Source: a virus. Taken from it: a stretch of 64,000 nt of DNA. The position numbers were made by a program, and so were the translations under genes. The notes beneath the pieces were generated by a model. The model had not been told where the DNA came from and did not search any database. It saw only the letters and a list, made by a program, of their open reading frames with translations. Position 1 is the first letter of the stretch. Each line of letters starts with the position of its first letter. The stretch lies in the IMG/VR virus record IMGVR_UViG_3300023504_000004, positions 16,857 to 80,856 of that record; one strand, written 5' to 3'. Below are positions 1-64,000 of the stretch, in pieces.

Positions 1-177
1 GCCTTAGAGTATGATCTAATTGAGATCTTCAAGATAAATAATGGTTGTTTACATGATCCGTATTCACCAAAAGGTGAAGAACTTGACAAAAAGACAACGC
101 TCGATTTTTTGAAATACAGATGTCAAGATTTGTATGGAAGAGAATGGGAGAACCATTGGAAAGAATACAATTTATAA
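1..177 (+). CDS. 3' end of a CDS truncated at the window start (C-terminus ...WENHWKEYNL*)
   Basis: Frame 1 is open from position 1 to a TAA at 175-177. Codon usage resembles neighbouring genes. No start is visible because of the window edge. Confidence 0.35.
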   Translation, partial: ALEYDLIEIFKINNGCLHDPYSPKGEELDKKTTLDFLKYRCQDLYGREWENHWKEYNL

Positions 178-224
178 GCAAAGTGTAAGGCAGTCGGAGA
201 ATAAATATCTGGCTGCCTATTTTA

Positions 225-1865
225 TTGGAAGAAAGAGAGGTTGATTTTATGAGTACCTATTATGAATATCGGGATGTAGGCGTAATGATAGCACATAAAC
301 TTATGGCAATGGACGGATGGAAAGTGTTCGGATATCATGCAGACCATAGTGACATGATGACAGATTACTACGATCCTGCTTATTGGGGTGGAATAGCTAC
401 AAAGAATGGATACACATTAGTTGTAAATCGTAGTAGTGAAGCAAAGCCAGAAGAGATACGTAAATATAATTACGATGGAACACTTCAGAATAGAAGTATT
501 TCAGAAAAGATTGCAAAGCTTGAGCAGATGACAATGGAAAGAGGAGCAAGCGAACAGGAAGAAGAATCAGCAAAGAAAATGATTGAGAAGTTACGGAGTA
601 AAGCAAACGAAACTTCTGAAAAATATATTGTAACTGGTATCATTCCTGGACATATGGCAAACCCACCTAGAATGAATTGGCATATTGAAAAAGATGGTGT
701 CTATGTAGCAAAGGGAAATGGAATCTTAAAGTTTGCACATATTGATAACTATTATAGATATGAAAGCTATATGGAAGATATGCAGAATTTCAGAACTATG
801 AAGCGAGGAGAATATAGAAATTCTTTAATATCTGAATATATGGGCAGATGGAATGATACAGAAGAAAGAGCAGCAGAACAGGCAGACAGCCATATTGAAT
901 CAATGGAAAAAGATAAAGCACTTATGGATCGGTTTGAGGCATTTATTAACAAACTTGATACAACATGTGGTGGAATGCTTGGTGAAGGTGATGGAGTTGT
1001 ATATGAAAAGGTAAAAGTTATTGAATACAAAACCGAGAACAAAGCTGTTGAAACTGAAAACGGACGTATAAAAGATGGACAGTGTTTCATTGTAAAGACT
1101 TCATTTAACTATGGACATAATAAGGGATATGTTTACAGAATCCACGAAACAGACTACAACGGAAAGAAAATGTATCATGCTTATAAGCTCAATGGAAAAC
1201 TTACAAAGGAATGTACTGGAAGAGCAAACCAAAGTAATTATTGGTATATAACAGATAACTTCACAAGATGGTTTGAAAAGGGAAGTCTTGCATGGTGTGA
1301 AATTCAGGAAGTTAAAACACCTTATGAGGTTGAAAAGGTTGTGAAGAAGGTTATTAAGTCTGATACAAATAAGACAGAAGAAAAGGCAACCGAAACTGAT
1401 GTAGATGTAAACAAATATACTTATGAAGTGACAGAAGATACAGATACACGAACAGGAGAAAAGATATATCTTGCAAAGATAATTGAGAAGTTAAGCCGTG
1501 AAGAATATATCAAGGTGAATCAGTACATCAAATCTCTTGGAGGTTATTATAGTAAATTCAAACATGCTTTCTTATTCAAAGAAAACCCATGTGAGAAATT
1601 AAATGTAATCATTAAAGAGACAGAGAATAATACAGCGAATGATACAACAGAACAGACAGAAACACAAATCACATACACTGTAACAGAGGATGTACACACA
1701 AAAACAGGTGAAAAATTATTTGTAGTAAAACCTGATACAGAGTTGTCAAAGTCAAACTTTACAGATGTAAAGCGAAAGTTGGCAACATTACAGGGATTTT
1801 ACAGTAGCTTTAAGAAGGGATTTATATTCAAATATGATCCAACTGAAAAGCTTAATACAGTATAA
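225..1865 (+). CDS. Hypothetical 546-aa protein with two C-terminal ~80-aa tandem repeats
   Basis: Long ORF with SD 'gaaagagagg' upstream. The C-terminal repeats are (Y.VTED..T.TGEK....K.....S...F.....K.L..LQG(F/Y)YS.FK..F.FK..P.EKLN) at about nt 1420-1640 and 1670-1862. No recognisable catalytic motif. Confidence 0.6.
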   Translation: MEEREVDFMSTYYEYRDVGVMIAHKLMAMDGWKVFGYHADHSDMMTDYYDPAYWGGIATKNGYTLVVNRSSEAKPEEIRKYNYDGTLQNRSISEKIAKLEQMTMERGASEQEEESAKKMIEKLRSKANETSEKYIVTGIIPGHMANPPRMNWHIEKDGVYVAKGNGILKFAHIDNYYRYESYMEDMQNFRTMKRGEYRNSLISEYMGRWNDTEERAAEQADSHIESMEKDKALMDRFEAFINKLDTTCGGMLGEGDGVVYEKVKVIEYKTENKAVETENGRIKDGQCFIVKTSFNYGHNKGYVYRIHETDYNGKKMYHAYKLNGKLTKECTGRANQSNYWYITDNFTRWFEKGSLAWCEIQEVKTPYEVEKVVKKVIKSDTNKTEEKATETDVDVNKYTYEVTEDTDTRTGEKIYLAKIIEKLSREEYIKVNQYIKSLGGYYSKFKHAFLFKENPCEKLNVIIKETENNTANDTTEQTETQITYTVTEDVHTKTGEKLFVVKPDTELSKSNFTDVKRKLATLQGFYSSFKKGFIFKYDPTEKLNTV

Positions 1866-1906
1866 AAAAGGTGGTTGAAATATACCGCCTTTTATAATGA
1901 AAGGAA

Positions 1907-3550
1907 ATGGTAAATATGTTTACAGATAACAAAGATTTCTACCCAACACCACAAAATCTTATAGATAAAATGCTTGATGGTTTGGATTGGAAAATGATAC
2001 ATACGGTTCTTGAACCATCAGCAGGTAAGGGAAATATTGTTGAAGCATTAACGAAAAAGGAAGATTTTAATAACAGATGGTACACAACAATTAAGTTAAA
2101 TATTGACTGTATAGAGAATGATATAAATTTACGAGCAGTATTAAAGGAAAAGAATTTCAGAGTTGTACATGATGATTTTTTGACATACGACACAATGAAG
2201 GAATATGACTTAATCATTATGAATCCTCCGTTCTCAAATGGATGTAAACATCTGTTAAAAGCATTGGAAATGCAACAGAGAAATGGCGGTGCTGTTATTT
2301 GCCTACTTAATGCAGAAACATTAAAAAATGAATGCAACAATGAAAGAGTAATGCTGAATAGAATGTTAGAAGAATACAATGCAGACATTCAATATATTCA
2401 AGATGCTTTCACGGACGCAGAGAGAAAAACAAGTGTTGAAATTGCATTGATAAAAGTAAAACTTCCAGAAGTCCACAGAGAATCATTCATATTTGATAAC
2501 TTAGAGAAAGCGAAAGAACATAGAGAGTATACATATAATGCGGAGAATACGCAGGTCGCAGAAAATGATTTTCTAATGGTAATTGTTGAACAATATAAAA
2601 CGGAAGTCGAAGCTGGTATAAGACTTATCAAAGAGTATTATGCAATGTCACCACATATTCTATATCAGTTTGGCAAAGACAAAAAAACAGGAGAAACAAT
2701 ACAAACTGGTGGATGCGTATTAAGTCTTAGCATTGGGAAAAATAGTGCATCGGTAAATGAATACATAAGAGAAATTCGTGGTAAATATTGGTCGGCATTA
2801 TTTAAAAATCCAAAGTTTATTGGACAGCTTACTAATAATTTGCAAAGAGAATATTACAGTAAGGTGGAGGAATTAAAAGATTATGAGTTCTCATTGCATA
2901 ATATCTATGAATTGAAGATTGATATGAGTAAAAAGGTTATTAAGGGAATTGAAGATACTATTGTTTCACTCTTTGAAGAACTTAGCAACAAATATTCATA
3001 TTATGATGAGTGTTCAAAAAACATTCATTACTTTAATGGATGGAAAACAAATAAAGCATGGATTATAAATAAAAAGGTAATCATTCCATTAAGAGGTTGG
3101 AAAGACTTGGAATATTCATGGGGTGGATTTAAGCCAACGAATTATGATGTTGTAAGCAAATTAAGAGATATAGAAAAATGTTTCAACTATCTCGATGGCG
3201 GAATGACAGAAGCAGTTGACTTAGATCAGTCATTACAGTTTGCAGAAGAATATGGTGAGTCAAAAGACATTATACTGAAGTATTTTAATGTAACCTTTTA
3301 CAAGAAGGGAACTTGTCATATTACATTCACAAATGATGAACTGTTAAAGAAATTTAATATCTTTGGAGCACAGCATAAAGGTTGGCTACCACCTTCATAT
3401 GGTAAGAAAAAATACAATGATATGTCAGCAGAAGAAAAGGCAGTTGTAAATGAATTTGAAGGCGAAGCTGAATATAACAAGGTAATGTGTAATACAAGTT
3501 ATTATCTTGCAGATACAAATTCAATGTTAATGCTGAATATGGCAGAATAG
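1907..3550 (+). CDS. SAM-dependent N6-adenine DNA methyltransferase (gamma-class order: motif I then NPPF) with a ~300-aa C-terminal extension
   Basis: Motif I-like 'LEPSAGKGNIV' followed by catalytic motif IV 'IIMNPPF'. SD 'aaaggaaatggtaaat' precedes the ATG. No adjacent restriction endonuclease gene. Confidence 0.75.
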   Translation: MVNMFTDNKDFYPTPQNLIDKMLDGLDWKMIHTVLEPSAGKGNIVEALTKKEDFNNRWYTTIKLNIDCIENDINLRAVLKEKNFRVVHDDFLTYDTMKEYDLIIMNPPFSNGCKHLLKALEMQQRNGGAVICLLNAETLKNECNNERVMLNRMLEEYNADIQYIQDAFTDAERKTSVEIALIKVKLPEVHRESFIFDNLEKAKEHREYTYNAENTQVAENDFLMVIVEQYKTEVEAGIRLIKEYYAMSPHILYQFGKDKKTGETIQTGGCVLSLSIGKNSASVNEYIREIRGKYWSALFKNPKFIGQLTNNLQREYYSKVEELKDYEFSLHNIYELKIDMSKKVIKGIEDTIVSLFEELSNKYSYYDECSKNIHYFNGWKTNKAWIINKKVIIPLRGWKDLEYSWGGFKPTNYDVVSKLRDIEKCFNYLDGGMTEAVDLDQSLQFAEEYGESKDIILKYFNVTFYKKGTCHITFTNDELLKKFNIFGAQHKGWLPPSYGKKKYNDMSAEEKAVVNEFEGEAEYNKVMCNTSYYLADTNSMLMLNMAE

Positions 3551-3767
3551 GAGCGTGATACTATGGCATATTATAGTAGTCCACGAAAATATGAGAACGA
3601 AACAGGTAAAAGATTTACAGATATATGTCCGTGTATTCATATAATCGGTAATATTAGAGGAATGGTTAAATTAGGCTTTTGGAATAAAGATAGTGATAAG
3701 GCAAGACACGGAAACTGGATTTATCAGCAGCCATTCAAATAAAATTGTAATTTCAGGAGGTAAAAAT

Positions 3768-4211
3768 ATGCGAGTTAATGAAGTAAAAGAAATGAAAGAA
3801 GTTGTTGTTAAAACAGAATACATAGCAGAGGACGGAGCTGTATTTACAGATAAAGAGCAGTGTGAAAAATGGGAGAGATCCTTTAAAGGTACACTTGCAA
3901 AAGCAATGAAGCAAATTCCACATGTCGAAACATGCGGGGAAAAAGCATATATCCCATGTGGCAATTATGATGAAAATGTATGGGTTTTAAAGCCAAGAAA
4001 TTTCGAAGACATTAAGGTAATTAATGCATATACGGAGCATTGTTGTGGCTGCAATGCAGATCTTACACAGGACGACATCGGAACGCTGCTGGCTTTAAAT
4101 TTTGGTTATGATTATGATTGGTGCGATGTTTTAAAGATCGAAAAATATCTTGCAGAGATTAAGAAAGCGTATAATGAATTCGAAATCAAAATCGACGAAA
4201 ACAACAAGTAA
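3768..4211 (+). CDS. Hypothetical protein
   Basis: Internal ATG of the listed ORF 3693-4211, chosen because 'tttcaggagg' lies 8 nt upstream (MRVNEVKEMK...). Confidence 0.55.
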   Translation: MRVNEVKEMKEVVVKTEYIAEDGAVFTDKEQCEKWERSFKGTLAKAMKQIPHVETCGEKAYIPCGNYDENVWVLKPRNFEDIKVINAYTEHCCGCNADLTQDDIGTLLALNFGYDYDWCDVLKIEKYLAEIKKAYNEFEIKIDENNK

Positions 4212-4323
4212 TACAGAGAATAATAAGGCAGATGCAGAAATGTATCTGTCTTATTTATTAGGAAGTGTGTGAGCTAATGAAAAGTTACGAAGATACAATT
4301 CTAAATTATCAGGAGGTAAATAG

Positions 4324-4644
4324 ATGGAAAGAAATTGGGTTATTACATGCAGCAATTCAGAAAACGGATACGTGGAATTTAAAAAATTCTATGGAACCGA
4401 AAGTGAAATGAAAAAGGAACTGTTTAAACTCGCCAAGAAAAGCAATATCATTCAGGATGCAATCGAAAACAATGATGATGAAGAATATACAAGCGAGGAT
4501 ATTATTGAGGATTTAGTAAGCGATTGCTATTTCGACTCTGATAACAATACATACTCAATCATGGTTCATGATGATAACAATGAAATCGACGAAGTTTATA
4601 CGGCAATCGAATTAGAGAAAATTAAAGAAACATGGAAAGGATAA
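4324..4644 (+). CDS. Hypothetical acidic protein
   Basis: ORF with SD 'caggaggtaaatag' upstream. Confidence 0.55.
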   Translation: MERNWVITCSNSENGYVEFKKFYGTESEMKKELFKLAKKSNIIQDAIENNDDEEYTSEDIIEDLVSDCYFDSDNNTYSIMVHDDNNEIDEVYTAIELEKIKETWKG

Positions 4645-4650
4645 CAGAAG

Positions 4651-4863
4651 ATGAAAATTCGGCAAAATGAAGTTTTGTGGTTGTCTAATAAAGGAAATGT
4701 AGCTGTGACATATTCACAATTTGATCTTGGCGAAAAATATAAAATATACCGAAAAGTAAATTACGGAGATAATTCCGTATGGGAATATAATAATACTTTT
4801 GGAACCCAAGGCGAAGCAATAAGTTATGCAAAACAAATTTTAGACAGGGAGGTCGAAAGATAA
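4651..4863 (+). CDS. Hypothetical protein
   Basis: ORF packed tightly against the previous stop. SD 'aaaggataacagaag'. Confidence 0.5.
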   Translation: MKIRQNEVLWLSNKGNVAVTYSQFDLGEKYKIYRKVNYGDNSVWEYNNTFGTQGEAISYAKQILDREVER

Positions 4864-4865
4864 TT

Positions 4866-5501
4866 ATGGGAATCATTTATGATAAAAATGCAAAAGAAAA
4901 AGAACTGTACTCGGCATACGGTCTCACCGTATATGGAAAAGAAAATAGATACGATTCGATTTGGTCACCGGATGTGAAATCCGTATTTATTACGTTACGG
5001 ATTTCAGACGGAGAGAAAGACCTGGTCGATGAACATCTTGGGAATAATTGCATCTTCCCAGGCACGTTTAAATCAACAATTGATAATTTCTTATGGTGGA
5101 TCAGTAACGACAAACCAGATGATTATGATGTTAAGTCACATATCCTTAAATGTCTGTGTAGTAGCAACTGTTTGTTTAATACTCAGATCGAGAACAGAAA
5201 ATGGAAAGAAGAACAGCAGAGAAAAAAAGAAGAGAGATGTAGATTAATTGAGAAAGAACGAGAAGTGAAGATATACGCTATCAAGGAATATTGTAAAAAG
5301 AACCATCTTGTTTTTGCTCGAAACTGGAAGGGGGTATATTTGTTCGAGGTTGATAATGAACGTGCAAAAGAAACGCTTGAAAGTGCTAATTCTGATCGAC
5401 TTGACAGTTATATAAGCTATATGAAAAAACACAGTGTTGTAGACGCAAGACTGGTTGCAGATGGAAGTTTAGACAAAATTTACGAATATATTCGGAGGTA
5501 A
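4866..5501 (+). CDS. Hypothetical protein
   Basis: 211-aa ORF. Start overlaps the previous stop, suggesting translational coupling. Confidence 0.55.
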   Translation: MGIIYDKNAKEKELYSAYGLTVYGKENRYDSIWSPDVKSVFITLRISDGEKDLVDEHLGNNCIFPGTFKSTIDNFLWWISNDKPDDYDVKSHILKCLCSSNCLFNTQIENRKWKEEQQRKKEERCRLIEKEREVKIYAIKEYCKKNHLVFARNWKGVYLFEVDNERAKETLESANSDRLDSYISYMKKHSVVDARLVADGSLDKIYEYIRR

Positions 5502-5507
5502 ATACAT

Positions 5508-6122
5508 ATGGCAGAAATTAGAATTAATACAACCGGTGATGGATGTTGGTGGTTATATGGAAGTTCGGAAGCTTGGAAAGATTATGTCGGCTGCGAGGAT
5601 TTTAATGAGCAGGTAGTCCTGTATGGAAACAGAGATTACAGTGGAATTAAAGAGGCATCTTGGTATCAGAAGGCAAAAGAAATCATTGACAATATCGATA
5701 TTTACGATGACTATCCAGAGGATATGTCTGAAGAAAATAAAGAAGAGATCGGAAAGATTTTGTTAAGCTCATGCAATGATGTTCTGGTGGAAGTGTTACG
5801 GATTTTATATCCTGATGACGAGTTTAAAACCGGCACTATTCGCGGCTATTCTCAGGGAGATTGGGAGTATTACATCGTTAAAGGAGACGTTGATGTAGAG
5901 CGGCTTGAAGCGTATTACTTCGGCAATGTTGTAGATATCTTTGTGAAAGACAACGAAGAAGAATATGGTGATGTTATGACCTGTGAAGAATTGTGGGACG
6001 CCGAAAGAGAAGGATATGAAAAGGCATTTAGAAAGCGATACGAAATTCCTGAAGATGAAGAGTTGAAGATCTATGTGGCTGATGGATATGTACAAACACT
6101 GAATTGGAAAATGGTGAGTTAG
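5508..6122 (+). CDS. Hypothetical acidic protein
   Basis: 204-aa ORF with SD 'cggaggtaaatacat'. Strongly acidic, as anti-restriction-like early proteins often are, but no diagnostic motif. Confidence 0.55.
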   Translation: MAEIRINTTGDGCWWLYGSSEAWKDYVGCEDFNEQVVLYGNRDYSGIKEASWYQKAKEIIDNIDIYDDYPEDMSEENKEEIGKILLSSCNDVLVEVLRILYPDDEFKTGTIRGYSQGDWEYYIVKGDVDVERLEAYYFGNVVDIFVKDNEEEYGDVMTCEELWDAEREGYEKAFRKRYEIPEDEELKIYVADGYVQTLNWKMVS

Positions 6123-6132
6123 GAGGCACGGC

Positions 6133-6453
6133 ATGAGAAGTACGATAGAATACGGAAACAGCATTGTCGATATTGTGCATGGAATTTATAAAGAACTTCC
6201 TGACTGGTATGGAATTTCAGATATTGGATTTGTGTGGCATGGAACGCAGGCCGATCCAGAAATCGAGTACAAAGGTCATCGAATTAACAGCGTGGCCATT
6301 GAGGATACGATGTGGGAAAGATGGATTTACGATAATGACGGAAACCTTCTTCCAGAAAGAGAAAATGATGATGGATTCTCTCGGTTTATGAGAGATAATG
6401 CAGATGAAGTTAGGGAATTGATTGATTTTGTGATGAAAAACGAGGGAAAATAA
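6133..6453 (+). CDS. Hypothetical protein
   Basis: ORF with SD 'ttaggaggcacggc'. Confidence 0.55.
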   Translation: MRSTIEYGNSIVDIVHGIYKELPDWYGISDIGFVWHGTQADPEIEYKGHRINSVAIEDTMWERWIYDNDGNLLPERENDDGFSRFMRDNADEVRELIDFVMKNEGK

Positions 6454-6699
6454 ATGAAAATGGAACAACTAATGGAAATCAGTGCAGGAGATATAAGCCA
6501 GAGTATTAAAAACCAGATTATTACAGTTTATGAAAGGGAAAATATTCCTGGCTTAAACGGATTCGCACTTACATGGGAAGAATTGTGTAAAGATACAGAG
6601 AAATTAGATTGGGAGATTTTAGATATTATGACACATCCACGGAAATATGCGGCGCTGTTAAAAGTGTTTGCCTATTTTCAGGGTATGATGTTGAAATAG
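6454..6699 (+). CDS. Hypothetical protein
   Basis: ORF abutting the previous stop (taaATG). Confidence 0.5.
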   Translation: MKMEQLMEISAGDISQSIKNQIITVYERENIPGLNGFALTWEELCKDTEKLDWEILDIMTHPRKYAALLKVFAYFQGMMLK

Positions 6700-6717
6700 C
6701 AATTTCGGAGGGAAATT

Positions 6718-7266
6718 ATGAAAATTATTATGGTTAGAATCGAGGATAATTCGGGAAAAATTGAAGAAATACAGACAATAAAAAACAGAACAGAAGAGTA
6801 TATTAATGAAAAAGCAAAAACAATAAAGGAATTGCAGGAAGAATGTTTTATGCAGATTTTGGTATATCTGAAATGCGCATACGAAGACTACATTGGGATT
6901 GTCGGAGAAACTACGCCTATAAATGAAGTTAGCTGGAGAGAAAATAGGCTCGATGTTTCAAATGTCACAAGATCCGTAAGGATATGTGTTAGAAAACATG
7001 ATGTAATCATTGATTTTGATTATTCCGGTACATTTAGTTGCGATCATACACCGCCAAGAATGGAAGCGGTTTTTAAGAATAATGAAATTATCATTACTAA
7101 ATCGACACCGGATGGAATCTGCGATTTAATGAATCGTTGGGAAAATATTAAGCCAGAATTCCAGAAAAAAATTGACAACGCTTATGATAAAAAGAAAAAA
7201 GAATCCGAGAGAAAGGTTTCGAATGCAGATTATATGTTAAAAATTGCAAAAGGGTTCAGAGTATGA
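6718..7266 (+). CDS. Hypothetical protein
   Basis: 182-aa ORF with SD 'tttcggagggaaatt'. Confidence 0.55.
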   Translation: MKIIMVRIEDNSGKIEEIQTIKNRTEEYINEKAKTIKELQEECFMQILVYLKCAYEDYIGIVGETTPINEVSWRENRLDVSNVTRSVRICVRKHDVIIDFDYSGTFSCDHTPPRMEAVFKNNEIIITKSTPDGICDLMNRWENIKPEFQKKIDNAYDKKKKESERKVSNADYMLKIAKGFRV

Positions 7267-7298
7267 AAAGTAGAAAAATGTTTTTTGGAGGGAAATTC

Positions 7299-7457
7299 AT
7301 GAAAAAAGAATATAGCGTCGTAGGAGAAGAATTACAGGAAATCATGGAGCTGATTTTAAACGGATATGAGTGCGAAACATTCGAGCCATATGACACTTTA
7401 TATTTGCGACTTGTAAAAGGGAACGAAAAGAAAGAATTTGAATTTATTCAGTGTTAA
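7299..7457 (+). CDS. Hypothetical small protein
   Basis: Internal ATG of ORF 7263-7457, preceded by 'ttttttggagggaaattc'. Confidence 0.45.
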   Translation: MKKEYSVVGEELQEIMELILNGYECETFEPYDTLYLRLVKGNEKKEFEFIQC

Positions 7458-7471
7458 TTTCGGAGGTCATT

Positions 7472-7723
7472 ATGAAGAAAATGATTTATACCTCGTCACG
7501 AGGCAAAAGAATTAAATTCGATTCCTGGACAGACGACAGAAAAGAAAACGGAATCTACTGGGTGAATATGTGTTCAAGTTGCCACAGAAAATACAGAGGT
7601 ATTTTAGGAAAAAGAGCAGAAAAATGCGCATGTGATGGTCTGTACTGCGAGGTGTGCGATTGTGGAAATATAGGTGCAGCATGGTATGTGGATTTTGCTC
7701 CAAACGAAGTAGTTTTTGAATGA
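7472..7723 (+). CDS. Hypothetical Cys-rich (zinc-binding?) protein
   Basis: Internal ATG of ORF 7451-7723 after 'tttcggaggtcatt'. Several CxxC/CxC pairs (CSSCHRKY...CACDGLYCEVCDC). Confidence 0.5.
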   Translation: MKKMIYTSSRGKRIKFDSWTDDRKENGIYWVNMCSSCHRKYRGILGKRAEKCACDGLYCEVCDCGNIGAAWYVDFAPNEVVFE

Positions 7724-7849
7724 ACAGTGGATCATTGGCAACATGAAAGATTCGTGGCTACGGGGTATGAGTTATTATAACGGAGCTTTAAAGGTATTGG
7801 AATTTGCCGGATATAATTGGCAGCGTGATGTGGACGGAAAACATAGATT

Positions 7850-8092
7850 GTGGAGATGATTATGAAAAGGGTAAAATGCGTTAGTATTAGAGAATTTATG
7901 CCAAAGCAAATTGAAGTTGGCAAGATTTATTACATGGACGAGAAAACAAAATGGATAGACGAAGATGGTGACGAGTATGCTATATTTTATTCCGATCAGG
8001 ATGGAATGAATAAAATTGGCAACTTGCTTCTATCACACTTTTGTATGATGGAAGATGGAAATTGCATGGCTTGTGATACATGCAATGATTAA
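7850..8092 (+). CDS. Hypothetical Cys-rich protein
   Basis: 80-aa ORF with C-terminal CMACDTCND. Confidence 0.45.
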   Translation: MEMIMKRVKCVSIREFMPKQIEVGKIYYMDEKTKWIDEDGDEYAIFYSDQDGMNKIGNLLLSHFCMMEDGNCMACDTCND

Positions 8093-8136
8093 ACTTGAAA
8101 CAAGAGTTTCAAAAAATTAAAAGGAGGATATAAACT

Positions 8137-8334
8137 ATGGCATATATTTTGGGAAGATTAATTTCACATAATATAGAATTCGAAAAAATTAATAATCATT
8201 TCGTAAAAGTATACGGAAACTTTGATGGATTTTCTATAGTAAGAGAATCAGAACAGGGAAACTTTGTTGAAGTGGATGGAAAGCTTATGAACTATGAGGA
8301 TTTTGACGATTGGTTATATGCCATTAAGCTTTGA
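8137..8334 (+). CDS. Hypothetical protein
   Basis: ORF with SD 'aaaggaggatataaact'. Confidence 0.5.
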   Translation: MAYILGRLISHNIEFEKINNHFVKVYGNFDGFSIVRESEQGNFVEVDGKLMNYEDFDDWLYAIKL

Positions 8335-8369
8335 AACGATGATTTACTTAGAAAGTGAGGAAAAACAAT

Positions 8370-8528
8370 ATGGATAAATTAGAACAAGCAATGCAAAGTG
8401 AAGACTTTTGGGTTGAACTTGCAGATACATCATTTGGTGAGGTTGTACTTCATGGTAAAAATACGAACAGTATTGCCGACAATGAGTATTATGAGGTATC
8501 AAGCGAAATTGATACTTTAAAATGGTGA
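8370..8528 (+). CDS. Hypothetical micro-protein (52 aa)
   Basis: Unlisted small ORF found by hand translation, with SD 'gtgaggaaaaacaat'. Confidence 0.35.
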   Translation: MDKLEQAMQSEDFWVELADTSFGEVVLHGKNTNSIADNEYYEVSSEIDTLKW

Positions 8529-8550
8529 TTATGGAAAGGAGAAAAAGTAA

Positions 8551-8706
8551 ATGTATGAAGAATATTACAGATTATGCAAAGAATGTGAGTATCTATATCA
8601 CTGTTTTTCAAGAGAACACGTAGAAAAGATAAGAAAAAATAATACAGAAGATATGTATTTGCGTCCTGATGTTTGTTTAAATTTTTATCCAGAGAGAAAA
8701 GAGTAA
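8551..8706 (+). CDS. Hypothetical micro-protein (51 aa, CxxC...C)
   Basis: Unlisted small ORF with SD 'aaaggagaaaaagtaa'. Confidence 0.35.
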   Translation: MYEEYYRLCKECEYLYHCFSREHVEKIRKNNTEDMYLRPDVCLNFYPERKE

Positions 8707-8771
8707 GAAAGAAGAGAATAAATAGAACAGAATTATTTTAATGAAACGGAAATTTTCTCAGAGGTGATTAC

Positions 8772-8927
8772 ATGATGACAGATGAAGAATTGATCAAAGC
8801 AAAAGAAATTTTAAAAGAAAATCATATCAATGCTTGTCCTATAGAATTTTGGGAAGGGAAAGATTATTACAAAGTTGCTTATACAACATATGCTGGAAAT
8901 TTTTATATTAAAGAATTTGGCAAGTAG
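8772..8927 (+). CDS. Hypothetical micro-protein (51 aa)
   Basis: Unlisted small ORF with SD 'cagaggtgattac' (an instance of the TTTC..GAGG motif). Confidence 0.35.
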   Translation: MMTDEELIKAKEILKENHINACPIEFWEGKDYYKVAYTTYAGNFYIKEFGK

Positions 8928-8960
8928 ATGAAAAGCACATTTTAAAAGGAGAATGATTAA

Positions 8961-9212
8961 GTGAAAAATTATACAATGTATGTTTGTGAGACATGCGGAT
9001 ATGAGAGCTTAGATGCTAAAGAAATTATGCAACATGAAGCAGATCATCTATGTCTTACAGTTAAAGAAATGGAACAATATAGAGCTTTAAAGTCTTTTGC
9101 AAATTATATGGGTTCTGTTGTATCACATACAAAAAATGAAGCAACAGATAAATCATTCGATGATGCAATTCAGAATTTATTGAATTTCGAGAAAAGGCAT
9201 GGAATTAAATGA
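8961..9212 (+). CDS. Hypothetical zinc-finger protein
   Basis: ORF with a GTG start after 'aaaggagaatgattaa'. Contains CETCG...H..DH, C2H2-like. Confidence 0.45.
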   Translation: MKNYTMYVCETCGYESLDAKEIMQHEADHLCLTVKEMEQYRALKSFANYMGSVVSHTKNEATDKSFDDAIQNLLNFEKRHGIK

Positions 9213-9238
9213 AAAATACATTTTAGGAGATATGTCTT

Positions 9239-9559
9239 ATGGATATTGTAAAAAAATGGTTCAAAGATAATGGTTATGAAGTCGATGAATATGAAGCCAC
9301 ACTACAAGCGAAAACAGATACGATTTTATTCCTGGTTGTAGAACCACACAACGGAACAAATGGAAAATGGATGTTACGAGTAGCTGCGTTGGTATCTTTT
9401 GACAGATGGGCGAATTCGACAGCCGTTGAGGAATTCTTTGATACGGAAACAGGACTATGTGATTATTTGAAAAACAATCAGCTTTACATCTACAAAGATG
9501 TGTTGAGAAATTTGTCGGAAGAATATGAGGAAATGTATAGAGTTAATTATGAAGATTGA
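9239..9559 (+). CDS. Hypothetical protein
   Basis: ORF with SD 'ttaggagatatgtcttATG'. Confidence 0.5.
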   Translation: MDIVKKWFKDNGYEVDEYEATLQAKTDTILFLVVEPHNGTNGKWMLRVAALVSFDRWANSTAVEEFFDTETGLCDYLKNNQLYIYKDVLRNLSEEYEEMYRVNYED

Positions 9560-9574
9560 TCGGAGGTAGATGAT

Positions 9575-9913
9575 ATGAATAATATATATTTTGATGAAAT
9601 GGTAAAACATAACAGGATTGGGAATTTGGGTTTTGAGTTAGTAAATACGCAACGCAAATTAGTTTGTCAGGAATATGAAATAGAAAAATTAAGAATAAAA
9701 GCAGCAATGTATCATGCATTTTTTTTTCAAAACTCTGATTTGGCGAAAAGATTACGTGATCAAAACGAGGAAAATGATAACGCATTAATAGGAGAATTCG
9801 ATGGATTTAGTTATGCAAGTTGGAGAAGAAATGCAATATTTAGAAGTCTTGAAGATATGTGTGTAGATGGATTATTAACAGAAGAAGAATACAGAGAATG
9901 TATGAACGTATGA
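9575..9913 (+). CDS. Hypothetical protein
   Basis: ORF with SD 'cggaggtagatgat'. Confidence 0.5.
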   Translation: MNNIYFDEMVKHNRIGNLGFELVNTQRKLVCQEYEIEKLRIKAAMYHAFFFQNSDLAKRLRDQNEENDNALIGEFDGFSYASWRRNAIFRSLEDMCVDGLLTEEEYRECMNV

Positions 9914-10013
9914 AAACCGCATTTTAAACTGAAAGGAGAAAGATTATGTATACTTTTGAATTTACATACGATGAAAGCGATGCAAATTACTTAATTAAAT
10001 TGGAGGATTAATC

Positions 10014-10382
10014 ATGGAAAAGAAATTGACATTACGGGAAATGGCGGAAGCTATTAATAAGAAAACTGGAAGCAGAATGTTCAGTGAAGAAATGGGAAAA
10101 CCTTGTTTGGAATTCTATTATAAAAAGATAATTGTTGATGGGTCGGATCTGATCGATGCAGATGAGATAGCACAGTTAAACACGATTATGGGATATAATC
10201 TTGACATGGAAACGGTCAGCAAACTCCGGACAGATTTGTGGGAACATGATATCGATGTTATGGAACTGAATCGAAACGAAAAAGATAGGAAGCTCATCGA
10301 GGAGTCGGCAGAAAGACGTGAAATTAAGCTGGATTGGTCAAAATGGAAAAGCGAGCCTTTTGAGGAATACGAATATTTTTAG
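10014..10382 (+). CDS. Hypothetical protein
   Basis: ORF with SD 'attggaggattaatc'. Confidence 0.5.
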   Translation: MEKKLTLREMAEAINKKTGSRMFSEEMGKPCLEFYYKKIIVDGSDLIDADEIAQLNTIMGYNLDMETVSKLRTDLWEHDIDVMELNRNEKDRKLIEESAERREIKLDWSKWKSEPFEEYEYF

Positions 10383-10387
10383 GAGGA

Positions 10388-10645
10388 ATGGCTATGACAA
10401 AACAGGAAATGGAAAAATGCGAAAAATTATTAGATGATGTGTACTTATATCTGAATAACGCCGAGCCAAATTGGGATGACTACGAGAAGGCAAAAAGAGA
10501 AAAGCGTTATGGAAATGCAGAAACAAGCTTACGGTTTTATGAAAGTAACAGAAGTTACGCAGAAGGGATTTATCAGGCATTAGTGGTTCTCGGATATAAG
10601 AGTGAAAAGATGGCGGAAATCGGTAAAAGAATTTGGGAGGAATGA
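10388..10645 (+). CDS. Hypothetical protein
   Basis: ORF with SD 'ttaggaggaatggct'. Confidence 0.5.
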   Translation: MAMTKQEMEKCEKLLDDVYLYLNNAEPNWDDYEKAKREKRYGNAETSLRFYESNRSYAEGIYQALVVLGYKSEKMAEIGKRIWEE

Positions 10646-10647
10646 TT

Positions 10648-10818
10648 ATGGAAAAAGAATTAAAGGCAGAAGTGACTATTTATTTACAGGGACGCGATGG
10701 CGAAACAGATGAAGATCTTAAGAGTCGATTCAAGGATATTCTATATGATGCTTTGAAAAATTTGGCAGATCATCATTTTGATTACTATATTTGGGAAACA
10801 GAAATCAGAGAAAATTAA
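10648..10818 (+). CDS. Hypothetical small protein
   Basis: Internal ATG of ORF 10633-10818 after 'tgggaggaatgatt'. Starts 2 nt after the previous stop. Confidence 0.45.
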   Translation: MEKELKAEVTIYLQGRDGETDEDLKSRFKDILYDALKNLADHHFDYYIWETEIREN

Positions 10819-10852
10819 GCGTGATGAAAGCAAGGTTTCAGAGGGATATTAT

Positions 10853-11221
10853 ATGGGAAGAAATAGTTATGAGCGCTTAAAAAGTATTCAGAGATCACTT
10901 ATCGAATTAGGAAATAGTCTTGAAGAACAATATACATTGATGCAAAAGGAATGTTTGGACGAGATCGTAGATGATATGAGAGAACATGCAACTCAACATA
11001 GTGAAATGAGCGCATTGTACAACAAGATTGCAAACGATTCTAACATGCGAATGACATGGATTCGCAATAAACTGCCATGGTATATCACATATTTTTTCAA
11101 AATTAGCAGTACAGAAATAATTTTAAAGGACACCAGTATTTTTATTGGTGTTAATTTTGGAAAATCTAAGAAGGCAAATTGTTACATTGAAATTACACCA
11201 TTCGATATTGGATGGAGATAA
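10853..11221 (+). CDS. Hypothetical protein
   Basis: Internal ATG of ORF 10778-11221, preceded by 'tttcagagggatattat'. Confidence 0.5.
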   Translation: MGRNSYERLKSIQRSLIELGNSLEEQYTLMQKECLDEIVDDMREHATQHSEMSALYNKIANDSNMRMTWIRNKLPWYITYFFKISSTEIILKDTSIFIGVNFGKSKKANCYIEITPFDIGWR

Positions 11222-11246
11222 AACTTTGCTTTCAGGAGGTGATTTT

Positions 11247-11429
11247 ATGGAGCCGAAAATTGTAGGAATCATGTTTGAACATAGTGACAAAACAGTAAGC
11301 TATTGGGACGGATTTAGCCTTACAGATGATGATCAAGAAACAATAGGAGCAGTGTTATCAAAGTATAATACTGAAGGTTATTCAGTGAGAGGAACATTGA
11401 ATGATGTATTAAATGAATTTATAAAATAA
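11247..11429 (+). CDS. Hypothetical small protein
   Basis: Internal ATG of ORF 11145-11429, preceded by 'ctttcaggaggtgatttt'. Confidence 0.5.
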   Translation: MEPKIVGIMFEHSDKTVSYWDGFSLTDDDQETIGAVLSKYNTEGYSVRGTLNDVLNEFIK

Positions 11430-11448
11430 AGTTTTCAGAGAGAAATAT

Positions 11449-11697
11449 ATGAATAAAAAAGAATTAATGCATAACATCATACTCTCGTTAGGACAAAATT
11501 GGTATAAAACGGGAATAGACGAGGATGGTAAAGCATTTGCATGGACCAATAGCGAAAAGGCAACCAATGCGTTGACAGAAATCCTTTGCGATATTGGTTG
11601 CATAGAAGGGTATGATGAACATCCCACAATACCAGTTTATTATAAATATGTTATTGTTACGAACAATCATTGGCGGGCAGTATTTAGAGAAGTATAG
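11449..11697 (+). CDS. Hypothetical protein
   Basis: ORF preceded by 'ttttcagagagaaatat'. Confidence 0.5.
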   Translation: MNKKELMHNIILSLGQNWYKTGIDEDGKAFAWTNSEKATNALTEILCDIGCIEGYDEHPTIPVYYKYVIVTNNHWRAVFREV

Positions 11698-11750
11698 AGT
11701 GTAGGGAAACCGGCACTCTTATTTTTATGCAAAAAAATGGAGGATTACAT

Positions 11751-12107
11751 ATGAAAGCATATAAATTATTGCGGAAGCTGTCAGATGGAAAGCTGTATCC
11801 ATTATTCATTCATAAGACACATACAACTCCATTCGGAGAATGGATGCAGGCAGAGTGTTATCCAACAAAGGGATTTGCTGTTCGGAAAGGGTGGCACTGC
11901 TGTTTCACTCCTGTAGCGCCGCATCTTTCCATGAGACTTGCAAACGGAGAACAGCGTGTCTGGGTTGAGTGTGAGGTTGAGGATTATGATACATATAATC
12001 GACCTGAAAGTCAGGGTGGAACATGGATCCTGGCACAGAGAATGAAAATCAATAGAGAGCTTAGAGAAGATGAAGTTGCGGCAATTATCGGTGGAGTGGC
12101 TGCATAA
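11751..12107 (+). CDS. Hypothetical protein
   Basis: Internal ATG of ORF 11727-12107, after 'aatggaggattacat'. Confidence 0.5.
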   Translation: MKAYKLLRKLSDGKLYPLFIHKTHTTPFGEWMQAECYPTKGFAVRKGWHCCFTPVAPHLSMRLANGEQRVWVECEVEDYDTYNRPESQGGTWILAQRMKINRELREDEVAAIIGGVAA

Positions 12108-12126
12108 AACAAAAATGGAGGAAAAT

Positions 12127-12315
12127 ATGGGAGTAGCAAGAGATTTGGTAGAAGAATTGAAAGCATCATTTCGAGAGAAAGATGTGTGGAGTATGGCTGA
12201 TTGCGAGAAATTGTGTTGGTTGGCCGGTATGGAAGATGAATGGAAACGAGCTGACGGAGAGAACTTCGAAGCAGTTTTGTACAAGGCAGCTAACAAACTT
12301 GGTGTTGAAATTTAG
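12127..12315 (+). CDS. Hypothetical small protein
   Basis: Internal ATG of ORF 12070-12315, after 'aatggaggaaaat'. Confidence 0.45.
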   Translation: MGVARDLVEELKASFREKDVWSMADCEKLCWLAGMEDEWKRADGENFEAVLYKAANKLGVEI

Positions 12316-12325
12316 GAGGTACGAT

Positions 12326-12451
12326 ATGGAAGATAACGGAGCAGTAGTAGTTTTAATTGGACTTTTTATCTTAAGTCTCTTGATGGGCATTTGCCCGCTT
12401 ATAACACTTGGAATGATTATTTACGCAGTAATCGGCTGCTTTAAGGGGTGA
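12326..12451 (+). CDS. Tiny hydrophobic (single-pass membrane) peptide, 41 aa
   Basis: Internal ATG of ORF 12182-12451 after 'ttaggaggtacgat'. Sequence MEDNGAVVVLIGLFILSLLMGICPLITLGMIIYAVIGCFKG. Confidence 0.4.
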   Translation: MEDNGAVVVLIGLFILSLLMGICPLITLGMIIYAVIGCFKG

Positions 12452-12458
12452 TGAAAAA

Positions 12459-12581
12459 ATGATTCTAACGAACTTTCAAAAGGTTTGTATTGTTGGATAT
12501 TTCCTGCTGTGGCTTATGTGTCCAGAATTATTGTTTGGAATACTTGTGGTGGCAGTTGTAATTAAATTTTTAGTGGGGTGA
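12459..12581 (+). CDS. Tiny hydrophobic peptide, 40 aa
   Basis: Unlisted ORF with SD 'aaggggtgatgaaaaa'. Sequence MILTNFQKVCIVGYFLLWLMCPELLFGILVVAVVIKFLVG. Confidence 0.35.
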   Translation: MILTNFQKVCIVGYFLLWLMCPELLFGILVVAVVIKFLVG

Positions 12582-12585
12582 TGAT

Positions 12586-12777
12586 ATGTATAAGAAGTTA
12601 GATGTGTATGTAAATGGAAAATATGAGTTTTCGACTAACCGGTACAGAACACCGAGCGAATTACGGAATCACATTAGGGCGATTAAACATCTGGAAATTG
12701 CTTCGGTTCCGAATGCAAGGTATCTGACAGTGAACGATTATGACAAAATTGTGATTAGAACAGGAGAATGGAAATGA
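12586..12777 (+). CDS. Hypothetical protein
   Basis: ORF with SD 'tagtggggtgatgat'. Confidence 0.5.
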   Translation: MYKKLDVYVNGKYEFSTNRYRTPSELRNHIRAIKHLEIASVPNARYLTVNDYDKIVIRTGEWK

Positions 12778-13022
12778 AAATTAGACGTGGAAATAGAGAA
12801 TATGTATTAACGGAAGATGAGTTATATAGAGCACATAAGGAGTTCGTTGCAAGTTTTATGATTGACAGGCTTGAGGTAGATTTCGGAGTTCCAAAGGCAT
12901 ATGCAATTGAGTATGGAGAAAAGGCATATGATCGTTATTGTGACGGAGATGGAGAGACCGAATACGAGTGCATCGAGTGGGCTGCTAAAGAATACGAAAA
13001 GAAATACGGAGAGGTGGCATGA
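12768..13022 (+). CDS. Hypothetical protein
   Basis: ORF whose start overlaps the previous stop. Confidence 0.5.
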   Translation: MEMKIRRGNREYVLTEDELYRAHKEFVASFMIDRLEVDFGVPKAYAIEYGEKAYDRYCDGDGETEYECIEWAAKEYEKKYGEVA

Positions 13023-13258
13023 AGATGAAAGCGCATGGATATGTATGGGTATGTATATACAAGGATACAACACCATTTGACGACGGTGGTGATGATAATC
13101 TTCTGGATGTTCAGGTAAAAGAAAGTGTGTTACAGAAATACATGGAAAAGAACGGATTAGGCGATGAGTGGCTGGAAACATACACGGCTGATGACACAAT
13201 GGATTTTTATGAGTTTGCGAAGAACGATATTGTTGATACGCAGCCGGTAGGATGGTAG
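13019..13258 (+). CDS. Hypothetical acidic protein
   Basis: ORF with a 4-nt overlap to the previous gene (ATGA). Confidence 0.5.
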   Translation: MKMKAHGYVWVCIYKDTTPFDDGGDDNLLDVQVKESVLQKYMEKNGLGDEWLETYTADDTMDFYEFAKNDIVDTQPVGW

Positions 13259-13270
13259 GGAGGTAAGGTT

Positions 13271-13465
13271 ATGAAATTTGAAAGGTTAAAACATATTCCC
13301 GGCGGCGAACATGATTGGTATTTTCAAATCGGAGATACTATCGGAGAAAAGGCATTTTGTATTCTGTTAAGGTATTTTACGGGAAGAGGATTTAGATTGA
13401 TAATCAATTTTTATAGAGATGAACTAATTAATTTGTTTGGTTTTCAAAGAGAAATTGGAGTTTGA
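13271..13465 (+). CDS. Hypothetical protein
   Basis: ORF with SD 'gtagggaggtaaggtt'. Confidence 0.5.
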   Translation: MKFERLKHIPGGEHDWYFQIGDTIGEKAFCILLRYFTGRGFRLIINFYRDELINLFGFQREIGV

Positions 13466-13494
13466 AAATTTTATTTCAGGAGGCAAGAAAAATT

Positions 13495-13677
13495 ATGATG
13501 ATCTATTTTTATAATGGAAAAGACAATCTATTAGCGTCTTTAGAGGCGGATGCGCGACCAGTTGTTGGAGATGGAATTGTTATTGATGGAAAAGAGTACG
13601 GAGTTGTTAAGGTAACATGGTATTTAGAGAAAGCACCGGCTCAATCAGGATTAAAAATTACGCTTCATGAGAGATGA
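13495..13677 (+). CDS. Hypothetical small protein
   Basis: Internal ATG of ORF 13462-13677, after 'tttcaggaggcaagaaaaatt'. Confidence 0.45.
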   Translation: MMIYFYNGKDNLLASLEADARPVVGDGIVIDGKEYGVVKVTWYLEKAPAQSGLKITLHER

Positions 13678-13705
13678 TGAAACACATGTTTCAGAGGAGG
13701 AAATG

Positions 13706-14032
13706 AAAATGAAATTAGTCAAAAGAATTGAAAAAAATGAGTTGCTTGCAAGTGATTGGGGAATCTATGAATTAAACGAAGAAGAGAGAAAAGCCTTTGG
13801 AAACAATTATGCTCTTTCGCAAGGAATTTTCAGAGAGTTGGCAGTAGAAAAAATGGGTCCAAATAAACTTCTTTCTGGGTTAAGAGATTATGCGTATGAG
13901 GGATTTTTTGAAACTGAAAAAGAAGCATATCTTCAGGTAAAGCTGGTGGAGATGACATGTGAAATCGATCGTTTAAAAAGCGCAATTGCAGAACTCGATG
14001 TGGTACGGAAATTAGAAACACCAATATGGTAA
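13706..14032 (+). CDS. Hypothetical protein
   Basis: Internal ATG of ORF 13667-14032, after 'tttcagaggaggaaatgaaa'. Confidence 0.5.
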   Translation, partial: KMKLVKRIEKNELLASDWGIYELNEEERKAFGNNYALSQGIFRELAVEKMGPNKLLSGLRDYAYEGFFETEKEAYLQVKLVEMTCEIDRLKSAIAELDVVRKLETPIW

Positions 14033-14059
14033 TATGGCTTATACAGAAGGAGGAAAATT

Positions 14060-14485
14060 ATGAAAATGAGTACAAGCAAATATACGGAAACTGTAGTAGA
14101 AATGACATCTGTTTTCTGGCAGATGGTCGCTAAAAAGGAAATTGAGGTTCCGGAAGATAGTCGAGATATCTGGAAAACAATTGACCAGATGGCTAAAGAG
14201 TACGAAGAGAAACACGAAGACACAGATTGGGACGATGTAAATGCAGAAGATTACTACGATTCGATTGAGGAATTCTGTTATTTCAAATTCTCAAAATATT
14301 TTGGAACAGAAGACCATGGAGTAGAGCGATTAGATACAATCGGTAGTCTGATCGACACTGTAGAGGACTTCCTCACGAAAAAAGGAATCGCATCGGAGAC
14401 AGAGGCATTTATCAAGGGTCGAGATTATAATTATCTTGCCGATCAGTTTGCAATGATTCTAAAAGAAGGAAATCTGAATGAGTAA
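14060..14485 (+). CDS. Hypothetical acidic protein
   Basis: ORF with SD 'agaaggaggaaaatt'. Confidence 0.55.
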   Translation: MKMSTSKYTETVVEMTSVFWQMVAKKEIEVPEDSRDIWKTIDQMAKEYEEKHEDTDWDDVNAEDYYDSIEEFCYFKFSKYFGTEDHGVERLDTIGSLIDTVEDFLTKKGIASETEAFIKGRDYNYLADQFAMILKEGNLNE

Positions 14486-14690
14486 ATACGAAATGAGTGT
14501 CGCCTGTCTCCTTGGTGGTTTACGGTATTTCATTGTAGAAGCAGACAGTGCAGAAGAAGCAAAGAAAAAAACAATTATGGAGCCGTGGATCCTACGGAAT
14601 CATAATCTGTTGAATCTTAGCTCTTTACGGGTTGTCAAGAAGATAAGAGAGCCAGTAGGCTCAGTTGTCAGACAAAAGGAAATGTGGTAA
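14478..14690 (+). CDS. Hypothetical protein
   Basis: ORF overlapping the previous stop. Confidence 0.45.
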   Translation: MSKYEMSVACLLGGLRYFIVEADSAEEAKKKTIMEPWILRNHNLLNLSSLRVVKKIREPVGSVVRQKEMW

Positions 14691-14706
14691 GATAATAGGA
14701 GACAAA

Positions 14707-14934
14707 ATGAACCGAAATCGAAAAGAAAGAATTAAAAAGATATGTGAAGAGCTGCGTCGTTGCCTTGATGAATTAAATGATATCCACGATGAGGAAGAGG
14801 AATACCATGACAATATTCCTGATAATCTTCAGGGATCAGAAAGAGCGGAAACGTCAGAAGAGGCAATAGAGAGCCTGGATAATGCGGCTGAAAGTATCTC
14901 AGAGGCTTGTGATTACTTGGATGCAATTATATAG
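14707..14934 (+). CDS. Hypothetical acidic protein
   Basis: Internal ATG of ORF 14665-14934, after 'taataggagacaaa'. Confidence 0.45.
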   Translation: MNRNRKERIKKICEELRRCLDELNDIHDEEEEYHDNIPDNLQGSERAETSEEAIESLDNAAESISEACDYLDAII

Positions 14935-14946
14935 GGAGGTTCGAGT

Positions 14947-15552
14947 ATGTGGTTAATGAATTTGTTATTTGGTGGAGCAGCATTAGGTAGTGCGGTAAAA
15001 TGTGGTATCGAGAATGCTGAATGCAAAAGGGATATTCAGCACTTGCCGGATGGGACTCCTTATTATTATGATCGCCAAGGGAGGAGATTCCTTCTTGACG
15101 GTCGGCAAATTTTTGGAACTGGTGATGATGTTAAGGATGCAAAGGGCAGAGTAATTTGGTCAAGAACTGATCAATGGAATACGGAAGCCGCAAATAAGAT
15201 TCCAGCCGGTCAGTATCGCTATTGTGCGCAGTATTGTGATAGAAGCATAAATCCAGTAACAACTAACTTAGATACGGGAGAGCGTATTGCTCAGATCGAA
15301 CGAAAAATCAAAAATGGAAAAACAGAATGTAGAAAATGGCGCTGGTATGATATCTATCGTGATATTTATCCAGGAAGAGATCTGACTTATACATGCAAAG
15401 TCCTTCCTAATTCTGTTAAAAACGGAGATCCTGGCATTGTAATCAGTGAGGAAGAATTTGAGGCAATCAAGAACTGCCCTGGAGTCAGAAGCAGTATCAC
15501 ATATCACTCCTGTTGGGATGATGAGGATTATTACAGAACGCATAGACGATGA
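14947..15552 (+). CDS. Cysteine-rich protein with N-terminal hydrophobic signal-like segment (putative secreted or membrane-anchored)
   Basis: ORF with SD 'tagggaggttcgagt'. N-terminus MWLMNLLFGGAALGSAVKCG followed by 10 further Cys in a 200-aa hydrophilic body. Confidence 0.55.
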   Translation: MWLMNLLFGGAALGSAVKCGIENAECKRDIQHLPDGTPYYYDRQGRRFLLDGRQIFGTGDDVKDAKGRVIWSRTDQWNTEAANKIPAGQYRYCAQYCDRSINPVTTNLDTGERIAQIERKIKNGKTECRKWRWYDIYRDIYPGRDLTYTCKVLPNSVKNGDPGIVISEEEFEAIKNCPGVRSSITYHSCWDDEDYYRTHRR

Positions 15553-15577
15553 AAGAATAGTTTCGAAAGGGATTAGC

Positions 15578-15829
15578 ATGAAACATATAAATATATTCGA
15601 AGCAAAAACGGATGATGAATTAGCTGTGTTGTATAGGCAATTTCTCGTAGCAGAAAAAGAGGCAGGATTTAAACCAGACAGTGAACTTGGAAAAATAAAG
15701 GAAGAATATATCAAGTATTTTGGCTATAATGCTACTTTTATGATTCAAATCGAGCTGACACACGTAATAGCCGATAGGTGGTATGCGGAGCATGAAGACA
15801 AAAATAGATTTAAAAGGGAAAATGTTTAG
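15578..15829 (+). CDS. Hypothetical protein
   Basis: Internal ATG of ORF 15446-15829 after 'tttcgaaagggattagc'. This avoids a 100-nt overlap with the upstream gene. Confidence 0.45.
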   Translation: MKHINIFEAKTDDELAVLYRQFLVAEKEAGFKPDSELGKIKEEYIKYFGYNATFMIQIELTHVIADRWYAEHEDKNRFKRENV

Positions 15830-15852
15830 TTGGTTTGAAAGGCAGTGATATT

Positions 15853-16038
15853 ATGTTTTCCATCACATATAAAGACAGGTTGGGGAAAGGTTTTAGTGAA
15901 ACGGAACCGTGGATCACAAATGATTTAGAAAACGATCTGATGAAATACAAGATAAAGGCAAATGAGTTGATTCGAGCTGGATATAGGGATGTTTTCATTT
16001 TCAAATATTCAGATCCAGTACCTGAAAGCATTACTTGA
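15853..16038 (+). CDS. Hypothetical small protein
   Basis: Internal ATG of ORF 15835-16038, after 'gaaaggcagtgatatt'. Confidence 0.4.
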   Translation: MFSITYKDRLGKGFSETEPWITNDLENDLMKYKIKANELIRAGYRDVFIFKYSDPVPESIT

Positions 16039-16083
16039 GATTACGTAAAGAAACATGAAATTTAATTTTCGGAAGGGAATTTT

Positions 16084-16371
16084 ATGGAATTAAAAATTGG
16101 AAGAAATATATATGATGTAGATGAAAGGAATTTACTTCTGGACAATGGGGATTGCTTTCAGTTAATTATCCCAAGCTACGGCATAGGATTAGATTCTCAG
16201 TCGTCACCACAATTAAGTAAAAAGCTTGTAAAGGATTTAAAAAAGTCGAATGCAATTTATACAAACGATAATTTGAAAATGGCGGCAGAAGCCAGATATT
16301 ATCCTGGTATGACATATTGGAAGTTTGACATTGAGAAAATGAAGCAGTTGGCCGAAGAAGAGAAAATTTAA
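16084..16371 (+). CDS. Hypothetical protein
   Basis: ORF preceded by 'ttttcggaagggaatttt'. Confidence 0.5.
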   Translation: MELKIGRNIYDVDERNLLLDNGDCFQLIIPSYGIGLDSQSSPQLSKKLVKDLKKSNAIYTNDNLKMAAEARYYPGMTYWKFDIEKMKQLAEEEKI

Positions 16372-16392
16372 CTTTCTTTTGGAGGTAATGAT

Positions 16393-16770
16393 ATGAAGAT
16401 ACTTGGAAGCTTTGTAGATTGTGTTTATGAGTCACATTTATATAAAGAGGATATTGGAAATATTAGAACAAAACTTATAAGTAGATTACCAGATAAAAGA
16501 ATCTGTGAAATGGCAAGTGTACTTATAATCGACACAAAATATGATGCATATGTTGTAAAAATACGAAGACCTGAACTGAATAGTAGTGGATGTGTTGATA
16601 TAGAAAAGACTCATAAGAAAATTTACGAAACTGATTTTATCGAAATTTCAAAAAGAGATTATGAAGGATTAGATTGGAGAGAAGCTGCTAAGAAAACGGA
16701 AGAATTAATTGAACTAGGATCGTTCGTTATTTTTAAAACAGATATTGATATAGATGTATTAATTAAATGA
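16393..16770 (+). CDS. Hypothetical protein
   Basis: ORF with SD 'tttggaggtaatgat'. Confidence 0.5.
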   Translation: MKILGSFVDCVYESHLYKEDIGNIRTKLISRLPDKRICEMASVLIIDTKYDAYVVKIRRPELNSSGCVDIEKTHKKIYETDFIEISKRDYEGLDWREAAKKTEELIELGSFVIFKTDIDIDVLIK

Positions 16771-16798
16771 AAAATTGCTTTCATAAGGAGAAATAAAT

Positions 16799-17134
16799 AT
16801 GATAAAAGTATCAAGCAAATCAGGGAAATCAATAATTGCAGAAGCAATTCAGAAATATAATGGAGCAGTAATTTATTCGTATTATGACGAACTATTACCG
16901 TTTGAAAATGGCTATCATGTCAATTCCGGCAAATATTCTGTTGATGAGTTTTGTGAGGGAATAATGATCGATATTAAAGAAAAGGTAGAAGGAAATGAAG
17001 GGTCGCCATTAAATATGGTAATCATTTATACAAATCTTTCAGATATCTCGGAAATCGATACTTTATACGCATATGCCGAAAGACTTGAAGAGGTTGAAAA
17101 ATTGGTTGGTACGGTAGTAGTAATGACACAATAA
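16799..17134 (+). CDS. Hypothetical protein
   Basis: ORF preceded by 'tttcataaggagaaataaat'. Confidence 0.5.
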   Translation: MIKVSSKSGKSIIAEAIQKYNGAVIYSYYDELLPFENGYHVNSGKYSVDEFCEGIMIDIKEKVEGNEGSPLNMVIIYTNLSDISEIDTLYAYAERLEEVEKLVGTVVVMTQ

Positions 17135-17180
17135 GCTGCGTAATAATGACGAAGTGATTGAGTAAGAGATTGTTTCGGGG

Positions 17181-17378
17181 GTGAAAATGAAAAATATTAT
17201 ATGGTGCGAAGTGTCGTGTGGTCGTTGTGGCAGAGCTGCAAATAGCTGTGATTATTATAGCCCAGACACCATACGAAGGTTAAAAGCAGAAACTAAAGAC
17301 TGGACTGACGACATAAACTATCGAGTTCTATGCCCTGTTTGTAAAAAAGAATTGGAACAAAAACAAGGTGATTTATAA
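17181..17378 (+). CDS. Hypothetical zinc-ribbon protein
   Basis: ORF preceded by 'gtttcgggggtgaaa'. Two CxxC pairs (CGRCGRAANSC ... CPVC). Confidence 0.5.
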   Translation: MKMKNIIWCEVSCGRCGRAANSCDYYSPDTIRRLKAETKDWTDDINYRVLCPVCKKELEQKQGDL

Positions 17379-17382
17379 TTAA

Positions 17383-17568
17383 ATGGAAAAGATGACATTA
17401 AAAGAATTAAATGCTTATGCTGGACTTTTACGAGAGTTACAGTTAGAATATGAAGGCAGATTAAGTCAAGGCTTAGAACCAAGTAAACGAAAGAGATTAA
17501 CAACCGTTTTAAACCTTATTATCGAAGAACGAAACAAAATAAATCGGTCGAAATATGAGATCGTATGA
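17383..17568 (+). CDS. Hypothetical small protein
   Basis: 61-aa ORF immediately after the previous stop. Confidence 0.4.
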   Translation: MEKMTLKELNAYAGLLRELQLEYEGRLSQGLEPSKRKRLTTVLNLIIEERNKINRSKYEIV

Positions 17569-17702
17569 AACCGCTCTTTCGTTCATAAAATATATTGACA
17601 AAACATTTTGTATGATACTAGAGAAATTTACTCTACAATTAGATATCTGAGAAAATACTATTAATGAAATCTGAATTTCGAGACAAGAAGGGAGATTATA
17701 AG

Positions 17703-17891
17703 ATGAGTACAGCAACATGTATTAAGGACTATGATGGTGTTGGATTCTTAAAAGAGAATAAAGACGGATGTGAAGAAGTTCATATCAAAAAAGGTGATAT
17801 AATTGAATTGGATAATCAAGGATATCTTTGGTTTGATAACATATGTTTCGGACATATGGATGCTTATCCTGGACAATATTTTAAATTTTAA
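17703..17891 (+). CDS. Hypothetical small protein
   Basis: Internal ATG of ORF 17664-17891, after 'agaagggagattataag'. A TTGACA box sits ~95 nt upstream at about 17596. Confidence 0.45.
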   Translation: MSTATCIKDYDGVGFLKENKDGCEEVHIKKGDIIELDNQGYLWFDNICFGHMDAYPGQYFKF

Positions 17892-17914
17892 TTTGATAAA
17901 TATATTTATCTTTG

Positions 17915-17947
17915 AAAAGAGCGAAAAATTTTCGCTCTTTTTCTTTT
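17915..17947 (+). terminator. Rho-independent terminator
   Basis: Perfect inverted repeat 'aaaagagcgaaaaa/tttttcgctctttt' followed by a T-run (ttcttttg), lying between 17891 and the integrase gene. Confidence 0.7.
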
Positions 17948-17986
17948 GCTCAAAATGGAGAATAACTATTGGAAAGGAGAGATCTT

Positions 17987-18742
17987 ATGGCATTGGCAGT
18001 TGTAAAAAATGAAAAACAGGACGTGATCCAGCTTAAGGTTGTAAATGGAACCGGTCGGTTTACAAAAGACGGACGATGGATCCCGAACCCACAGAGCGAA
18101 GAGCGTTGGGTTGATCCGATTAGGGATAAGGCAGATGTGGAGCGCTGCATCGAATACCTGAAGCTCAAAGTCCAGATGGCGCATAAAAAGAACGAGAAGT
18201 TTACATCGAAGAGAAACTTGATGCTGTTCGTTATAGGAATCAACATCGGATTACGAGTGTCTGATTTGTCTGCACTCAAGTGGTCAAACTTTTTCGAGAA
18301 GGACATGGAGACATTCGTGAATGCTCGAAATAAAAAGGAAAAGAAAACCGGAAAGAAAAAACTGGTGATTCCAAACGAGTCGATCCAGAATGTGATTACA
18401 TGGTACTTGAATGAAACCGAAATTCAGCCGGAATACGACGCACCGGTATTTGTGTCTTATAATACCGGGAAAGCAATTGGACGCGATCCGGTGGAGAATA
18501 TGATGAAGGACCTGCAGTATCATCTAAAGCTCAAAGGCAGCTATAACACGCATAGCTTGCGGAAAACCAATGCGTATCAGAAATATATGATGTTGGTCGA
18601 GGCGGGAGATCCATTAGCTCTTGCCAAGATTCAGCACAGTCTTAACCACCGGAATACAAGCGAAACACTTAGATATTTAGGATTGACAAGAGATGATGAT
18701 ATTAAAGACCAGTTCGCATTGGACGACTGGTGGGATATGTAA
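17987..18742 (+). CDS. Small tyrosine recombinase (phage-integrase family, catalytic domain only)
   Basis: Internal ATG of ORF 17969-18742 after 'ggaaaggagagatctt'. Motifs 'GLRVSDLSALKW' (box I Arg), 'HSLRKTNAY' (HxLR) and 'LNHRNTSETLRYLGL' (C-terminal catalytic Tyr region). Confidence 0.75.
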   Translation: MALAVVKNEKQDVIQLKVVNGTGRFTKDGRWIPNPQSEERWVDPIRDKADVERCIEYLKLKVQMAHKKNEKFTSKRNLMLFVIGINIGLRVSDLSALKWSNFFEKDMETFVNARNKKEKKTGKKKLVIPNESIQNVITWYLNETEIQPEYDAPVFVSYNTGKAIGRDPVENMMKDLQYHLKLKGSYNTHSLRKTNAYQKYMMLVEAGDPLALAKIQHSLNHRNTSETLRYLGLTRDDDIKDQFALDDWWDM

Positions 18743-18749
18743 AGGACGG

Positions 18750-18971
18750 TTATTCACCGTCCTTTGGTTTAAAAGAGATGTCTATATTGAGATTTAATGC
18801 GTTACAGATTTCCATAAGAGTTGCCAAACGGGGGCTTCCACTCTGAAAAATTTTGCTTACTGCAGCCGGTGTAGAATCCATTTTGGCGGCAAGCTCTTTT
18901 ATGAGAATATTATTTTCGAACATATATTTACGAATATCCCATAAGACATCGTTTGGAGTATTGTAAACCAT
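18750..18971 (-). CDS. XRE-family helix-turn-helix transcriptional regulator (73 aa)
   Basis: The only convincing minus-strand gene. HTH reads 'ILIKELAAKMDSTPAAVSKIFQSG'. Divergent from the MazF-like gene, with operator-like repeats in the shared intergenic region. Confidence 0.75.
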   Translation of the reverse strand: MVYNTPNDVLWDIRKYMFENNILIKELAAKMDSTPAAVSKIFQSGSPRLATLMEICNALNLNIDISFKPKDGE

Positions 18972-19050
18972 AAGTCCCTCCTTCTATATCCTAAGTATAA
19001 AACAAAAAGGTTGATAAAACAATAAAAAAGTAAATAATAAGAGGAAAAGG

Positions 19051-19079
19051 TTGACAAAAAGATAAAAAGGTTGTATAGT
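19051..19079 (+). promoter_or_regulatory. Sigma-A-type promoter TTGACA-N17-TATAGT for the toxin gene, with 3 'AAAGGTTG' repeats
   Basis: TTGACA at 19051-56, a 17-nt spacer, then TATAGT at 19074-79. Operator-like repeats are 'aaaaggttgataaaac', 'aaaaggttgacaaaaag' and 'aaaaaggttgtatagtt' across 19005-19080. Confidence 0.6.
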
Positions 19080-19113
19080 TAGAGTATCAAAAGAAAGGAG
19101 AGGAAGTGAGAAT

Positions 19114-19473
19114 ATGGAAATGGAGCTTAAAAAATACGATATTGTGATAGCAGACTTTGGCGAAGATGAATTTGCTGGTGAACAGGCCGGTATTCGTCCA
19201 TGTGTTATTATTCAAAACAACACAGGAAATAAACATAGTTGCACAACAATCGTGATGGCGCTTACAACCAAAATTAAAAAGCTCAGACAGCCTACTCACT
19301 TCCTGCTGATTCCCGGAAGCGATAATGGCCTACGACAGGAATCGATGGTTCTTGGAGAATGTATAAGGCAGATTTCAAAAGAGAGAATCATTGGTAAGAT
19401 TGGTTCTGTTGAGAATACAGATGACAGATCAGAAATCAAGCGCGTCTACGACGCGAACTTCGGGGAGGATTAA
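19114..19473 (+). CDS. MazF/PemK-family toxin (mRNA interferase-like)
   Basis: N-terminus 'KKYDIVIADFGEDEFAGEQAGIRPCVIIQNN' matches the MazF/PemK signature (GDIv.vdF.p..G.EQ.G.RP.vvv). SD 'aaaggagaggaagtgagaat'. 119 aa. Confidence 0.7.
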   Translation: MEMELKKYDIVIADFGEDEFAGEQAGIRPCVIIQNNTGNKHSCTTIVMALTTKIKKLRQPTHFLLIPGSDNGLRQESMVLGECIRQISKERIIGKIGSVENTDDRSEIKRVYDANFGED

Positions 19474-19476
19474 AGA

Positions 19477-19746
19477 ATGGAAGGCTATGTTACGATGACG
19501 GCAAAGGAAGCTATGGAGTTAGTTGGAGAGGATTCTATCGTTTTAGTTTCAGTCCAGGATCTTACAAAGAAAAATACCCTCGCCAAGTTTTGTAAAAAGA
19601 AGGGTAGAGATTGCCAGAATTTTATTGACGAGGCAAAGTTAATTGCAAAGATCGAATGTGAACTCAGGGTTTTTAGCGAAAAGCAGCCAGACCCGATAGA
19701 CTTTGAACCAAGAGGATTTCTAAGAACGGTACTCTTAAGAGATTAA
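19477..19746 (+). CDS. Hypothetical protein, possibly a downstream-encoded antitoxin or partner
   Basis: 89-aa ORF starting 3 nt after the toxin stop (translationally coupled). No recognisable motif. Confidence 0.45.
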   Translation: MEGYVTMTAKEAMELVGEDSIVLVSVQDLTKKNTLAKFCKKKGRDCQNFIDEAKLIAKIECELRVFSEKQPDPIDFEPRGFLRTVLLRD

Positions 19747-19786
19747 TTGTCAAAATAATAACACGAACAGGCGTTCGAAAAAACTA

Positions 19787-19815
19787 TTGACAGAACAAGC
19801 GTTCGGGTATATAGT
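19787..19815 (+). promoter_or_regulatory. Sigma-A-type promoter TTGACA-N17-TATAGT upstream of the tRNA cluster
   Basis: TTGACA at 19787-92, 17-nt spacer, TATAGT at 19810-15. Flanked by the direct repeat 'caggcgttcgaaaaa' / 'caagcgttcgggtat'. Confidence 0.55.
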
Positions 19816-20015
19816 AAATATTGCCAGAAGGAAATAGGCAAATAAACCAAAAGAGCCTCTACACTGGGTTGCCGCCCATTGTGTAAAAGGCTCTTAGGTG
19901 CAAAAGCGGTCACCACAACTGCCATTGCGATATCATTATACATATTTTTTTCGAAAATCGCAAGGCATATCGCCAACTATTTCCAATTATTACCAATTTA
20001 ATAGAGAAAATATAT

Positions 20016-20087
20016 TGGGCCATCGCCAAAAGGTAAGGCACAGCACTTTGACTGCTGTATTTGCCGGTTCGAATCCGGCTGACCCAG
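20016..20087 (+). tRNA. tRNA, anticodon loop 'cTTTGac' giving UUG (Gln). One C·A mismatch in the acceptor stem.
   Basis: Hand-folded cloverleaf: acceptor tgggcca/tgaccca, D-arm gcc-aaaaggtaa-ggc, anticodon stem cagca/tgctg, T-arm gccgg-TTCGAAT-ccggc, discriminator g. Confidence 0.55.
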
Positions 20088-20256
20088 TGCGCTCGGACTT
20101 ATGTCCGGGTGTCCTAACGGTCGGCGTTAGGTTACATAAGTAGAGTACAAGCTGCTCTAGGTGTGTTTAGTGCGCGCAAAATACATTCACTTGTACAGGT
20201 TTGCCTTCTAATAGGTGTACCCATCATCGATTCCCGTCAGTCTCGGTGATGGTAAA

Positions 20257-20337
20257 GCTCCAATGGCGGAAAGGAAGACGCAGTGGACTCAAAATCCACC
20301 GATTTATATCGTGTGAGTTCGAATCTCACTTGGAGCA
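20257..20337 (+). tRNA. tRNA-Leu (anticodon CAA), type II with long variable arm
   Basis: Acceptor gctccaa/ttggagc, U8, 3-bp D-stem, anticodon stem gtgga/tccac with loop cTCAAaa, variable arm cgatttatatcgt, T-arm gtgag-TTCGAAT-ctcac, discriminator a. Confidence 0.65.
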
Positions 20338-20377
20338 TTCCTTTTTGGAGAATAAATAAGCGAAAGGAGTGAAGAAA

Positions 20378-20998
20378 ATGGATTACGAGATAGTAAGTGG
20401 TAACCAAAAGATTTATGTCAAATTGGATTCTGGTGGTCGGCCAGTAACATGTGGGAAATTTGAAAGAGGAAGATTTGAGATGAGTAAGGCAAAAAATATT
20501 ATAAAAAACCTTCCAAAACCTCTTCAAAAATTTCACTTCCGAATTGAGGCAATACCGGAAATTCCGAAAAAAGAAGATTCAACCACAAAACCAAAAGTAA
20601 TTGAAAATGTAGGTTATGTCCCGTCGAGCAATGTAACTCAATGGATAGAAAAGTTCGGTCAATGTGGAGATATTTTAAATGCTGCTATTGAAAGGCATTC
20701 CGAACTGGTAAAAAATCTTTCAGATCTGGATAAAGGTCTGACTGATCTTTTACATAGTGTTGAGTTAGAACGACCAAAGGATCTGTTTAAGGCTTGGATT
20801 ATTTACACGGATATCCGGACAAACAGACGGAAGAGAAGAGATGTTAAAGATGAGCTTCGAATTATAAGAGATGTGATTCATGGTGTTGATCCGGCTGTTT
20901 TACAAAGAGAGCATATAAAAAAATCAGTTGATGACTTAGTGAATCGAAAATACATATACAGAATCATCGAAGACGACGAAGAAAAAGAGAATAAGTAG
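20378..20998 (+). CDS. Hypothetical protein
   Basis: ATG 8 nt after 'aaaggag'. The listed GTG at 20369 abuts the SD. 206 aa. Confidence 0.55.
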   Translation: MDYEIVSGNQKIYVKLDSGGRPVTCGKFERGRFEMSKAKNIIKNLPKPLQKFHFRIEAIPEIPKKEDSTTKPKVIENVGYVPSSNVTQWIEKFGQCGDILNAAIERHSELVKNLSDLDKGLTDLLHSVELERPKDLFKAWIIYTDIRTNRRKRRDVKDELRIIRDVIHGVDPAVLQREHIKKSVDDLVNRKYIYRIIEDDEEKENK

Positions 20999-21015
20999 AT
21001 TGGAGGTGATCTGAC

Positions 21016-21675
21016 ATGGAAAACAAAAATCAAGACAAGAAAACGGTGGAATTCACACCGGAACAGATGAAGCTTGCAGAAGAGTATTGTGAACATGATA
21101 TGGCAAAGTTAAAAGCCACATGTTACAAAATTTTCGTAAAGAAAATTGGCGGTATAGACAAATGGGAATATGATGACCTTTATTCGTTAGGGTTAAATGT
21201 TCTGTGCAACAGTATTATAAAGTATAGTGCAGATAAAGGTTGTAAATTCCATACATATTTGTGCGGAAATCTTTCCAGAAGATGCGATTCATACAAGCGA
21301 GATAAAAACAAAGATAAGCGTTCAAATATTCAGGAAGACGAAGACGGAAATAAAGTCTTCTTGAAGAACGAGTCTTTTGACATGGTAAAGCAGAATGGAC
21401 AAGCATTAGAGGAATGCCTGGACTCAGGTAGTAGGATTGATGACAGCCTTGAAGAATGCTTCAATTCTCTTTATATGTCGGAAAATGTGGAAGAATACCT
21501 GCAGAGATTATCACGGAAACAGAGACAGATTGTGCTGTTGCTGGCCAACGGATATGATCGTAAGGCAATTATGATGCAGTTACGGATTAGTGCAAATGAG
21601 TATAAAGAACATATGGCGTGGATCCGTTCAGACTGTAATACAAGATATTTATACAAAAAAAGAAAGGGAGATTAA
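21016..21675 (+). CDS. Putative sigma-70-family-like transcription factor (region-4-type HTH)
   Basis: C-terminal 'LSRKQRQIVLLLANGYDRKAIMMQLRISANEYKEHMAWIRSD' resembles the sigma region 4 / LuxR HTH. SD 'ttggaggtgatctgac'. Confidence 0.4.
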   Translation: MENKNQDKKTVEFTPEQMKLAEEYCEHDMAKLKATCYKIFVKKIGGIDKWEYDDLYSLGLNVLCNSIIKYSADKGCKFHTYLCGNLSRRCDSYKRDKNKDKRSNIQEDEDGNKVFLKNESFDMVKQNGQALEECLDSGSRIDDSLEECFNSLYMSENVEEYLQRLSRKQRQIVLLLANGYDRKAIMMQLRISANEYKEHMAWIRSDCNTRYLYKKRKGD

Positions 21676-21677
21676 TC

Positions 21678-23174
21678 ATGAAGAGAAAAGTTATTGAAGA
21701 AGCTGTGTCGGTAGAGTCTTACTTAAGCGATATCTCAAACGAAACGATTAGCGACAATCAGGACGTACAGAGAAATTTCTGTTCGACAGAAGAATTTGAG
21801 GATGGAATTATTTTAACCGTACTTACTGGTGATTATCTTCCTTCCTTAATTATCGGAGAAATTAATTCCGGAGGAATTACGAGAAAATATCTTATCGACG
21901 GAATGCAGAGAACATCGGCACTGAGAAGATTTAAAAATGGCGCTCATAAAATTAGAAAGAAATGCGAAGACAGCGTTGTTGAATATCAGACGAAGAAGCT
22001 CGATAAAAACGGAGTTGTTGTTCGAGACGAGAATGGAGAGCCGGTTTGGGAGATTGCAACATTCGATGTTAAGGGAAAGGGATACGAAGATCTTCCTGAA
22101 GAATTGAAAAGAGAGTTTGATAAATTCCAGGTAAAGCTTGCAACATTAACAGGTTACAAAACAATGTCGGAAGTCAGCAAAAAGATTAGACAGTTCAATA
22201 TGAATACAGGAATGAATACCAATCAGAAGAGTTTTACTTACCTTGATATGTACGCCAGAAAGGTAAAAGCAATTGGATCTAAAGGCTTTTTCAAGGAATC
22301 AACTGCACTTAAGAGCAAACAGAATGATAAAGGAGCTTGCGAGAGCATGATTCTCAGGTCGATTATGACTGTATTCCACTTAGATTCTTATAAGAAAAAT
22401 GCAAAAGACGTAGCTATTTTTCTCAATACAAATGCAAGTGACGCTGAGTTTAACTTATTTCAGCATCTTGCAGATAGTCTGTGCGATGTAGTCGGCGATG
22501 CATATAAGGAATTGTTCACTCAGAAAAATGTCCCGATTTGGTTTCCAGCATATAATCATTTCTTAGAGTTAGGCATTGAGGAAAAAGAATTCAGAAGATT
22601 TCTTGATGCTTTTAAAGAGAATTTACATACGAGCACGGTTAAATGTGATTACGAACAGAAAGATCTTAACGGAGATATTACTTGGGACAAACTCGATGGA
22701 TTGCGTGGAACAACTGACAATGGTCTTGTAAAGGCAAAAATCGATACGCTCTGCCAGTTAATTGACGATTTTTTTGGAATTAAAGCTGAAGAAAAAACCG
22801 AAATCGAGGCGGTAGAAGAAGAGAATAATAATGAAGTAGTGGAAACAAATGAAGTAGAGATTGATCCGGTATTAAAGTTTGCACAGGACAACGTAAGAGA
22901 AACTATTGAACCAGAAGACATTGCATTATATAAGGATTTTTTGAGCGATTTTGTAAAAGATGATTCACATATTTATGAAGCAGGAGAAGAAACGGTAATT
23001 GCTTTAATGGCATATGCATCTGATATTGAAAAAGATACAGAATTCAGCGAATGGATAGACAGAGAAAATTCCAAAAATAATACATATAGTCCAAGTCACA
23101 AAACAAACTTTACATATTTAAAACGTGATTTTGATGAGTTTTTAGAGAAGAGAAATGGAGGTAAAGCAGCATGA
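21678..23174 (+). CDS. DUF262 / ParB-like nuclease-domain protein (GmrSD N-terminal-domain-like), 498 aa
   Basis: Motif 'YLIDGMQRTSALRRF' resembles the DGQQR signature of DUF262/ParB-like NTPase domains. SD 'aaagggagattaatc'. Confidence 0.45.
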   Translation: MKRKVIEEAVSVESYLSDISNETISDNQDVQRNFCSTEEFEDGIILTVLTGDYLPSLIIGEINSGGITRKYLIDGMQRTSALRRFKNGAHKIRKKCEDSVVEYQTKKLDKNGVVVRDENGEPVWEIATFDVKGKGYEDLPEELKREFDKFQVKLATLTGYKTMSEVSKKIRQFNMNTGMNTNQKSFTYLDMYARKVKAIGSKGFFKESTALKSKQNDKGACESMILRSIMTVFHLDSYKKNAKDVAIFLNTNASDAEFNLFQHLADSLCDVVGDAYKELFTQKNVPIWFPAYNHFLELGIEEKEFRRFLDAFKENLHTSTVKCDYEQKDLNGDITWDKLDGLRGTTDNGLVKAKIDTLCQLIDDFFGIKAEEKTEIEAVEEENNNEVVETNEVEIDPVLKFAQDNVRETIEPEDIALYKDFLSDFVKDDSHIYEAGEETVIALMAYASDIEKDTEFSEWIDRENSKNNTYSPSHKTNFTYLKRDFDEFLEKRNGGKAA

Positions 23175-23959
23175 GCAAGTACAGAGTAGGCGACCGTGTA
23201 GTTGTTGTCTCTAAGGAGAAGGTAAAAGATTTAAAGAAAAAGTTTCTGTTTTTTTCTGACATGAGATCGTTTTGTGGAGAGACGGTTACTATAAAAGAAG
23301 CAGATAATAGGGATGGAAATTATAGAATTAAGGAATGTGGTTGTTGGTGGTACGATGAATTCTTTGAAGGATTGGAAGAAGATGTACATCTAAAAGAAAG
23401 ACCATTTGGGTATAGGGAAACAATTCAAGCATCATCTTGTTTTGTAGACACAGATGCAATACAGGACATGATTAACAGTTTCCGTATTGAGGATGAAGCG
23501 TTTAAAAATATTTTTTCAATTAAAAAGGAGAATAAAACCATGAACAAAAAAGACATTTTAGTAGTAAGAAACCATAACGACCGTGCGATGGTGATGCAGT
23601 TCAATAAGAAAGACAAGAACGGTAAAAATATTCAGACCAGAGCCGAAGTCCATGATGGTGATACATTCGATCTGGATAACGGAATTCGGATTTGTCTTCT
23701 TAAATATCTTCTTGGCGGTCATAAGGAATATATGGCAATTATGGATGCCGCGAGAAAAGCTTATAAGAAAACCATTAAGGAAGATGAGAAAAAAGTTGCA
23801 GAGAAGTATAAAAAAGCACTCGCACTTGTTAGAGAAAAGACTAAAAAAATGGAAGAAAAAGAAAGGCGTGATAAGGAAATGGAGGAACTTATTGAAAAAG
23901 CAATCAAGAAAGCGTTAGCTGAAACAGGAGAAAGCGAAAATAAAATTGTAGAGGGATAA
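23171..23959 (+). CDS. Hypothetical protein with a Lys/Glu-rich C-terminal tail
   Basis: ORF with SD 'aatggaggtaaagcagc'. A highly basic alt-frame ORF at 23652-23918 is an artefact of the AAG/AAA-rich tail. Confidence 0.55.
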   Translation: MSKYRVGDRVVVVSKEKVKDLKKKFLFFSDMRSFCGETVTIKEADNRDGNYRIKECGCWWYDEFFEGLEEDVHLKERPFGYRETIQASSCFVDTDAIQDMINSFRIEDEAFKNIFSIKKENKTMNKKDILVVRNHNDRAMVMQFNKKDKNGKNIQTRAEVHDGDTFDLDNGIRICLLKYLLGGHKEYMAIMDAARKAYKKTIKEDEKKVAEKYKKALALVREKTKKMEEKERRDKEMEELIEKAIKKALAETGESENKIVEG

Positions 23960-24002
23960 ACTTTCATTCGCCAAGGCAAATAATAAGAAGAGAGGTAGAA
24001 AA

Positions 24003-24410
24003 ATGGCAAGTAAAGGATTAAGCGGATACTACGAGGTGGCAGAAACAAAACAGGGATACGGAACATACTATTATGCTATTTTCAACGATGGAAATACATA
24101 TAAAAAAGGCGATAAAATCCTTGTTTCAGGAGCCAACAACGAGGTTTTAGAAATTACGGATATTCTGACACCAGAAGAAGCAAAGAGAAAAAGCAGCAAG
24201 GCGATCACAGCAGAGGTAATCGGCAAGGTTGTAGTGGATACTTCGGCGTATGAAGCGCGTGTTGAGAAGAGAAGAGTGACTGAAAAGCTCAAAAAAGAGC
24301 TAAATCAGAAAATGAGGCAGCTTGACGAAGTTCAGAAATACGAGTATTTTGCAAAGATCGACCCTGAGTTTGCAAAGCTGGTAGACGAGTATAAAAAAGT
24401 AACTGAATAA
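24003..24410 (+). CDS. Hypothetical protein
   Basis: ORF with SD 'agagaggtagaaaa'. Confidence 0.5.
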   Translation: MASKGLSGYYEVAETKQGYGTYYYAIFNDGNTYKKGDKILVSGANNEVLEITDILTPEEAKRKSSKAITAEVIGKVVVDTSAYEARVEKRRVTEKLKKELNQKMRQLDEVQKYEYFAKIDPEFAKLVDEYKKVTE

Positions 24411-24540
24411 CAAAAAAATGGACTGACCAGGAAACTTGACGGGTATTCTGGTCAGCCACAGGAATAAGAGTAAGAACGTGGGATTCTTACCAAATACATA
24501 ATAACACAGAAATGACAGAATGTCTACGGAGAAGAGAATT

Positions 24541-25002
24541 ATGAAATATAAGGTTGGAGATAAAGTCAGGGTAAGAGAAGATTTGTTTGCATGGAAAGAA
24601 TATGATGGTTGTTATATCGTTCCTTCAATGATTGTATTTTTAAGGAAAACTGTAACAATTCACAAAGTTCTCGAGGATATCAATCGGTATATAATCGAAG
24701 AAGATTATGGAACATGGAATTGGACTGATAGTATGTTTGAGCCATTAGAAAGCGAAAATTCGACAGATGAAACTAATGTTTCAGAGGAGTGGGTTTTATG
24801 TAAAGATGATACAGAAATCCATGCAGACGCCGTAGGAGCTGCTGAGAGTGCCGATTGTCTGTTGAAATTAAAATTCAAAGAAGCAGTAAGGAAAATCACG
24901 CCAGATGACCTTAAGATGATCCTTATGAAAAAGATCGAGGATTCTGTCAAAAATATGAGCGACGACGTGATTCAGGATATTTTAGCAGAGGCATTGTGTT
25001 AG
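24541..25002 (+). CDS. Hypothetical protein
   Basis: Internal ATG of ORF 24520-25002, after 'acggagaagagaatt'. Confidence 0.5.
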   Translation: MKYKVGDKVRVREDLFAWKEYDGCYIVPSMIVFLRKTVTIHKVLEDINRYIIEEDYGTWNWTDSMFEPLESENSTDETNVSEEWVLCKDDTEIHADAVGAAESADCLLKLKFKEAVRKITPDDLKMILMKKIEDSVKNMSDDVIQDILAEALC

Positions 25003-25016
25003 AGGGATAGATACAT

Positions 25017-25292
25017 ATGAATCAGAAAGAGAAAGTTAAATTTATGATCAGTTCGTTACAGGTGGCGCTGGATGAGTTGGAATATGCTGAAAAATATGAG
25101 ACAGTATATAACAGACTAAAGGCGGAGGAAAAAGCGACCGGCAAATGGAATTGGTACGAACTTGGCGCTCACAGAACTCCAAATGGAACACTAATTAGAG
25201 AGTCATTAAAAAATGTGGCTCGACTTGCACCACTGGTTGCCCACGAGGTAGTGTTTGCTGATGGTCGGATTCAGGTATATAGAGATAAATAA
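25017..25292 (+). CDS. Hypothetical protein
   Basis: ORF with SD 'tagagggatagatacat'. Confidence 0.5.
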   Translation: MNQKEKVKFMISSLQVALDELEYAEKYETVYNRLKAEEKATGKWNWYELGAHRTPNGTLIRESLKNVARLAPLVAHEVVFADGRIQVYRDK

Positions 25293-25310
25293 AAGAATGG
25301 GAGAATGACA

Positions 25311-27374
25311 ATGGAAGATTTTATGAAATTCAAAAAGGCATTACAGGATCGTTTTTCTAAAATGCAGAAGGTTGCAGACCATTTATACGAGATGGATGTA
25401 GATAAGGACATTTTATGGAATACATATTTAGACAGTTTTCCTGCAGGAACAAACAAAATGTTCCGCCAGAGAAGAGAATATGATTGTAGCTGTTGCAGAC
25501 AGTTTATTAAAAATATTGGTGCGGTCATCGCAATTAAGGATGGCAGGATTTATACGCTCTGGGAAGAAGTTACTGATGATGCGGTATATAGACCGGTGTG
25601 TGAGGCGCTTAACACATATGTAAAAGCGCAGAAGGTTAAGGATATTTATATCAGTAAGTTTTCTAAAATCGGAACTGATCATAACTTTGAAGACATTGAC
25701 GGGAAAGCACATCGTTGGGATCACTTTTTCTTAGAGCTTCCAAGCAAATATGTGAATTGTTCCTGTGACTCGAATGAAGAAATTAAAGGACAGTACAGAG
25801 ATACGAAAAATGTATTTAAGAGATCACTCGACGAAATTACCATGGATGCAGTTGATACGGTTCTGGAGTTGATCAATTCAAACACTCTTTACAAGGGCGC
25901 AGAGTGGAAAGCTGCCTTAACAGAGTTTAAGAAATACAAAAAAGAATATGCAAATCTTTCTACTGACAACGAAAAGGATCTGTATGTGTGGGAAAAATCA
26001 GCAACAGCAGGTATGGCAGTTGGTAGAATTAGAAATCATTCTATTGGTGTTCTGCTAACTAATATCAGCGAAGATATGGATCTTGATCTCGCAGTTAAAA
26101 AGTATGAGCAGATTGTTGCGCCAGCGAATTACAAACGTCCAAGGGCGATTTTTACAAAGAAAATGCTTGAAAACGCAAAGAAGACAATTACAGAACTTGG
26201 ATACATGGATTCTTTACAGCGTCGCTTTGCAACATTAAGAGATATCACAGTAAACAATGTTTTGTTTTCCAACAAATCTGCAGTTCGAAAAATGGTTGGG
26301 GCAGATGATATTTTTGGAGAGATGGAAAAGGATGTTGCAATTAGCCCAAAGAGATTTTCTAAAGTAGAAGAGATTTCTGCGCAGGATTTTATCGACAAGG
26401 TACTTCCGACCGCAAAAGAAATCGAAGCCTTCGTAGAGAATAAACACGAGAAGAATTTTGTATCCTTGATTGCTCCTGCGAATCCGGATGCTAAGTCAAT
26501 GTTTAAATGGAACAACGGCCTGAGCTGGGCATATACCGGAAATATTACGGATTCAGATATGAAACAGAATGTAAAGGCAGCCGGTGGAAACGTAGACGGC
26601 GTTCTGAGATTTTCTATTCAGTGGAATGATGATCAGAACGATAATAGCGACTTAGATGCTCATTGTATTGAACCGGATAAAAATGAAATTTATTTTGGTC
26701 ATTGTAGAAAACCCGCAGTATCTCGTATGGGTGGCCAGCTTGATGTTGATATTACTCAACCGATGGGACAGAGACCAGGACAGCCAGCAGTAGAAAATAT
26801 TACCTGGACAGATATGTCTAAGATGAAGCCCGGGGTATATCGGTTTTTTGTAAATCAATACCTTGCAAGAGGTAGTAAAGGCTTTAAGGCAGAGATTGAA
26901 TTTAACGGAGAAATCCATGCTTTTGAATACAACAAGCCTGTGTCTGGTAATGTCGTTGTCGCAGAAGTTACGCTTGACAATGGTGGAACTTTCTCCATTA
27001 AAGATATTTTAAATGGATCGTCTTCGGTATCAAGCAGATCAATTTGGGGAGTTCAAACAAATCAGTTTGTTCCGGTATCTGTAATTAGTTACAGCCCAAA
27101 TTATTTTGATGAGCAGAAAGGAATTGGGCATAAACATCTTATGTTTTTCCTTAAAGATTGTATAAATGGTGAAGAACCGAATGGCTGGTATAATGAATTT
27201 CTAAAAAATGATTTAGAAAAACATAAGAGAGTATTTGAGGCTCTTGGAGCAAAATGCCATGTGGCAAGTGTGGATGATCAGCTTTCTGGAATCGGTTTTT
27301 CTATGACAAAGAGAGCGGATCTTGTAGTAAAAGTTAAAGGCGCGACAGAACGTATCATGAAGATTAAATTTTAA
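25311..27374 (+). CDS. Large orphan protein (~687 aa), function unknown
   Basis: ORF with SD 'aatgggagaatgaca'. N-terminal 'YDCSCCRQF' Cys cluster and a Gly/Asn-rich C-terminal half. No P-loop, no glycyl-radical motif (RVxGY), no rSAM motif. Confidence 0.6.
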   Translation: MEDFMKFKKALQDRFSKMQKVADHLYEMDVDKDILWNTYLDSFPAGTNKMFRQRREYDCSCCRQFIKNIGAVIAIKDGRIYTLWEEVTDDAVYRPVCEALNTYVKAQKVKDIYISKFSKIGTDHNFEDIDGKAHRWDHFFLELPSKYVNCSCDSNEEIKGQYRDTKNVFKRSLDEITMDAVDTVLELINSNTLYKGAEWKAALTEFKKYKKEYANLSTDNEKDLYVWEKSATAGMAVGRIRNHSIGVLLTNISEDMDLDLAVKKYEQIVAPANYKRPRAIFTKKMLENAKKTITELGYMDSLQRRFATLRDITVNNVLFSNKSAVRKMVGADDIFGEMEKDVAISPKRFSKVEEISAQDFIDKVLPTAKEIEAFVENKHEKNFVSLIAPANPDAKSMFKWNNGLSWAYTGNITDSDMKQNVKAAGGNVDGVLRFSIQWNDDQNDNSDLDAHCIEPDKNEIYFGHCRKPAVSRMGGQLDVDITQPMGQRPGQPAVENITWTDMSKMKPGVYRFFVNQYLARGSKGFKAEIEFNGEIHAFEYNKPVSGNVVVAEVTLDNGGTFSIKDILNGSSSVSSRSIWGVQTNQFVPVSVISYSPNYFDEQKGIGHKHLMFFLKDCINGEEPNGWYNEFLKNDLEKHKRVFEALGAKCHVASVDDQLSGIGFSMTKRADLVVKVKGATERIMKIKF

Positions 27375-27392
27375 AGGACAAAGGAGAATTAT

Positions 27393-27779
27393 ATGACAGC
27401 AGCAGAATTATTTATCGAGGCAACAAAGAAAAACTATCAGTTCCCGTTCAGAGGAATGATCAACGTCATTGATTTATGGGAGCTTTCCGTTCAGAATCTG
27501 GATCTGGTCTTCAAGAGTTTGAACGCAGATTACAAAAAATCCGAGGAGGAAAGCCTTCTTTCCGCTCAGACAAAAGAGAGTGAAGAGCTTTCCGAAAAGA
27601 TTGAGATTGTAAAGTATATCGTCAATGAGAAACTGGCCGAAAAGAAAGCGAAAGAGGACGCAAAGAAAAATAGAGAAATGAAGCAGCGTCTTCTCGAAAT
27701 CAAGGCAAAGAGACAGGATGCAGCATTAGAAGGTTTATCTGATGCAGAACTGGATAAAATGATTCAGGCAATGGAGTAA
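27393..27779 (+). CDS. Hypothetical coiled-coil (K/E-rich) protein
   Basis: ORF with SD 'aaaggagaattat'. Confidence 0.5.
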   Translation: MTAAELFIEATKKNYQFPFRGMINVIDLWELSVQNLDLVFKSLNADYKKSEEESLLSAQTKESEELSEKIEIVKYIVNEKLAEKKAKEDAKKNREMKQRLLEIKAKRQDAALEGLSDAELDKMIQAME

Positions 27780-27849
27780 AAGTAAATGTAAGGGATTGGT
27801 TAGATTACTGATCAATCCCTTAAAATCGAAATTTCGAGGTGAGAAAATC

Positions 27850-28578
27850 ATGAAAAGACAGATCCGAAGAGGTGTTTTTGAAACAAATTCTTCCAGTCAG
27901 CATTCGCTTTGCATCATGAAAAACAACAGTCATTATACCCCAGACGAAATCCTTAAGGAATTTTGTTTGTGGGACGACAAAGAGACTGGTGAAGAGGATT
28001 GTATATGGCATGTTGATGATGATGATCTGGAATTCGGAAGAAGTCCATTTAGAGCGTTAGGAACTTTTTATGACAAGTGGTTGTATGCTTGTGCCTCATT
28101 AGTTTTGGAATATAACGATGATAAGTATAAAGAGCTTGAAGCACTTGCATTAAAATATGTTCCTGGTTTAAAAAAGATTGTAATGCCAATGATTTTAGAC
28201 TCTGTTCCTAATAAAGATTTTCCTGGAAATAAAAATAGTGACTATGTACAGAAATATGGAAAAACAGAAGATGAGTTCAATGAATGGATTGACCAAAAAG
28301 AGGTAGCTTGGGGAATAGATACAATTGAATATTGGGAAAACGACAGAGGGTATTTTGTTTTTGAAAGACCATATGTGGGATATGTGGATGAAGATATGCT
28401 TAGTGGTTTTCTTAAAAGAGAAAAAGTATCGTTAGAAGAATACCTGACGAATAAAAAGTATATTGTTATTCAAGATGGAGATGAAACATGTTACTGGTCT
28501 GATATGAAAAATTTAGGATTAGTCAATATGGATGTTATTGATCATGAATATCCAGTAAACAATGGAACGGAGGATTAA
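27850..28578 (+). CDS. Hypothetical protein, paralog A with N-terminal 'MKRQIRRGVFETNSSSQHSL'
   Basis: Internal ATG of ORF 27796-28578 after 'tttcgaggtgagaaaatc'. The first ~20 aa are nearly identical to the next gene. Confidence 0.55.
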   Translation: MKRQIRRGVFETNSSSQHSLCIMKNNSHYTPDEILKEFCLWDDKETGEEDCIWHVDDDDLEFGRSPFRALGTFYDKWLYACASLVLEYNDDKYKELEALALKYVPGLKKIVMPMILDSVPNKDFPGNKNSDYVQKYGKTEDEFNEWIDQKEVAWGIDTIEYWENDRGYFVFERPYVGYVDEDMLSGFLKREKVSLEEYLTNKKYIVIQDGDETCYWSDMKNLGLVNMDVIDHEYPVNNGTED

Positions 28579-28580
28579 AT

Positions 28581-28952
28581 ATGAAAAGACAAATTAGAAA
28601 AGGCGTATTCGAAACAAATTCATCTAGTGTCCATGCATTGGCAATGTGTACAGAGAGTGAGTTCGACCGATGGGAAAATGGAGAATTATTATTCTGGGAA
28701 CATAAGAATAAATTCGGGACTAGAGAAGAACTTATTGAGGAATTAAAAAAGTACACTGGTTGGAATGGAAAACTTTGGTATCGCGATACTGACTGGGATG
28801 ATGAGGATCGAGTTGCGGAAATCTTTGAGGACGAAAATATTAAAACATGCGATCAATTTTTTGATAATGAATGGTATGAAACGTATTCAGAAAGATACAC
28901 AACACCAGGCGGTGAGACCATTGTAGCTTTCGGCTATTACGGTCACGATTAA
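28581..28952 (+). CDS. Hypothetical protein, paralog B with N-terminal 'MKRQIRKGVFETNSSSVHAL'
   Basis: ORF starting 2 nt after the previous stop, with SD 'acggaggattaaat'. Shares the N-terminal motif with 27850-28578. Confidence 0.55.
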   Translation: MKRQIRKGVFETNSSSVHALAMCTESEFDRWENGELLFWEHKNKFGTREELIEELKKYTGWNGKLWYRDTDWDDEDRVAEIFEDENIKTCDQFFDNEWYETYSERYTTPGGETIVAFGYYGHD

Positions 28953-28970
28953 GCAAAGGAGAATGTAGAA

Positions 28971-29861
28971 ATGGAATTATTAGGAAGATATAAAAACGGC
29001 AATTTCCGAGTTGTCATTCTTGATGACGGCACAAAAATTAGAGAAACAAACGACGATGAGTTTGTGCCGGATTTTGCAGAAAATATGGATATAAAAATCT
29101 GTAACGTATGCGACGTTCTTTGTCCCTTTTGTCATGAGGGAAGCACAAAAAACGGAAAACTCGGAGATATCTTAAATGAGAAGTTTATTGATACTCTTCA
29201 CCCATATCAAGAGGTTGCAATCGGTGGAGGCGACGTAACAAGTCATCCTGATTTGATTCCATTTCTGCAGAAACTCAAAGAGAAAAAAGTTATTGCAAAT
29301 ATCACAGTTAATCAGATTCACTTTGAGAGAAAACAGGAGCTTATTAAGAAACTTGTTGATGAAAAACTTATCTATGGTCTTGGCGTTTCTCTCGTAAATC
29401 CAACGGAACACTTCCTTGATCTTATCAAACAATACCCTAATGCGGTAATTCATGTAATCAACGGAATTTTATCCGAATCTGATGTGAAAAAATTAGAGAA
29501 TAACGATTTGAAAATGCTTATTCTTGGATATAAGCATTTGAGAAGAGGCAACGAGTATTTCGAGGTCGATCAGACAGAAATCGAGAACAAGCAGCATTGG
29601 CTGTATGAGAATTTAGAAAGCCTTGTTGATAGGTTCAAAGTAGTAAGCTTTGACAATCTCGCAATTGAGCAGTTGCAAGTTAAACGACTATTGACCGATG
29701 AAGAATGGAACGAATTTTATATGGGCGATGATTCCGAATTTACGTATTATATCGATATGGTGGAAAGAAAATTTGCAAAGAATTCGACTGCCCCGATGGA
29801 TCAGAGATATGATTTGTTAAATTCGACCGATGATATGTTTAATAAAATCAGAAAGCGTTGA
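28971..29861 (+). CDS. Radical SAM enzyme (CxxxCxxC), 296 aa
   Basis: 'ICNVCDVLCPFCHEG' carries the canonical CX3CX2C motif. A later 'AIGGGDVTSHPD' is a GGE-like SAM-binding motif. SD 'aaaggagaatgtagaa'. Confidence 0.65.
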   Translation: MELLGRYKNGNFRVVILDDGTKIRETNDDEFVPDFAENMDIKICNVCDVLCPFCHEGSTKNGKLGDILNEKFIDTLHPYQEVAIGGGDVTSHPDLIPFLQKLKEKKVIANITVNQIHFERKQELIKKLVDEKLIYGLGVSLVNPTEHFLDLIKQYPNAVIHVINGILSESDVKKLENNDLKMLILGYKHLRRGNEYFEVDQTEIENKQHWLYENLESLVDRFKVVSFDNLAIEQLQVKRLLTDEEWNEFYMGDDSEFTYYIDMVERKFAKNSTAPMDQRYDLLNSTDDMFNKIRKR

Positions 29862-29895
29862 AACCGATATTTCAAGGTAACATATGAGGTAACAT

Positions 29896-30090
29896 ATGAG
29901 AGAACAGAAATTATATATTTGTGATTATTGCGGTACGCAGTACAAAGAAAAAGTCAGGTGTGCTGAATGCGAAAAGTCACATATTGGAATTACAAAAATC
30001 AGAGATATAAACTATCATGCATGTGGGAAATACCCTGATCGTGTAGAGATAGTTTTCGATGATGGAAGTTTTGCATATTACAAGAGGTAA
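29896..30090 (+). CDS. Zinc-ribbon protein (64 aa)
   Basis: Two CxxC pairs (CDYCGTQ...CAECEKSH) plus H..C. Sits between the two radical SAM genes. Confidence 0.5.
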   Translation: MREQKLYICDYCGTQYKEKVRCAECEKSHIGITKIRDINYHACGKYPDRVEIVFDDGSFAYYKR

Positions 30091-30114
30091 AATGCACGTT
30101 TCAAAAGGAGAAAA

Positions 30115-30762
30115 ATGGATAAATATATAAGCGTGATCACAAACTTTGGATGCCATTATTCGTGTCCATATTGTATCGTGAAGAACAATGATTTACATAT
30201 TCCGAAGAGTACAGTAGAAGGATTAGATTCATTAATTTCGGAAGCTGAAAGGGCCGGTTGTAACTGGATCTCGTTATCCGGTGGTGGCGATCCATTGTGG
30301 GAGTATCAGAACCACAAAGATTGGTACGGAAAATTTTTTGATATCGCAACAGATTATAAGATCGAACTACATACAAGTATTCCAAACGTAAAAACATTCC
30401 CATATTTCTTCTTCAATCGAGTTGTATATCACTTGCACAGTTATGATCAGTTGAAAACTATTAAGCGAGACGGCAACGAAATTGTTCGTGTAGTATTTGT
30501 CGTTACAGAGAATTTTACAGAAGGGTTAATTGATAAAATCGCAACATTTTGCCAGGAATCTTCTGAGATTGATGAGCTGAGTTTCCGGCAGATGGTTGAC
30601 GATCATTATCAAGACACTTATTACTGCCAGAAGTATCTGAGAGAAGGCCATCAGAAGCGTTGGTGGTACATCGAACAGTGTGATTATAATCTGTATTATT
30701 GCGAGAATAAAGTATATACAGAATATAAAAACATCGGGGTCGATCAAGAAAAAGTAATTTAA
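30115..30762 (+). CDS. Radical SAM enzyme (CxxxCxxC), 215 aa, organic-radical-activase/QueE-like size
   Basis: 'NFGCHYSCPYCIV' carries CX3CX2C very near the N-terminus. 'LSGGGDPL' is GGE-like. SD 'tttcaaaaggagaaaa'. Confidence 0.65.
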   Translation: MDKYISVITNFGCHYSCPYCIVKNNDLHIPKSTVEGLDSLISEAERAGCNWISLSGGGDPLWEYQNHKDWYGKFFDIATDYKIELHTSIPNVKTFPYFFFNRVVYHLHSYDQLKTIKRDGNEIVRVVFVVTENFTEGLIDKIATFCQESSEIDELSFRQMVDDHYQDTYYCQKYLREGHQKRWWYIEQCDYNLYYCENKVYTEYKNIGVDQEKVI

Positions 30763-30788
30763 CGCACGTTTCAAGGGAGAAAACAAAT

Positions 30789-31052
30789 ATGGATAAACAA
30801 ACATTTGATTACGTATCATTAAAACCAATTGCAGATAGATTTAGAAAAGCGGCTGGGACAATTTCTGATTACGAAATCAGAGATATTATCAAAGATCAGA
30901 TTGCCCAAAATGTGAAGGAGCAATTGGAAGATAGTTATTTTTCGTTGGAACAGATCATCGAAGACTGGTTTGATGATAACGATAATATTGAGTGGATTAA
31001 TAAAACTCTGAAAGCCTCAATTGAAAACAAATTATTTGATAAAATTAGATAG
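30789..31052 (+). CDS. Hypothetical acidic protein
   Basis: ORF preceded by 'gcacgtttcaagggagaaaac', near-identical to the leader of 30115. Confidence 0.5.
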   Translation: MDKQTFDYVSLKPIADRFRKAAGTISDYEIRDIIKDQIAQNVKEQLEDSYFSLEQIIEDWFDDNDNIEWINKTLKASIENKLFDKIR

Positions 31053-31066
31053 GGGAATAAAAATAT

Positions 31067-31654
31067 ATGGGAGGTTTTGCACCTAAAAAAGTTGAGAAAT
31101 TAACCGATGAGCAAAGACAACTTGTAGAAGATAACCATAACTTAATTTACAAGGTTTTGTACGACAAGCATCTTGATATAGATGAATGGTATGATATTGC
31201 AGCAATTGCATTGTGCAACGCAGCTAAATTGTATGACGCAAACAGAGATATTCAATTTAGTACATATGCGTATATATCAATCTTTAATGGAATTTGTAGG
31301 GAATATGCATTAAGCTTGGCAAATAGAAAAATCCCTAAAGATAAAATTTATTCCTTAGATTACGAATTTGGAGATGGAAATGAAACATACACAATTAAAG
31401 ATTATTATGTGGATGGATATTCATTTGAGAACGATGTTGTAACGAAAGAACGTTTTTTAAGTGGTTTAAAACAGATGCCGAGTCAAAGAGATAGGGAAAT
31501 AATTGTATTGATATCAGAAGGATATACATATGAAAAAGTAGGAAAAATATATAACATTTCGCGAGAACGAGTTAGACAAATTATTCAAAGGTATGCGTGT
31601 TATATAAACCACAAGATAAAAAAGAATAAAGGATATAATAGGAGTGTTGCATGA
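31067..31654 (+). CDS. Sigma-70-family RNA polymerase sigma factor (regions 2 and 4)
   Basis: Region-2-like 'DIAAIALCNAAKLYDANRDIQFSTYAYISIFNGICRE' and region-4 HTH 'YEKVGKIYNISRERVRQIIQR'. SD 'taggggaataaaaatat'. Confidence 0.65.
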   Translation: MGGFAPKKVEKLTDEQRQLVEDNHNLIYKVLYDKHLDIDEWYDIAAIALCNAAKLYDANRDIQFSTYAYISIFNGICREYALSLANRKIPKDKIYSLDYEFGDGNETYTIKDYYVDGYSFENDVVTKERFLSGLKQMPSQRDREIIVLISEGYTYEKVGKIYNISRERVRQIIQRYACYINHKIKKNKGYNRSVA

Positions 31655-32079
31655 CAAAATACATTCTGATTTTAGTGACCTTCTGTGTGGTCCTGTGGGC
31701 TTGGTTAATACATCACCAACGACAATTTCCACGATACGAATGGTACAAACCTTTCAGAAGGCGTCTGAGGGCTTCAGTAGACGAATATTGTAAGGTAAGT
31801 AAAAATCTTCGCTCAGTTAAAACTCTGATTTCAAAGACCGAAAATGATCTAAGTGTGTTCGATATCACATCAGCTCGTCGGATAATCATCCAAGAAAATC
31901 TCGATAAATTAAAAGAAAAGTGCAAAGATTTAGAGAATAAATATTATGAAATCTCTAATGAAATTATATTGCTCTATAACGAACATGAGATGGAAATTGA
32001 GAGCGAGGAAAATATGTTAAATCCTCAGATGTTGGAGCTAAGAGATTTGTGGCGTATTTACACAGAGAATAAATTATAG
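31651..32079 (+). CDS. Hypothetical protein with N-terminal transmembrane helix
   Basis: ORF with a 4-nt overlap to the sigma factor gene. N-terminus MTKYILILVTFCVVLWAWLI. Confidence 0.5.
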   Translation: MTKYILILVTFCVVLWAWLIHHQRQFPRYEWYKPFRRRLRASVDEYCKVSKNLRSVKTLISKTENDLSVFDITSARRIIIQENLDKLKEKCKDLENKYYEISNEIILLYNEHEMEIESEENMLNPQMLELRDLWRIYTENKL

Positions 32080-32107
32080 GGGGTGATGTTATATAAAAAG
32101 AATAGAT

Positions 32108-32926
32108 ATGATAGGGAGGACTTTCGGGCTTCTAACAGTAAAAAGTGTATCTGAAAGGTCTACATCAAAACGTCTTATATATGTATGTGACTGTAAATGC
32201 GGCACAAAGGATGTAGAGGTGTCTGGCGATAAATTAAGAAGTGGGTGGACAAAAAGTTGTGGCTGTTTGGTGAAAAAAAGAGCGAGTGAAATTCATAAAA
32301 AAATTAATACATATGATATCACTGGTCCATATGGTATTGGAATATGTTCAAATAGTGACACAAAATTTTTCTTTGATCTGCAAGATTATGAAAAGATTAA
32401 AGATTATTGTTGGATGGAATTGAGGAATGGATATATAGCAACATCTTTGAATGATGGAAGATTTATATATTTACATCGATTAGTCATGAATGCAACAAGT
32501 GGACAAATTGTCGATCATGTGCAGCATAATCTTTATGATTGTAGAAAAGAAGAATTACGTATTGGAACACAAAGTAATAATATGATGAATTTATCTATGC
32601 GAATAGATAATACATCTGGAACCACTGGAGTTTGGTTGGATAAAAGGAACAATAATTGGGTCGCTGAAATTAAGGTAAACAAGGAGAAAATAAATTTGGG
32701 ATCTTTTGTTAATAAAAATGATGCTATAAAAGCGCGTAGAAATGCAGAAGAGAAATATTTTAACAATTGGTCATATAAAAATTCTACTGGTCTTTACAAT
32801 AATGAAAATTTGGAGGTCACAACGAAGTGTCCGTATTGTAACTACATTCCGGATTGTGATGAGTATACCTGCGATGGATGCGAAGTCTATGAAGATTTCT
32901 TGGATGATATAAATGATTTTTATTGA
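32108..32926 (+). CDS. HNH homing endonuclease with AP2-type DNA-binding domain
   Basis: 'IDHVQHN...R.ELR..T.S.N' HNH core, and 'TTGVWLDKRNNNWVAEIKVNKEKINLGSFVNKNDAIKARRNAEEKYF', an AP2-like domain typical of phage HNH endonucleases. Confidence 0.7.
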   Translation: MIGRTFGLLTVKSVSERSTSKRLIYVCDCKCGTKDVEVSGDKLRSGWTKSCGCLVKKRASEIHKKINTYDITGPYGIGICSNSDTKFFFDLQDYEKIKDYCWMELRNGYIATSLNDGRFIYLHRLVMNATSGQIVDHVQHNLYDCRKEELRIGTQSNNMMNLSMRIDNTSGTTGVWLDKRNNNWVAEIKVNKEKINLGSFVNKNDAIKARRNAEEKYFNNWSYKNSTGLYNNENLEVTTKCPYCNYIPDCDEYTCDGCEVYEDFLDDINDFY

Positions 32927-32980
32927 GAATTAAGAGATTTATACTGTATTCACAGGGAATAAATTAGAGGAGGCGATGCT

Positions 32981-33145
32981 ATGAATCCAATTTTAATAGG
33001 AGGAATTTTATTATTGGCGGTCGGATTATGGTTCTTGCTGGCATTTGCATTTAAACCAATTGGTGCTTTTATTGAGCATATATGGGGAGATGCAATCGAT
33101 GCCATGAATGATAAAAATAACAAAGAAGAGGAGAAAAAGAAATGA
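32981..33145 (+). CDS. Small membrane protein (54 aa)
   Basis: Unlisted ORF with SD 'ttagaggaggcgatgct'. Hydrophobic N-terminus, K/E-rich tail. 4-nt overlap with the SPFH gene. Confidence 0.4.
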   Translation: MNPILIGGILLLAVGLWFLLAFAFKPIGAFIEHIWGDAIDAMNDKNNKEEEKKK

Positions 33146-34074
33146 GTAAAAGAGGATTATTAGGCGGAGTTACATTAGGCGTATTAATTATCGGATCAGT
33201 AGCAGTTGGGCTTGCTTGTACAGAAAAGATCCCAGCCGGTTATGTTGGGGTTGTATACAACGGTTTATCTGGCGGAGTAGATGGAGAAGTGCTTACTCAG
33301 GGATGGCACTTTGTCGCACCGACCAAGAAAGTTACTAATTATTCCATTGGAATTGAACAGTCGTATCTTACATCTGAAGATAAAGGAGATTCACCAGAGG
33401 ACGAGAGTTTTTCGACTCCAACATCTGACGGCAAATCTTTAAAGGTCGATCTGGAGTTTTCTTATAAATTCGATGCAGACAAGATTGCAGATACATTCGT
33501 AATGTTCAAAGGTCAGTCTGGGAAATCTATTAAGGACACCTTCATTAAGCCGAAAATGAGAGCATGGACTCAGGAAGTTACTGCGAAGTATCCGGTGACG
33601 GATGTATTTGGTGATAAAAGACAGGAACTTAATGAGGCTCTGGATGTATATCTGAAACAGAAATTTGAACCGTATGGCATTATCATTGACACTGTGAACT
33701 TTACAAATATTTCCACTGATACCGAGACATCTGCAGCAATCCAGAAGAAAGTAACTGCGCAGCAGGAACTTGAACTCGCAAACATTGAAGCAAAAACGGC
33801 GAAAGTTCAGGCCGATAAGGATAAGGAAGTTGCCCTGATTGCGGCAGAGCAGGAAAAAGAAAAGGCAGCTATCGTTGCCGAACAGAAGAAGATCCAGGCA
33901 GAAGGTGAAGCCGAAGCTACAAGAATTAAGGCACAGGCAGAAGCTGAAGCGAACCAGAAGATTGCAGCATCTCTTACACCGGAATTGATTCAGAAGCAGA
34001 AATATGAAAAATGGAATGGCGCACTTCCAGATGTTATGGGGAATAACACTCCAATCATTAATATGGGAGAGTAG
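33142..34074 (+). CDS. SPFH/band-7 (prohibitin/stomatin/HflC-like) membrane protein
   Basis: N-terminal TM helix (LLGGVTLGVLIIGSVAVGLA), an SPFH body, and a C-terminal Ala/Glu/Gln/Lys-rich coiled coil (AQQELELANIEAKTAKVQADKDKEVALIAAEQEKEKAAIVAEQKKIQAEGEAEA). Confidence 0.7.
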   Translation: MSKRGLLGGVTLGVLIIGSVAVGLACTEKIPAGYVGVVYNGLSGGVDGEVLTQGWHFVAPTKKVTNYSIGIEQSYLTSEDKGDSPEDESFSTPTSDGKSLKVDLEFSYKFDADKIADTFVMFKGQSGKSIKDTFIKPKMRAWTQEVTAKYPVTDVFGDKRQELNEALDVYLKQKFEPYGIIIDTVNFTNISTDTETSAAIQKKVTAQQELELANIEAKTAKVQADKDKEVALIAAEQEKEKAAIVAEQKKIQAEGEAEATRIKAQAEAEANQKIAASLTPELIQKQKYEKWNGALPDVMGNNTPIINMGE

Positions 34075-34081
34075 TGATTAA

Positions 34082-34234
34082 ATGTTTGAAAATATTTTAA
34101 CTTGGCTCTTACTTGCTGTGATAACATTTGCAGTAATAATTTTAATATCGTGGGTGAGTATATACACGATTCTTGATATTGTTTCTCGTTTGAAGAAATA
34201 TAAGAGCGGAGACAATTGGAGAATAAAACTTTAG
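34082..34234 (+). CDS. Small membrane protein (50 aa), possible NfeD-like partner of the SPFH protein
   Basis: Unlisted ORF 8 nt after the SPFH stop. Sequence MFENILTWLLLAVITFAVIILISWVSIYTILD... Confidence 0.35.
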   Translation: MFENILTWLLLAVITFAVIILISWVSIYTILDIVSRLKKYKSGDNWRIKL

Positions 34235-34306
34235 GTTTTCGATTTTTGCTATTCGTGGTGTCACATCCACGGATAGTATTCCAGAAAATATAAGAGGAGG
34301 AATGAT

Positions 34307-34495
34307 ATGCCGCCACAGACTATTTACACACTTGAGGATAACAAAGAAATTCTTGAGTGTGGACCATTTAAGATCGAAAGAGATAACTTACATAGTGCTG
34401 ATTGGATCGAATTACTGACAATACTTGGTGTTCAGGTTACATGTAATTACAGTGTTAAAGAGGCAAAATTCAAAGAGGTGAAAGAGGATGCTTAG
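34307..34495 (+). CDS. Hypothetical small protein
   Basis: ORF with SD 'taagaggaggaatgat'. Confidence 0.5.
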   Translation: MPPQTIYTLEDNKEILECGPFKIERDNLHSADWIELLTILGVQVTCNYSVKEAKFKEVKEDA

Positions 34496-34709
34496 AATCG
34501 ATTTATGTCAAGCTACTATGCTGGATGACTATGCAAATCTTATTGTAAAAGTGATCCAAAAAGATATCGAAGTAAAGCGTAATAAAATTATTAAGGCACT
34601 AATCGAGGTCGGGTTTTATAGATTAGCATTATGTATGCCGGAAGCGGTGTTACATGACGGTTATGAGGATTGGGTTGAGTTAGTAAAGTTGGTGATTCAA
34701 GATGATTGA
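34488..34709 (+). CDS. Hypothetical small protein
   Basis: ORF overlapping the previous stop. Confidence 0.45.
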   Translation: MLRIDLCQATMLDDYANLIVKVIQKDIEVKRNKIIKALIEVGFYRLALCMPEAVLHDGYEDWVELVKLVIQDD

Positions 34710-34875
34710 AGCGTTTGTAAAAGCACTTACAGTAAATCTGGCAGTTACAGCCATATGGTATGCATCAGAGTGGATGCAATTCGGAGAATTACAATTCAAT
34801 AGGGAGTGCGATAACATCGTAAACACTATTTATCTGTTTGTTTTGTGGTACTTATTTTATAAAAAAGAACGATGA
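34702..34875 (+). CDS. Small membrane protein (57 aa)
   Basis: Unlisted ORF overlapping the previous stop. Two hydrophobic segments. Confidence 0.3.
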   Translation: MIEAFVKALTVNLAVTAIWYASEWMQFGELQFNRECDNIVNTIYLFVLWYLFYKKER

Positions 34876-34902
34876 AATCGATCTTTCGTAGGAGGTGAAA
34901 AT

Positions 34903-35193
34903 TTGGAGTATAAGATTGCAAGGATTCAGCATTCTGGCACATGCGGAGAACGCTGGACTGACCGTGAAGACGGAAGATATATACATAGAGTAGGACGAAC
35001 AGTAGAGCTTGACGTGGAGAATATAGAGGTAGGGATACCGATGATTCTGCATTATGTAAAAGATCAGGATGGTAGTGATTATAGCAGTTTTATTCTTGCA
35101 ACAAGTCGTGTAAAAAGAGTTTCAGTTCCTGATGATAATACGGTTATTGTTGAGACAAGAAATAGTATTTTTAGATTTGAGAAATGTAAGTAA
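34903..35193 (+). CDS. Hypothetical protein
   Basis: ORF with SD 'gtaggaggtgaaaat'. Confidence 0.5.
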   Translation: MEYKIARIQHSGTCGERWTDREDGRYIHRVGRTVELDVENIEVGIPMILHYVKDQDGSDYSSFILATSRVKRVSVPDDNTVIVETRNSIFRFEKCK

Positions 35194-35292
35194 GATAAGA
35201 TTTCATGGGCAGATCGCCCAGATTTCCTCATTAAATTCGAAAGGAGTAAAGAGATTTGCTGCAGCATAAATCCGGATTTGCTCCAAATATGA

Positions 35293-36042
35293 ATGTTAGA
35301 AATTAATAAAATTTACAATCAAGATTGTCTGGATGGTATGAAATTACTTGACGATCATTCTATTGATCTAATTTGTACGGATCTCCCTTATGGTGTTACA
35401 CAAAATAAATCAGATATCGAGATTCCGTTTGAGCCACTATGGGAGCAATACGAGAGAATTATTAAGGAGAACGGCGCAATTGTTTTGTTTGGTCAGGGTA
35501 TGTTTTACATTGATCTTGTGGACTCCAATCGCAAGCTGTTTCGATACGACCTGGTTTGGGACAAGATTCTCACGACAGGATTTCTGAACGCTAAGAAGAT
35601 GCCATTAAGACAACATGAGCAGATTGCTGTGTTCTATAAGAAACCGCCAATATATAATCCTCAGTTTACTGTTGGAAAGCCACTACATAGTCAGGGTAAA
35701 GCTTGTGCTGGCGATGAGATTGTAAACAATAATTATGGAAAATTTGATCGGAATAATAACGGTCGTGCCGGAAGTACGGAGAAATATCCAACCAGTATTA
35801 TTCGAATTCAGAAGCCACATTCCAGTAAAGCAAAGCATAGAACTGCAAAACCAGTTGAACTAATTGAATGGATTATCAAGACATATACAAACCCAGGTGA
35901 GATTGTGTTAGATTCCTGCGCTGGAAGTGGAACTACGGCTATCGCAGCTATGTGCACAGGAAGAAACTGGATCTGTTTCGAGAACGATAAAGACATATAT
36001 GAGGTGGCGAAAGAGAGAATTAAAGAGTATCAGCAGCGATGA
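35293..36042 (+). CDS. DNA methyltransferase, beta-class (N6-adenine or N4-cytosine; motif IV before motif I)
   Basis: 'DLICTDLPYGV' is a D/SPPY-type catalytic motif. The later 'LDSCAGSGTTAIAA' is the SAM-binding motif I. ~249 aa. No partner endonuclease. Confidence 0.7.
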   Translation: MLEINKIYNQDCLDGMKLLDDHSIDLICTDLPYGVTQNKSDIEIPFEPLWEQYERIIKENGAIVLFGQGMFYIDLVDSNRKLFRYDLVWDKILTTGFLNAKKMPLRQHEQIAVFYKKPPIYNPQFTVGKPLHSQGKACAGDEIVNNNYGKFDRNNNGRAGSTEKYPTSIIRIQKPHSSKAKHRTAKPVELIEWIIKTYTNPGEIVLDSCAGSGTTAIAAMCTGRNWICFENDKDIYEVAKERIKEYQQR

Positions 36043-36068
36043 ATTTTTAGTTTCAAAAGGAGATTTAG

Positions 36069-36524
36069 ATGTTAAACAAAGAAAAATTTGCAAAAGAAAT
36101 CATGGAATTAGCTTTGAATCATGAGACTGTCTCGATTACAACTGATGGAAAATTAATCCCATGCGGACAAGTTCCTTGCGATTATTGCAAACTTTATGGT
36201 CATTACGACTGGAGTAGCAGCCCTTCTATTAGGAACAAATGTAAAGGTGCTTTTGTTAGATGGGCAAACTCCGAATATAAAGAGCCAGAAATTGATTGGA
36301 CGAAGGTTCCAGTAGATACACCGGTATTAGTTTGGGACTTTGAGAAAGATAAAGACGAAGCTGAAAGAGTATATTTTTCACGTTACGTAGAAGTTGCAGA
36401 TTATCCTTATGAAGTATTTGACGACGGACGAACCAGTTGGTCGTCAGACGACTATGAAGTGAGTACATGGAGATGTTGCGAACTTGCCAGGGAAGAGGAT
36501 GTTGAGAAATACAGAAAGAGGTAG
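36069..36524 (+). CDS. Hypothetical protein
   Basis: ORF preceded by 'tttcaaaaggagatttag'. Confidence 0.5.
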   Translation: MLNKEKFAKEIMELALNHETVSITTDGKLIPCGQVPCDYCKLYGHYDWSSSPSIRNKCKGAFVRWANSEYKEPEIDWTKVPVDTPVLVWDFEKDKDEAERVYFSRYVEVADYPYEVFDDGRTSWSSDDYEVSTWRCCELAREEDVEKYRKR

Positions 36525-36527
36525 TAT

Positions 36528-36821
36528 ATGGCGAATTATAAACCGTTGACTTGCCAAAGTTTGGAGTGTGATTTCCGGAAATTATGCAGAGCGTTTGGTG
36601 ATATAAATGAGAAAGATTGTGCTCATTATATCCCTCTAAAGTCTGATCCAGCTCCAATCAAATGGGAGAAAGAATATTCAGATTCTACTCTTATGAGTTT
36701 TACAAAAAAACAGCTTATTGAGTATATTCATTGTCTTGTACATAATAACAATGTTTTGCAGGAGACAGTAAATGAGCAAGCTGATATGATGATAAAGATG
36801 TCAAATACACAAAGTAAATAA
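36528..36821 (+). CDS. Hypothetical protein
   Basis: ORF immediately after the previous stop. Confidence 0.5.
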   Translation: MANYKPLTCQSLECDFRKLCRAFGDINEKDCAHYIPLKSDPAPIKWEKEYSDSTLMSFTKKQLIEYIHCLVHNNNVLQETVNEQADMMIKMSNTQSK

Positions 36822-36833
36822 AGAGGAATAAAA

Positions 36834-37205
36834 ATGGAATTTGTAAAACATTATTATCCACCTTTGAAAACACATGTCGAGGCAACAGAGTATCTCAGTA
36901 TAGATGCAAATATAAAATTCGATAACGAGGAAGCATTTTGCGGTAAGCCTCGAATTATCTTAAAAGCTATGTATGATAAACCATTTTTTTCATGGTCTAA
37001 ATATGAAATCGGCGTAGGGATACGAGACGATGATGATTTTGACATTGGATATATTTACAAGCCAACAAAAGAGCAGTTTTTTGACGTTTTGCATGAGCTA
37101 ATTAACTGGATTCATGACCTTGAAATGGGATGCTGCTGTTGGGACGAATTCATCGAAGATCCGAATTTCTTTCCAAATTTGGACTGTGAAAGAGAAAAGT
37201 GGTAA
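36834..37205 (+). CDS. Hypothetical protein
   Basis: ORF with SD 'aagaggaataaaa'. Confidence 0.5.
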   Translation: MEFVKHYYPPLKTHVEATEYLSIDANIKFDNEEAFCGKPRIILKAMYDKPFFSWSKYEIGVGIRDDDDFDIGYIYKPTKEQFFDVLHELINWIHDLEMGCCCWDEFIEDPNFFPNLDCEREKW

Positions 37206-37207
37206 TA

Positions 37208-37606
37208 ATGAAAAAATTATATAGTGTTAGTACGGAGCAATTCTTTTCATACACTACACATCCAGGCATATTTAGTAAAAATAAAGAACCAAAAGTAGAA
37301 AAATATTGGGTGTTAAGAAACAAAAAAATCATTTATGCCGAAAGCGAAAAGATTGCAGAAGAGAAGTACAGTGCGTGGTTTAAAAAGACATATACCGGCG
37401 TGACTCGTGGTTGGGGAGACTGGTATACATGGTCCGATGGAGTGAGCTATAACATGGACGAGGACTGTATCGAAGTTCTCTCAGAGGAATTATTTGCTTC
37501 AGATCTGATTTATGAAAATATTGAAGAACTAAAGAAAAAAATGCAAGCCGAAAATTTCCGAGAATGGTGGTTTGGAGAGAATTACGAACAAAAGAGTGAA
37601 AAATGA
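37208..37606 (+). CDS. Hypothetical protein
   Basis: First non-overlapping ATG of ORF 37199-37606. Confidence 0.5.
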   Translation: MKKLYSVSTEQFFSYTTHPGIFSKNKEPKVEKYWVLRNKKIIYAESEKIAEEKYSAWFKKTYTGVTRGWGDWYTWSDGVSYNMDEDCIEVLSEELFASDLIYENIEELKKKMQAENFREWWFGENYEQKSEK

Positions 37607-37659
37607 AATGATTATTGATGCACTTCAGGAACAACTAAATAAATTGGAGGATTAAAATT

Positions 37660-38520
37660 ATGCCAGTACATGATGATCTTGGTCTTCGCATGAAGACTTT
37701 TTATGAAGAAATTCCAAAAACAAAATTAATGCGGCGCTGCCCTGTTGCGATCAGAATTGACGGAAAAGCTTTTCACACGTTTACGCGCAAATTCCAGAAG
37801 CCATTTGACGAGATCTTGATCGAATCTATGCAGGAAACTATGAAATACCTGTGTGAAAATATCCAGGGATGCGTCTTAGGCTATACCCAGTCTGATGAGA
37901 TCACATTGATCTTGGTTGATTATAAGAAGCTGACATCTGTAGCCTGGTTCGACTATGAAGTTCAGAAGGTTTGTAGTATTGCGGCTTCCATGGCAACTAT
38001 GGCATTTAATAGAAATTTTAGAGATACAATTGATTTAGCTTACGATCAGGAATTTCGTGATTTAGGCTTAAATAAAGAACCAGATAAGAGTCAGGAAGAT
38101 GATTATAATAAAAAGTTTGAAGTATTAGAGAAAAAGTATGACAAGTATTATTCTCAAATCGATAAGGCGATGTTTGACGCCCGTTGCTTTAGCATTCCAA
38201 AAGAAGAAGTAGCAAACCTGATCTATTGGCGGCAGCTTGACGCCACACGCAACTCTATTCAAATGGTTGGACAAGCCAATTTCTCACATAAGGAACTTCA
38301 GAATAAGTCTTGTAACCAGATTCAGGATATGTTAATGGTTCAGAAAAGCATTAATTGGAATAATTTCCCGACTTATCAGAAGAGAGGAAGCTGTTGTATT
38401 AAAGAGGAGAAAATGATTGAAGACCAGATGAGAAGTAGTTGGATTATCGATACAGAAATTCCAATCTTTAAGGGTATTGATAGGGATTATGTTGAGAAAC
38501 GAATTCTTATTGGAGAATGA
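37660..38520 (+). CDS. Thg1-like protein (tRNA-His guanylyltransferase family 3'-5' nucleotidyltransferase)
   Basis: N-terminal 'CPVAIRIDGKAFHTFTRKF' matches the Thg1 signature (RxDGrxFxxFt). Total size matches Thg1/TLP. SD 'aaattggaggattaaaatt'. Confidence 0.6.
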   Translation: MPVHDDLGLRMKTFYEEIPKTKLMRRCPVAIRIDGKAFHTFTRKFQKPFDEILIESMQETMKYLCENIQGCVLGYTQSDEITLILVDYKKLTSVAWFDYEVQKVCSIAASMATMAFNRNFRDTIDLAYDQEFRDLGLNKEPDKSQEDDYNKKFEVLEKKYDKYYSQIDKAMFDARCFSIPKEEVANLIYWRQLDATRNSIQMVGQANFSHKELQNKSCNQIQDMLMVQKSINWNNFPTYQKRGSCCIKEEKMIEDQMRSSWIIDTEIPIFKGIDRDYVEKRILIGE

Positions 38521-38552
38521 TAAAATTACGCTTTCAACAGGAGAATATATAA

Positions 38553-38888
38553 ATGGCAACATATGAAAGACTGTACAATGAGAAGGGTGAGTTGGCAGTA
38601 TTGTATGGAAGTTTTTGGAGTACCGACGATGCTGAATTGCACAATTTAAAAGGTGAAGAAGCGTATCGGCTGGCTCTGGATAAAAGAGTTATAGAGTTCT
38701 GGCAGTCCAACAAAGATTTCTACGACATGTTGGACTTCTTAAAAAGTATTGGATACAACTGGCCAAGTGGAGAACCGGATAGACAAAAATTAGCTTGGAT
38801 TCCCAAAGGGACACCATTTTATATTCATACATATGACGGTGATGAAACAATTGAGACACCAGAAAGTTGCAACATGATTATAGCGTAG
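38553..38888 (+). CDS. Hypothetical protein
   Basis: ORF preceded by 'ctttcaacaggagaatatataa'. Confidence 0.5.
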   Translation: MATYERLYNEKGELAVLYGSFWSTDDAELHNLKGEEAYRLALDKRVIEFWQSNKDFYDMLDFLKSIGYNWPSGEPDRQKLAWIPKGTPFYIHTYDGDETIETPESCNMIIA

Positions 38889-38898
38889 GAGTAGAAAC

Positions 38899-39081
38899 AT
38901 GATATATATAGCATATGCTGTAGCATGGATTGCCACCGCTGTAGCAGTAATTTTCGGAATTAAATTAACAGGGTCAGCATGGTGTTTATGGGCTTTCTTT
39001 TTTCCGGCTGGCATTAGTTTATCTCACAACAAAAAAACTGATAATAACGATGAGGCGGACAGACATGATAAAGATGAATAA
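38899..39081 (+). CDS. Small membrane protein (60 aa)
   Basis: Two hydrophobic helices (IYIAYAVAWIATAVAVIFGI ... WCLWAFFFPAGISL). SD 'gtaggagtagaaac'. Confidence 0.45.
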   Translation: MIYIAYAVAWIATAVAVIFGIKLTGSAWCLWAFFFPAGISLSHNKKTDNNDEADRHDKDE

Positions 39082-39282
39082 AATAAGCATTTCAGGAGGT
39101 GTAACAGCACGAAAGTAATTCAAAACAATTATAAAAAAGAAGAGAATAAAAGAGTAGAGAAAAATACTTTTATTACATATTGTGACCAGTGTAATTCTGA
39201 GCTTGAAATCACAAAAGAAGATACTCATATTGGTTGGCTCGGTGCTCGATTTGTAACCTGTCCATGCTGTGGAGAAGAATCT

Positions 39283-39648
39283 ATGGTTGAAGAGCTGCAA
39301 GGCATTACTCTTACAAAAGATAATATCCAGTTTCCTGCGCATTTTTACAGAACAAAAACAGGGAAAATTGGTGTTAAGGAGGTTACAAATCAGAAAGTCG
39401 TAGATGAAATAAAGCGAGGAATTGAGTGGCTACGGAGTGAAAAGAATGAATATTATTGGTTTACAAAATATGGAGACCTCTTTCTAATTATATTTAAACA
39501 CGATGGAGGCGGAAAATATAACGTGTTGGTTACGAGGGACTGGTATGAAACAGATATCCCATTCGAAGAAGATGATTACAAATGGGATGAGAAAAGGCTT
39601 TCAGAAGATGATGACGACATGGGGTGGGGAGGAGATGATAATTTATGA
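39283..39648 (+). CDS. Hypothetical protein. The ORF is open upstream to 39082 and there encodes a zinc ribbon, but no canonical start codon is present.
   Basis: Listed ORF from the first ATG. The in-frame upstream stretch (39082-39282) encodes ...YCDQCNSELEITKEDTHIGWLGARFVTCPCCGEES... It follows the SD 'tttcaggaggtg' (39088-39099) but contains no ATG, GTG or TTG. Confidence 0.45.
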   Translation: MVEELQGITLTKDNIQFPAHFYRTKTGKIGVKEVTNQKVVDEIKRGIEWLRSEKNEYYWFTKYGDLFLIIFKHDGGGKYNVLVTRDWYETDIPFEEDDYKWDEKRLSEDDDDMGWGGDDNL

Positions 39649-41258
39649 CGGATTTAGAAACTTGGTTCCTTGATTTTGGCGATGATCATATTTTCAGATT
39701 ATACGATCCATTTTCAATTCGCGTAGTGGAAAAAGTGCGAATTAATAATATGATTGAACTTCCAAACAAAGATGTACTAATTGAATATTCGGAAGTTAAT
39801 AGCGAAGAAGATTTTAATGCAGAATGGGGTAAAGCACCTTTATGTTATAAAAACTCAGTGAGATCAAATTGGAGTATCATCCGCATGATAATCAATTTTG
39901 TTCAAATGCAACTGCCTTACCAGCAACCGAGTAAAGGAGAAAAAATGAGTTGGAATCCTGTGCTGAATAAATTTATTGAAATAAAAAATACATATAAAAA
40001 TAAAATTGGCGAACCAACCTATTCTTATAAATCTGGCTATACAGATGAATCAAAAACATGTCTCGAGCGATGGGTTGAAGAGTTAATTGAAAAATTCCCA
40101 GATAAGCAATTCCAGCAGTACGAAGAACTTCTTTCTTGCTTGGAAATGAATCAATGGAATCAGTTTTTGATAATTAGATATGCCAGATATAGTAATGTAT
40201 ATGACGGTGAGGTCGAGTCTTCTGGCGAAGATTTTTGGGACAGATATAGCGGATTTTATAGAGAATGCAGGAGTGTTGTTATTGACGTTGTAAATGATAA
40301 AATTGTATTAGCACCATTTAAGAAATTTTTTAACATCAATGAACTTGAAGAAACTCGTCTGGAGAATGTAGAACGCAGAATTGCTACCGCGACAAATGTT
40401 GAATTTTCTAATAAACTTGATGGCTCAATGCAATCGGCAACGTGGTATGATGGTCGGATTATTATGGCTGGAAGTCAGGCAATTGATCCAAGTAATTCAT
40501 GGAGATTGCAGGAAGGTTATAGAATGCTTGATTTGCGTCCAGGTTATAAGAGAATGCTGACCGAACACCCTGGTCTGACTTTTATTTTTGAATATATTTC
40601 GCTTAAAGACGCTCATGTTGTTAAATATAAAAAAGAGCAAGAGGGACTATATTTGATTGGCGTGAGAAACAATAATGACGGCAGAGAGTTACCGTACCGT
40701 TCTGTTTTAGATGTCGCATATGTTTATAATATTCCAACAACGGAGATTTTTGATAAAACATTAGACCAGGTAATGGCAGAACTTGATGAAAAATCTTCTG
40801 ATGAAGCAGAAGGGTTTGTCATTAACATTGATGGATATAAGGTTAAAGTCAAGTACAATGACTACGTTCATATCCATAAAGCTTTATCTAAATCATCCTC
40901 AATAAATCTAATCATTAAGTCTATTGCAGACGATACGTTCGACGACCTTCTTTCGAAACTTCCAGAAGCTTATCATGACAATGTAAAAAGAGTTGCAAAT
41001 ATTGTTTTTAATTATATTTGTGACACTGAGAATATCATTAGAAAATATTATAACGAAGCGCCAAAGAACGATAAAAAGAAATTTATGATTTGGGTCAATT
41101 CTAATGTTCCCAAAAAATATCGCGGATTCTGTCGATCTTTGTATCTCGGAGATCCAATTAATGTATTAAAAAAACATAATGGTTCTGGCTATTTAAAACT
41201 TAAAGATATGGGTATCGAGGATTATGGAAAACTATTTGTAAACAATGAGAACGAATAA
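39645..41258 (+). CDS. ATP-dependent RNA ligase (Rnl-type nucleotidyltransferase)
   Basis: Motif I 'SNKLDGSMQSA' (KxDG). Motif IV/V 'EGFVINIDGYKVKVKYNDY' (EGxV...KxK). 537 aa. Start overlaps the upstream stop (ATGA). Confidence 0.65.
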   Translation: MTDLETWFLDFGDDHIFRLYDPFSIRVVEKVRINNMIELPNKDVLIEYSEVNSEEDFNAEWGKAPLCYKNSVRSNWSIIRMIINFVQMQLPYQQPSKGEKMSWNPVLNKFIEIKNTYKNKIGEPTYSYKSGYTDESKTCLERWVEELIEKFPDKQFQQYEELLSCLEMNQWNQFLIIRYARYSNVYDGEVESSGEDFWDRYSGFYRECRSVVIDVVNDKIVLAPFKKFFNINELEETRLENVERRIATATNVEFSNKLDGSMQSATWYDGRIIMAGSQAIDPSNSWRLQEGYRMLDLRPGYKRMLTEHPGLTFIFEYISLKDAHVVKYKKEQEGLYLIGVRNNNDGRELPYRSVLDVAYVYNIPTTEIFDKTLDQVMAELDEKSSDEAEGFVINIDGYKVKVKYNDYVHIHKALSKSSSINLIIKSIADDTFDDLLSKLPEAYHDNVKRVANIVFNYICDTENIIRKYYNEAPKNDKKKFMIWVNSNVPKKYRGFCRSLYLGDPINVLKKHNGSGYLKLKDMGIEDYGKLFVNNENE

Positions 41259-41285
41259 CAGGGAACAAGAAAAAACGAGGTAAAA

Positions 41286-42215
41286 ATGACAATCAAAGAC
41301 ATTGAAACAAAACTTTCGCCTAAACCATCACTCTATGTTATGTGCGGGCTTTCCGGAAGTGGAAAATCCACCATTGCAAAAGAGTATCAGAAAAAGATTC
41401 CTGGTAGCGTGATTATCTCTTCTGATGAGATTAGAGAGGAATTGTGTGACGGAAACCGTGCGGATCAGAGTAAGAACGACGAAGTGTTTAGAGTATTTCA
41501 CGATAGAATCCGAAAAAATTTGGAGAAACATAAGAGTGTAATCGTAGATGCAACCAATATTACAATGAAGTCCCGTAGAGCTATTCTGGGCAAAGTAAAC
41601 GGTCTGGATATTAACAAGATTTGCCTGATCGTTCCGAAACCATACGAGCAATGCCTGGTTGACAACAAACAGCGTGAGTGGCCGGTTCCTGATGAGGTGA
41701 TTGAACACCAGCGCAGTCGGTTCCAGATTCCATTCAAGGAGGAAGGTTGGACGGAGATTAGAATTGAGAGTGGATTTAAGGATCGGCCATATAGATTCGA
41801 TGAGATGATGAAAGGGTATGATCAGAAAAGTCCATATCATGCCTTTACTTTAGACGAGCATTGTCAACTTGCGGCTGACATGTTCTTCGACATCAAAGGG
41901 TATAGACAGCCATGGTATGCTGGAGCACTACTGCATGATGTCGGAAAACTGTTTACGCAGACTATCGATGAAAACGGTGTAGCTCATTACTACTCGCATG
42001 AAAACGTCGGCGCATATGAGATTCTATCATTAAAGCCGAATGAAGAGGATATTGTAGACATTTGTTTCCTGATTAATTATCACATGCTACCGTTCAGTTG
42101 GAATCTTAATTGGCGCGAGCCGACGAGAACTATGAAGAGATGGCAGCGTAGGTTTGGAGAAGAGAAGTATCAAATGTTGTTAGACTTCCATGAGTGTGAT
42201 ATGGCTATGGCGTAG
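41286..42215 (+). CDS. Polynucleotide kinase (P-loop) fused to an HD phosphohydrolase domain
   Basis: Walker A 'CGLSGSGKST', Walker B-like 'VIVDATN'. C-terminal HD motifs 'LDEH', 'LLHDVGK', 'YSHEN', 'INYHM'. SD 'aaaacgaggtaaaa'. Confidence 0.65.
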   Translation: MTIKDIETKLSPKPSLYVMCGLSGSGKSTIAKEYQKKIPGSVIISSDEIREELCDGNRADQSKNDEVFRVFHDRIRKNLEKHKSVIVDATNITMKSRRAILGKVNGLDINKICLIVPKPYEQCLVDNKQREWPVPDEVIEHQRSRFQIPFKEEGWTEIRIESGFKDRPYRFDEMMKGYDQKSPYHAFTLDEHCQLAADMFFDIKGYRQPWYAGALLHDVGKLFTQTIDENGVAHYYSHENVGAYEILSLKPNEEDIVDICFLINYHMLPFSWNLNWREPTRTMKRWQRRFGEEKYQMLLDFHECDMAMA

Positions 42216-42227
42216 GAGAATAATCAT

Positions 42228-42617
42228 ATGGAATATACAAAGTGGGAAGACGGCAAAGTTAAGCATGTGCTCGATTTTGATAGATGCATCGAGTCTCTGA
42301 TGGAAAGAAATGCTGATCAGGACAAGCGAATCAAAAGCCTTGTGGAAGAAAATAAACGTCTCAAAAGTGAGCATTATAAAGACACAGAATTGCAGAATTT
42401 ACAACAAAAATATGACGAACTGAAGAAGGATGCTTACAGAGGTTTCACTATCACCGAAGAAGAAAGTAAGCATATCTATGAGTGGAAATATAAGCACGAG
42501 ATGCAGGAACACCTAAGAGCAAGTTACACCTATATTTTCGCACCTACCGCATTAGGGTTGGTTGGTAGAATTAAATGCTCATGCGGTGCAGAATTTGATT
42601 TTAGGAAACTGGAATAG
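42228..42617 (+). CDS. Hypothetical protein
   Basis: ORF preceded by 'gtaggagaataatcatATG'. Confidence 0.5.
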   Translation: MEYTKWEDGKVKHVLDFDRCIESLMERNADQDKRIKSLVEENKRLKSEHYKDTELQNLQQKYDELKKDAYRGFTITEEESKHIYEWKYKHEMQEHLRASYTYIFAPTALGLVGRIKCSCGAEFDFRKLE

Positions 42618-42629
42618 GAGAATAATACT

Positions 42630-43022
42630 ATGGTTGATCGTTTGAAAATTATGTGCAATAAAAACTCGTATGGCAATTTAGTCGAAGAAATTATTATGAT
42701 TGCAATTGAAAGTGCGTTAGAGGAAATTTCTGAAAAAATGCGTACTCGGCTGGAATGTAGATATAATTGGTTGGGAGATACGGACGGCTTATACCATTCG
42801 AATGGGTCTACGGAATTTTTGAGTATTCACTTAAAGGAATATCGTATTGCATTAAGCGATTGTCAATATAAAAATATTTATACGCTTATTGAAAATATTT
42901 TACAAGAGAAACTATACGATAGAGAAGATACAGATAGCAATACAGCAGTTGTTTATTTACATAATTGCATTTTGGATGGATCCGATATTGTCGTTAGTTT
43001 AAACATTGTAATGTTGAAATAA
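42630..43022 (+). CDS. Hypothetical protein
   Basis: ORF preceded by 'ataggagaataatactATG'. Confidence 0.5.
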   Translation: MVDRLKIMCNKNSYGNLVEEIIMIAIESALEEISEKMRTRLECRYNWLGDTDGLYHSNGSTEFLSIHLKEYRIALSDCQYKNIYTLIENILQEKLYDREDTDSNTAVVYLHNCILDGSDIVVSLNIVMLK

Positions 43023-43060
43023 ATCTTTCAAATGAATAAAAAAGGAGCAACAAAAAAAAT

Positions 43061-43525
43061 ATGAAATTCAAAGGCAATATCATTATTACAGACCCATGTT
43101 ATATTATTCGCAAAAATAGTGACGATTGGACTAAGTGTGGTTGTGGTGATTTTATGGAGAATCTGGGAATTAAGAATTATTTATGTAGAGATACAATTTA
43201 CGGTGATTGGTCTTGTACTACTTTTAATTTAGACACAAAAAAAGAAATTGGAGAATTCTGTGCCGATGCTGGTCTGGTCGCAGTGTTCTTACTTGATGAG
43301 GTATTAGCATACAATCCAGATTTTGATTGGTATGAATCCAAACCTTGGACGACGACGTTAATCAGAGATTTTGATGGTGACATTGAGATGAAGGTCATTC
43401 ATATAGAAGGTATTTATGATGAAGATACTGAATGGTATGAAAAAGGTGAAAAATGGACAGACGATTTCTTAAGTGTTGTCGGCACAGGTAATATCAATTT
43501 TGAAACACACCAGACGAGATTTTAA
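43061..43525 (+). CDS. Hypothetical protein
   Basis: ORF with SD 'aaaggagcaacaaaaaaaat'. Confidence 0.5.
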   Translation: MKFKGNIIITDPCYIIRKNSDDWTKCGCGDFMENLGIKNYLCRDTIYGDWSCTTFNLDTKKEIGEFCADAGLVAVFLLDEVLAYNPDFDWYESKPWTTTLIRDFDGDIEMKVIHIEGIYDEDTEWYEKGEKWTDDFLSVVGTGNINFETHQTRF

Positions 43526-43557
43526 AGACGTTAAAATGTGTTTTTCAGAGGATAATT

Positions 43558-43755
43558 ATGATTAGAGAAATATGTGATGTTTGTAAGAAAAATGATGCTG
43601 ATGAGAAATATTGTTTTCAAAAGTCAACAAGAATTAAATATCAAAATACTTCGCGAGGAATTGGACTTTTTCGTCTACCAGATTGGACGACTTATGAAAC
43701 GATCATGATTTGCCACGAGTGTGCCGAGAAGTTATTTGAAATTAAAAATGGCTGA
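43558..43755 (+). CDS. Zinc-ribbon protein
   Basis: CDVC...CHEC pairs. Preceded by 'ttttcagaggataatt'. Confidence 0.45.
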   Translation: MIREICDVCKKNDADEKYCFQKSTRIKYQNTSRGIGLFRLPDWTTYETIMICHECAEKLFEIKNG

Positions 43756-43772
43756 AATAAAGAGGGTAACTT

Positions 43773-43937
43773 ATGTATTGTTTAGATTATGAATTAACAG
43801 AGTGTGGAGTAAAATTATGTTGCTATGATTGTAACAATAAGCAATGTAATAAAAAATGCGAACTCGAAAAAGATATATGCGATTGCCTGTGGTTATTAGA
43901 ACCAAATCCAACTGATGAGCAATACACACAAGACTAA
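43773..43937 (+). CDS. Cys-rich micro-protein (54 aa, 10 Cys)
   Basis: Unlisted ORF with SD 'aaagagggtaactt'. Sequence MYCLDYELTECGVKLCCYDCNNKQCNKKCELEKDICDC... Confidence 0.35.
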   Translation: MYCLDYELTECGVKLCCYDCNNKQCNKKCELEKDICDCLWLLEPNPTDEQYTQD

Positions 43938-43966
43938 AACCTGCGTTTCAAAAGGAGAAAGAACAA

Positions 43967-44197
43967 ATGAAAATTAAGAGAAAAAATAGTGAAAAAGTGG
44001 AAGTTTCAACACTTGACATTGGTGATTGTTTTGAGTTTGCAAATGAATTATTTTTAGTAATAAAAAATAATTTCGATGAGATAGTCGTCGATAAGCCAAT
44101 GCATGTTTTGGTAGTAAATTTAGGAGAAAACGAGCTGGATGATTTTACCCCAAGTACACATGTAAAAAAAGTAAATGCTAAAATTGTTGCCGAGTAA
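43967..44197 (+). CDS. Hypothetical small protein, paralog 1 (C-terminal ...VNAKIVAE)
   Basis: ORF preceded by 'tttcaaaaggagaaagaac'. Shares its C-terminal motif and length with 44258-44479. Confidence 0.5.
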   Translation: MKIKRKNSEKVEVSTLDIGDCFEFANELFLVIKNNFDEIVVDKPMHVLVVNLGENELDDFTPSTHVKKVNAKIVAE

Positions 44198-44257
44198 GAG
44201 GTTCAGTATGTTTTTTACATGGTATAAGAATAGAATCGAAAAAAGGAGAAGAAATAA

Positions 44258-44479
44258 GTGAAGATCATAAACAATTATGGCGGGAAAAGAAAATTAATTA
44301 AGGATGTTTTAGTAGGACAGTGCTTCATGTATAGTGATCGGTTATGCATGAAAGTAAAGTCCAACACATCAGACGAATACTATAATAATAAAATCGTAGA
44401 TTTTGAAAACAATGAAATAAATGCAATTGCAGATTCGGCAGAAGTTTTGGTTATTAATGCAAAAATTGTTATTGAGTAA
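44258..44479 (+). CDS. Hypothetical small protein, paralog 2 (C-terminal ...INAKIVIE)
   Basis: ORF with SD 'aaaaggagaagaaataaGTG' (a GTG start is shown in the listed ORF). Confidence 0.45.
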   Translation: MKIINNYGGKRKLIKDVLVGQCFMYSDRLCMKVKSNTSDEYYNNKIVDFENNEINAIADSAEVLVINAKIVIE

Positions 44480-44516
44480 CCGATGAAATTTTGCTTTCGA
44501 AGGGAGAATAAGGTGC

Positions 44517-44771
44517 ATGGCTAAAAATCCGACTTCAGTTCTTATTGGAGAAAACTGGGAATATCCACTGGACATGGAAGACTGCATAGAATTGGTCAAA
44601 AAGTATTTCAATGACAATCTCGCTGGAGCTATTGAATATTTTTACGCATTGAAGATTAATGAGTTAAGTTCCGAAATTGACAGTTTACATGACGAGATCG
44701 AAGATCTCGAAGAAGAAGTAGATATGCTTAGAGATCTGGAAGTAGATCCAGTAGAAACCTGGGATTATTAA
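44517..44771 (+). CDS. Hypothetical acidic protein
   Basis: ORF preceded by 'ctttcgaagggagaataaggtgc'. Confidence 0.5.
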   Translation: MAKNPTSVLIGENWEYPLDMEDCIELVKKYFNDNLAGAIEYFYALKINELSSEIDSLHDEIEDLEEEVDMLRDLEVDPVETWDY

Positions 44772-44784
44772 GGAGAATAAACAT

Positions 44785-45150
44785 ATGATTCAGAAGTGTA
44801 GAAAATGCGGATCTTTATCATTATTTACTGAACAGAAGGGTTCGAATATTGGTCTGTACTGTAGGTCTTGTGGATCATGGCAGAAATGGCTAAATAAAAA
44901 CGAGGCGCGATTATTTTCGGAGAATAATAAAGTAGAAGGATCGTGTATTCAGGTCGACGATGTACTCAGAGATAGGTTGGAAGAGTTTGTAAAGGCACTC
45001 GATGAAATGATTAACAAAGAATTCTCAAAAGAACCTATTAGCGATATGGATGCTATGCGTAAATCGGCATATTGTCTCGCATTAGAACGCGATAAGAATT
45101 CTATTATTAATATTCTCGAAGGAAGAAAATACTGGGAGATGGGAGAATAA
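44785..45150 (+). CDS. Zinc-ribbon protein
   Basis: CRKCGS...CRSCGS. Preceded by 'aaggagaataaacatATG'. Confidence 0.5.
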   Translation: MIQKCRKCGSLSLFTEQKGSNIGLYCRSCGSWQKWLNKNEARLFSENNKVEGSCIQVDDVLRDRLEEFVKALDEMINKEFSKEPISDMDAMRKSAYCLALERDKNSIINILEGRKYWEMGE

Positions 45151-45154
45151 ATAT

Positions 45155-45541
45155 ATGGAAGATTTAGACCTTAAGCCTTTACATGGTCAAATCAAAAAAG
45201 TTGAAATGACATCTATATCTGGCTACATAAAAAATCAAAAAATATATTTAGAGTTATATATAAAAGCAGAAACGGAGACAAAAATTTATAAATTTAAAAT
45301 TGCTGGGTTTGATACCGGAATCAAGTTTGTAAATGCGTATTTTGATGAAACGCAATCAATAAAAGATTGTGGAGAGCACTTACCGCCTATTAAAACGATT
45401 GAAAAGAAATTAGAGTTAAACGGGAAACAGTATTCAATTGATGATATTACGTTTATGGGAGCCGAAAGCAAACCTAAAGAAGTGACCATGGCTGATATCG
45501 AAGAAAAATTTGGTTGCAAAGTTAAGATTATAGGAGAATAA
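45155..45541 (+). CDS. Hypothetical protein
   Basis: ORF preceded by 'gggagaataaatatATG'. Confidence 0.5.
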   Translation: MEDLDLKPLHGQIKKVEMTSISGYIKNQKIYLELYIKAETETKIYKFKIAGFDTGIKFVNAYFDETQSIKDCGEHLPPIKTIEKKLELNGKQYSIDDITFMGAESKPKEVTMADIEEKFGCKVKIIGE

Positions 45542-45545
45542 ACGT

Positions 45546-46367
45546 ATGACATTATTAGATGGAAAAGCGGCAGCTCAGGAAGTAAAAGACTATTTAAAGA
45601 AGATTGTTGACTTAGGAGTTCATCGGAAACTTGTGATCGTGCAGGTGGGTGATAATCCGGCATCGAATACATATATCAAAAATAAGGTTAAAGCCTGTGA
45701 ATATGTCGGCGTAGAATGCGAGGTAAAACACTTCGAAGAGAGCATTACAGAAGAAAAATTACTCGATGAAATCGATGTTTTAAACGATGACAATTCTGTT
45801 GATGGCATTATCGTTCAGTTGCCACTTCCAGAGCATATCGTTGAAGGACGAGTTACCAATGGGATTAAACCCATTAAAGACGTTGATGGATTCACAAATA
45901 TCAATGCAGGACGATTAATGCATGGTGGTTGTCTCTTTTTTCCAGCTACACCGCTTGGTATTGCAACGTTGCTTGAGAAATACAACATCGAGACAGACGG
46001 CAAGGAATGCGTAATTGTTGGGAGAAGTAATATTGTAGGAAAACCAATGGCTCTCCTGATGCTCGACAAGAATGCGACAGTTACGATTACCCATTCCTAT
46101 ACCAAGAACCTTAAGGAAGTATGCAAGAGGGCTGATATCCTAATCGTCGCAATCGGCAAACCTAAGATGATTAATAGAGAATATATTAAAGAGGGAGCTG
46201 TTGTAATCGATGTAGGAATCAACCAAGACGAGAACGGTAAGCTTTGCGGAGATGTGGATTTTGATGATGTAAAAGAAATCGTATCAGCGATCACACCGGT
46301 TCCTGGCGGTGTCGGTCCAATGACAGTGGCAATGTTACTGAACAATGTGGTAGGAGGAAGAAAATAA
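45546..46367 (+). CDS. folD: Bifunctional 5,10-methylene-tetrahydrofolate dehydrogenase / methenyl-THF cyclohydrolase
   Basis: Co-linear FolD signatures: 'LDGKAAA', 'LVIVQVGDNPASNTYIKNK', 'DGIIVQLPLP', 'DVDGF', 'PATPLG', 'GRSNIVGKPMALLM', 'ITPVPGGVGPMT'. 273 aa. Confidence 0.85.
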   Translation: MTLLDGKAAAQEVKDYLKKIVDLGVHRKLVIVQVGDNPASNTYIKNKVKACEYVGVECEVKHFEESITEEKLLDEIDVLNDDNSVDGIIVQLPLPEHIVEGRVTNGIKPIKDVDGFTNINAGRLMHGGCLFFPATPLGIATLLEKYNIETDGKECVIVGRSNIVGKPMALLMLDKNATVTITHSYTKNLKEVCKRADILIVAIGKPKMINREYIKEGAVVIDVGINQDENGKLCGDVDFDDVKEIVSAITPVPGGVGPMTVAMLLNNVVGGRK

Positions 46368-46428
46368 ACAATATGGTGTGGTGCTGGATTTCGATTCAGT
46401 GCTACACCAGAAAAGAGAATAAATATAT

Positions 46429-46500
46429 AGCGGATTAGTGTAATGGTTAGCACGGGAGACTTTGGATCTCCAGACGTGAGTTCGAATCTCACATCCGCCG
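46429..46500 (+). tRNA. tRNA, anticodon loop 'cTTTGga' giving UUG (Gln-like). A1·C72 mismatch.
   Basis: Hand-folded: acceptor agcggat/atccgcc, U8, D-arm gtgt-aatggtta-gcac, anticodon stem ggaga/tctcc, variable agac, T-arm gtgag-TTCGAAT-ctcac, discriminator g. Confidence 0.55.
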
Positions 46501-46564
46501 TTAATAAATACAATTTGGGAGGTAGATACTTATTTATAGCGATTGGAAAAACGAATATAAAGAT

Positions 46565-47431
46565 ATGGGAGATTATTATATTGGATATACTCCTAAAAAC
46601 AAAACTGAATACTATTTTGACAAAGAATGTTTTGATGTTGTGAAACAGTATAAATGGAGAGTCAACAGCGATTTATATCCAATAACATTTGTTGATGGAA
46701 AAGAAATTTCTATGGTTACATTACTTTTTGGAAATAGTCCTCATACCTATAAAAATGGTAAGAAGAATGATTTACGAAAAGAGAATATATGTAATATAAA
46801 AGGATTTAAAGATAAAGGACGTGTTTTCCTTAATGGATATGTGTCAATTTATATGCCAGAACATAAACGAGCATTTGATAATGGATGCGTATATGAACAT
46901 ATCCTTGTAGCAGAACGAACGTTGGGCAGAGAATTGAAGCCTGATGAATGTGTTCATCACAAAGACCAAAACAGAACAAATAACTCACCAGAAAATTTAA
47001 TGGTCTTCGCGACAAATAATGATCACGTAGCTTTTCACGGAGGAGCAAAAGCGATTCTTACTGACGAAGGAAATTATAAAACAGAAAGATTGGGAATTCC
47101 TGTATATATTTATAGAAATAGAACCGCCAAAGATATAAAAAACAACATTAAAGATACTGGCAGTGTTTATGTTCCAGGATACAATTTATGCCCTTGCTGT
47201 AACGAAAATATTAAATCAAGCGATGCAAAAATGTGCTTAGAGTGTTACAGAAAATTACGAGTAAAAAATATTCCCAAAAAGGAAGAATTAGAAGCGTTGA
47301 TCTATCAAGAATCTTTTGAAGAAATTGGGAGAATGTATAAAGTGTCTGGAAAGGCTGTAACAAAATGGTGTAAAAAATATGGTTTACCATCTCGACGTTC
47401 AGAAATAAATAAAATTTTAGCGACAAAATAA
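46565..47431 (+). CDS. HNH homing endonuclease
   Basis: 'CVHHKDQNRTNNSPENLMVFATNNDHVAFH' is an HNH core. C-terminal 'CPCC...CLECY' zinc finger and an HTH-like tail. Lies between two tRNA genes. Confidence 0.7.
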   Translation: MGDYYIGYTPKNKTEYYFDKECFDVVKQYKWRVNSDLYPITFVDGKEISMVTLLFGNSPHTYKNGKKNDLRKENICNIKGFKDKGRVFLNGYVSIYMPEHKRAFDNGCVYEHILVAERTLGRELKPDECVHHKDQNRTNNSPENLMVFATNNDHVAFHGGAKAILTDEGNYKTERLGIPVYIYRNRTAKDIKNNIKDTGSVYVPGYNLCPCCNENIKSSDAKMCLECYRKLRVKNIPKKEELEALIYQESFEEIGRMYKVSGKAVTKWCKKYGLPSRRSEINKILATK

Positions 47432-47442
47432 AGTCGCTATAT

Positions 47443-47531
47443 GCGAACTTAACTCAACTGGTAAGAGTCACGGCCTTATAAGCCGTATGCCCTGGCAAGG
47501 TTTAAACTCGGTTCGACTCCGAGAGTTCGCA
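47443..47531 (+). tRNA. Type II (long variable arm) tRNA, apparent anticodon UAU (loop cTTATaa), 89 nt
   Basis: Acceptor gcgaact/agttcgc, D-arm actc-aactggtaa-gagt, anticodon stem acggc/gccgt, ~20-nt variable arm with internal tgcc/ggca stem, T-arm ctcgg-TTCGACT-ccgag, discriminator a. Confidence 0.55.
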
Positions 47532-47574
47532 CTGCAGCAATGCAAATATAATATTTTAAAGGAGGATTTCTATT

Positions 47575-47703
47575 ATGGGAATCACATGTAAAATGACAGA
47601 ACTTAAAGGCGTTATGAGAAAAATGGCAAATCAGCAGGAAAAAGAAAAGGCTGAAAGAGTCAACGCAAAGAAGAAAAAAGAGGAGAAGAAGAGTGAAAAG
47701 TAA
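47575..47703 (+). CDS. Lys-rich micro-protein (42 aa)
   Basis: Unlisted ORF with SD 'aaaggaggatttctatt'. Confidence 0.3.
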   Translation: MGITCKMTELKGVMRKMANQQEKEKAERVNAKKKKEEKKSEK

Positions 47704-47896
47704 TATTACTCTTGGTATTTTCTGGATCGGATTAATTTTAGCTCTATATGTGGGTGGCTGGATGATAATCGCAAGATCCATTATTGGAACAATGGTGCTG
47801 TTTTCAGCAGGAAATGGTTCATTTTTGACGATAATCTTGACTATTCTTAAATGTTTTGGCGGGCTTATTGCCGGTTGCCTCATTACATTTGTTTGA
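47693..47896 (+). CDS. Small membrane protein (2 TM helices)
   Basis: Listed ORF with a GTG start. Hydrophobic throughout (ITLGIFWIGLILALYVGGWMIIARSIIGTMVLF...). Confidence 0.4.
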   Translation: MKSNITLGIFWIGLILALYVGGWMIIARSIIGTMVLFSAGNGSFLTIILTILKCFGGLIAGCLITFV

Positions 47897-47936
47897 TATA
47901 TCATCGCAGCTATTATCAGTTAGGAGAATAATACAT

Positions 47937-48197
47937 ATGAAGGTTACAGAGATTACGACAGACAAAGGTACGTACCGATTCAATCAACTTGTGTGTAGCA
48001 ATGGTGGCGTTTTCGATGCTGAAGGTAGTTACAATTACTGTATGGCGATTGGTCCGCACTCAGATGTATTCAGAAAGGTTCAAGCAAGTAAGCTCATCAA
48101 CATGGGTGTAAAAGTGTCAGACAAAGCCGTAAGTAACACCGAATGGTATAAGAATCGGCATAACTTTAGAGATGTAGAAACGGAGGATGAAAGATGA
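47937..48197 (+). CDS. Hypothetical protein
   Basis: Internal ATG of ORF 47856-48197, after 'ttaggagaataatacatATG'. Confidence 0.5.
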   Translation: MKVTEITTDKGTYRFNQLVCSNGGVFDAEGSYNYCMAIGPHSDVFRKVQASKLINMGVKVSDKAVSNTEWYKNRHNFRDVETEDER

Positions 48198-48532
48198 ATT
48201 TCAACATGAATGATGAAATAACAAAAGCACTTGTAAATGTAACCAAAGAGGATTCTATGATGGCAGTAGAAGTCGTAAGACAGGTAATTGATTTATACAA
48301 ACCAGCTGTGTATGGTATCCTGCATGAACTTCTGGGAGTCTATAAAGACTATGCGAACAATACAGAATTCCCAGAAACCAAAGCGAGAGTATCTAAGAAC
48401 GCCTATGATGCATATATGAATGTAGGTTTTACAGCAGATCAGGCAATGGCACTTCTTATTAATGATAACCTGCGACTGATGGAAGCAGCTAAAACATCTT
48501 CTAAAAGTAAAAAGAAAACAGAGAATAACTAA
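48194..48532 (+). CDS. Hypothetical protein
   Basis: ORF with a 4-nt overlap to the previous gene. Confidence 0.5.
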   Translation: MNFNMNDEITKALVNVTKEDSMMAVEVVRQVIDLYKPAVYGILHELLGVYKDYANNTEFPETKARVSKNAYDAYMNVGFTADQAMALLINDNLRLMEAAKTSSKSKKKTENN

Positions 48533-48779
48533 TTAGGCTTTCTATTTGTTCCTGATCCGGTTCGGATCAAAATTCAAAAAAATAAAACATAATATCAAAT
48601 TTCGGTAGGGTGAAAATAGCGCACCCTTGGGTTTTTGTACCCCAAAATCGCTATTTTAGATAGATTTTTACATATTAGCGGTTTGATGATCCGCTTGTAT
48701 CGGTGAGATGCGGGCGTTGAGATAGATTGTTTTTATTAACAATAATTCAAATAAATTAAATTTTTAGGAGGTCCATTTA

Positions 48780-49817
48780 ATGGCAGAAAACACAAAGAAA
48801 AAAGGTTTAGATCTTCCACAGACAAGAGGTACTTTCCAGGTTCGTGGCAAGGTTACTGGTACAGAAAGAGATAGTTTCTATACAGAAAAGATTACCAAAA
48901 CTGGCAAGCCATGGAGAAGTGTAAATTTTGGAGTTCAGTTTAAACCGGAGGCAACCCTTTCCGTAGGTCTTAATGGCATGGAAAAGGAGAATGTGTATTT
49001 TACAAAAAGAGGAGAAAATGGAGGGAAGTCTGAGACTAAAACAATTCCGTGGAAGGATCGTTTTAATTTTGCAGAGGATGGATTTTCTCTTATCGGTGTA
49101 AATGTTGGGGTTACAAAGACAAAGGATGCAAAGGGTAATGACGTAAACGATAAAAAGCATTTAACTGACTATGATGCTTGTCTTGAGGTCTCCAACAATC
49201 TTGTCGATGAAAAGACCGTGTTCATCAAAGGAAATATTGAATACAGCTCTTATCAGGACGGTGAAACATCCAAGCACTCCACTAAGTTTGTTCCTAACCA
49301 GATTTCTCTTGGAAAGGATATTGATTTTACAGCAGAAGATTTCAAGCCGAACGCAAAGTTTACCCAGACTATTGTATATACCGGAATTGAAAAAACAGAG
49401 GACGGAAGATTTGCTCTTTCTGCAAAAATTGTAAACTACAACTCTATTGAAGATGTTGAATTCATTGTTGTTGATGCGAGTCTTGCAAATACCTTTAGAA
49501 AGCAGTTAAAACCGTATACTTCTATCAACGTATGGGGAGATATTTCCGTAGAGAAAGATGTCACAGAAGTAGAATCCACAGACGTATGGGGTCAGAAAAA
49601 CGATATGAAGCGTGTAAATAATCCAACAAAGCGTGAGCTGATTATTACTGGCGCTGATCCTGAAACCATTGATACAAATACATATTCTGAGGCGGAAATT
49701 GATAAAGCAATCGAAATGATTAAAGCGTCTAAAGCAGCAGAGAATGACTTCGGAAAACAGACTGATGGTTGGGGGTCCGGAAAATTAGAAGATGAAGATG
49801 AGGAGGCAGGCTGGTAA
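48780..49817 (+). CDS. Putative ssDNA-binding / recombination-associated protein with acidic C-terminal tail (...EDEDEEAGW)
   Basis: First gene after a 250-nt structured intergenic region. The acidic C-terminal tail resembles SSB-type interaction tails. No other diagnostic motif. SD 'tttaggaggtccattta'. Confidence 0.3.
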   Translation: MAENTKKKGLDLPQTRGTFQVRGKVTGTERDSFYTEKITKTGKPWRSVNFGVQFKPEATLSVGLNGMEKENVYFTKRGENGGKSETKTIPWKDRFNFAEDGFSLIGVNVGVTKTKDAKGNDVNDKKHLTDYDACLEVSNNLVDEKTVFIKGNIEYSSYQDGETSKHSTKFVPNQISLGKDIDFTAEDFKPNAKFTQTIVYTGIEKTEDGRFALSAKIVNYNSIEDVEFIVVDASLANTFRKQLKPYTSINVWGDISVEKDVTEVESTDVWGQKNDMKRVNNPTKRELIITGADPETIDTNTYSEAEIDKAIEMIKASKAAENDFGKQTDGWGSGKLEDEDEEAGW

Positions 49818-49878
49818 ATCCAGTTCTGCTTCAACAAACAGTAATTTAGAAAATCATATAATACGGAGGAAATAATAA

Positions 49879-51048
49879 ATGGCTACAGGACGTGGTGGAA
49901 ATAAAATCAAGACAAGATTAGGCTTTTTACTTTACGGTGATTATGGTACATGGAAGTCCAGTTTTTGTCTTGAGTCTATGAAATTAGTAAACGAGGAAGG
50001 TCGTCCGTTTAGAGTTCTTTTTATTGATCCAGAGAACGGCGGCGTTGATACATATCTTGATAAATACGAAGAGGAAGGTTATGACCTCAGAAATATTTAT
50101 ATCGTATATACTCAGTCTCTTACAGAAGTGGAAGAATTCATTAAAAAAGCAAAAAACAATGAAGACTTCTATGAGTTTGATGAGGACGGCAATGAAACCG
50201 ATGAAGTATATCTTGATGCTGATGGTCAGCCGTTCAGACCAGATATGATTGTTGTTGATGGCGCAACACTTCTGTATACGGCAAAACAGCAAAGTATCAT
50301 TGAATTTTCAAAAAAGAGAGCGACAGTAAAAGCTAAGAGAAATGAACTTACTGGAATGGATAAAGAGGTTGCAATCGAAGGGGCCGGAATGGAATTAAAA
50401 GATTGGAACACTTTAAAGTTTGATGGTCAGAATCTTATCCTTGATCTTCTTGCTTGCGGTAAGCATTTTGCTGTAACAGCCAGAGAGAAAGCAGAGACGG
50501 ATTCTTCCAGAGATAAAGATGGTTCCATTAAGATGGTCAGAACTGGTAGATTTGTTCCTGATGGATTTAAAGATGTTGGGTACAATTGTAAAACTGTAAT
50601 CCGTATGTTCAAGGATACAGATGGAATTATTAAAGGTCTCATTGATAATAAGGACAGAACGCTTGTACATCAGCAGAATGAAATTATTGTCGAGCCATCT
50701 ATTCTGGATTGGCAGTCTGCTATTACAAAAAACAAAGGCAAGAAAGATTTTGTGGTTCAGAATAATATGGATGCAGCTATTTCCAAGGAGCTTAAGGAAG
50801 TAGAGAAGGATAATGCGAAATTCGACTCTGAGTATGAAGACAACAAGGCTATTGGTGCAGATTCTGTTTCTGGTCCGAAAACAGCAACAGACTATCAGGA
50901 AGCTATTAAGACAGCAATTACTAATCTTCCACAGGTAGAAAAGAGTAAGAAACAGACGGCAATTGTCGAAGCTGGTCTTCCGAAAGCATATCAGAAGATT
51001 ACAGATATCGATACATTAAAGAAGTATTACGAAATCGTAACTCGATAA
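49879..51048 (+). CDS. RecA-like / P-loop NTPase (Sak4-like or helicase-loader candidate) with deviant Walker A
   Basis: 'GFLLYGDYGTWKSSF' is Walker A-like. 'MIVVDGATLLY' is Walker B-like. Position next to DnaB. SD 'aatacggaggaaataataa'. Confidence 0.4.
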   Translation: MATGRGGNKIKTRLGFLLYGDYGTWKSSFCLESMKLVNEEGRPFRVLFIDPENGGVDTYLDKYEEEGYDLRNIYIVYTQSLTEVEEFIKKAKNNEDFYEFDEDGNETDEVYLDADGQPFRPDMIVVDGATLLYTAKQQSIIEFSKKRATVKAKRNELTGMDKEVAIEGAGMELKDWNTLKFDGQNLILDLLACGKHFAVTAREKAETDSSRDKDGSIKMVRTGRFVPDGFKDVGYNCKTVIRMFKDTDGIIKGLIDNKDRTLVHQQNEIIVEPSILDWQSAITKNKGKKDFVVQNNMDAAISKELKEVEKDNAKFDSEYEDNKAIGADSVSGPKTATDYQEAIKTAITNLPQVEKSKKQTAIVEAGLPKAYQKITDIDTLKKYYEIVTR

Positions 51049-51097
51049 CAAGATTTCACGCTATGCTGGGGATTTCCCAGCATAGCTTTATAAAAAT

Positions 51098-51766
51098 ATG
51101 GCAAAGAAAATAAGAAAATGCTTCTTTTGTAAAAAAGACATAGATACCTCAATAGCGTCAAATGATTATTTCTTTTTTGAAAAAGCAAAGACGAGAGTGT
51201 GCGCTCATAAAGATTGCTATATCGGTTATTACACATCAAATGAGAGAAGAAGCCCTATGACAATAGAGCAATGTCAGAAATTTATCTCAGAAGAAGAGAA
51301 GAAACCAGAACCAGTAGTAAAACCAAGAAAAAAAACCGCCACAAGCGAGCTATATGATTTTATTTCTGATATGTATGGTCTTACATATTTTCCAAAATAT
51401 TTCTTTTCGTTTATGGCATCCGTTTACAAAGGAACATATAAAAATCTGAATCGGCCAGTGCCACCGGAAGACCTTCTGGATATGTGGAAACAGAAAAAGA
51501 AATATCTTTTACGACAGGCTGAAAATAACAGAAAAAAAGGAAAAGATATAAACGGTATTAGCTTGGTATATTATGATCTTGCAATACTATTGGGGAAATA
51601 TGACGCTTATCTCAAATGGAAAGAACAACAAAAACTTGCTCAAGCAGATGCAGAAGAGCAGCAGGTAAAAAATATTGAGTTTGTTGGATATAGAGATGTG
51701 TTGCCGCAACGACAAAAGAAAGAGAATAACACAGTAGACATCAGTTCGATGCTGGATGAAATTTAA
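51098..51766 (+). CDS. Hypothetical protein with N-terminal zinc finger
   Basis: CFFC...CAHKDC. 222 aa. Confidence 0.5.
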   Translation: MAKKIRKCFFCKKDIDTSIASNDYFFFEKAKTRVCAHKDCYIGYYTSNERRSPMTIEQCQKFISEEEKKPEPVVKPRKKTATSELYDFISDMYGLTYFPKYFFSFMASVYKGTYKNLNRPVPPEDLLDMWKQKKKYLLRQAENNRKKGKDINGISLVYYDLAILLGKYDAYLKWKEQQKLAQADAEEQQVKNIEFVGYRDVLPQRQKKENNTVDISSMLDEI

Positions 51767-51781
51767 TAAGGCGGTGCGATT

Positions 51782-53302
51782 TTGGATGTAGTATCTAATA
51801 TTACAAATGAAATTCTGGTTGTGGGAAGTATTTACAAATCACCAGATTTATTTATTGAGAATGGTCATAACATTCGTTCAAAATATGATTTTCACGATGA
51901 GTCAACAAGGTTCTTTTACGACAACGCTGAAATAATTTATCAAACAAGAAGTCAAAATTTTAATCGAAGCATCATAAGCACTTATATGGCAGAAGATGAA
52001 GAACGTTTGTCGTTATATAAAAAATATGGCGGTTGGAAGCTTATTGAAAGCTGGATGAGTTTGGCTGTTCCAGAAAATTTCGCCGGATATTATGAGGTCC
52101 TTAAAAAGTATTCGTTACTGAGAGAATATCAAAAAAATGGATTTGATGTTGAGAAAATTATGACACATCCTAAATTTGAATTGCTCTCAGCAATGGATAT
52201 TTATCGCTTGATTCGGTCAAAAGCAGATAGAATTCACACAGTAATTTTAACAAATGAGGAAGCAGAAATCTTAAATTCTAATATTCAATCTACATTGCTT
52301 CATTGCATGGAAACCCCTGATCTTGGTATTCCTATTCCTTTTCCCATTATGAACGACATGATTCGAGGTTTAAAAACAGAATCTACGATGGCAGTAGGTA
52401 TGCTGAGCAATGCCGGAAAAAGTCGTTATATGACTAAGTTGATTGCTTATATCACATTGGTTTTAAAAGAAAAAGTATATGTATTACTTAACGAGATGAG
52501 TATTCAGGAAATTAGATATGCATTGATTACAACAGTTATTAATAATCCTGAGTTTCAAGCATTGTACAGATTAAAGCTTCAGAAAAAGGAGAAAGAATTA
52601 ACACTGGGTCTTTACAGGGATAAAAATGGTGAATTCCTTTACCCTAAAAAGGATGAGTGGGGAGATGTGATCGAACCAATCGAAGACTATGTAAAGCGTG
52701 TTTCTGAAACCTCAGAAGAATATCAGAAAACTATGTCTATCGCAAAATGGATCGAAGAAGAAACACAGGGACTTATTTTTACAGAAGATATCTCTACTGC
52801 ATATGATGATAAAACGTTAGAGTTTAAAATCCGAAAAGCAAATCTTACATATGGGATAAAGTATTTCTTTTATGACACATTTAAAAATGATTTAGCGACA
52901 ACCGGAGATTGGGCTGCCATGAAAGTTACAGCAACAAAACTTACAGAACTGGCAAAAGAACTAAAGATGTTTGGATATCTTTCCATTCAGCTTACTGATG
53001 ATGCTAATTTTGTTAAACCTGACGAATTAACTTCGAGCAATATTGCAAACTGTAAAGCTATTAAGCACGTATTGCATACTCTGTTTCTATTTAAAGAAAT
53101 TCAAAAGGGAGAATTTCATAAATACGGCTATGTTTCTACCAGTGATTGGGGTACAAAGACAGTTCATAACCTTGATGAGAATAAACGCTATTACTGTTGT
53201 GTGTGTGATAAAAATAGATTTGGCAGACGATGTAAATTACTTTTTGAAGTAGATCTTGATTTAAACGTGTGGATGGAAATAGGAGAATTGGTAAAAAAAT
53301 AA
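51782..53302 (+). CDS. DnaB-like replicative DNA helicase
   Basis: N-terminal DnaB-N-like 'EILVVGSIYKSPDLF'. Walker A region 'MAVGMLSNAGKSRYMTKLIAYI' in DnaB arrangement. 506 aa. Confidence 0.65.
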   Translation: MDVVSNITNEILVVGSIYKSPDLFIENGHNIRSKYDFHDESTRFFYDNAEIIYQTRSQNFNRSIISTYMAEDEERLSLYKKYGGWKLIESWMSLAVPENFAGYYEVLKKYSLLREYQKNGFDVEKIMTHPKFELLSAMDIYRLIRSKADRIHTVILTNEEAEILNSNIQSTLLHCMETPDLGIPIPFPIMNDMIRGLKTESTMAVGMLSNAGKSRYMTKLIAYITLVLKEKVYVLLNEMSIQEIRYALITTVINNPEFQALYRLKLQKKEKELTLGLYRDKNGEFLYPKKDEWGDVIEPIEDYVKRVSETSEEYQKTMSIAKWIEEETQGLIFTEDISTAYDDKTLEFKIRKANLTYGIKYFFYDTFKNDLATTGDWAAMKVTATKLTELAKELKMFGYLSIQLTDDANFVKPDELTSSNIANCKAIKHVLHTLFLFKEIQKGEFHKYGYVSTSDWGTKTVHNLDENKRYYCCVCDKNRFGRRCKLLFEVDLDLNVWMEIGELVKK

Positions 53303-53322
53303 TGAGAGGATGGTAGTTATAA

Positions 53323-54348
53323 ATGGACATCGAGGATTTAAAAGAGCACATCTTGGAGAATGATCTAATTGAAAAAATTCTCGAAGGGTTGGGGTGTCAT
53401 CACATCAGAAAAAGAGATGGCTTTATACAAGCTGCTAATCCAGATGGTGATAATACGACAGCCGTATGTGTTTATGAGAATACAAATCTAACTACCATCA
53501 ATTATACGAGGGATATAACAAATGGTAGAAAATCATCGGATATTATATCCCTCGTTGAATTTTATAAAAAAGAATCGTTCCCATATGCAGTTAAATGGAT
53601 CTGCGATGAACTGGATATTGATTATTATTCAAATTTCGATGAAGATCTTCCAGAAAGTATACGGATAACAAAAATGCTATTACAGATGCAGGTATCAGAT
53701 GATATATCTGGAGAAGAAGAAAAACCGTTAAAACCGATATCTGAAAAAATCTTGAATTACTTTGAACCTTATGTGAACGAGATGTTCAATGAAGACCATG
53801 TAGGATATGAAACTCAACGTGAGTTCGAAGTTGGATACGATGAAATGTCTGATAGAATTATCATTCCAATCAGAGATGATTTGGGCAATTTAGTGGGCGT
53901 TAAAGGAAGATACTTTTATAGGGATGTTCCAGAAAATGTACAGAAATTTATTTACTTAGAAAAATGTGCGAGATCACAAATTTTATATGGGCTATATAAA
54001 ACAATGCCATATATAAGAAATAGAAGACGCGCATTTGTTGTGGAAGCAGAAAAGGGGGTTATGCAGTTATGGGAAGCTGGTTATTGCGAAGCTGTTGCGA
54101 CAGGCGGAAAGAAGATTTCTAAATGTCAAATAGACAAGCTTACCAGACTGTGTGTACCGCTTTATTTTGTTTTTGATAAAGATGTTCAACAAGAAGAATT
54201 AAAAGAAATTGCAGACCGTTTTATCGACGAAGTAGAAGTATATGCACTAATAGATAAAGACGGAACTCTTAATGAAAAAGAATCTCCGACAGATGAGATA
54301 GAGAAATTTGAAAAGTTACTATTAAACAATGTGTACAGATTAAAATAG
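53323..54348 (+). CDS. DnaG-like DNA primase (TOPRIM)
   Basis: 'IIIPIRDDLGNLVGVKGRYF' and 'AFVVEAEKGVMQLWEAGY' (TOPRIM E...D motifs), and 'YFVFDKD'. 341 aa. Confidence 0.6.
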   Translation: MDIEDLKEHILENDLIEKILEGLGCHHIRKRDGFIQAANPDGDNTTAVCVYENTNLTTINYTRDITNGRKSSDIISLVEFYKKESFPYAVKWICDELDIDYYSNFDEDLPESIRITKMLLQMQVSDDISGEEEKPLKPISEKILNYFEPYVNEMFNEDHVGYETQREFEVGYDEMSDRIIIPIRDDLGNLVGVKGRYFYRDVPENVQKFIYLEKCARSQILYGLYKTMPYIRNRRRAFVVEAEKGVMQLWEAGYCEAVATGGKKISKCQIDKLTRLCVPLYFVFDKDVQQEELKEIADRFIDEVEVYALIDKDGTLNEKESPTDEIEKFEKLLLNNVYRLK

Positions 54349-54358
54349 AGGTGCTTTC

Positions 54359-56098
54359 TTGAGATATAAATTAATTGAAGGATCGTTAAACGATGAATGT
54401 AATGTAGAAGTCACAATCCTAAAAAACAGAGGAATCAAGAATATAAATAGGTTTTTAGCTCCTGGCGAAAGCGATACTTATTCATACAGTTTATTAGATA
54501 ATATCGACGAAGCAGTAAAATGTGCAGAAAAGCATATTCAAAATAAAGATCGGATTCATATTTTAGTAGACTGCGATGTTGATGGATATGTCTCTGGAAG
54601 TATGATTTATCGCGCTTTTAAGAAAATTGATCCGAATCTTAATATTACATATTCGCTTCATACAAAAAAACAGCATGGGCTATCGAAGGATATTACAATT
54701 CCCGATGATTGCAAACTACTTATTATTCCTGATGCTGGTAGCAATGATGTAGAGCAGTGCAGAGAATTAAAGGATAAAGGTATGGATATTATTATTCTGG
54801 ATCATCATATTTGCGACGTTGAAAATGATTATGCAATTGTTGTGAATAACCAGATGTGTAGATATCCAAACAAAAACTTTTGTGGTGCGGGAATCGTATA
54901 TAAATTTCTTGAAGCATTAGACGAGGAGCTTTGGGAAGATACGGCTATGGATATGATGGATATGTGTGCATTAGCCAATATTTCTGATGTTATGGACATG
55001 CGAGAATTAGAGACAAGATATTATGTCACACATGGTCTTAACAGAATTAGAAGTAAATTATTTAAGGCATTGATTGATAAACAGTCTTATTCTATGAACG
55101 GTATTGTAAATATTACTTCTATACAGTTTTACATCACCCCAGTCTTAAACGCCATGATCCGTATTGGCGATCAGGACGAAAAGGATTTGTTATTTAGAGC
55201 CTTTATTGAAACTGACGAAGTGTTCAAATACAAGAAGCGCGGTGAAACCGAAGAGGTTGATGAATCCATCTACGATAGAGCGGCGCGGCTGTGCTCCAAT
55301 GCCAAGGCTCGACAAACAAAAGAAGTTACAAAGGAAGTAACAGAAGTTGAACGCCTTATTTCCGACAAACGCCTTGATGAAAATAAAGCAATTTTTGCGA
55401 ACGTAACTGGAATTCTCGGAGAAACATTAACTGGATTAGTAGCTATTAAGATTGCAGAAAAGTATAATCTTCCGACATTATTGTTGAGACGACAAGCACC
55501 GAGAGAGAATGGAGAGCTATTCTACGGAGGTTCTTGTAGAAACTTTGATAACAGTCCTATTGAGAGCTTAAAAAAAGAGCTGTTGAATACCGGATTATTT
55601 GAGTTCGTACAAGGACATGATAATGCTGCAGGTTTTAGTATTGCAAGAGAAAATGTACAAGCTGCAATTTCTTGCATTAATAATAATTGGAAAGATATTG
55701 ATTTCCAAGCAATTTGGCAGGTCGATTTTGACAAAAATGCAGAGGATGTTGATGTTGCTTTTATTAAAGCGATTGACGATATGAAAGATATGTTTGGTCA
55801 AGGCGTGGAAGAACCTCTGGTTCATATTTCACATATTCCAGTATACAAAGAATCCACAATGATTATGGGTAAGAATTTAAATACATGGAAAACCATTTTT
55901 AATGATGAACTTGCTTTTGTAATGTTTAGTGTAGACCGAGACAAAGACCAGATTATTCAGGAATATGAGAATGAAGAAGAAACATTTGATTCTTTATTGG
56001 GATATATGGATGTGGTCGGAAAGGCTACTTTAAATAATTATAAAGGTATTCTTACACCACAGATTATTGTTAAAGACTATGAGTTCACCAAAGCATAG
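54359..56098 (+). CDS. DHH-family phosphoesterase (RecJ-like exonuclease core)
   Basis: 'ILVDCDVDGYVSG' (DxD motif) and 'IILDHHI' (DHH motif). TTG start in the listed ORF. 579 aa. Confidence 0.65.
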   Translation: MRYKLIEGSLNDECNVEVTILKNRGIKNINRFLAPGESDTYSYSLLDNIDEAVKCAEKHIQNKDRIHILVDCDVDGYVSGSMIYRAFKKIDPNLNITYSLHTKKQHGLSKDITIPDDCKLLIIPDAGSNDVEQCRELKDKGMDIIILDHHICDVENDYAIVVNNQMCRYPNKNFCGAGIVYKFLEALDEELWEDTAMDMMDMCALANISDVMDMRELETRYYVTHGLNRIRSKLFKALIDKQSYSMNGIVNITSIQFYITPVLNAMIRIGDQDEKDLLFRAFIETDEVFKYKKRGETEEVDESIYDRAARLCSNAKARQTKEVTKEVTEVERLISDKRLDENKAIFANVTGILGETLTGLVAIKIAEKYNLPTLLLRRQAPRENGELFYGGSCRNFDNSPIESLKKELLNTGLFEFVQGHDNAAGFSIARENVQAAISCINNNWKDIDFQAIWQVDFDKNAEDVDVAFIKAIDDMKDMFGQGVEEPLVHISHIPVYKESTMIMGKNLNTWKTIFNDELAFVMFSVDRDKDQIIQEYENEEETFDSLLGYMDVVGKATLNNYKGILTPQIIVKDYEFTKA

Positions 56099-56112
56099 AA
56101 AGGCGAAATAAG

Positions 56113-59100
56113 ATGTCAAGTTCTTTACACAATCACTCTGAATATTCTGTTCTCGATGGGTTTTCTCATCCGGAAGAATATTTAAAAAGAGCAAAAGAAT
56201 TAGGAATTCATGCATTTGCTATAACTGAGCACGGAAATCAATATTCCTGGGCATATTTTGATAAGTTAAAAAAGAAATATCCAGAAGTCAAAATGATTTA
56301 TGGCGTTGAATTATACGAGTGTTTTGACATTAAGGTTCAGGACCCTGACAGCAAGTATTTTCATTTGGTAGCCTTGGCCAAGAATGAAAAGGGCAGAATT
56401 GCTCTTAATGAAATTGTTACAAAAAGCAACTTTGAAGGATTTTATTACAAACCCCGTGTTGACCTGAAAATGATAAAGCCATACGCGGAAGATTTGATTA
56501 TTATGTCCGCGTGTCTTGCGTCAAAGATATCTCGTGAGAGGGATTATAACAAGTGTATCGAATACATAAAAGAGTATAAAGAAATCTTTCCATATTTCTT
56601 TTTAGAAATGCAAAGTCACAGCTCAGAAGCTCAAGCTGAGTATAACAAAAAGATTCTTCAATTATCGCAAGACACTAATACGCTATTTACAATCACGACA
56701 GATAGCCATGCCGCGACAAAAGAAGATCTCTATTATCAAGCAAAGCATGTTCAAATCGCCAGAGACAGCGATACAATTGGAGAAACCTATGAAGACTGCT
56801 ATATGCAGTCTGACAACGAGATCCATGAAATCATGGATACTCAAATTGGTAAAGAAAACGTAGCTCTTGGGCTGGAAAACTCAGACATGATTGCGGATAT
56901 GATTGAAGAAGTAAACATGCCATTTCAGTCCCCGCAGTTACCGACGTTTCCTCTTCCAGAAGGTTTTAATACAAACTATGATTATTTAAAGCATCTTTGT
57001 GAAGAGGGCTGGCATAGAAGGAATATTGATAAAATGTCATCGGAAGATCAAAAAGTTCGTAGAGATCGTCTTAATTATGAACTTGGAATCATCCACCAGA
57101 TGGGGTTTGATGGGTATTTCTTGATTGTATGGGATTTTATTAAATGGGCAAAAAGCCATGGTGTTGCTGTTGGTCCAGGGCGTGGATCCGGCGGTGGAGC
57201 GATTGTCGATTATCTTCTTGGAATATCTGAACTTGACCCAATTTCTTATGGACTAATTTTTGAGCGTTTCTTAAATCCAGAACGAGTATCAATGCCAGAT
57301 ATTGACAGTGACTTTTCGGATCGTGAAAAAGTAGTAGAGTATCTGATGAAAAAGTATGGCGAAGACAGAGTATGCCAGGTCATAAACTTTTCATATATTA
57401 CCCCTGTTGTTGCAATTAAAGATGTTGGTAGGATCCTTGGTATTCCATATAAAATTTGCGACAAGATTAGTAAGAAATTTACTTATCCGACTTTTGAAGA
57501 ATGTGTAGAGAATAATCCAACGTTATATGAGGAATACGCTGATTACAAAGAATTATTCGATATCGCCGGGAAAATCAGTGGCAGGGTTCGGCAGACATCA
57601 GTTCATGCTGGTGGTGTTGGAATCGTAGATACAAAGATCACAGACTATATGGCGATGAAGCTTGGATCGAAGGGCGAACACGTCATTCAAGTTGATAAAA
57701 AGATCATTGAAGAGATTGGAATCATCAAATTCGACTGTCTTGGTCTTGCAGATACTCTGAATACCATTAAAGAATGCATGGAATATGCGCATATAGATCC
57801 ATATGAAATCGATGTAAATAATCCTGAATTCTTAAAGAACAAAGACATGTATAAGCTTTTGTGTTCAGCCGATACAAATGGCGTGTTCCAGGTTGAGTCA
57901 CAGGGCATGAAAGATCTTTTATTAAGACTTCAACCGTCCAACCTCGAAGATGTGTCTGCTGTGCTGGCACTATACCGTCCTGATAGTATGGGAGCACTTG
58001 ATGAATACATTGAGTGTAAACACGGAAGGAAAAAGGTTCATTATATTCATCCTGATATGGAGCCAATTTTAAAAGATACTTACGGTTGTTTAATTTACCA
58101 AGAATCGGTTATGGAAGTTGTTAGAAAATTTGGTGGTCGTACATACGGCGGAGCGGACAAGTTTCGTAAGGCCATTGGAAAAAAGAATCTTGAAATGATT
58201 AAACAGGAATCAGAGAAGCTTTATCAAGAGATTATTGATAATGGTTACAGTGAAGATATCGCGAGACAGATTAGCGATGAATTATCGTCTAAGGGAGGAT
58301 ATTGCTTTAACCGATCTCACAGTGCGTTATATGCAATTCTCACCCTTCAAACAGCATATCTTAAAGAAAAATATCCCACTGAATTTTTCTGTGGTCTTCT
58401 AAACCAGAAACGTGATGATTATGGTGCTATAAATAAATACATTATAGATTCCAAAAACTTTAATGTTAAGATTCTTCCTCCCCATATCAATCGCTCTGAT
58501 AGAATTTTTTCAGTCTATAATGAAAAAATTTTATTTGGTCTTGAGGCAATAAAGGGTGTGGGAGAAAAATTTGTTGATGCTTTGATCGATGAACGCTCTG
58601 TTCGCAAATTCGATAATTTCGATGATTTCTACGAGCGTATGTCTCCATCTATTTCTATTGTTATCAGTCTTACAAAAGCTGGAGCTATTCCATGTAAAAA
58701 TAAAAAAGAGTTTCTATTATCTTTTGCTAAATCCCAGTTTAAGAATAAAGAGTATACACCAGTTTCTACTTTACCAAAACTATCTGTGCTAAAAGAGAAG
58801 TATGGTATAGATGGTGAAGTTATTAAAGCAAAAGAAGATCGGTTGAAGCTTTATAACACTGCAAAAATGAAAGAATTTTATCAGACTCAGGACGAAAAAA
58901 ACAAAAAAGCAATCTCGGAATTTGTGGAGAAATATTTAAAAAACGAGGATCTATGGGAATTTGAAGCATTATCGGTGTTTCTTACATACAATCCTTTCGA
59001 AAAAGCATACGAATTTATTGAGATGCCATTTGAAAGTGTCGATGACGGTGGGAAGGGCATTGTTGTTGGTGTTATTGCAAACATTCAAAAAAAGAAAGAC

Positions 59101-59322
59101 CGAACTGGGAAACAATTTGCGTTTATTTGGATGTATTCGGCTTTTGGATTGATTGAAGCAACATGTTGGCATACACAGCTTAAACAGTATGAGGATTTAA
59201 TCAAACGTGGAACCCAGGTTGCAATGCTTTGCGCGAAAAGCGACGATAAAGCAATTGTCAAGGAAATGAAAAGCTATGATCAATGGCTTGAAGATCGGCA
59301 GTTAAAACAGAGAATATCATAG
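56113..59322 (+). CDS. DNA polymerase III alpha subunit (DnaE/PolC-type, PHP + polymerase core)
   Basis: N-terminal PHP 'LHNHSEYSVLDGF...ITEHGN', 'GPGRGSGGGAIVDYLLGISELDP', 'PDIDSDF'. 1069 aa. Confidence 0.85.
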   Translation: MSSSLHNHSEYSVLDGFSHPEEYLKRAKELGIHAFAITEHGNQYSWAYFDKLKKKYPEVKMIYGVELYECFDIKVQDPDSKYFHLVALAKNEKGRIALNEIVTKSNFEGFYYKPRVDLKMIKPYAEDLIIMSACLASKISRERDYNKCIEYIKEYKEIFPYFFLEMQSHSSEAQAEYNKKILQLSQDTNTLFTITTDSHAATKEDLYYQAKHVQIARDSDTIGETYEDCYMQSDNEIHEIMDTQIGKENVALGLENSDMIADMIEEVNMPFQSPQLPTFPLPEGFNTNYDYLKHLCEEGWHRRNIDKMSSEDQKVRRDRLNYELGIIHQMGFDGYFLIVWDFIKWAKSHGVAVGPGRGSGGGAIVDYLLGISELDPISYGLIFERFLNPERVSMPDIDSDFSDREKVVEYLMKKYGEDRVCQVINFSYITPVVAIKDVGRILGIPYKICDKISKKFTYPTFEECVENNPTLYEEYADYKELFDIAGKISGRVRQTSVHAGGVGIVDTKITDYMAMKLGSKGEHVIQVDKKIIEEIGIIKFDCLGLADTLNTIKECMEYAHIDPYEIDVNNPEFLKNKDMYKLLCSADTNGVFQVESQGMKDLLLRLQPSNLEDVSAVLALYRPDSMGALDEYIECKHGRKKVHYIHPDMEPILKDTYGCLIYQESVMEVVRKFGGRTYGGADKFRKAIGKKNLEMIKQESEKLYQEIIDNGYSEDIARQISDELSSKGGYCFNRSHSALYAILTLQTAYLKEKYPTEFFCGLLNQKRDDYGAINKYIIDSKNFNVKILPPHINRSDRIFSVYNEKILFGLEAIKGVGEKFVDALIDERSVRKFDNFDDFYERMSPSISIVISLTKAGAIPCKNKKEFLLSFAKSQFKNKEYTPVSTLPKLSVLKEKYGIDGEVIKAKEDRLKLYNTAKMKEFYQTQDEKNKKAISEFVEKYLKNEDLWEFEALSVFLTYNPFEKAYEFIEMPFESVDDGGKGIVVGVIANIQKKKDRTGKQFAFIWMYSAFGLIEATCWHTQLKQYEDLIKRGTQVAMLCAKSDDKAIVKEMKSYDQWLEDRQLKQRIS

Positions 59323-59357
59323 TGAGGAGTCAAATCCTCACTATGATTTTATGAGAG

Positions 59358-61622
59358 GTGAAAAACTTGGAAGAAATTAGGTTTAAATGTATACCGGTAA
59401 CACAACGTTATTACTCGGAGGATTCTAATTATGGCGTTTTTGTATTTCATACAAAAGATGATATTCCTAAATACGATGCAGTTCCACAGGATCCTTTCGG
59501 CGGGTATGTGGATGAAGATTTAAAAATGTCAATTCTTGCTGGGAATATGCAGCAATTATATATTGGGTCAGAATATGAAGTGACAGCAACATTGGACTAT
59601 AACAATAAATACAAGAACTATCAGTATAAACCAAAGTCAGTTGTGTCTGTTGCGCCGAAAACAGAAGAACAGCAGAAAATGTTTCTTGAATCCATTGTTA
59701 CGAAAAGACAGGCAGAGACTTTAATCGAAAAATATCCGAATATTGTACAGGATATTATCGACGGAACAGATAATGTTGATTTGGCAAATCTTAAAGGTAT
59801 TGGAGAACATACCTATAACTTGATCAAAGAAAAAGTCCTGAGTAATTATGTTATTTCCGACATTTTGGTCATGTTACAGCCTTTAGGAGTTACATACAAT
59901 AAAATCAAAAAATTAATTTCCAACGAACCGAACCCAACTCTGTTAAAGGAAAAATTGACAGAAAACCCATATATTATGCTTCAAATCAAAGGCTTTGGTT
60001 TTAAAACAGTAGACCAATTGGCATTAAAGATTAACCCACAGATTCGAGTTTCTGCAAAACGAGTTTATGCCTTCATAGAGAATTACCTCGAAGAGCTTGG
60101 GAATAGTAGCGGTCATACATGGGTAAATATCAATACTCTTGAAAATGCAGTAAGAGATAACCTTTTCGATTGTATGGATATATACAAAACGATTATGGAT
60201 AACGAATGCAATAATGAGTTAGTATTTCATATTGAACGTGATATGGAGAAAAACAGAATTGGACTAAAAAGATATTATGAAAAAGAAAAGTCAATTCTTG
60301 ATATTCTGAAAAAACTTAACAGTTATGACACTTTAGAAGTTTCTAATGATGATATTAAAGCTGGTATTTCTAAGTCAGAATCGGATCAAGGGTTCTTTTT
60401 AACAGAAGAACAGCGTTCAGTTGTAGAGAATAGTATTAATAGCAATGTTGTTATTATTACAGGAAAGGCAGGAAGTGGTAAAACTTCAATTTCTCGCGCA
60501 ATCTTAAACGTTTACAAAAAGGCAGGATATTCAATTTCATGTTGTGCATTATCAGCGATGGCGGCACAAAGAATCACAGAAGCGACTGGATTTCCAGCGT
60601 GTACGATCCATAGACTGTTAGGATATACTCCCAAAGGATTTTCATTTAATCATATCGACCCTCTTCCTTCTGATGTAATTCTTGTCGATGAATGCTCGAT
60701 GATCAATGTCGGAATTTTTCATGCAATTCTTGACGCAGTTCAAGAGGGAAAGAAAATCATCATGTGTGGTGACAACAGACAGCTTCCACCAATCGGATAT
60801 GGAAATGTGTTTGGCGATCTTTTAGAATTCAAAAATGAATTTGCAATTTACAGACTTACAAAAGTTTTAAGACAAGCAGAAAAGTCTGGTATTTTAATGG
60901 ACGCGAATAAAATTAGAGGAGGAATTTATCCAATTAATGGACCAGAACTCCGTATTGTAAATGGAGAATTGCAAGATATGATTTACATGTTCAGAGAATC
61001 CAGAGAAGCATTACAGAATATCGCCATTAAAACATATATGAAAACGGTCGAGCAAGAAGGCATGGACAGCGCCGTGATTATTACCCCAAGACGTGAAAAG
61101 TGCGGAAACAGCGCATTGGAAATCAACAAAAGGATTACTGATCTGCTGTTTAAACCATCTGAAAAGCATGTTCAATATGGAGAAAGAACATATTATGTAG
61201 GGTCAAAGGTGATGCAAACCGATAATGATTATGAAAAAAATGTGTTTAATGGAGAAATCGGATATATAAAAAATATTTCTGATGTTGAAGTTGATGGAAA
61301 AAAGTCAATGCAGCTTGAAATCGAATTTAAATTAGGCGACCAGAAAAAAATGGTTCTTTATGATAAAAGCGAACTTGATCAATTGGATTTGGCATACGCG
61401 GCCACATGCCATAAATTGCAAGGAAGTGGCATTAAAAATGTCATCATTATTATTGATATGACGCATTATACACTACTTGATACTTGTATGCTCTACACAG
61501 CAATCACGAGAGCAAAAAAGAGATGTCTTTTATTGGCAGAACCGGCAGCGTTTAAAATGTGCATGACAAACAATAAAAGCGTTTCCAGACATACCTGGTT
61601 ATCGCTTCAGGAAGGAGAATAA
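59358..61622 (+). CDS. RecD-like (exonuclease V alpha / PIF1-family) helicase with N-terminal helix-hairpin-helix repeats
   Basis: Walker A 'ITGKAGSGKTS', Walker B 'ILVDECSMI', C-terminal 'YAATCHKLQGSGIKNVIII' (motif V/VI-like). HhH-like 'LKGIGEHTYNLIKE' and 'IKGFGFKTVDQLAL'. Confidence 0.7.
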   Translation: MKNLEEIRFKCIPVTQRYYSEDSNYGVFVFHTKDDIPKYDAVPQDPFGGYVDEDLKMSILAGNMQQLYIGSEYEVTATLDYNNKYKNYQYKPKSVVSVAPKTEEQQKMFLESIVTKRQAETLIEKYPNIVQDIIDGTDNVDLANLKGIGEHTYNLIKEKVLSNYVISDILVMLQPLGVTYNKIKKLISNEPNPTLLKEKLTENPYIMLQIKGFGFKTVDQLALKINPQIRVSAKRVYAFIENYLEELGNSSGHTWVNINTLENAVRDNLFDCMDIYKTIMDNECNNELVFHIERDMEKNRIGLKRYYEKEKSILDILKKLNSYDTLEVSNDDIKAGISKSESDQGFFLTEEQRSVVENSINSNVVIITGKAGSGKTSISRAILNVYKKAGYSISCCALSAMAAQRITEATGFPACTIHRLLGYTPKGFSFNHIDPLPSDVILVDECSMINVGIFHAILDAVQEGKKIIMCGDNRQLPPIGYGNVFGDLLEFKNEFAIYRLTKVLRQAEKSGILMDANKIRGGIYPINGPELRIVNGELQDMIYMFRESREALQNIAIKTYMKTVEQEGMDSAVIITPRREKCGNSALEINKRITDLLFKPSEKHVQYGERTYYVGSKVMQTDNDYEKNVFNGEIGYIKNISDVEVDGKKSMQLEIEFKLGDQKKMVLYDKSELDQLDLAYAATCHKLQGSGIKNVIIIIDMTHYTLLDTCMLYTAITRAKKRCLLLAEPAAFKMCMTNNKSVSRHTWLSLQEGE

Positions 61623-61626
61623 ATCT

Positions 61627-62043
61627 ATGACATTTGGTACAGCTACATTAGATATGCCGACCGGCTATAAAATACTTGCTCCTCAAATGGAGCTTACATA
61701 CCTTAATGTGCAGCCTCTGACGATCCACAGAGACTTTATATACGTCGTTATGATGTGTGAACGCATGGGAGTCAAAAATTTCTTCCCAGACTTCGGTTCA
61801 AGCCGTCTGGTGGGCTGGTACGGCTCCTATGAAACGGCAGTTTCAGCCGTTATGGAAAACTGGTGCGGAATCAATGAGTGCTGTTATGATTATGCTTTAA
61901 TCGAGAAAATCGAGGAAGGTCTGTATAAACCAGCCAATAGTAGCGAGCGTTGGTGGTTCAAATATGATCAGGTGACTGATACATATGCTCCAGTAGAAGA
62001 ACCGAAAGAATACGAACATTACAGTGGTTTTACCATCGGATAG
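61627..62043 (+). CDS. Hypothetical protein
   Basis: ORF preceded by 'ggaaggagaataaatctATG'. Confidence 0.5.
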   Translation: MTFGTATLDMPTGYKILAPQMELTYLNVQPLTIHRDFIYVVMMCERMGVKNFFPDFGSSRLVGWYGSYETAVSAVMENWCGINECCYDYALIEKIEEGLYKPANSSERWWFKYDQVTDTYAPVEEPKEYEHYSGFTIG

Positions 62044-62055
62044 GAGAATAATAAA

Positions 62056-62205
62056 ATGAGAACATTTAAAAAGGGCTTAGGGACTTGTGGACTTATACTA
62101 TTTATAACGTGTTTAGTAGCATTAAATGAAAAATTTGGGTCTACGGCATGGCTACTTGGACTTGGTTGTGGAGCAGGAGCAACTATATCAAATCTATTGG
62201 ATTAG
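62056..62205 (+). CDS. Small membrane protein (49 aa)
   Basis: Unlisted ORF after 'taggagaataataaaATG'. Sequence MRTFKKGLGTCGLILFITCLVALNEKFGSTAWLLGLGCGAGA... Confidence 0.35.
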   Translation: MRTFKKGLGTCGLILFITCLVALNEKFGSTAWLLGLGCGAGATISNLLD

Positions 62206-62215
62206 CGGAGGTTGT

Positions 62216-62650
62216 ATGATTTACAGAGAACGAAAAGAAGTTTGGAAATTAATTGAGTCGCATAAAAATAAACCTATCTGGGCGTGTGCTTATGAACTGC
62301 AAGGGAATAAAAACAAAAATGGCCTTATTCAAAAACCGGTACAAGGTGAGATTTATGAAAATGGTTATAGAACTTATTTTGCTCCGTATAAAAAAGGTTC
62401 AAAGAGTCTCGCAAAATCCAAAGAAGTCTTGGCCGATTTAAGTCGTTATTATGCCGATACATATAAGGAATGCGCAGAACTTTACAATTCTCTTGTCGAT
62501 GATACAATTAAGTATTTCTGGCAGAGAATGAGAGACTGTGCGAAAGATAGAATTGAGGACATCGATATTATTTGTAATAACCCCGAAGATCAGCAGTTAT
62601 TTGACATTTTTATAAATTATGATCCGGAGGTCTCAAATGAACTTAGTTAA
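62216..62650 (+). CDS. Hypothetical protein
   Basis: Internal ATG of ORF 62126-62650, after 'tagcggaggttgt'. Confidence 0.5.
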   Translation: MIYRERKEVWKLIESHKNKPIWACAYELQGNKNKNGLIQKPVQGEIYENGYRTYFAPYKKGSKSLAKSKEVLADLSRYYADTYKECAELYNSLVDDTIKYFWQRMRDCAKDRIEDIDIICNNPEDQQLFDIFINYDPEVSNELS

Positions 62651-63035
62651 AATTATCGATGAGTTTAAGCTACAGAAATGCGGTGCTTTTATCTGTAAAA
62701 AATGTGATGCTAACATTCCCAACATCAGGAAATATAAATACATAGACATATGCGAATATTGGTACGGTGATGAAGACTGTATGGGTGAAAATCCATGGAT
62801 CGATGTTGAAGGCATAGGATATGGTTCTATTTGGTGCAGTAACTGGCTACGTTGTCATTCAAAATTCCTGCAACGCAGAGCAATCAGGAAATACGCACGG
62901 CGGTTTATAGAATTAATGCGCGAAAACACTCTGGTGCTCACATATAAATTTGATGGTGCTGAGTGCTTCGGATTTATGTTTGGTGATAGCTGTTATGTAC
63001 AGGTTCGAGTGAGCAATAAAGAACTGAATATATAG
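62637..63035 (+). CDS. Hypothetical Cys-rich protein
   Basis: Internal ATG of ORF 62619-63035, after 'ccggaggtctcaa'. Confidence 0.45.
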   Translation: MNLVKIIDEFKLQKCGAFICKKCDANIPNIRKYKYIDICEYWYGDEDCMGENPWIDVEGIGYGSIWCSNWLRCHSKFLQRRAIRKYARRFIELMRENTLVLTYKFDGAECFGFMFGDSCYVQVRVSNKELNI

Positions 63036-63043
63036 GAGAACAC

Positions 63044-63286
63044 ATGGAAGAAGAGAGTGAAGTTAAAACCGTTTTAGTAAAAATGAAATGTGATAAATGC
63101 AAAAAAGGATTCATGGAGAAAGACGGAAATGTTATATTTCCATCATTTCCTCCTCAATTTCCACACAAATGTAATAATTGCGCACATATCGAGAATTATA
63201 TAAAACAGTATCCGTATGTAAAATATGTGACTACAATACACGATGGTGATTATTTAGACAAGGATATGTCAGCAACCAGTTTTTAG
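63044..63286 (+). CDS. Zinc-ribbon protein
   Basis: CDKC...CNNC pairs. Preceded by 'tataggagaacacATG'. Confidence 0.5.
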   Translation: MEEESEVKTVLVKMKCDKCKKGFMEKDGNVIFPSFPPQFPHKCNNCAHIENYIKQYPYVKYVTTIHDGDYLDKDMSATSF

Positions 63287-63298
63287 AAGGAGAAATAG

Positions 63299-63535
63299 AT
63301 GGGATTAATTAAATTTCATATTGCATTTTCGTTATTATGTCTGATTACATTTTATGGCTTTGCAAAAGTATTTTATAACAACATTAAAAAGAATGGTTAT
63401 ATTAATGATGATCCAGTGACATTAAATCTTGGGATATGGTCATTTTTCATTCCAATCATGAATGTGCTTCTTGTAGTCGCAGTGTTTGTGATGATTTTTA
63501 TCAAGAAAGACGATTTGCTAAAATTTGGAGAATAA
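63299..63535 (+). CDS. Small membrane protein (2 TM helices)
   Basis: Hydrophobic segments 'IAFSLLCLITFYGF' and 'LGIWSFFIPIMNVLLVVAVFVMIFI'. SD 'tagaaggagaaatag'. Confidence 0.5.
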   Translation: MGLIKFHIAFSLLCLITFYGFAKVFYNNIKKNGYINDDPVTLNLGIWSFFIPIMNVLLVVAVFVMIFIKKDDLLKFGE

Positions 63536-63574
63536 TAATAGTAACAAATAAAACCGTTGTTTCAGGAGGAAGAA

Positions 63575-63766
63575 ATGTTAAAGAGAGTTTCGGTATGCCA
63601 AGTTACATTGAATCCTCAATTTTGTACAATTAAAGATTATAAAACCCTTGAGAATCTCGGTTTTAATGTGGCTTGGATGGATGATAATGGAGATAATTCA
63701 TACGAAATAGTAACCATATGTGAAGAGTTCTTGACAGAAGAATCAGAGGACTGGAATTTAAATTAA
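63575..63766 (+). CDS. Hypothetical acidic protein
   Basis: Internal ATG of ORF 63557-63766, after 'gtttcaggaggaagaaATG'. Confidence 0.45.
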   Translation: MLKRVSVCQVTLNPQFCTIKDYKTLENLGFNVAWMDDNGDNSYEIVTICEEFLTEESEDWNLN

Positions 63767-63818
63767 TTGCAAATATTAACAAAAGAATATTCAGTAGATT
63801 TAAATAGGAGAATTTTAA

Positions 63819-63959
63819 ATGAAGAACACAAATTGGAAAGTACCTGTTATTACCAGAGTAGGAATTTTTGCTATTGTATTAATGATTGTATTTGGTATCC
63901 AGGGAGCACAGAACAAAGCGATTGCATATGAAGAACAGGTCTATACTGCTGATTCAGAT
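63819..63959 (+). CDS. 5' part of a membrane-protein CDS, truncated. The reading frame runs into adapter sequence.
   Basis: ATG after 'aataggagaatttta'. MKNTNWKVPVITRVGIFAIVLMIVFGIQGAQNK... The genuine sequence ends where the Illumina adapter begins at 63960. Confidence 0.4.
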
Positions 63960-63992
63960 AGATCGGAAGAGCGTCGTGTAGGGAAAGAGTGT
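63960..63992. other. Illumina TruSeq adapter sequence (sequencing or assembly artefact)
   Basis: Exact 33-nt match to AGATCGGAAGAGCGTCGTGTAGGGAAAGAGTGT at the 3' end of the window. Confidence 0.9.
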
Positions 63993-64000
63993 CTTCGCCT

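Follow-up and report, generated by a model that had tools for sequence, protein, structure and literature searches.

Two neighboring elements probably make up the tRNA locus of the gut phage DNA analyzed here (a stretch of 64,000 nucleotides, hereafter the window): a mobile cassette, formed by a divergent tRNA-Gln(UUG) (Gln') and an HNH endonuclease gene, that took the place of a resident tRNA-Gln, and a resident, functional tRNA with a UAU anticodon, most likely an Ile-accepting reader of AUA. The order of genes described in the first-pass annotation, with an HNH gene between two tRNA genes, was recovered by ARAGORN and Rfam RF00005 tRNA calls and by a Pfam HNH_3 match, the HNH gene being intact (Table 1). 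Both tRNAs scored high against the Rfam model (64.6 bits for Gln' and 57.9 bits for the tRNA(UAU); gathering score 29), with agreement of ARAGORN, and are thus genuine genes rather than pseudogenes. Covariance-model folding of the downstream tRNA gave the UAU anticodon originally read, not UAA. The presence of two Gln-UUG tRNAs in the window was likewise confirmed, the other one being located at 20016-20087 and adjoining a tRNA-Leu(CAA) at 20257-20337.

Table 1. Coordinates of the features of the tRNA-HNH-tRNA locus in the window.
Feature	Coordinates	Strand	Support or remarks
16-bp hairpin	46374..46409	+	Just 3' of the FolD stop codon, upstream of the tRNA locus, outside the replaced tract
Junction motif GAAAAGAGAATAAATATATAG	46410..46430	+	Final stretch homologous to HNH-less relatives
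tRNA-Gln' (anticodon UUG, A1·C72, G73, G37)	46429..46500	+	ARAGORN, Rfam
Spacer between tRNA-Gln' and HNH gene	46501..46564	+	64 nt; TTAAT start; GGGAGG at 46517-46522; read from sequence
Free-standing HNH (HNH_3) endonuclease gene, 288 aa	46565..47431	+	PF13392, PHROG
Hairpin around the HNH stop codon	47418..47439	+	Folding energy vs shuffles
Replaced tract (tRNA-Gln' + spacer + HNH + hairpin), ~1009 nt	46431..47439	+	Alignments, blastn break points
89-nt tRNA(UAU), long-variable-arm family	47443..47531	+	ARAGORN, Rfam, family alignment

Relatives of the window were found by means of a large protein index followed by contig look-ups. FolD relatives with 92, 83 and 80% identity were located on contigs with the same gene order and no HNH gene. 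L131, L133 and L135, all devoid of the HNH gene, have a bacterial-type tRNA-Gln(UUG) and, 4 nt 3' of it, a tRNA(UAU) with the very sequence of the window tRNA(UAU); alignment with related phages thus exposed the HNH gene as an insertion polymorphism, as had been suspected. Both alignments and blastn showed that homology to these three contigs ends at 46428-46430 and restarts at 47440, the ~1009 nt of the window standing where HNH-less relatives hold ~80 nt, i.e. the resident tRNA-Gln. Given this break and the different tRNA-Gln in the relatives, the block formed by tRNA-Gln' and the HNH gene was taken to have replaced the resident tRNA-Gln. The presence/absence polymorphism among close relatives, with its sharp junctions (46430 and 47440), and the HNH motif in an intact ORF are both traits of free-standing HNH homing endonucleases. 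Other searches were uninformative: blastn of 45500-48600 against 50,697 GenBank phages returned FolD-like and short HNH matches only and no relative, FolD peptides found no relative in IMG/VR, and the IMG/VR relatives obtained through a YorF-like protein (L001, L002) had no tRNAs nearby.

With the resident tRNA-Gln of L131, L133 and L135 the upstream tRNA had an identity of ~65-67%, compared with 69% for the tRNA that precedes the HNH homologue in L290/L292, with which it has in common the acceptor stem, the D arm and a TTAAT trailer; spacers with the same TTAAT start were found 3' of the upstream tRNA in L287, L290 and L294. Judged from these comparisons, the upstream tRNA forms part of the mobile unit, a point missed in the first-pass annotation, and replaced the resident tRNA-Gln. 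Its A·C mismatch at positions 1-72, noted previously, was also marked as non-canonical by cmscan. The description of this mismatch as initiator-like could not be maintained, since the pair is G1·U72 in the cassette tRNA homologue of L290; the feature is a weak 1-72 pair together with G73, which fits glutamine tRNAs, not initiators.

The HNH ORF matched Pfam HNH_3 (PF13392, E=1.5e-8, residues 110-148) and PHROG HNH endonuclease families (best 4.9e-28), and its product showed a CxxC...CxxC zinc-ribbon-like stretch and a helix-turn-helix-like C-terminus. Its length of 288 aa is close to the 286-298 aa of the homologues, of which 133 were found. These sequence relatives are metagenomic only and none has a solved structure according to a PDB sequence search, which retrieved no meaningful homologue and, as sole match, a weak zinc-ribbon resemblance to L32. 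The protein was 100% identical on eight contigs from different samples, and seven more contigs had the cassette without a single nucleotide difference, while another one had it with 3 SNPs. Directly 5' of the HNH ATG, no Shine-Dalgarno sequence could be read; loss of an upstream ATG was ruled out, as the P0003 homologue starts alike and its own upstream ATG is out of frame. The stem-loop that had been seen to enclose the HNH stop codon next to the second tRNA was confirmed (-10.1 kcal/mol, z = -4.7 vs shuffles): it consists of 7 bp (6-bp core at 47419-47438) and an 8-nt loop holding the TAA stop (47429-47431), and ends 3-4 nt 5' of the tRNA(UAU). A role as + strand intrinsic terminator was discarded, as a scan detected no + strand T-run and found the hairpin terminator-like only on the - strand; nor is it a conserved trait of the HNH clade, being absent from that position in six homologous loci.

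The HNH clade, including homologues down to 44% identity, was consistently associated with tRNA genes. A tRNA gene precedes the HNH gene in all seven loci examined (window included) and is its immediate neighbor in six; six of the seven HNH genes were beside a tRNA-Gln(UUG), with two loci carrying a Gln' homologue. The HNH gene is located between an intact tRNA(UAU) and a tRNA-Gln in three loci (window, P0003 and P0007), while in P0002 the tRNA(UAU) is present only as a degenerate remnant; in L285, such a long-arm tRNA(UAU) remnant directly precedes the HNH gene and an intact tRNA-Gln lies ~460 nt away.

Cleavage of DNA and homing by the HNH protein are inferred. In the mechanism proposed, the cassette runs from the divergent tRNA-Gln(UUG) over a spacer of 64 nt to the gene of a free-standing HNH homing endonuclease; upon co-infection, the enzyme would cleave the allele devoid of the HNH gene, either inside the resident tRNA-Gln/tRNA(UAU) pair or beside it, and repair from the HNH-bearing genome would copy in the nuclease gene along with Gln'. 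In this way Gln' would remove the target sequence and yet leave the locus with a tRNA of UUG anticodon, and the carrier would therefore be immune with no decoding capacity lost. The opposite history, in which the HNH gene and Gln' are ancestral, the HNH-less relatives deleted them and the HNH gene is not currently mobile, would agree with the fixation of the cassette in the eight contigs found and with its lack of flanking direct repeats, but appears very improbable. The HNH-less alleles are not simple deletions, since a different, intact tRNA-Gln occupies the same place, and this resident type is 78-81% identical to the window tRNA-Gln at 20016 and to the tRNA-Gln adjoining the P0003 HNH homologue. 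Moreover, the Gln'+HNH unit was found again in an unrelated gene context (P0011, with an HNH homologue 56% identical and an upstream tRNA 69% identical to Gln'), and in L004 the cassette lies within a 5.2-kb block 99.2% identical to the window, inside a genome otherwise 84-92% identical or unalignable. Ordinary recombinational mosaicism could also be the source of this last shared block.

The sequence AAAAGAGAATAA, at 46411-46422, was one of 13 matches (with at most one mismatch, all on the + strand) where 3.1 were expected by chance. The earlier identification as a copy of a junction motif was confirmed, and the motif recurs at gene junctions. The additional proposal that the tRNA-HNH unit was inserted at a former gene start did not hold, since AAAAGAGAATAA precedes tRNA-Gln also in HNH-less relatives, and the 47-aa ORF for which L133 and L008 use it, and around which the motif is duplicated, is a separate indel with flanking 15-nt direct repeats, found both with and without the HNH gene. 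As homology to HNH-less relatives ends with GAAAAGAGAATAAATATATAG, this stretch marks the left boundary of the replacement.

Comparable behavior is known for SegB of phage T4, which sits in a tRNA cluster, recognizes a tRNA T-loop motif and, through homing, erases the tRNA markers of the recipient (PMC2330249); such a link between SegB and tRNA genes is widespread (PMC13096335). As in that case, the nuclease gene of the window has phage tRNA genes on both sides, the homologous tRNA region occurs in related phages without the nuclease, its spread would replace the tRNA markers of the recipient, and the association of the nuclease family with tRNAs is widespread. Unlike SegB, which is a GIY-YIG enzyme, the window protein belongs to HNH_3, with no GIY-YIG domain found with Pfam or PHROG, and is hence a functional analogue rather than a family member; it is also linked to a specific escort tRNA, Gln', that replaces a resident tRNA of the same anticodon, its homing being presumed. 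With free-standing phage HNH homing endonucleases such as T4 MobE (PMC2790892) it shares the HNH motif, the intergenic location, the presence/absence polymorphism and the presumed co-conversion of flanks. In contrast to MobE-type enzymes, the clade of the window is specifically located after tRNA genes, in 7 of 7 loci. HNH genes also occur in the tRNA region of T5. The cassette offers a clean natural example of a homing-type nuclease carrying a substitute tRNA of the same anticodon, which would let a selfish gene destroy its target inside a locus of essential function at no cost for the phage.

Textbook bacterial class II tRNAs are those for Leu, Ser and Tyr (plus Sec). The tRNA(UAU) of the window has a 7-bp acceptor stem, a 4-bp D stem, C26, the anticodon loop CUUAUAA, A44, a 5-bp T stem and A73. 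Its variable region (20 nt, AUGCCCUGGCAAGGUUUAAA) is of class II size (at least 10 nt, with an extra stem-loop), the core common to the family being made up of two C-G pairs that never vary and one G·U/A·C position; its body is not of the Leu/Ser/Tyr type, the D stem having 4 bp (UAACUCAACUGGUAAGAGU). Similarity over positions 8-26 was highest to the long-arm tRNA(UAU) family (7.6), followed by Val(UAC) (4.6) and Ile(GAU) (4.4), and was negative for all Leu, Ser and Tyr groups. The gene is evidently resident and not part of the cassette.

This family comprises ~50 distinct sequences from phage contigs (mainly gut and rumen) and from tRNA arrays of Lachnospiraceae genomes, and is carried mostly by phages and mobile elements. 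The array of Lachnospiraceae bacterium AC2031 and NE2001 counts 19-25 tRNAs. Members of the family share a 7/5 cloverleaf, a 4-bp D stem and a 19-24-nt variable region with a conserved CC..CAAGG. Among 28 aligned members, 96.6% of cells pair, with compensatory changes in 19 of the 24 pairs and a covariation score of 0.757, shuffles giving 0.199 and slid registers no more than 0.16. The 7/5 architecture was present in 28/28 members (99% of acceptor and 97% of T-stem cells paired), as were A73, C26 and A44, with U12-A23 in 27/28; the 15:48 pair covaries (A-U 15, U-G 5, G-C 3). The variable stem has 2-3 conserved pairs only, without Watson-Crick covariation, and the arm is conserved in sequence beyond its structure. 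Most of the 104 matches of a genome scan were due to chance in coding DNA, and ~15 were real tRNAs. An anticodon-free scan based on the variable arm and T loop retrieved 28 distinct tRNAs, 25 of them with UAU. The same arm motif was found on one GUU tRNA (L297) and one CUA tRNA (L302), so the arm does not merely label Ile tRNAs. A 29-mer of the tRNA(UAU), searched for exactly, had no match in IMG/VR. The tRNAs of the Lachnospiraceae arrays are divergent and devoid of encoded CCA, and an R2K ATP-grasp gene adjoins one array; these arrays may be accessory or mobile, and their use as proof of a host's own AUA decoder was abandoned on these grounds.

Several lines of evidence point to the tRNA(UAU) as, most likely, an Ile-accepting decoder of AUA. 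In alignments of DNA polymerase III alpha and FolD, columns with ATA showed an I/L/V profile (.39/.22/.14, from just 10 ATA sites in these two deeply aligned proteins) close to that of ATT and ATC columns (.38/.16/.17), Leu codons giving.10 for I and.52 for L (p = 5e-4). In 271 codon differences between related phages, ATA exchanged mainly with ATT (85) and ATC (33). Of the Ile identity elements defined in E. coli (PMC9976931), A73, U12-A23, A35, U36, A37 and A38 are present, while C4-G69, C29-G41 and G34/lysidine-34 are replaced by A4-U69, G29-C41 and U34, respectively; the minor elements defined in E. coli may differ in the host. Of the tRNA-Leu set (A73, tertiary interactions, A20a and large variable region; PMC9976931 Table 1), A73 and the large variable region are present and the D arm is not Leu-like. 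Since the E. coli IleRS charges UAU-anticodon tRNA poorly (PMC3575796), charging of the tRNA(UAU) would depend on the host enzyme.

The first-pass annotation had offered two other readings for the 89-nt tRNA, a Leu(UAA)-like ancestor with a single change and a suppressor or decoy. That it derives from a tRNA-Leu(UAA) through a single change in the anticodon, or else is a pseudogene or suppressor, is hardly credible: a long variable region, A73 and the single A36U change needed to turn UAA into UAU would speak for it, but the D arm and core are of type I and resemble those of Ile and Val tRNAs, at least 50 distinct homologues share the architecture and the UAU anticodon, and no substitution was found in L131, L133 and L135 (100% identity) although their flanks differ by 3-8%. 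Stop codons in the window are, in addition, ordinary (TAA 35, TAG 16, TGA 13), and both the strong cloverleaf covariation of the family and the Ile-type behavior of ATA speak against a suppressor or decoy. By all these indications the 89-nt tRNA belongs to a conserved long-armed AUA-reading family and is neither a broken nor a suppressor tRNA. A somewhat less remote, yet still improbable, explanation is mischarging by an anticodon-blind synthetase (LeuRS through A73 and the long arm, or SerRS), by which AUA would be recoded or blurred, as nev-tRNA-Ile(UAU) does in vitro. The class-II-like arm with its invariant A73, the in vitro leucylation of nematode nev-tRNA(UAU) (PMC3333845, PMC4300185) and the predominance of UAU among allo-tRNA anticodons (PMC5389517) are consistent with it, and the single CUA and GUU members would be easier to account for if charging were independent of the anticodon. 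Against it, ATA acts as Ile both in comparison with distant homologues and within the phage lineage, the 4-bp type-I D arm is least similar to those of Leu, Ser and Tyr tRNAs, and UAU is kept in 25 of 28 variable-arm matches. The variable stem of just ~3 bp is short for SerRS, and the GUU member has G73, the Asn discriminator, which suggests that the tRNA body tracks the identity rule of its own anticodon.

An alternative of low, though not negligible, probability retains decoding of AUA as Ile and assigns the tRNA(UAU) to counter-defence: it would act as a nuclease-resistant or surplus substitute for a host tRNA cleaved by a defence system, the arm providing resistance or bait, and the HNH gene would spread or amplify the locus, in the manner of SegB with tRNA-Tyr against Septu. 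An RNA-repair pair, formed by an Rnl1-like RNA ligase and a kinase+HD protein, is encoded in the window, and RlaP and ligase genes occur near HNH homologues; the carriage of the family mostly by phages and mobile elements and the conservation of the arm in sequence, not merely in structure, point in the same direction. However, there is no known defence system targeting tRNA-Ile(AUA), locus amplification was seen in no contig, and the link rests on analogy. This role is compatible with a cassette next to an Ile decoder, and not exclusive of it. A broader proposal, put forward tentatively and of fairly low probability, is that the CC..CAAGG arm, C26 and A44 form a portable, sequence-specific module of a new class-II-like tRNA class, nearly all AUA decoders (rarely GUU or CUA), that circulates in gut and rumen phages and accessory Lachnospiraceae arrays and is read by a dedicated partner, the tRNA-associated HNH clade helping to move the loci between phages. 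Candidates for such a partner would be a wobble-U34 modification enzyme restricting reading to AUA, a specialized IleRS, or a tRNA-targeting defence or counter-defence factor.

Bacterial tRNA-Ile3 with a UAU anticodon is known from Mycoplasma mobile, Bifidobacterium and Neorickettsia (PMC3575796; PMC8450103), and ordinary type-I tRNA-Ile(UAU) genes are common in phages. The long-arm family resembles both in the CUUAUAA loop, the G+C-rich anticodon stem, A73 and the presumed lysidine-free reading of AUA, whereas they are class I, with a 4-5-nt variable loop and (in the phage examples) G26, instead of the 19-24-nt region with CC..CAAGG, C26 and A44. Nematode nev-tRNA-Ile(UAU) (PMC3333845; PMC4300185) shares the long variable arm and UAU anticodon, but nev-tRNAs are eukaryotic, have a Leu-type body and are leucylated in vitro, while the family of the window combines a type-I D arm with a distribution in phages and bacteria, and goes along with ATA used as Ile. 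The allo-tRNA(UAU) of Acidobacteria and others (PMC5389517) are similar in the long variable arm, in UAU as the commonest anticodon and in their mobile or accessory loci, and differ in the 8/4 or 9/3 acceptor/T architecture (7/5 in all 28 family members), a tRNA-Sec-like D arm, and G73 or U73 in place of A73. A 7/5 long-arm tRNA(UAU) in phages or Clostridia was not described in the searchable literature, which leaves most subscription journals outside and is weak evidence of novelty; the family is apparently undescribed. A conserved, covarying and phage-spread family of long-armed tRNA(UAU) would extend the short list of exceptions formed by nev-tRNAs and allo-tRNAs, and bears on the reading of AUA without lysidine. 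It also affects annotation pipelines, as "Ile-TAT type II" calls in metagenomic phages are now easily dismissed as pseudogenes or mis-folds.

The hairpin that follows the FolD stop codon (Table 1) had a folding energy of -22.7 kcal/mol (z = -6.5; 0/200 shuffles fold equally well), with no T-run 3' of the stem; it was aligned and conserved in L008, L131, L133 and L135, and kept in all relatives.

The first-pass annotation's layout of an HNH gene between two tRNA genes was borne out, with both tRNAs called by ARAGORN and Rfam and an intact HNH_3 gene between them (see Table). The exact HNH protein was found on 8 metagenomic contigs, the longest of 133 kb; the 1105-bp tRNA–HNH–tRNA unit was identical on seven and carried 3 SNPs in the eighth (L008). 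Three relatives found by searching with the adjacent FolD protein (L131, L133 and L135; 92, 83 and 80% identity) showed the same gene order without the HNH gene, so that alignment with related phages, proposed earlier as a check, identified it as an insertion polymorphism. These relatives carried a bacterial-type tRNA-Gln(UUG), 4 nt, and then a tRNA(UAU) identical to that of the window. Homology to them stopped at 46428-46430, within the first tRNA bases, and returned at 47440, 3 nt 5' of tRNA(UAU); approximately 1009 nt in the window therefore occupy the place of approximately 80 nt in the relatives. The upstream tRNA of the window (Gln') shared only ~65-67% identity with the resident tRNA-Gln of the HNH-less relatives, while the resident type was 78-81% identical to the other tRNA-Gln of the window, at 20016. 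By these alignments, Gln' is part of the HNH insertion. In L004, the cassette of Gln', spacer and HNH gene lay within a 5.2-kb block 99.2% identical to the window, the neighbouring DNA being 84-92% identical or unalignable. This block looks like a co-conversion tract, and ordinary mosaic recombination could also have produced it.

Six other proteins of the HNH clade, 44-60% identical to the window protein, were compared (seven loci including the window). A tRNA gene lay upstream of the HNH gene in all seven, directly adjacent in six, and tRNA-Gln(UUG) stood beside it in 6/7. The exception to adjacency was L285, the P0002 locus, where the intact tRNA-Gln was ~460 nt from the HNH gene and only a degenerate remnant adjoined it. 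The tRNA beside homologue P0011 had the acceptor stem, D arm and TTAAT trailer in common with Gln' within a different gene neighbourhood, and Gln' and the HNH gene seem to travel together. Since position 1-72 is G1·U72 in the P0011 tRNA and A1·C72 in Gln', the odd pair, earlier described as initiator-like, is a conserved weak pair before G73 and no initiator signature. In the L285 long-arm tRNA(UAU) remnant, parts of the D and anticodon arms were missing, and the 3' half nearly matched that of the window; the remnants at this locus look like scars of repeated nuclease-driven rearrangement.

The pattern of the cassette resembles that of T4 SegB, whose gene lies within a tRNA cluster and is missing in sister phages; SegB recognises a tRNA T-loop motif, and in its experimentally shown homing the recipient's tRNA markers are lost alongside (PMC2330249). 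The association of SegB with tRNAs is widespread (PMC13096335). For the window enzyme we infer the following course: in genomes lacking the HNH gene it would cut within or next to the resident tRNA-Gln/tRNA(UAU) pair, repair would copy in the HNH gene plus Gln', and this replacement would remove the target while keeping a UUG tRNA at the locus. SegB is a GIY-YIG enzyme, whereas the window enzyme is HNH_3 and would thus be SegB-like in its working rather than a SegB family member. Phage tRNA clusters with nuclease genes are already known, and substitution by an escort tRNA is a neat variation on this pattern.

The copy of the AAAAGAGAATAA junction motif reported before Gln' belongs to a real recurrent signal (13 + strand copies vs. 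3.1 expected), yet its reading as a former gene start at which the HNH unit inserted did not hold. The motif also precedes the resident tRNA-Gln in HNH-less relatives, and a 47-aa ORF was inserted at this place both in L133, without the HNH gene, and in L008, with it. Loci with and without the ORF were each seen both with and without the HNH gene, so the ORF and HNH polymorphisms do not depend on each other, and the HNH unit was not inserted at a former gene start. The stem-loop noted around the HNH stop codon was real; it was not conserved in homologous HNH loci and was not a + strand terminator. One speculative role would be to shield the 3' end of the HNH mRNA once RNase P frees the downstream tRNA.

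Features of the window (positions without a contig handle) and of related contigs (L) and HNH homologues (P)
Feature	Location	Description
Rnl1-like RNA ligase (PF09511), then P-loop kinase + HD-domain protein	39645-42215	
Full-length FolD (methylene-THF dehydrogenase/cyclohydrolase)	45546-46367	~60% identical to bacterial enzymes
Hairpin directly 3' of FolD stop	46374-46409	16 bp; -22.7 kcal/mol, z = -6.5
tRNA-Gln(UUG), Gln'	46429-46500	64.6 bits; A1·C72 mismatch
HNH_3 gene	between the two tRNAs	288 aa
Hairpin around HNH TAA stop	ends 3-4 nt before tRNA(UAU)	-10.1 kcal/mol, z = -4.7
tRNA(UAU), 89 nt	47443-47531	57.9 bits
Changes in tRNA(UAU) of L008	L008 2328 and 2375 (window 47474, 47521)	C31U, pair kept as U·G; G-to-A in T stem, giving C·A mismatch
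47-aa ORF between FolD and tRNA-Gln	L133 6857-7034; L008 1115-1292	direct repeats CAGAAAAGAGAATAA on flanks
P0011 (56% identity)	L290-L292	tRNA(UUG) – 33 nt – HNH
P0082 (44%)	L294	Gln'-like tRNA – 27 nt – HNH – 9 nt – another tRNA-like gene
P0003 (59%)	L287-L289	long-arm tRNA(UAU) – HNH – resident-type tRNA-Gln
P0007 (57%)	L295	tRNA(UAU) – HNH – tRNA-Gln(UUG)
P0002 (60%)	L285	tRNA-Gln(UUG), degenerate long-arm tRNA(UAU) remnant, HNH
P0042 (48%)	L293	another tRNA (ARAGORN: Arg-CCG), HNH directly after
Two degenerate tRNA remnants	L285 2040-2500	between tRNA-Gln and P0002
CAAGG arm on GUU tRNA	L297	Asn-like, G26 + G73
CAAGG arm on CUA tRNA	L302	amber-suppressor anticodon, poor anticodon stem
CAAGG arm on CAU-loop copy	L303 (CAU?)	degenerate
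19-tRNA array, Lachnospiraceae bacterium AC2031, with adjoining R2K-clade ATP-grasp gene	L216 4429-5235; L216 5272-7583	carries long-arm tRNA(UAU)
Truncated long-arm tRNA(UAU), Lachnospiraceae	L223 ~4720-4800; L272	truncated in T loop
Long-variable-region phage tRNAs	L144 7751-7842; L116 430-518; L168 2344-2428; L176 129-214; L170 3455-3543	
Leu-type class II tRNA(UAU), Woesearchaeota MAG	L228 1882-1971	Leu-like D arm

The 89-nt tRNA(UAU) downstream of the HNH gene belongs to a conserved family. Over positions 8-26, the D-arm region (constrained by none of the search patterns), it was closest to Ile/Val tRNAs and least like those for Leu, Ser and Tyr, so that it is not a mutated tRNA-Leu, contrary to the Leu-UAA ancestor first suggested; exactly its anticodon arm was carried by ~100 ordinary 72-79-nt tRNA-Ile(UAU) genes in an IMG/VR scan. 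In scans requiring a long variable region, five of the eight distinct long-arm tRNA(UAU) shared a CC(C)U-NN-CAAGG arm. A motif scan yielded 21 distinct phage sequences of this family, including that of the window, and a genome scan contributed another 12 intact members (10 distinct sequences), 9 of the 12 in genomes of Lachnospiraceae or other Clostridia; in isolates AC2031 and NE2001 the gene lay within arrays of 19-25 tRNAs. An anticodon-free scan specifying only variable arm and T loop recovered 28 distinct tRNAs, UAU being the anticodon in 25; the other three were a GUU tRNA, a CUA tRNA and a degenerate copy (see Table).

The 28 aligned members fitted a 7/5 cloverleaf (96.6% of cells paired, compensatory changes in 19/24 pairs), with a covariation score of 0.757 vs. 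0.199 for shuffles and <=0.16 for slid registers. A73, C26 and A44 were invariant, position 26 being G in ordinary phage tRNA-Ile(UAU), and the last variable-region base covaried with position 15, Levitt-pair-like. The variable-stem core consisted of two invariant C-G pairs, and the alternation at the flanking position (G·U in 19 sequences, A·C in 6) would represent an isosteric swap. No Watson-Crick covariation was detected in the variable stem across this alignment, so the sequence of the arm, and not just its shape, is conserved. Moreover, tRNA(UAU) showed zero substitutions in three relatives whose flanks were 92-97% identical (chance of no change by our own arithmetic, 0.967^89 × 0.924^89 × 0.927^89, far <0.001), which points to purifying selection, arm included. 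The sole variant seen in the lineage, in L008, had two changes.

Alignments of 142 homologues for DNA polymerase III alpha and 116 for FolD covered only 10 ATA sites of the window. The columns at these ATA codons (I.39, L.22, V.14) were indistinguishable from ATT + ATC columns (.38,.16 and.17) and differed from Leu-codon columns (I.10, L.52; Mann-Whitney p = 5e-4). Among 271 codon differences with respect to related phages, ATA was exchanged mostly with ATT (85) and ATC (33), and its amino-acid profile resembled that of ATC. The bacterial Ile identity set includes A73, U12-A23, A35-A38 elements, C4-G69 and C29-G41 (PMC9976931), of which the window tRNA has the first three and lacks the last two. 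No sign of stop-codon recoding was found within the window, which argues against the suppressor role initially considered. Because of these codon profiles and exchanges, the identity elements and the lack of stop recoding, tRNA(UAU) is most likely an Ile-accepting decoder of AUA. Mischarging in the manner of nematode nev-tRNAs is unlikely; these are class-II-like with a UAU anticodon, as here, but their body is Leu-type, unlike this family. A counter-defence role is a reasonable second hypothesis, given the RNA-repair genes nearby in the window and the recently reported case of a defence system that cleaves the variable loop of a tRNA, escape from it being provided by a tRNA-linked homing endonuclease (PMC13096335). 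The repair genes, an Rnl1-like ligase and a kinase/HD protein, form a tRNA/RNA-repair pair comparable to T4 Rnl1 and Pnk; in L131 and L135 an RlaP nucleotidyltransferase gene lies between them.

Class-II-like tRNAs with UAU also include allo-tRNAs, whose architecture is 8/4 or 9/3 rather than 7/5. The known tRNA-Ile(UAU) of bacteria belong to class I. No description of the 7/5, C26/A44, CAAGG-arm family was found in the searchable literature, whose coverage is incomplete. Long variable regions (84-92 nt tRNAs) were also observed on other phage tRNAs with class-I anticodons (Gln-UUG, Lys-UUU, Arg-ACG), whose arm sequences show no relation to the CAAGG family; among metagenomic phages, tRNAs other than those for Leu, Ser and Tyr may carry long arms more often than assumed. 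The genuine Leu-type tRNA(UAU) of a Woesearchaeota MAG, which adjoins a UUA-anticodon tRNA, is a different phenomenon. With its divergent tRNAs lacking an encoded CCA and an adjoining R2K-clade ATP-grasp gene, the AC2031 array may be accessory or mobile and not a core operon. Behind the two truncated Lachnospiraceae copies lay similar foreign sequence (…GGGTTCGA / GGTCTCGTCTGCC… and …GGGTTCGAT / AGTCTCACCTGCC…), and the truncation may mark where a mobile element that uses this tRNA as attachment site has integrated.

The window comes from a large phage genome of 36% G+C with every gene on the + strand, encoding FolD, a YorF-like gene and DnaB-, RecJ-, PolIII-alpha- and RecD-type replication genes. 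FolD, an auxiliary metabolic gene, is conserved throughout this lineage of phages. The hairpin behind it, kept in all relatives and with no T-run following, could serve in processing or termination before the tRNA genes.

Follow-up and report, generated by a model that had tools for sequence, protein, structure and literature searches.

The 64,000-nucleotide stretch of DNA analyzed here (the window) carries all of its long open reading frames (ORFs) on the + strand and has a GC content of ∼0.36. It encodes a DnaB-like helicase, a primase, RecJ, a DNA polymerase III alpha subunit (Pol III alpha), and a RecD2-like helicase, as well as a methyltransferase with DUF4942. Pol III alpha shares just 33 to 38% identity with its closest annotated phage counterparts, and related contigs reach 99 to 170 kb. 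The window is thus a 64-kb fragment from the genome of a large, uncultivated phage. An RNA/tRNA repair-like cluster lies at 37660-42215, and four tRNAs (two tRNA-Gln(ttg), a tRNA-Leu(caa), and a long [90-nt] tRNA-Ile(tat)) occur elsewhere in the window:

37660-38520, Thg1-like tRNA-His guanylyltransferase
39645-41258, protein with a T4 Rnl1-type RNA ligase domain
41286-42215, polynucleotide kinase/phosphatase-like protein
20015-20088, 20257-20337, 46428-46501, and 47443-47532, tRNAs

An HNH endonuclease ORF (46565-47431) sits between the last two tRNAs. Further, a 498-aa protein at 21678-23174 gave a weak match to the N-terminal domain of the GmrSD restriction endonuclease (27.2 bits, below the cutoff of 33.2).

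The features at the 3' end of the window, all on the + strand, are as follows:

63819-63959, + strand, native 5' fragment (codons 1 to 47) of a predicted LemA-family gene, identical to residues 1 to 47 of the proteins from relatives L012 and L016
63819-64000, + strand, chimeric ORF of 47 native and 13 adapter-encoded codons with no stop, as given by its translation and by the divergence of relatives at 63959/63960
63960-63992, + strand, TruSeq-type adapter, reverse complement of the P5-side Read 1 sequencing-primer region (exact 33/33 match)
63993-64000, + strand, i5 sample index D505 in reverse complement (CTTCGCCT, from AGGCGAAG)

The window thus ends in ...GGTCTATACTGCTGATTCAGAT, followed by AGATCGGAAGAGCGTCGTGTAGGGAAAGAGTGT and then by CTTCGCCT. 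The initial annotation had reported an exact TruSeq 33-mer at this end and had named an inexact match as the only observation that could overturn it; on re-examination, AGATCGGAAGAGCGTCGTGTAGGGAAAGAGTGT matched the Illumina TruSeq-type adapter with 0 mismatches. It was unique in the window with up to 3 mismatches tolerated and was found in 0 of 100 dinucleotide-preserving shuffles, and its chance expectation under a uniform model is 1.7e-15. No second copy of the 13-nt seed AGATCGGAAGAGC was found on either strand of the window, and no Nextera adapter was found in the 64 kb. GC content is 0.54 in the 41-nt tail versus 0.31 in the 460 nt before it.

The adapter had been taken to be 33 nt long. 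This length is right for the common part, but the final 8 nt had been missed; they are the i5 index, so that the adapter reaches 64000. The oligonucleotide D505_F is printed as AATGATACGGCGACCACCGAGATCTACAC-AGGCGAAG-ACACTCTTTCCCTACACGACGCTCTTCCGATCT... (PMC7868615); the 33-mer is the reverse complement of its ACACTCTTTCCCTACACGACGCTCTTCCGATCT segment, and the reverse complement of D505_F begins with exactly the bases of the entire tail (63960-64000). The same 33-mer has been named "adapter 2," a library adapter, in another study, where the single-index universal adapter runs on as ...GAGTGTA after it (PMC7303419). Because a single-index adapter would give AGATCTCGG directly after the 33-mer, the source was a dual-indexed library. 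The arrangement does not differ from that of the TruSeq dual-index P5 adapter, with the same 33-nt common part and then an 8-nt i5 index, here at the 3' extremity of the window; the P5 flow-cell part, GTGTAGATCTCGGTGGTCGCCGTATCATT, would fall past the window end. The final 41 bases are thus synthetic throughout, made up of the common adapter and the D505 index. We also considered reading an assembler k-mer size from the 41-nt adapter length and dropped the idea as too speculative.

That deposited assemblies can retain remnants of Illumina adapters is well documented (PMC13182109). We compared window positions 62000-64000 with 50,697 phage records, and the sole matches were of 32 to 41 nt, all to the terminal adapter string. 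They came from seven unrelated records, of Enterococcus, Escherichia, Klebsiella, Bifidobacterium, and Chryseobacterium phages and one environmental phage:

MW202825.1, 6021-6069
OR360270.1, 41597-41704
OU509537.1, 58535-58588
PQ462667.1, 81431-81468
PQ571273.1, 257-291
KT254133.1, 59297-59329
OQ703102.1, 40844-40875

In three of the seven, the adapter lies within ∼110 nt of the record end. At the 3' end of OR360270.1, the 33-mer is followed by CTCACAAG, GTGTAGATCTCGGTGGTCGCCGTATCATT, five A's, and poly-G, the last of which we take to be the no-signal artifact of two-colour chemistry. OU509537.1 ends with the 33-mer, CTTTCTAA, and GTGTAGATCTCGG. MW202825.1, a circular 34-kb record flagged UNVERIFIED_CONTAM, carries the string internally as the 33-mer, CTTCGCCT, and GTGTAGAT, and then continues with other phage sequence. 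These records show a variable 8-nt slot after the 33-mer, and thus CTTCGCCT in the window fills the index slot. The contaminated records (MW202825.1, OR360270.1, and OU509537.1) share the adapter string with the window, often at record ends; in contrast to them, the adapter of the window is terminal in the visible sequence, truncates a gene, and joins no two sequences. In two records the adapter lies beneath an annotated coding sequence (CDS), a hypothetical-protein CDS in MW202825.1 (with the same D505 octamer) and a "tail protein" CDS in PQ462667.1.

The last ORF of the window begins with an ATG at 63819 and reads MKNTNWKVPVITRVGIFAIVLMIVFGIQGAQNKAIAYEEQVYTADSD up to the junction and RSEERRVGKECLR beyond it (...YTADSD and then RSEERRVGKECLR). 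The junction falls exactly on a codon boundary, after codon 47, and RSEERRVGKECLR consists of the 13 C-terminal residues translated from the adapter and index. The initial annotation had described this ORF as artificially extended, which agrees with what we found in relatives: their intact ortholog, a LemA protein of 183 aa, goes on with ...DSDVKVQEKRRVDLVYNLV... instead. A 183-aa product with a precomputed match to PF04011 (LemA) was present at this position in 7 of 10 long loci. In both L012 and L016, the 183-aa protein is identical to the window ORF over residues 1 to 47 and then reads VKVQEKRRVDLVYNLVDCVKQYDKHE..., and the L016 protein matched PF04011 over residues 46 to 170 with an E value of 2.2e-29 and 102.6 bits (cutoff, 26.2).

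Pfam searches with the 47-aa and 60-aa fragments from the window gave no match (for the 47-aa fragment, at E of ≤10), and the domain starts at residue 46. Since Pfam was silent on the fragments, the LemA assignment was taken from the intact orthologs; judged by these rather than by the window alone, the native last gene belongs to the LemA family (PF04011). A hydrophobic stretch, VGIFAIVLMIVFGI, is seen in the N-terminal part of the translation. Compared with the LemA proteins of relatives, the window keeps this hydrophobic N-terminal segment and the first 2 domain residues. The adapter thus removes essentially the whole LemA domain and leaves a 47-aa stub without a Pfam match.

We looked for the native continuation of this gene in public sequence collections. 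The native 29-mer beside the junction had no exact match in the viral contig collection, and the native 22-mer ending at 63959 had none in the genome contig collection. In a metagenome scan the same 22-mer was found in two contigs, L006 and L007, both of which continue GTTAAGGTGCAGGAAAAA... where the window has adapter. Neither the exact 138-aa ORF nor the chimeric 60-aa product was found in the protein look-up. The exact 80-aa protein encoded at 63044-63286 was present in 112 blocks of public assemblies, from which ten contigs (34 to 170 kb) were taken for comparison, and ten further loci, on contigs of ≤36.5 kb and none of them from the source contig, were reached through a 132-aa form of the upstream gene. 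Eighteen loci gave alignments that reach 63959, representing 16 distinct contigs (L020 and L021 are duplicate contigs of L011 and L016). L004 and L005, reached through the RecD2-like helicase (78% and 60% amino acid identity), were of no use for the native continuation; their downstream region is unconserved and holds no homolog of the last ORF.

By blastn, these 18 loci (16 contigs) matched the window to exactly 63959, with 86 to 100% identity upstream. Past this position they read GT[TC]AA[GA]GT[GA]CAGGAAAAA..., and the adapter seed was absent from all of them. Since the native next base is G and the first base of the adapter is A, the breakpoint lies exactly at 63959/63960. The earlier claim that the sequence is not biological after about 63959 therefore holds to the base. 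L016 was 100% identical to the window over its last 960 nt, and several relatives were collinear with the window over its last 11 kb at 91 to 95%.

The relatives also vary close to this position. The intact LemA form (...GGAAAAACGTAGAG) was found in 11 of the 16 related contigs, and a form with a deletion of ∼1.96 kb (...GGAAAAATGTCAAAG) was found in the other 5, so that most of the LemA gene is missing by nature in these 5 relatives. The left breakpoint of the deletion is about 11 to 21 nt past the equivalent of 63959, and an 11-nt microhomology flanks the deletion (L011 10927-10937 versus L009 10927-10937 and 12883-12893; also in L006, L019, L022, and L027). While the intact form carries the 183-aa LemA gene, a 250-aa ORF, and other genes, the deletion leaves a stub ORF of 51 to 72 aa.

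A further boundary is apparent at 61612, near the end of the RecD2-like helicase gene (59358-61622), where modules may have been swapped. For L010 and L013 to L016, alignment with the window starts no earlier than 61612 (at 99.2% for L016). Upstream of this point they carry a 1,087- or 1,097-aa Pol III alpha and an ERCC4 nuclease, whereas the window has its own module of a 1,069-aa Pol III alpha and the RecD2-like helicase.

The gene order around LemA bears on whether 63959 could be an end of the genome. Upstream lie the RecD2-like helicase, Pol III alpha, and RecJ. Downstream, synteny extends for at least 9 kb in ten relatives and takes in the 250-aa ORF, an NAD-dependent DNA ligase, a guanylate kinase, and the anaerobic ribonucleotide reductase NrdD. 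NrdD is 727 to 743 aa long in other relatives, unlike in L014 (18706-20243; ENA ERZ8153673 NODE_498), where it is 1,102 aa long and has Pfam matches to intein/LAGLIDADG homing-endonuclease domains. None of the relatives' contigs breaks at 63959: all 16 that reach the position cross it, and ten run on for >9 kb. The site is inside a gene, not intergenic, and no terminase was found near it.

We searched for a terminal repeat by comparing the last and first 2 kb with the rest of the window; the best matches were of 21 to 23 nt at an E value of ∼0.1, for a window that may not be the whole contig. At its other end (positions 1 to 180), the window starts inside an ORF with a stop near 175, and there is no adapter. 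A start in mid-ORF without adapter means that the window either was cut from a longer contig or comes from a contig that starts mid-gene; it is not a complete genome. Taken together, the conserved LemA gene, the synteny downstream, and the crossing of the position by all relatives indicate that 63959 is not a genome terminus. The initial annotation had reached the same view of the contig end, and the location inside a conserved gene, the synteny that relatives show downstream, and the lack of a shared terminal repeat bear it out. These sequence comparisons show that 63959 is a mid-gene, mid-genome position.

How, then, did the adapter come to stand there? Very probably, the adapter and D505 index were read through a short insert, left untrimmed, and retained by the assembler at a contig end. 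The P5-side adapter string is one that is trimmed off the 3' end of Read 2, and in libraries from TruSeq-HT-type, NEBNext, and similar ligation kits, P5-side read-through is removed with cutadapt, fastp, or Trimmomatic. In this case the end of an insert would have happened to fall at 63959, and Read 2 would have passed beyond it to the P5-side adapter with its index. With trimming absent or incomplete, the assembler could have extended the contig by 41 nt using one or a few such reads, on a path that dead-ends in adapter. A sample with both the LemA and the deletion forms, or low coverage, would presumably halt the native extension and let the adapter tip survive; the deletion polymorphism may thus be the reason that the assembly broke at 63959. 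The source contig itself probably ends at window position 64000.

Another way to place synthetic adapter here would be an internal chimeric join in a longer contig, with the window stopping 41 nt in and unrelated sequence following after GTGTAGAT.... The same configuration is known in GenBank record MW202825.1, and the window shows nothing past 64000. However, a window boundary would be unlikely to fall near an internal adapter by chance unless it had been set by the contig end, the 64 kb contain no further piece of adapter, and adapter tips at contig ends are commoner, as in the three phage records mentioned above. That the window stops after 41 nt of adapter makes an internal join less likely still, and we regard it as improbable. 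Far less credible is a resemblance to adapter that arose by chance or is truly biological, which we consider next to impossible: we found no point in its favor, the identity is with a synthetic oligonucleotide, index included, the expected number of chance matches to the 41-mer is 2.6e-20, and none of the relatives has the sequence at the orthologous position.

It could also be argued that 63959 is a real and recurrent DNA end, for example a phage terminus or the product of site-specific cleavage, and that adapters were joined to it. Natural DNA ends can receive adapters directly by ligation, and from a fixed end one junction would recur in many reads, which would help an assembler keep the adapter tip. 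Moreover, when a genome is terminally redundant, its assembly can pass through the terminus, so that continuity in relatives is not an absolute counter-proof. Nevertheless, the site follows codon 47 of a conserved gene for a 183-aa LemA protein, its surroundings are a region of replication and nucleotide metabolism that lacks a terminase, every one of the distinct contigs that reach it crosses over, the two window ends have no repeat in common, and a single read-through read suffices as an explanation. We thus consider a physical end very unlikely, and a recurrent natural double-strand end in particular, for example through a site-specific cut in LemA beside the deletion-prone hotspot or a packaging-related end, slightly more so. 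If it were true, the contig end would report a real molecular feature of the phage. Read-through of a short insert remains our preferred account of the junction.

We therefore confirm the terminal 41 nt as an ordinary data-cleaning artifact and not a biological feature. Positions 63960-64000 should be trimmed, and the D505 index could help to trace the library of origin. Records can be screened for adapter with NCBI VecScreen or FCS-adaptor. It is important to note that several public phage records contain the contaminant, and that annotated CDSs cover it in some of them, which shows how such remnants reach protein databases. Likewise, the peptide RSEERRVGKECLR should not be taken as protein sequence. 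For this phage, the end of the sequence is no evidence for a genome terminus or for genome completeness, and its last gene should be read as the 5' partial form of a gene that, from its intact orthologs, belongs to the LemA family.
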